Assembly: GCF_006345805.1 (NCBI RefSeq)
Contig: NW_021824178.1
Span: 1 to 19,776, forward strand
Reading direction: 5' to 3'
Source of the DNA: Octopus sinensis
Lineage: Eukaryota
DNA: 19,776 nucleotides
Shown: in pieces, positions 1 to 19,776 of the stretch
Position numbering within the stretch: the stretch's first letter is position 1
Layout: each line of letters begins with the position of its first letter
Notes under the pieces: generated by a model
What the model saw: the letters and a program-made list of their open reading frames with translations, nothing else
Database searches by the model: none
What the model was told of the DNA's origin: nothing
Translations under genes and position numbers: made by a program

Positions 1-1361
1 CTTGAAATATAAAAATTATGTTCTTTCCTAAAAATGCAACAAGAATAATTCAACCAATAACTTGGGAATTATCAAAACATTTAAAGTGCACTTTACTAGG
101 CACCAATTATTTTATCTCACTACAATTTTGGAAACTGACAAAGTTTCGTTTATGAATCCTATAAACATTTAAATCTTAAGGACACTGTTTTTTTATAAAA
201 TGGCTTAGAAAACGTATGCTCAAAACTATTGAAAATTACTTCAAAAAAACTAAAAAAATAGATTTATGAAAAATTACAGATAAAACTTTAATTGATGAAT
301 TGATCATTTAAAACAGATATTTATGATCCTATTCAATGGAAGAATTCATTTCTATAAATATTTAGAAGAAAATGCAATTTATTCGCTTACAAAAAATTTG
401 CAATTAGCGAAGAAAGTAATTTTGATAATGAAGATCAGCGTTCTCAATGCGGCCCCCCGGATTTTTTTGCGGCCCCTCTAGATAACTAACTTTTTAATTT
501 TTTAATAATGTTTAAATTTAATTATTTATTCTTAAGTTAAAATATCCATAATGGTGATTTCATTAATCAATTGAAGCACGTTTTGGGGTACATTATATAA
601 ATTTAATTTTTTAGAATTTTAAAAATTCCTTCCCTTAATGAAAATATTCGCAACTCCATTCAGCGTGGAAATTAAGGATGCGCCTGGCAAAGTTTCAACT
701 AGAACTCATTAATTTACAACATGATATAGAACAGGCGGCATTGTTCAAAAATGCGTCCTTATTAATTTTTACGAATTAATTCCTCAAGAAATTCAAAAAT
801 ATAACACACAATGCATATATGAATCTACAATATTTATGCAAATCATATTTAGTAAAATGGAAAATATAAAATATATAAAATATTTTTTGTGCGGCCCGCG
901 AAGCTAATCTTAATTATCGATTTGGCCCTGGCTAAAAAGGTTGAGAACCCCTGATGAAGATCCTGAAAACAATCTGCAGATAAAAATTTTCCTTCAAATG
1001 AACAAACAATAATTCATTTCACTAGAAATGAGATTGGTGTAAAATTAAGAGAATTGAGAAGTCACTAATCGAAATTGTCGAAAACGAAGATGTGCTTCTA
1101 ATTACTTCAAGTCGAAGATTTGAGAAAAAAATCAAAATAAAAGAGAAAAACAAACGGGACTGGAATATTACTTTGATAAAAAGCATAATTCTTTGTTAAA
1201 TTAAAATTAATTTTTTCAATTACGTCAATTTTGGCTATTTTCGAATTATTAAACAGTTCTACTCGCATTCAAAAATTATTGATTATATTCTGAAATTCGC
1301 CATTTCTCAAATTCGCCGCAAAAATGACGGAACCAAAATGGCGAATTTGGGAGTTTCACTG
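1..1361 (+). mobile_element. pogo/Tigger-like DNA transposon, 3' part (DDE_1 transposase C-terminal remnant and right TIR); left end outside window
   Basis: Bases ~19-250 translate, with frameshifts, as MFFPKNATRIIQP-x-LGIIKTFK...LKDTVF...KTIENYFKK, resembling the pogo-family FLPPNTT..IQP.D.GII..FK / AW..V...TI.NCF motifs. The element ends ...gagtttcactg followed by TA (1362-1363), with a 13-bp subterminal inverted pair (1293-1305/1336-1348). The homologous TA is empty in the duplicate near 14425. Confidence 0.75.
436..953 (+). mobile_element. Non-autonomous hAT (Buster/SPIN-like) deletion derivative nested in the pogo element
   Basis: Perfect 8-bp TSD atgaagat (428-435; 954-961). Ends cagcgttctcaa / ttgagaacccctg with subterminal gcggccc repeats. 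Interior encodes a frameshifted hAT C-terminus (IFATPFSVEIKDAP..FQLELINLQHD...YLC..FSKM). Confidence 0.88.
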
Positions 1362-4179
1362 TATTTATATACAAAAATGAGTCACTTAAATTATAAAAGA
1401 ATGAAATTGAATTAATAATTCTAAAAAATTAATATCACACAATTCAAACGTTAGCTTTTTAGTCCTGTCTAATGCAAAGCTTATTTCATACAATTTCCTG
1501 TCTAATGCAGAAAATTCAAATAAAATATTGTAAATTTTATTAGACAATTTTATTTTTTAAAGAATCTTTATTCAAAAAATCGTATTTGAATAAATGACTA
1601 GAGTAAAACCATCACAAAATGTAGCAAAACTCTATTAGTGAGATTAGACAAATAAAATATAAAAACATAATTATTACAAAAATCAAAAATCAATCATCAT
1701 CATCAAGAAATCGAGGCATGCAAAGACACCAAATGAGGAAGCAACGTGAGAGTAGTAGCATCAACCTACTAATAATCCCCCTCCAATCACCGTCATAAAG
1801 TCAAAGGCAATTCCATATTTATCAAACGACTCCTCCAATTCGAAAACAACTTTGTATCGCGTGCTTATATTCGTCAATACTGTCATTTGGCTTTCATCCG
1901 CTTCCCACTCCAGGGCCTCGTGGAATGTACTGTGACGCTTTCTCTCAGCCTCCTTCTCAAATCCTTTCCCAAAAGTAGCCTCGTGAATCAACAAATCTGC
2001 GTCCATTCCTGCCTCTATCAACCTCGAACAAGGACGAGTGTCGGCCGATATACAATCTTGTAGTCACTTTCAGTCTCCAACACAAGCCCGTGTGTTCTGG
2101 GATGTGTATTACTTCACAGGCCTCAACTGGGACACTCAATTCAATAAATTAACCGACTTTAAGCCAAACGAACACAAAATCGACGACAAGTCCACTTTTC
2201 CATCGACAACATCAAAGTTATTTACAAACTAACAAATTAGTGAAAAATCAACTTTATTCCCCCAGCCACGTTCAAATCAAAAGACAGTCATATTTTGGAA
2301 GGTTTTAAAATATTTATGAGGTACCATGACTGTCAAGGGAGGACTAGTAAGCCCATATCCTCAAATGCCTTCTTGCGTGCCAAAAGTAGTGTAATCAACC
2401 CCTGGAGTGATAAAAAACAGAATAATCAACTCCGTGGTGATCATAGTGCATATGTGAGATAAAAACAACTCCAATACTCCTCAAAACCCTCCCAAGCTCA
2501 TCTCCATAACGTAATGTCAGCTGAATCAACGTAGATGGCCCACAGTCTGTCAATATACATTTTCATAACTAATATTAACTTACAAATATATTAACCATGT
2601 CCATATAAGTATCGAGGATAAATTCCTCCTTAAAGAAGGCTGGGCGGCCCCCGTACCCAGAAACACGACCTGAGGGTACTTTATTACTGTGGTAACTACA
2701 ATCAGAAATAGCAAGTACCCGAGAGTTGTACAATTCTCTAAAAGAGGAATTTAAAGTTCGGAAATGGTTTATACGGTTGTTGTTTTAATTTGAAAGTTGG
2801 ATATTTCCATTTTATTTAAATTTAAAAGTTGGGATGAAGAGAAAGAATTGGATTGGTTGATAGACATATCCTATTATCAAATAATACGATTTAAACAATT
2901 GTTTTCAATGGCGGAAATATATCCGAGTTTATAGCCGTTAGAACTGAATGGAAATTGGCAGTGGATCCCCAACATGTATCACACACGGAGTCATTTATGA
3001 ACACATTCCTTGCCCCAACACCAAAACTGTCAATTACTATTATTTAATACCGTTCTATCCATTTTTTATATTCTTGAGTATTAGCATGGTCAATGGGGTT
3101 CAAATGTACGACTACTGCAGAACACTGGTTAAACTCGTATATCTCAGAATTATAGAACTCAGCCAATCTCTTGTCTGAGACCACATCCATTAGTAATTCG
3201 AGAGAGAGAATATCAACCACAATGACAGGAGGTCGTCTATCAGGCTCGGAAAATACCTCATCTTTGTATATCTTAATATAATGTATAATTCATGGCTACT
3301 TTTTTCCCATCGACATCAATCTCTCCCTCGCGTAACAAAACACCAATATTTTTCCACTAAACTAATATTTTAATAATTAATTACCATTTTAATCCAATTC
3401 ATTACATTTGTCTAACATCAGGTGTCTATGGCCCTCATGTGGGCGGAAAAACGTAAATAATAGTCGATTGACGAACATCGAATTTCATTTTTTTGTTTTT
3501 CGACGAAAACTCAGCCAAAAATAAACAATTTTTTATTACTTTATTTTCAGACGAATAAAACGGAAATTCCAAAAAATCAATCTCAAAATGTTTCGTTTTG
3601 AGTTTTTCTCTACTCAAAAAACCTTAAAAATCACCAAAAATATTATTTACTAAAAGGGACTTTTTCCATGTTAAAACTCTTAAAAGTTGAGAAATATTGA
3701 CTCTAAAAATACCTTATAATTCCTTTAAACTATGTCAAATTGGGTTTTTTATTGGAATTTTGACATCCTTTTCGAGATTGTTGAAAGAATAGGCGAGACC
3801 TACAAATTGTCACTCGTTCCTCACCCCCCAATCCTCCGAGATTGTCCCACATGTTATTGTAAGGATATTCCATCAATTTTTGATAATTTCATTCTAATGT
3901 TGATTAAAATATATTTACTTTGATTGCATTATTACTTTTTGGGTCCCTTCTCCGCAGTTTATTAGGTATCTTATAGTTGTAGGGATTAATACCGATTGTT
4001 GTCGGCTGCTATCATCAGAGTTTTCGGAAAATTATTGAATCCTGTACTTCCGACGATTAGCTCGTAGTAAGAAAATTGGGGGATGTTTTTCGTGGATTTC
4101 ATTAAGGTAACACGTGGCAAAACGCTAGACATACAATCATTTAAATTTAAAAAAAATGTATTTATAATTTAATTACAGT
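1362..4179. repeat. Segmental duplication, copy 1 (direct repeat of 14427-18273)
   Basis: Colinear near-identity by eye from tatttatatacaaaaatgagtc to atttataatttaattacagt; copy 2 additionally carries an insertion at 14751-15781. Confidence 0.95.
1690..4132 (-). CDS. ELAC2: tRNase Z long form (ELAC2/Trz1 type), copy 1; multi-exon, frameshifted as sequenced
   Basis: Spliced translation gives the N-terminal pseudo-motif YLINCGEGTQK...KLSKID..., FLGTGAAQPSLRRN, TDCGPST, SHMHYDHH (HxHxDH), LLIHEATF, RHST, AFDFM. At least 14 GT-AG introns of 23-29 nt (e.g. 3970-3992, 3894-3918, 3800-3824, 3623-3650, 3357-3384, 3272-3299, 3027-3050, 2871-2896, 2696-2718, 2569-2595, 2402-2430, 2229-2252, 2127-2153, 1766-1790). 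Intact versus pseudogene status is unresolved. Confidence 0.93.
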
Positions 4180-4710
4180 CTACTGTCCTGCAATATATGT
4201 CCGTGATAACATTAATATCCACAATAGGCAACGAATCAATGTACTTCCTTATTGCTGCATTAATACCATTTAAAATTTCCATTTTAAGCAACTGCCTTGG
4301 AATTTTCCTAGTAGGGATACGAACATTCCTTCCCATTGTAATTACTTTCCCAATTTGGCAACGAAACTCCTGTACCTCCTCTCCTGGAAGGCCACAGAGT
4401 GATTCACTCGACTTGGTAGACAGCAAGCATTTAAAATTAGCAATTGACTTCGATGTCCTGAATTTTGAGTTCAAAGCGTTTGTTATAAGAGGCCAACCAC
4501 CACGAGCTCCTCTTGAATCTGGATTTTGTAGCCTCAACGACTTCCACTGCCCATTGTTTCTTATCCACAGCGTGAACAGTGTCAACAATACACTGAACAG
4601 AGAGAAGGTGTTCTTTAAGACCAGTTTTAAAAACTTCTTGTGCCTTGGACATGTCATCGACCACATTCTCTACGCTCCGTTTGTTTTTTCTTTTAGAATT
4701 AATTAACATT
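4180..4710 (-). mobile_element. Probable N-terminal fragment of a non-LTR retrotransposon ORF (R2/NeSL-like RLE group)
   Basis: GC-richer intronless block, two overlapping minus-strand frames (…KKQWAVEVVEATKSRFKRSSWW… and …TRKIPRQLLKMEILNGINAAIRKYIDSLPIVDINVITDI). Begins exactly where homology to copy 2 ends. Family call is from recalled similarity only; no RT motif present. Confidence 0.35.
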
Positions 4711-5339
4711 CATACAACAAAATGCTTTAATTATTTTGATAAAGATGAGAAGGTTAGCCAGGAATGAAAACAAAAATAGTATCAGACTCCGACCTGTTGA
4801 TGTGGGAGTATTTTAGAAGAAATGGTATTTTGACATTTTTTTACATTTGTTGTTGAATGATTTTCTAATGCGGCACGCAGAAAACCAACATGATAAATTT
4901 GTATGAAAATGTAACGTGATAAATTAAGTTTTAATAATGTTTTATAATTTCTATGTTTCTTGAGTTCTCGTTTTTTAATCTGGACAGTTATACATTTTAA
5001 ACATATAATTACCAATTAATTATTTGAGTTTTTATATAAAATATTTTGTAATAAAATTACGTAAATTTTATTTAATATTATCATAGTTTTCTCAGTGTTA
5101 ATTTTTAATTATCTTCAGAGCAATTAGTGATAAAATTTTACGCAGTGAGTTGAGTAGTATGATTGGTCTTAAGCTGACTGTCCAGATTAAAAATTAACAC
5201 TAAGAAATCGGAATACACTGTTGCGAGGTAATGTGAACAACGACACGAGGAAAAATTGAGGCATATAAAGAAACTTGGCACTCTCTTAGGAAACCCGTCG
5301 TTGAGCATGTCTTTAGCCCGGAGTTCAGTCTCTGTGACT

Positions 5340-5640
5340 GAAGGACGGTCAAAGGCAGGATAAAGTAACTTTTTCTGAGGGGAATAACGAGGAGTCTCCG
5401 AGGAGTATATTGTCTGCTTTGATGTCTCTGTGAGCATACTCCTGAGAGTGCTGCCACTTTACATGACAGTCGTACTCAACTGCGTCCACCACTTATCGGA
5501 ACTGGCAGACTATTTTGACATTTATGAACCCAATTTTTTGCTTCGGCGAATATAATCAAAACCATCCAGGTCGCAATCTCACGACAATACCAACTCTCTG
5601 ACAGGAACATCAAAAACACACCAGGACTTCACTACAGTCG
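5340..5640 (-). pseudogene. Degraded Ser/Thr kinase fragment (PIM/PASK-like subdomains ~IV-VIb)
   Basis: Minus strand reads FDYIRRSKKLG ... FR*VVDAVEY ... HSQEYAHRDIKADNILL (HRD at 5424-5432); no DFG found downstream. Confidence 0.6.
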
Positions 5641-6056
5641 TATCCTAAACCCATTCACCAACAAAAAACCATTGAACATAAAAAAATTATTAGCGAAGTC
5701 CTCCCCGAACGCACTAACTGTAAACAATATCCTCAACAATTCCCCTCCAACTGCTGAAAAGGATCTCAGCCGTAGAGATCGGGTCGAACTTGCAAGATTT
5801 CGCTTTGGCCACCATCTTTTATCCCTCAACTACCAAAACAAACTGGACAAAGATGTCGATCCGACCTGTTCAATTTGCTTTGACGGACAATACACAATAA
5901 GTCTTCTTCTCGAATGCAAAAACCTTGCCGCCTTGAGAAAATCATACAAGATTAACTCTATCTTTGACTTGTGTTGTGACCCTAAGAAGTCTGTTGGTTT
6001 TCTGCGTGCCGCATTTCTTCTCAATTCAGGGTGAAATGGGGTTCAATAAATAAATA
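5640..6056 (+). mobile_element. 5'-truncated non-LTR retrotransposon 3' end (I/Ingi-group-like; clade uncertain)
   Basis: ORF tail NNILNNSPP..EKDLSRRDRVELARFRFGHH..LNY..KLD....CSIC...TISLLLEC (degenerate CCHC knuckle), stop at 6032-6034, then an (aata)3 tail at 6045-6056. Confidence 0.75.
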
Positions 6057-6588
6057 GAGAATGTCAACAAAGGACTCAATAATATCATTCATCATATCAT
6101 TTTGTGCACCAAGAAAATCTAGTCGTGGATGAGACATTCTCACGACTGTCCCATTCGAGCTTACGGGGAATAATTCCGTGCAAAGTCTGTACGAGGAGTT
6201 ATCCCGTGGTCATTTCTGTCTCAGATGTCACGCCAGGCACTATTCACGTCATACCATAATAGACTTGCTCATCGGATGAAGGATATCTAATAAATATTGA
6301 GCACTCACTGGTTATCGTCTATTCACTGTCAACGACCACACTTTTGTTATAGTTGGACGCTCTCAACCTTTTTACAAGCTGGTTCACTCACATTCTCTTG
6401 TCATTTGAAGATAACCAGTATCAGAATATTATATTTCTTCGGTGAACATGACAATCGAAGTAGCCAATATCCATTTATCCCCAATAATTCAACACAAACC
6501 AGTATCACTTAGTGAATTTATTTTAATTTATAAGGTGATCCTTTTTAAATTGTTCGAATGTTGACGATACCAATTATCTGATAATTCT

Positions 6589-6975
6589 ATAAGCGATCGT
6601 CTGGGACGCGACATGCTCTGACACTTTTGCGTCAACATGCCTTCTCGCGTCCGCGATCGAAGCTGGCACAGCGGCGAGGAGGGCAGAGACCGGAGAGAAA
6701 GACAAGTACGCCTCGCTCGCCGACAGATTCCTCTTTGTGCCTGTTTCGTCGAAACATCAGGCACATTCGGCCCAGCCACGCTACGTTTTCTCACCGAGAG
6801 AGGCCGTCACCTCGGGAGGATTAGAAACGACCCCCGTGAGGTCAATCGGCTTTTTGAGCGCGTCTCAATAGCCGTACTCAGGGGAACAGTTTCTCTATTC
6901 TCTCTGCGGCTAGTAGCTGACTTCTTGTTCCATTTTCTTTTCATTTGTATTAATAAAAAAAAAAAAAAAAAAAAA
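6589..6975 (+). mobile_element. 5'-truncated CRE-like non-LTR retrotransposon (RLE C-terminus) with poly(A) tail
   Basis: WDATCSDTFAS...AGTAARRAE..KYASL...VETSGTFGP...DPRE...LFERVSIAVLRG; AATAAA running into A21 (6955-6975); possible 6-bp TSD aattct (6583-6588; 6974-6979). Confidence 0.88.
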
Positions 6976-6994
6976 TTCTTGAAATTGACTGAAC

Positions 6995-7174
6995 ACTGTT
7001 TAGTACATTTTTCAATATTTTTAGACTTGAAACCCGAGAGTTAAGACAGTTCTATTTTATTGGTTTTAACAAAAATACATTCTAAAGTAAATTTATTTTA
7101 ACTTATTATGCTTTTTTAGGGTCACCAACCCCAAGACGGAAAAGAATACCTTATAGACTATATAAAATAACCCC
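6995..7174. repeat. ~180-bp direct repeat; second copy at 7586-7754 plus 10080-10095, split by the Buster element
   Basis: Colinear match actgtttagtac...gaaacccgagagtt...ccccaagacg...ttatagactatataaaataacccc; this copy has a single ttatagac (7151-7158), the empty site. Confidence 0.9.
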
Positions 7175-7754
7175 AGAGGGTATCAATTATCTGATGATTC
7201 TTGCAATTTACAAGAAAAACATTGTCGCTATAGGAGCATACAGGAATTTACTATATTTGTTTAAATAAAAGTTTAATCTGGTTAAATTGATTGGGTATTA
7301 AAAACGGGTTATTATTTATTTGATTTTTTATTATAATTGGTTTTTCTAAACAAAATTAATTTTTCCAACGTGTTGATACGTTTATTATTTGTTTTTAGTG
7401 GTGTGCTAGTTTATCGATAATTATTAAATTTGTAAATATTTTTTTTCATATCTCAGATTATTTCATTTATTTACATTTTATTTATCACTATTCATTATTC
7501 TTATGTTTATTGGTTCTTCAAATCATTTCTTGTTTTTAAAAAAATGATATGAAGGCATTTTTGAATTTTAATAAACATTATGAAGACTGTTTAGTACGTT
7601 TTTCCATATTTTTGGATCTCTCTCATTGGAACCCGAGAGTTAAAACAGTTCCATTTTATCGGTTTTAACAAAAATACATTCTAAAGTAAATTTGTTTTAA
7701 TTTATTACGTTTTTTTGGAGTCATCAACCCCAAGACGAAAAATACCTTATAGAC

Positions 7755-10071
7755 CAGTGGTTCTCAACCTGGGGTCCGCGGACCCTTTAGGGGTCCGCGA
7801 AAGATCCAGGGGGTCGCGAGATTTTTCTGAAACTTTATTTAAATGTTTCTATTAATGATAACAATTTTAAATTAATATATAATATAATTAAATCATATTA
7901 ATAATATCTCTTTTAGATATATTATAAATTAATATATTTAATATTCAATAATACTGAGGAGGCTAAATTACTTTAAAGCTGAATGTAACTCAATTATTTA
8001 TAAAAATCGTATATATATATTTATTTTTTAGTAAAAGTTAATAAAATTTTTAAGCACGCTATTGATATGAATTCCTCGAATGTTATTAAGATACGCAAAT
8101 ATAATCCTGATTATATAAAATATGGGTTTATTGTATTGATAAAGATGGATTTGAAAGCCCAAAATGTGTTGTGTGCATGAAAATTCTGTCACACAATAGC
8201 ATGAAACCAACAACTTTTGTGAGACACTTGCGCACATGTCATCCCCATCTAATCCACAAAAATAAGGATTATTTTATCTTTGCGTAAAATGATGAAAAAT
8301 CAAGTATTGACTCGTTTCATACAAACTTTGCCTTCTGATAATTCCATGCTATTAGCATCTTACATGATCTCATTACGTATAGCGAAAAAAAAGAAACCTC
8401 ATAATATTGCCGAAAAACTGATTCTTCCTTGTTGTAAAGACATAGTACGTACTCTTATTGGCACTCATGCTGAAATATGATTTCGGAAATACTATTATCG
8501 AATGATACTGTTCATCGACGAATTTCTGAAATGTCAGAAAATATTAAGTGTCAGGTTATTGATATTATATTATTTATTTTAACAGGTGGTAGAACAAATA
8601 AAAACTTCATGCCATTAAAATTTCGCTATACAAGTTGATGAATCCACCGATGTAGCGAACTGTGCTCAATTAATAATATTTGCTCGTTATGTCTATGACG
8701 GAGATTTTAAAGAGGATTTTTTATTTTCCTATTCGCTTGAATCGACCACTAAAGGAGAAGATATTTTTCAAGCAATTTCTATGTTTTTGACAGTGTTGGG
8801 TTATCTTGGAATAATGTATGTTGTTGCACAACCGATGGAGCTCCAGGAATGCTTGGCTTTCATTCTGGCTTTAGAGGCCAAGTTAGACTTGCTAACCAGG
8901 AAACGAAAACATATGCATTGTATGCTACATCGATATGCACTTGCTGCAAAAACATTACCTTCAGATTTAAGATATGTTCTCGATGATGTCGTACATATCA
9001 TAAATTATATTAAAAAGAGTGCTTTAAATTCGCGCATTTTCAGACTTATTTGCGAAGAATTTGAAAAGGATGGAAAGGCTTTGTTATTCCACACTGAGGT
9101 GAGATGGCTATCTCGGGGAAACATTCTTGCCAGAGTTTTTTTCCGTGAGGAATGAATTATCTGAATATTTTATTCGCGAAAACAATTCCAAATCATCGGA
9201 ATTATTTCGAAATTAATGGATAGTTCATGGCTATCTAAACTTGCTTACTTGAGAGATGTCTTCTCTCGTATAAATTCACTCAACAAATTGCTTCAGGGAA
9301 GACATGAAACAATAATTGATTTTGTGGATAAAATTAAGTTTGTTAACTGTTTCATATTAATTATTAGTGCTTTTTTGATGAAGAGTTAACACTGTGGAAA
9401 GAAAAAGTAAAACTAAATAATTTTACTATGTTTGAATCCTTTGAAGAACAATCTGTAAATATAGATGCATTTGAAATCAAAAAATAACCGAACTTATTTA
9501 TGCACATTTAACATATCTTCAACAAGAAGTAAATAAATACTTTCCAGAATTGAACGAAATTGATTTGAAATTCATTCGTACACCATTCAATGTTGATCCA
9601 CGTTTGGTCGATGAAAATATCGAAGAGGCTTTTATTGACATGATCAATGATTCAAACGCAAAAGATTTGTATGAAAAACTTGCTTTATCAAGATTTTGGT
9701 GCGAAATGTGTAAGCATTATCCTTCCGTAAGCGCAAATGCATAAAATTTGTTGCTTATATTCCCGACAACATATTTATGCGAACATGGCTTCTCAGCACT
9801 TCTCAATATAAAAAATAATCATCGCGCAAGACTGAATATTGAAGATGACATCAGGGTTTGCTTGTCGACAACCGAGCCTCTTATTGAAAAAATTGCCTCG
9901 AAAAAACAATATCAACCTTCTCACTAATTTTCTCTATTGATTTAATAATAAATTTTGTTTTTAGATAAGTAAAATTTTTTTGACAAAAAACTTAATAAAT
10001 ATGTAGGGGGTCCGCGAAATTTTTCATTTACTCACAAGGGGTCCGCGGACAAAAAAGGTTGAGAACCACTG
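7755..10071 (+). mobile_element. Full-length hAT transposon, Buster family
   Basis: Perfect 16-bp TIRs cagtggttctcaacct (7755-7770; 10056-10071), ggggtccgcg subterminal repeats, perfect 8-bp TSD ttatagac (7747-7754; 10072-10079) fitting the Buster nnnTAnnn consensus. Confidence 0.97.
8067..9927 (+). CDS. Buster/Charlie-type hAT transposase (BED finger, DDE/D, C-terminal dimerisation domain), two micro-introns, frameshifted as sequenced
   Basis: RKYNPDYIKYGF...PKCVVC..LS..SMKP...RHL.T.HP; LSNDTVHRRI; VDESTD; TDGAP; HCMLHRYAL; EVRWLSRG; TTYLCEHGFS; QYQPSH*. Introns at 8555-8585 and 9338-9367. Confidence 0.92.
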
Positions 10072-10397
10072 TTATAGACTATATAAAATAACCCCTTAAA
10101 ACTGCCACAAAAATTATGTATGTTTGAAAAATTCACATATAAGCCGACAAATAATTTTACGTCGCTGTTGGGATAGTTTGAAAATTCAAGGAACTAGACC
10201 AATTGCCACTAATTATGAAACGCTCTTTGTAAAAATATTTTAAATTCTTCATCCAATTTTTTAAATTCTTGAATTATTTCAGAGTTGGTCGAATTTCAAT
10301 GAAATATATTTGAAAGCGGATTATTTGAATGATAGAAGTATTGAATAAAGGATTGTAATCTGGGGAAATGTTTGGGATATAGAATATAAAGCAATTT

Positions 10398-10871
10398 TTT
10401 ATTTTATTCATTTTTCGACGAAATAAAACGGAAATCCAAAAAATCAATCTCAAAATGTTTCGTTTGAGTTTTTCTCCACTTAAAAAACCTTAAAAATCAC
10501 CAAAAAATAATATTTACTAAAAGGGACTTTTTCCATGTTAAAACTCTTAAAAGTTGAGAAATATTGACTCTAAAATAAATTATAATTCCTTTAAAATATG
10601 TCAAATTGGGTTTTTATTGGAATTTTGACATCCTTTTCGAGATTGTTGAAGGAATAGGCGAGACCTACAAATTTGTCACTCGTCCCTCACCCCCCAATCC
10701 TCCGAGATTGTCCCACATGTTATTTGTATGAATATTCCATCAATTTTTGATAATTCATTCTAATGTTGATTAAAATATATTTACTTTGATTGCATATACT
10801 TTTTGGGTCCCTTCTCCGCAGTTTATTAGTAATTTATTGTGTCTATCTTAGTTGTGGGGATAATACCGATT
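10398..10871 (-). pseudogene. ELAC2: Third, partial tRNase Z copy (N-terminal exons only, no exon 1)
   Basis: Colinear with ~3516-3998 and ~17632-18093, including the YLINCGEGTQK exon; homology stops at ...taataccgatt (10871). Confidence 0.9.
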
Positions 10872-13800
10872 TTCTTTGGTGAACAATGACGGAAGTAATC
10901 TGGTCGAAGGGAATTAATGTTCATTCTCTGTAAATAAGCATATTTTTGAATGCTTAGCAATCCTTTCACAAGCTATGAGATACGACTTTGACCGAATGTT
11001 GCAGAGAATTAACCCAAATAAGACATTCGCAGACAGTGACATCATTGATTGGGTCAACTCCAAGGTTCTTTTTTTATATTTCAAAATTAGTTCGCACAAC
11101 CTGTGACTGCATTTAAAGATGATAGATTTTCTAATTCAAAGCCTATTTTTGAACTGATAGACTCAGTTAAGGACGATATGTACAAAAACAGTACATCAAC
11201 GACGGAAAGGACTACGATGTAATTTAATATTAATGCAATAATCAATGAAAAGATAGAATTATGTTTATGGTGGATATGTAGCCTGGCGGATTGCCAAACT
11301 GTTTCCCGGATAATGGCAATCGAGAGCCGTTGCATTAGCCAGTTCGCCTCCCGAGGATCATGGGTGCGCATTGAGATTTGGCTCCGAGCTTGCGAAGGAA
11401 CTTTTAATTTTTGGACCGAGAGCACCCGACGTCTCAGCCGCGTTCGGCACCACGGAAAACTTCTCTGAGAGGGCAAATATTTTAAAAGCTTTAAATCTTT
11501 AGCCTTCTTAGCTGCAGATTTGGCCTCCAGGGCACACGAAGTTAAGTGAGAAGCAGAAAAGGTGTCGCAGCAGGTGCGTCCCAAACGAGGCCTTTTCCGC
11601 CTTCCGAGGGGAAAAGGGTCATCCGTCAGGACGTTTCCCGTCGCCGCGGTCAAGGCCCGGTGGCTCGAGGACCGAAGGAAATCCCGCCGAGTCGAGGGCC
11701 CTCCGTATGATGTCGTTCATAGCAGAGTGCCTCGGAAAACGTCCGGCACTCCTCTTGCACGATAAAGGGTGCAGACCGAAAGGGTCAACAGTGCAGCCAC
11801 AGCGGCACGTGTGCGGGACACATTGCCTTAGTCCGAGTCGCAGAGAGACTCCGATCCTTACCGCTTCATCGTCAAGGAGAGTGCCAGATGGGGCATTCGG
11901 GAATGCACAAAGCCAAGCTCCGCTAGCCGGGGATGCTGCCGACAGAAGGCAAGCGCGGCGGTGCTGGTTGGACGACTCGAGCAGCAGATTGAAAGTTTGC
12001 TGCATCTAATTCGATCCCAGGCTCGTTGAGACATTCGATCTTCCGGAAAGTCAAGGCCTTGTTCTCTCCAGACTTCGCTGAAATGAGCAACATTTGTGTC
12101 CAAGGAAAATTTAGAAAAGGAGCGTAGAATTTCCATGACAAGTGTGTGGCTCGCGGAGACGGAAGAGAGGTAAGCAGGTAACGATAGGTCGAAACATGAG
12201 CGGATGCCGAGCCCTCCAAAAAATAACGGGAGGGTTGCCTGTCTCCAACCCATGTCGTCGAAGGGGAATTGCATACGTTCTGAGTGCAAGTGCGGATAAG
12301 GAGGTCAATTGCTGAAAGCCTCTCTGGAAAATCAAAGCACGGAGAAGAGCGAAGCAAATAGGAGAGCTTTGGATCGAGAGCAATTCCGTAGGAGGAATAA
12401 TGCAGTGTGCGAGTCCAGCTGTCTGATACGATCAAAAGCTTCTTCGAGGAAAAGTTCTTTTTTGCGTAGGGCCACATCGATAGAGTGCCAGCGACCGGGG
12501 CTCCGAGAATAAAAAGTTCGTCAATGGGAGTAGATTGAACTCCCGGGATAAGATCGCAGAAAGAGGAAACAGCGTCTTCGAAAATAGATTCCGAGCATCC
12601 AAGGTTGGTAATTTCACATTTTGGAGGAATTTAAAATGAGGCCGATTTCTCCAGAGCCAGGATGATTTTAATTATGTCCTGCAAGACGATGTCCGGAGGG
12701 CCACCGAGAGTGGCGTCGTCGAGATACCAGGTTCAATGGAAGATAGAAGCTTGGTCACCTCGGAGATCCAAGACAGAAAAGGAGGGCCCAGAGGGTCTCC
12801 CTGTTGGACTCCCGAAGCAGACGGGATAATGTCGGAATCAAAAATGGGGAAGATGGTTGGCCATATGATTGGAAAGCGAGCCCAAATAAGGAAGGACAGT
12901 ACTCAGAGCAGGACTCTAAGACTCTGTCCCGTCGGATACTGGTTGAATGCATTTCTGATGTCAAGCTTGATCAAAATGTTGGACATTGAGAGGATCCCGA
13001 CAGAGACATCATCTTCCGAAAAAAGTAAAGGCGGTTGATTGGCCGGATGGGGACAGACGGAAGGTCCGCAGGAGACGGTGGATGTTTTTCGAGCAAGGCC
13101 TTAAAGACTGACCGAGACAAGTTGAGTGGTCCATTGTCAGACGAAATAACTCTGAGAGCTGCACGGACTCCGCCCTCGCTAAGTTTAGAATGGATCATTT
13201 TGCGTAGACGGAGTTGTTGGGCTTCTGGGCTCTCATGTTTGCGACATTGAGACTGTTTGTGCGACTTTGATGACTTGAGAGGGGGCGAGTCTGGGAAGTA
13301 TTCCCGAGCCATAAAGGAGCGAATGTTTTTCTTCATACGGGTGGCCAGAGATGTCGAGTCCCGATCAGCATTCACAGGGGCACCGAGAGCACAGGGAGCA
13401 AAGGTCAGAAGACGGATCCAGTCCTGTTCGTCTTTAGACAATATTGCAGCGTCAATGCAAGATGATAGAGCATCGGCCGCGGTAGCTCGTGCTGCCTTGG
13501 GGATCTTCACGGGGATGATGCGGGATTTGCGTCTCTCCGAAACGAGCTTCAGCATGGAAACTGGATCAAACGGCGCCACGTCGGAGGGGTTTGGACGACA
13601 CACGGGATTGCTTCGGGCTGTGCCCAGGCATACAGAACAATTCCAAATGGAAATAGCGGACATTGCCTTCTTGGTCACATGTGAGATTGATTCGAACAAG
13701 TTGCGCAGGAGATCCAAAGCTTACGACTGTTCGAAGAGTTGCAAATGTTACAAGTTTTCATTAGATTGCGAAAACAAACGTCAACAAACCAGCACGTTCA

Positions 13801-13970
13801 TATTTTTAATATATCAGGATTTGTATGCTAATGCTAAGTTGGCATTGTCCGTAGTCAGGAAAATGGGAGGAAAGGTCTTTGCACTCCCCGAAGATATTGT
13901 TGAACACAAGGCAAGACCAATTATGCTTCTCTGTGCCTCACTTATGATCATTGAGAACAGCCTTAAGTAG
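10870..13970 (+). pseudogene. Fimbrin/plastin, 3' half only (end of CH3 plus CH4); last intron expanded by a retrotransposon
   Basis: FSLVNNDGSNLVEGN / CLAILSQAMRY...DSDIIDWVNSK / [intron 11065-11090] / FAQPVTAFKDDRFSNSKPIFELIDSVK...INDGKDYD / [intron 11219-13817] / DLYANAKLALSVVRKMGGKVFALPEDIVEHKARPIMLLCASLM*, matching plastin FSLVGIGGQDLNEGN...WVN...[26 protein letters not shown]. Confidence 0.88.
11231..13800 (-). mobile_element. CRE-like non-LTR retrotransposon (single ORF, RT plus CCHC plus RLE), apparently 5'-complete, with an internal deletion
   Basis: ORF ~13761 to 11265 with frameshifts: KIPKAAR..W.RLL.F; LLEKHP; KLDIRNAFN; SGVQQGDPLGP; WYLDDATLGG; GLGIRS; CRCG..VD..G.H.LSC; [13 protein letters not shown]; GKRPDG; WDATCCDT; QRLSIAIIRGN. 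Possible short TSD atat (11227-11230; 13800-13803). Confidence 0.92.
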
Positions 13971-14750
13971 ATTACTAATAATTAGCTGGATTTCTTTATT
14001 TCACGGAATAATTTAGATTTTTTAATAAAGATATTTAAAATTTATTTTTTAACAGCACGTTTAAGGAAGCTGAATAATAAAAGTTGTTAAATAGAAATAT
14101 TATTCAAGGAATTTAAAAAATATAACATCTTTGAGTTTTTTTGACAAGATCATCAACACATCTATTTGTATTTCATCAAAGAACAGTATTAAGTCTGACT
14201 TGTTAAAATTTAAATGATAAAACACTTTCATGTATGAAATTATTATTTTTAAGTAAAATACATTAACTCTTAATGTATATATCTGCGCAATTATGTAATT
14301 AATATCTAAATTGAACATCTTTATTTAACAAGACCTCGGTCATGTCAATAAAAATTCTAAAGTTAGGAATGAAATAGAAAGTGATAAAATAAAAAAGGTG
14401 AGTATTTTGAATAAAAATTACAATATTTATATACAAAAATGAGTCGCTTAAATTATAAAAGAATGAAAATTGAATTAATATTTCTAGAAAAATTATATTC
14501 ACACAATATCAAATAGTAACTTTTTCATCCTGTGTAATGTAAAGCTTATTTCATACAATTTTATTTTGTGCAGGAAATTCAAATAAAATATTGTAAATTT
14601 GATTAGACGCTTTTATTGTATTAAAGAATCTTTTTTCAAAAAATCGTATTTGAATAAATGACTAGAGTAAAAACATCACAAAATGTAGCAAAACTCTATT
14701 AGTGAGATTAGAAAAATCAGCTATAAAAAACATAATTTATTAACATAAAT

Positions 14751-15781
14751 GAAGCATGTAGAAGTAGAGAAATTACATATATATGACCTTTTGACGAACA
14801 AATTCAAGGTAATCCATAATGCAAAGGTGAATTTCGTACCGTTGGTTATTACGTGGGATGGAATAACATCCCGATTTTATAAACACTACCAAAACTCCTT
14901 GCAGTCCAGGAATCTACGCGAGCTTATATCCATCAATCGTGATCAAGAGAACACTGAAAAGCATGCGCGCCCGGAGTAGAGCAACCAATTGCAATTTTTT
15001 GCAATTAAATATAATTTAATTAAAATTCGATAAATAATAAAGTAATGAATAGACATTAATTTTAATTATATTTTTATTCGATTTAAATTTGCAATTTTTT
15101 GCAATTTTTTGTAGTCATTTTACAATTTTTTTGCAATTTTTTTAAATAAAAAAAAATTTTTTTATTAAAAAATAATATAATTATAAGTAAAGACCCTAGA
15201 CTTTAATCAGATCCATGCGACATAAAATCCTAATCTCTATATATCAAAAAAGCTTGAGAAATCAGGAATACTAAGTATTCTTGAATTCTCAAATAAGAAT
15301 CTATCGCCAGAAGTTTATTCACATCTCAGAAAATGTAGCGCAAGTTCAGCATCTATCGAAAGGGCAATATCTCTTTTGACGAAAATTCTTAGTAAAGAGA
15401 GGAACTTTAAACCTGAAAATGTTCAGGAATATTTGATTTCCTATTACAATAAATAATTTCGTTAATTTTTTGCATAATGTAATGTTACAATTAAAAATTA
15501 TTTTTGCAATTTTTTACAATTTTAAAATTCATTTTTGCAATTTTTTTTATTAAAAAGTGCAATTTTTTGGTTGCCCTAGCCCGGAGTATAAACTTCTTCC
15601 TACAGCGGCGAAGCATGCAATTAAATCGGACTCGAGAACAACCACAAAAGTGGCCTGCTCTGTAAAATGGATAAATGTACCCGTCAAAGACACTTGCTCG
15701 GGCTCAAAGAGAAAGAGAATTGACTGAAAGCAGACGCAATAATTAAAAATCAATTTTATCTGGACTTTTCAAATAAATTTG
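14751..15781 (+). mobile_element. 5'-truncated RLE-type (R2/NeSL-like) non-LTR retrotransposon 3' end
   Basis: VEVEKLHIYDLLTNK.KVIHNAKV.FVPLVITWDGI..FYKHY...AYI(Q)SIVIKRTL (RLE C-terminus); flanked by an 11-bp direct repeat ttaacataaat (14740-14750; 15782-15792); absent from copy 1. Confidence 0.75.
14977..15578 (+). mobile_element. Non-autonomous hAT-superfamily element nested in the retrotransposon fragment
   Basis: TIRs tagagcaaccaa / ttggttgcccta; perfect 8-bp TSD gcccggag (14969-14976; 15579-15586); ttgcaattttt subterminal repeats; residual transposase tail SASIERAISLLTKILSKERNFKPENVQEY. Confidence 0.9.
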
Positions 15782-18227
15782 TTAACATAAATCATCCACG
15801 GAATCATCAAGAAATAGCAAGGCATGCATAGACACCAAATGAGGAAGCAACGTGAGAGTAGTAGCATCAACCTACAAATAAATCCCCCTCCAATCACCGT
15901 CATAAAGTCAAAGGCAATTCCATATTTATCAAACGACTCCTCCAAATCGAAAACAACTTTATATCGCGTGCTTATATGCGTCAATACTGTCATTTTGGCT
16001 TTCATCCGCTTCCCAACTCCCAGGGCCTCGTGGAATGTACTGTGACGCTTTCTCTCAGCCTCGTTCTCAAATCCTCTCCCAAAAGTAGCCTCGTGAATCA
16101 ACAAATCTGCGTCCATTCCTGCCTCTATCAACCTCGAACAAGGACGAGTGTCGGCTGAGTATACAATCTTGTAGTCACTTTCAGTCTCCAACACAAGCCC
16201 GTGTGTGTCTGGGATGTGTATTACTTTCACAGGCCTCAACTGAGACACTCAATTCAAAAAATTAACCGACTTTAAGCCAAACGAACACAAAATCGACGTC
16301 AAATCCACTTTTCCGTCAACAACATCAAAGTTATTTACAAAACTAACAAATTAGTGAAAAATCAACTTTATTCCCCCAGCCACGTTCAAATCAAAAAGAA
16401 GGTCAATATTTTGGAAGGTTTTACAATATTTATGAGGTACCATGACTGACAAGGGAGGACTAGTAGCCCTATATCTCAAATGCCTTCTTGCGTGCCAAAA
16501 GTAGTGTAATCAACCCTGGAGTGATAAAAACAGAATAATCAACTCCGTGGTGATCATAGTGCATATGTGATATAAACACAACCCCAATACTCCTCAGAAC
16601 CCTCCAAGCTCATCTCCATAACGTAATGTCAACTGAATCAACGTAGATGGCCCACAGTCTGTCAATATACATTCATAACTAAATATTAACTTACAAATAT
16701 ATTAACCATGTCCATATAAGGATCGAAGATAAATTCCTCCTTAAAGAAGGCTGGGCGGCCCCCGTACCCAGAAATACGACCTGAGGGTACTTTATTACTG
16801 TGGTAACTACAATCAGAAATAGCAAGTACCCCGAGAGTTGTACAATTCTCTAAAAGAGGAGATTAAAGTTTCGGAAATTGGTTTATAAGGTTGTTGTTTA
16901 ATTTGAAAGTCGGATATTTCCATTTTATTTAAATTTAAAAGTTGGGATGAAGAGAAAGAATTGGATTGGTTGATAGACATATTCTATTATCAAATAATAC
17001 AATTTAAACATTGTTTTTCAATGGCGGAAATATATCCGAGTTTATAGCCGTTAGAACTGAATGGAAATTGGCAGTGGATCCCCAACATGTATCACACACG
17101 GAGTCATTATGAACACATTCCTTGCCCCAACACCAAAACTGTCAATTAGTATATTTTAATACCGTTCTATCCATTTTTATATTCTTGAGTATTAGCAATG
17201 GTCGATGGGGTCAAATGTACGACTACTGCAGAACACTGGTTAAACTCGTATATCTCAGAATTATAGAACTCAGCCAATCTCTTGTCTGAGACCACATCCA
17301 TTAGTAATTCGAGAGAGAGAATATCAACCACAATGAAAGGAGGTCGTCTATCAGGCTCGGAAAATACCTCATCTTTGTATATCTTGGTATAATTATAATT
17401 CATGGCTACTTTTTTTCCCATCGACATCAATCTCTCCCTCACGTAACAAAACACCAATATTTTTTCCACTAAACTAATATTTTAATAATTAATTACCATT
17501 TTAATCCCAATTCATTACATTTGTCTAACATCAGGTGTCTATGGCCCTCATGTGGGCGGAAAACGTAAATTATAGTCGATTGACGAACATCGAATTTCAT
17601 TTTTGTTTTTCGACGAAAACTCAGCCAAAAATAAGCAATTTTTTATTTTACTTCATTTTCAGACGAATAAAACGGAATTCCAAAAATCAATCTCAAAATG
17701 CTTCGTTTTGAGTTTTCTCCACTAAAAACCTTAAAAATCACCAAAAATAATATTTACTAAAAGGGACTTTTTCCATGTTAAAACTTTAAAAGTTGAGAAA
17801 TATTGACTCTAAAATACATATAATTCCTTTAAACTATATCAAATTGAGTTTATTGAATTTTGACATCCTTTTCGAGATTGTTGAAGGATAGGCGAGACCT
17901 ACAATTTTTCACTTGTCCCTCACCCCCCAATCCTCCGAGATTGTCCCACGTGTTATTTGTAATGAATATTCCATCAATTTTTGATAATTTCATTCTAATG
18001 TTGATTAATATATTTACTTGATTGCATTATGACTTTTGGGTCCCTTCTCCGCAGTTTATTAGGTATCTTATAGTTGTGGGGATTAATACCGATTGTTGTC
18101 GGCTGCTATCATCAGAGTTTCGGAAAATTATTGAATCCTGTACTTCCAACGATTAACTCATAGTAAGAAAATTGGGGAATGTTTTTCGTCGATTTCATTA
18201 AGCAACACGTGGCAAAACGCTGGACAT
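15782..18227 (-). CDS. ELAC2: tRNase Z long form (ELAC2/Trz1 type), copy 2; multi-exon, frameshifted as sequenced
   Basis: Same exon/intron structure as copy 1; YSADTRPC, LLIHEATF, RHST, LTHISTRY, AFDFM; after splicing the last 25-nt intron it ends VDATTLTLLPHLVSMHALLFLDDSVDDLC* (stop 15782-15784). Confidence 0.93.
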
Positions 18228-18811
18228 ACAATCATTTAAATTTTAAAAAATGTATTTATAATTTAATTACAGTGAATAATCATATATTAATATAAAAATT
18301 GTATTCTGTTTACATATTTAATACATTTGATACTAAATGTTAGAAATTTAAAGTTGCAATTTTGTTTAAGTAAATAACGAATAGTCCCATTTTCTGAGAA
18401 AAAAACATTTCTTCTAATCAACATTGATTTTAGAAATTTTAAAGAATAGTAAGAATTCCACAATGTTCTTTAGGGATTGTATCACAAATATTATTCCCAT
18501 TGTAGTTCTAGTCATATAAACTAACAAATTTTGTCTGCTAAAATATCTGTGAATATATACATGGTGTGAAACATTATTTTTTAAATAAAATTGTCAATGA
18601 TAAATTATCCTCAGTATGCCAAAATCGACAAGAATGACGATAGACCAATCAAAAATAATGACGATATATACTTTTAATTGTATTTATATGATGTGATTAA
18701 TAATAAATATATTTAAATGTACTATAAATACTGAGATATCACGATTACTGACACATGACGTATTATATGTATATTTATTCGCAAAAACCGGCAGAATTAA
18801 TTTTCTGATAA

Positions 18812-19569
18812 ATGGAATCAAAATTAGAACTCCAAAACTCAGAAATCATCACCTTCGATAACGGAAAGCAGAATTATCGAGTCACAGTCTCCGTGACTGA
18901 ATACCCCCCAAAGACCTCAAAATATCGCAATCAAAGGAAAAGTCACCGTAACGACAGGAAACAGTAAAATGGACCGAAATGAATTTACCGTCAAAAAAGA
19001 CATCAACATCCCTTCCAATATAAATCCACGGAAACTGAGCAGTACTATGCAGGACAGGAATACATTGTCATCGAGGCTCCCATTGAAGACAAAAATGAGG
19101 ACGAAATGAACAACAAAATCCTTCAGACCACAAAAAAATATCAACAAATTTCAAAGTGTTGAGAAAGACTGTCCAGAAGAGAACTATTCGTCCAAATATT
19201 GTGAAAATGAACCAAAAGACTCAAATTCAACTCACAATGTTGTCCATAAAAGTACAAATAGAGCGGAAAATGGTCATTCTCGTTTTGGAATGTTGACATA
19301 GTGGATAGTTCAGGTCCCTTTGTGGTCAATGAAGGGCGGGAATGTTATTGGACATTAAATCTGGATGTGTCAGTTTTAGTAAGGAGAAATAGAGGTTACG
19401 GAAAATATGGACGACTAATGTAAATGCAAGACATGTGGATTATTTGGAGGAGCATACCTCAAGATATAACTACTCGAGGGAAGTTGGGATTCCCTTTGAT
19501 GTTGACAAAGAGTCGATGACGTACAGCATCAATGGAGGGGTCCTTAATATAGACAAAATTCAAAACTAA
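18812..19569 (+). CDS. Small heat-shock protein (HSP20) with two tandem alpha-crystallin domains; intronless, frameshifted as sequenced
   Basis: Domain 1: YRVTVSVTEYPP.DLKIS..GKVTVTTG...EFTVKKDINIPSNINPRKLSS...IEAP. Polar linker. Domain 2: WTLNLDVS.FSKEEIEV...VNARHVD...YSREVGIPFDVDKESMTYSINGGVLNI*. Confidence 0.8.
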
Positions 19570-19776
19570 ATATTAATAGTTACTAGAAATACTATTAACT
19601 TATTAATATTCTTGTTATTATTTAAAATAAATTATAATAGCCGGCATTAATAATGTCTAGTGGTGCATATGATTTGGACGAGTTATAATAGAAGAGTAAG
19701 TTTTATTTTACATTACAAATTTAGCGAAACCAAATCTAGAAATTAAACTTCTCAATCTTATGAAAGAAATATAAAA

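Follow-up and report, generated by a model that had tools for sequence, protein, structure and literature searches.

How does a transposon whose relatives encode their transposase in a single uninterrupted frame come to carry introns, and are these introns spliced in the genome where the element resides? The question is raised by a stretch of 19,776 nucleotides (hereafter the window) from an assembly of Octopus sinensis, in which a preliminary description had recognised a Buster transposase gene at positions 7755-10071 interrupted by two GT-AG segments. Each ingredient is already known on its own: hAT transposases can have introns, and dicyemids have micro-introns. Read from the sequence, the element is a hAT/Buster transposon of 2,317 bp on the forward strand (7755-10071). 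It is bordered by an 8-bp TSD, TTATAGAC, identical at 7747-7754 and 10072-10079 and with TA at positions 4-5, and it ends in terminal inverted repeats (TIRs), CAGTGGTTCTCAACCT at 7755-7770 and its partner on the reverse strand at 10056-10071. The two ends are complementary at 16 of 16 positions, and the perfect TIRs and TSD reported earlier are thus present. Next to them lie forward-strand repeats of the motif GGGGTCCGCG, on the left within 7771-7799 (7771-7780 and 7790-7799) and on the right within 10007-10047 (10007-10016 and 10038-10047). The motif has five matches in the window, each at most 65 nt from an element end, where 0.15 would be expected, and by likeness to other hAT elements these subterminal repeats are presumed to be transposase-binding sites. 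An Rfam scan of the window returned no match.

The identity of the transposase was judged by the names and Pfam families of its matches. A protein search gave 926 homologues at E <= 1e-10, with names such as ZBED5-, ZBED8-, SCAND3- or FAM200-like and E down to 1e-217; among the 120 of 926 matches listed, full-length homologues cover about 99-100% of the spliced product. Their Pfam families are DUF4371, FAM200-ZBED5_RNase-like, FAM200-GTF2IRD2-like and Dimer_Tnp_hAT. The element further displays an 8-bp TSD with TA at positions 4-5, 16-bp TIRs and the D/D/E and RW motifs of Buster members. A passage in PMC3517528, citing Arensburger 2011, gives nnnTAnnn as the TSD consensus that separates Buster from Ac; the TSDs of the window copy and of its sister copy, described below, both follow this rule, a statistically weak observation with n=2 insertions.

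In the conceptual translation, the catalytic motifs QVDESTD, TTDGAP, EVRWLSRG and YLCEHGFS fall in columns that are invariant or nearly so in the homologue alignment. Exon 1 (8067-8554, forward strand, as are the other two) runs from the ATG to ...ENIKCQ and codes for the N-terminal DNA-binding region together with the BED zinc finger, with weak Pfam matches to BED and DUF4371. Exon 2 (8586-9337) holds the catalytic core: QVDESTD supplies the first D, TTDGAP the second, and EVRWLSRG the RW motif. Exon 3 (9368-9927) completes the insertion domain, supplies the catalytic E (in YLCEHGFS) and the hAT C-terminal dimerisation region (Dimer_Tnp_hAT, residues 518-572), and closes with the stop TAA at 9925-9927. 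Searched by sequence, the spliced protein matched no solved structure. The model of a 55%-identical relative (P0002, pLDDT 86.9) was compared with the PDB by Foldseek, and its top 12 matches were all Hermes (E ~1e-9, TM ~0.5); the fold predicted for this relative, rather than for the window protein itself, is Hermes-like, an RNase-H core with an all-helical insertion domain inside. Homologues, TSDs and this modelled relative together bear out the identification of a Buster transposase at 7755-10071.

The first candidate micro-intron, GTTATTGATATTATATTATTTATTTTAACAG (8555-8585, forward strand), is a frame-breaking GT-AG segment of 31 nt in phase 0 with 13% GC. Of the 135 deletions that return the reading frame without a stop between RISEMSEN and EQIKTS, only the one at 8555-8585 has GT-AG ends; it yields ...ENIKCQ|VVEQIKTS, in agreement with the junction NIKCQ|VVEQIKTS proposed earlier. 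The second, GTTTGTTAACTGTTTCATATTAATTATTAG (9338-9367, forward strand), is 30 nt long with GT-AG ends, in phase 2, with 20% GC, and would bring in neither a frameshift nor a stop if left in the message. Its removal is the sole GT-AG solution at this junction. The preliminary description had this removal lead through DKIN|AFLMK to ..LW; the junction itself was recovered, and two inserted nucleotides at 9382-9383 have to be disregarded for the LW to be read. The canonical solution is unique at each junction, in the window copy and in the sister copy alike. None of 59 full-length homologues in the alignment has a gap or an insertion at either junction, which upholds the earlier statement that both spliced products match a gap-free Buster consensus. 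Given the dinucleotide content of the element, the chance that a given insertion starts with GT and ends with AG is about 0.0015, and two such insertions by chance, even with a few equivalent registers allowed, have an expectation well below 1e-3. The segments are also poorer in GC (13-20%) than the element (31%). Each starts with GTT, in contrast to the 'GTa' of the dicyemid donor logo (PMC13644364), although the same triplet opens two of the six introns observed in host genes. On modelled relative P0002, the site of intron 1 falls within helix 145-168 and that of intron 2 within helix 405-427 (pLDDT ~91).

The earlier claim that the frame is restored was right at both junctions and overlooked that the reading frame is broken elsewhere, by nine frame-shifting indels and two in-frame TAA codons. 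Exon 1 has indels after 8130, after 8276 (2 nt) and after 8472. By alignment with the sister copy, exon 2 has one of the TAA codons (8616-8618) and four indels (after 8783, at 8906, at 9145, after 9201); exon 3 has the two extra nucleotides at 9382-9383, close behind intron 2, a further indel after 9478 and the other TAA (9742-9744). The window copy is non-functional as assembled and lacks the intact ORF of an autonomous copy. Some of its lesions may be assembly indel errors, because the neighbouring host gene ELAC2 is also frameshifted. A ciliate host reading TAA as Gln was considered and ruled out: the two in-frame TAA codons are GAA and TTA in the sister copy, and long host exons are free of in-frame stops.

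A less damaged form of the family is found at 6979-11705 of L001, a contig of the Octopus sinensis assembly GCA_006345805.1, where a sister copy has the same 16-bp end and its own TSD, CTATAAAG, on both sides. Collinear matches between window positions 1-1363 and L001 positions 1568-6456 had raised the possibility of one orthologous locus, which was ruled out; the TSDs and immediate flanks differ, and the two copies are therefore independent insertions. The upstream matches in L001 (1568-6456) overlap TE-like ORFs of that contig. Both introns are present in the L001 copy, where intron 1 measures 26 nt owing to a 5-nt indel inside the intron. Neither 31 nor 26 is a multiple of three, and the frame is broken unless intron 1 is removed; with the introns removed, the exons of the L001 copy are open from ATG to stop apart from one TGA. 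Comparison of these two copies over 591 codons (Nei-Gojobori) gave dN = 0.052, dS = 0.317 and dN/dS = 0.16 (Fisher p = 1e-27 against equal rates). With a frame-breaking intron aboard, this ratio implies that the protein was still under purifying selection once the introns were in place, which in turn argues that intron 1 is spliced. The low ratio between two intron-sharing copies makes it very likely that the introns are functional.

It is very improbable, in our assessment, that the two segments are AT-rich insertions inherited from a defective non-autonomous master that was moved in trans, with GT-AG ends by coincidence. The window copy does carry many other lesions, and dead copies dominate many hAT families. 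A protein search using a profile built from both spliced junction peptides found no transcript-derived protein; its hits were 18 distant relatives at 34-58% identity, with even the NCBI gene model P0001 absent, and this outcome weighs neither for nor against splicing. However, a dead lineage should give a dN/dS of about 1 and not 0.16 between copies that both bear the insertions; both segments have GT-AG ends (about 0.0015 by chance each), low GC and the size of host introns; the spliced frame of the L001 copy is open but for the one TGA; and a second Buster lineage has two further GT-AG micro-segments, placed elsewhere. Real introns are therefore the preferred reading.

For intron 2 taken alone, a separate alternative is that only intron 1 is real and that the 30-nt segment is translated as an in-frame ten-residue insertion (KFVNCFILIIS replacing N). 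Its length is a multiple of three, it is stop-free in both copies, and P0001 reads through and translates it. Against this stand the GT-AG ends with their unique canonical solution and a size and composition as in host introns. Between the window and L001, 5 of the 30 nt differ, which if coding would amount to 4 amino-acid changes in 10 codons, as against an exon dN of 0.05. On the model of the relative, the hydrophobic decapeptide would interrupt the long helix at 405-427, and 0 of 59 homologues have anything at this site; as to the gene model, predictors tuned to octopus would be expected to miss a 30-nt intron. Translation of the segment is for these reasons held to be quite unlikely, and splicing of both introns is retained. 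A separate candidate for a retained intron, a 7-residue insertion near a 'QG' site in five homologues, was rejected as a tandem peptide duplication, LQLQGSGNLKLQG.

The genes adjoining the two copies indicate what kind of genome would have to splice such introns. Outside the element, the window contains ELAC2 (tRNase Z long form; 15769-18162, reverse strand), which served as the intron yardstick; human ELAC2 is its best solved-structure match (E = 4e-33), and enumeration placed GT-AG introns at 18033-17995 (39 nt) and 16706-16679 (28 nt). The ELAC2 junctions YELIVGS-SVLIPTT and HHG-LITLLL have no canonical intron, the GT-AG segment at the latter being 28 nt where 30 nt are required, and both may reflect the same indel noise. 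A protein search with an ELAC2 exon gave only six matches, distant RNase Z fragments. Beside the sister copy, L2HGDH has introns of 27, 28, 29 and 27 nt. Dicyemid introns have a median of 27 bp, with two thirds below 30 bp (PMC6543705; the median also in PMC13644364), and among 51 animal genomes compared, introns below 30 bp occur only in dicyemids and myxobolid myxozoans (PMC6543705, PMC13644364, PMC6736024). At 26/31 and 30 nt, the introns of the element are host-sized, as had been proposed, those of the host genes nearby measuring 27-39 nt. From these intron lengths, the host genome is most likely that of a dicyemid mesozoan, a parasite of the octopus.

The filing of the sister copy in an Octopus sinensis assembly, with a protein named as octopus, would fit loci on a true octopus chromosome that received the element horizontally from a dicyemid, with introns that the octopus could not splice. 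This is extremely improbable, since the housekeeping genes beside both copies (ELAC2 and L2HGDH) have introns of 27-39 nt. Such introns are not known as part of cephalopod gene structure. An octopus host with foreign introns had likewise been dropped as an explanation, on the ground that ELAC2 and L2HGDH themselves carry micro-introns. DNA of host and parasite is known to become mixed in work on these two organisms, since dicyemid preparations were reported to be infeasible to free entirely of octopus cells (PMC6736024). The 27-29-nt introns of L2HGDH in the L001 contig make that contig probably parasite DNA, and both the public octopus contig and the NCBI 'octopus' protein are thus probably parasite sequence.

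With a dicyemid as the likely host, the origin of the introns can be addressed by comparison with related elements. The nearest relatives among the matches listed, P0002 and P0007 (55% identity), are single uninterrupted ORFs, and the intron-less near relative L003 has the same 16-bp ends as the window element. Together with the 59 of 59 gap-free homologues, these relatives corroborate the earlier proposal that the introns were gained. The introns were probably acquired after the lineage split from its intron-less relatives. A second, divergent Buster remnant in L001 carries two GT-AG micro-segments elsewhere in the gene and none at these two sites. Such differing sites in the two Buster lineages suggest recurrent intron gain.

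That the introns are real but came from an unsampled donor already equipped with micro-introns, which would make them uninformative on gain here, is an unlikely account. Buster elements transfer horizontally, and with its nearest sampled relative only 55% identical, the family sits on a long unsampled branch. On the other side, introns of this kind occur, among the animals compared, only in dicyemids and myxobolid myxozoans (PMC13644364), and a second Buster lineage in the same genome with different positions makes local gain simpler. We consider it probable, taking the whole model together, that this is a Buster copy in an ultra-short-intron genome, whose two spliced micro-introns were gained in the lineage and kept under purifying selection.

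In the functional form of the family, the element would be transcribed as one pre-mRNA, from which the host spliceosome would remove intron 1 (26-31 nt, phase 0, frame-breaking) and intron 2 (30 nt, phase 2). Translation of the spliced message would give a transposase of about 600 amino acids that combines a BED finger, an RNase-H-like DDE core containing the all-helical insertion domain, and a hAT dimerisation tail. Bound to the 16-bp ends and to the subterminal repeats, this protein would cut the element out and insert it anew at nnnTAnnn targets, creating an 8-bp duplication. Both introns would have been gained after the split from intron-less relatives and retained while the protein was under purifying selection. 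Because intron 1 breaks the frame, it would follow logically that the element needs a host capable of splicing introns of about 30 nt, as the preliminary description suggested; its other suggestion, splicing-based control of transposition, is pure speculation.

Known systems share parts of this arrangement. The active Busters TcBuster and AnBuster have in common with the window element an 8-bp TSD with nnnTAnnn, inverted ends of 14-16 bp (10-25 bp in the family), a transposase of about 600 amino acids with BED finger, DDE core and hAT C-terminal domain, and a length of 2.3-3 kb, with subterminal sequence beyond the TIR being required in the known ones (PMC12637253, PMC3517528). They differ in having one uninterrupted ORF (PMC12637253), whereas the family in the window has two introns of 26-31 nt and its window copy is not intact. 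BuT2 of Drosophila buzzatii likewise has a hAT transposase split by host-sized spliceosomal introns, with five exons and predicted introns of about 57-154 nt (PMC3942097). Maize Ac and medaka Tol2 also have intron-containing hAT transposase genes. Unlike the present family, BuT2, Ac and Tol2 belong to the Tip or Ac families and their introns are of ordinary length, while those in the window are near or below the limit of about 30 nt formerly held minimal for animals (PMC13644364).

The Drosophila P element also is a DNA transposon that needs intron removal to make its transposase. For the P element, tissue-specific retention of the third intron is an experimentally demonstrated control, whereas no sign of regulated splicing is seen in the window element. 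The closest likeness in intron form is to the cellular micro-introns of Dicyema japonicum and Dicyema sp., which are GT-AG, about 27 nt long and AT-rich, with little signal beyond the terminal dinucleotides (PMC6543705, PMC13644364). These cellular introns are described, in the title of Ogino et al. 2010 (cited in PMC6543705), as shortened old introns in a conserved exon/intron structure; in contrast, the Buster introns sit in a gene with intron-less relatives and look newly gained.

Animals seldom gain introns, such gains are difficult to capture, and how they come about is still disputed. An element that arrived intron-less and then acquired introns offers a clean before/after comparison on a datable branch, here with introns of the most extreme animal size class and intron-less relatives that have the same element ends. 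If RNA data confirm the splicing, the family would be a natural test set for the minimal needs of splicing 26-31-nt introns, a way to ask whether dicyemids gain introns while shrinking old ones, and an example of host RNA processing limiting the hosts in which a transposon can function.

At intron 1 of the window, direct repeats (CAGGT) lie at 8552-8556 and 8583-8587. Repeats with the AGGT motif flank two of the four micro-introns, the second case being AAGGTAA at the 26-nt intron in L001. A bolder proposal, which we offer tentatively and still rather doubt, is that dicyemid genomes are still gaining spliceosomal introns and that DNA transposons record it. Intron-less Busters would have acquired host-style micro-introns repeatedly, at at least four positions in two lineages, and the AGGT repeats would be the footprint expected from short duplication or double-strand-break repair at proto-splice sites. 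The frame-breaking intron would then tie the element to hosts that splice introns of about 30 nt or less and act as a barrier to horizontal spread.

When JGI metagenome contigs were scanned for the 26-nt terminus, 89 loci came up, in which blastn with the element found nothing past the terminus and tblastn almost no transposase. These loci look like MITE-like elements with a Buster/Charlie-type end in another host, and have no bearing on the introns.

The element is 2,317 bp long (window 7755-10071) and has the perfect TIRs and TSD that the preliminary description had ascribed to it: 16-bp inverted ends, CAGTGGTTCTCAACCT, at 7755-7770 and 10056-10071, and an identical 8-bp duplication, TTATAGAC, flanking them at 7747-7754 and 10072-10079. 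Five copies of the decamer GGGGTCCGCG are present in the window, none of them more than about 65 nt from an end of the element; the chance expectation is 0.15 matches, and five were reached in 0 of 200 shuffles. A single coding region runs between the ends, from the ATG at 8067 to the TAA at 9925-9927. A protein search with its frame-corrected conceptual translation returned 926 proteins at E <= 1e-10, and the named homologues are ZBED5-, ZBED8-, SCAND3- and FAM200-like, that is, the Buster branch of the hAT superfamily. Among the 120 matches listed, query coverage was about 99-100% for full-length homologues. The TSD carries TA at positions 4-5, in the window copy and in a second copy alike, and the Buster TSD consensus is nnnTAnnn (PMC3517528). 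Element size, 16-bp ends and a product of about 600 amino acids agree with those of active Busters (PMC12637253). The AlphaFold model of P0002, a 55%-identical relative, has a mean pLDDT of 86.9, and the best 12 PDB matches of this model, which is of the relative and not of the window protein, are Hermes transposase. Homologue names, TSD consensus, size, ends and the Hermes match thus bear out the Buster identity.

Two GT-AG segments interrupt this coding region at the coordinates first proposed: intron 1 (8555-8585; 31 nt, 13% GC, phase 0) and intron 2 (9338-9367; 30 nt, 20% GC, phase 2), in an element whose overall GC content is 31%. When all deletions between conserved peptide anchors were enumerated at each junction, one canonical GT-AG solution was found per junction, and the same solution yielded the gap-free protein; at junction 1 it was one of 135 frame-restoring, stop-free deletions. 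The enumeration confirmed both the segments themselves and the claim that removing them leaves a gap-free Buster protein. The match to the gap-free Buster consensus also held, since none of 59 aligned full-length homologues has a gap or insertion at junction 1 or 2. In the P0002 structural model, junction 1 falls within helix 145-168 and junction 2 within helix 405-427, both modelled with confidence.

The best protein match, P0001, is annotated as Octopus sinensis and led to contig VCDQ01000570.1 of GCA_006345805.1 (locus L001), where a second insertion of the same Buster family, 89% identical over 2 kb, occupies positions 6979-11705. As modelled, P0001 itself ('ZBED5-like [Octopus sinensis]') is chimeric: the transposon is joined to a neighbouring tetraspanin exon and intron 2 is read through. 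The L001 copy has its own TSD, CTATAAAG, and immediate flanks unrelated to those of the window, and therefore represents an independent transposition event. Both introns are present in it at the same positions, so the common ancestor carried them too. Its intron 2 is 30 nt long, with 5 differences from the window copy, and its intron 1 is 26 nt long and identical but for a 5-nt indel. As neither 31 nor 26 is divisible by three, the frame of either copy is intact only with the whole of intron 1 removed. Without its introns, the L001 copy comprises 600 codons, open from ATG to stop codon except for one TGA. The 591 codons that could be compared between the copies gave dN = 0.052, dS = 0.317 and dN/dS = 0.16 (synonymous versus non-synonymous change, Fisher p = 1e-27). 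Because this ratio was obtained between two intron-bearing copies, the protein was under purifying selection while the gene held a frame-breaking segment of 26-31 nt. Such selection is the strongest argument in hand, an indirect one drawn from sequence comparison, that intron 1 is removed by splicing. A need for a host able to splice introns of about 30 nt, as earlier proposed, would follow logically for intron 1; splicing-based control of transposition, proposed with it, has no support yet. Read-through of intron 2 is formally possible; if translated, its 10 codons would hold 4 amino-acid changes between the copies, compared with a non-synonymous divergence of 5% outside it.

Intron 1 shows no substitution between window 8555-8585 and L001 10193-10218: the indel aside, all 26 bases that the copies have in common are the same (100% identity), and synonymous sites differ by 26% between the copies. 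The probability of such identity by chance is about 0.05 at the overall divergence of 11% and 0.0004 at the synonymous rate; constraint on so short an intron may be the cause. No comparable conservation is seen in intron 2, where 5 of 30 bases differ. The 5' untranslated region of the sister copy holds a 2.5-kb insertion (L001 7147-9652) that codes, on the opposite strand, for the C-terminal portion of a further hAT-like transposase and is therefore a nested transposon. Upstream of both Busters, window 1-1363 and L001 1568-6456 share four collinear, same-orientation matches of 88-95% identity, which are probably repeats common to both loci, not synteny, because the L001 stretches overlap pogo-like and reverse-transcriptase-like ORFs.

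That the introns are host-type in size is borne out by neighbouring genes and published dicyemid values. An ELAC2 (tRNase Z) homologue on the minus strand (window 15769-18162; best solved-structure match human ELAC2, E = 4e-33) has GT-AG introns of 39 nt (18033-17995) and 28 nt (16706-16679) between conserved blocks, and an L2HGDH-like gene, also on the minus strand (L001 18300-19700), has GT-AG introns of 27, 28, 29 and 27 nt. Dicyemid introns have a median of 27 bp, two thirds being shorter than 30 bp (PMC6543705); the mean was given as 38 bp, with a genome GC content of 36.7% and 49% repeats (PMC6736024). In a comparison of 51 animal genomes, introns below 30 bp were found only in Dicyema japonicum and myxobolid myxozoans (PMC13644364). 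GC content is 34.9% in the window and 33.1% in L001, and transposon fragments are abundant in both. From these values we infer a dicyemid origin for the DNA of both loci. The 854-kb 'octopus' contig VCDQ01000570.1 is probably parasite sequence in a host assembly, since a housekeeping gene on it has 27-29-nt GT-AG introns. D. japonicum was isolated from its host O. sinensis, and full clearance of octopus cells from dicyemid samples was reported as infeasible (PMC6736024).

The preliminary description had missed that the reading frame of the window copy is otherwise broken as assembled. Besides the introns, nine further indels shift its frame (2 nt each after 8276 and at 9382-9383; the others after 8130, 8472, 8783, 9201 and 9478 and at 8906 and 9145), and TAA interrupts the frame at 8616-8618 and again at 9742-9744. 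The L001 copy shares none of these lesions. As assembled, the window copy is inactive. ELAC2 is normally essential and single-copy. In its homologue in the window, 1-nt frameshifts occur at two or more places where the alignment to the human protein is gap-free and leaves no space for an intron (near 16600, YGDELG|RVLRSIGVVF; near 16480, ARKKAFE|YRATSPP). These reflect either indel errors of about 0.5% in the assembly or a pseudogene; the junctions at about 18130 and 16540 gave no clean GT-AG solution. Because the indel density of ELAC2 is similar to that of the transposon copy and the D. japonicum assembly is a merger of Illumina and PacBio RS II assemblies (PMC6736024), part of the element's nine frameshifts may be consensus errors, not decay. 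The two TAA codons are more likely real lesions because they are substitutions.

Gain of the introns by the mobile element is supported by its nearest relatives outside the family, P0002 and P0007 (55% and 54% identity), each encoded by one ORF without interruptions that measures exactly 3 x (length + 1) bases, and by L003, the locus of a same-type element with the same 16-bp end and a GGGGTACGCG subterminal motif, which lacks introns. Junction 1 reads CAG|GTG in the window element's family and CAA|GTG in relatives. Another Buster in L001, a remnant at 14298-15653, is far more divergent and has lost part of its interior; it is uninterrupted at the junction 1 and 2 sites. It has GT-AG micro-segments of its own at L001 15009-15034 (26 nt, removal restoring the frame) and 15363-15392 (30 nt), and removal of both leaves (near-)gap-free alignments. 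Four positions across two Buster lineages suggest repeated intron gain in the genome carrying both. AGGT-containing direct repeats flank two of the four segments (CAGGT in the window element, AAGGTAA at the 26-nt segment) and are absent from the host-gene introns examined here; they resemble a duplication/repair model of intron gain, which with four cases is only a lead.

Introns in hAT transposase genes, such as those of Ac and Tol2, and micro-introns in dicyemids are already known. In BuT2, the hAT transposase gene is split into five exons by introns of Drosophila size (PMC3942097). Five active Busters have one ORF each (PMC12637253), whereas the window family is a Buster with introns. New here are a Buster-family element with introns and transposon introns in the smallest size class known among animals; the introns also look recently gained, which is likewise new. 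A full-text search of the literature found no paper connecting Dicyema with transposon introns. The interpretation is supported on each point open to in silico testing, and it is likely that the element is a Buster that gained host-style micro-introns, with splicing inferred.

Other repeats were observed. Window 11087-13970 is a block of about 50% GC in a background of about 30%. Both of its strands contain long overlapping ORFs, and its peptide motifs recur at window 6637-7044 and L001 21393-22376 (...ETSG...RE..WL.QR.S.A..R...). A Pfam scan of two of its ORFs (11619-12005 and 12971-13717) gave no match, and the block is probably made up of pieces of a retroelement family. At 89 loci of JGI metagenome contigs (including L004-L083; samples JGI24158J21664, JGI24021J15306, JGI24022J15233, JGI24159J19872, Ga0210059 and others), the 26-nt terminus CAGTGGTTCTCAACCTGGGGTNCGCG is matched exactly, with almost no transposase; these loci have the look of MITE-like elements derived from a related Buster/Charlie-type transposon of another eukaryotic host in the samples.
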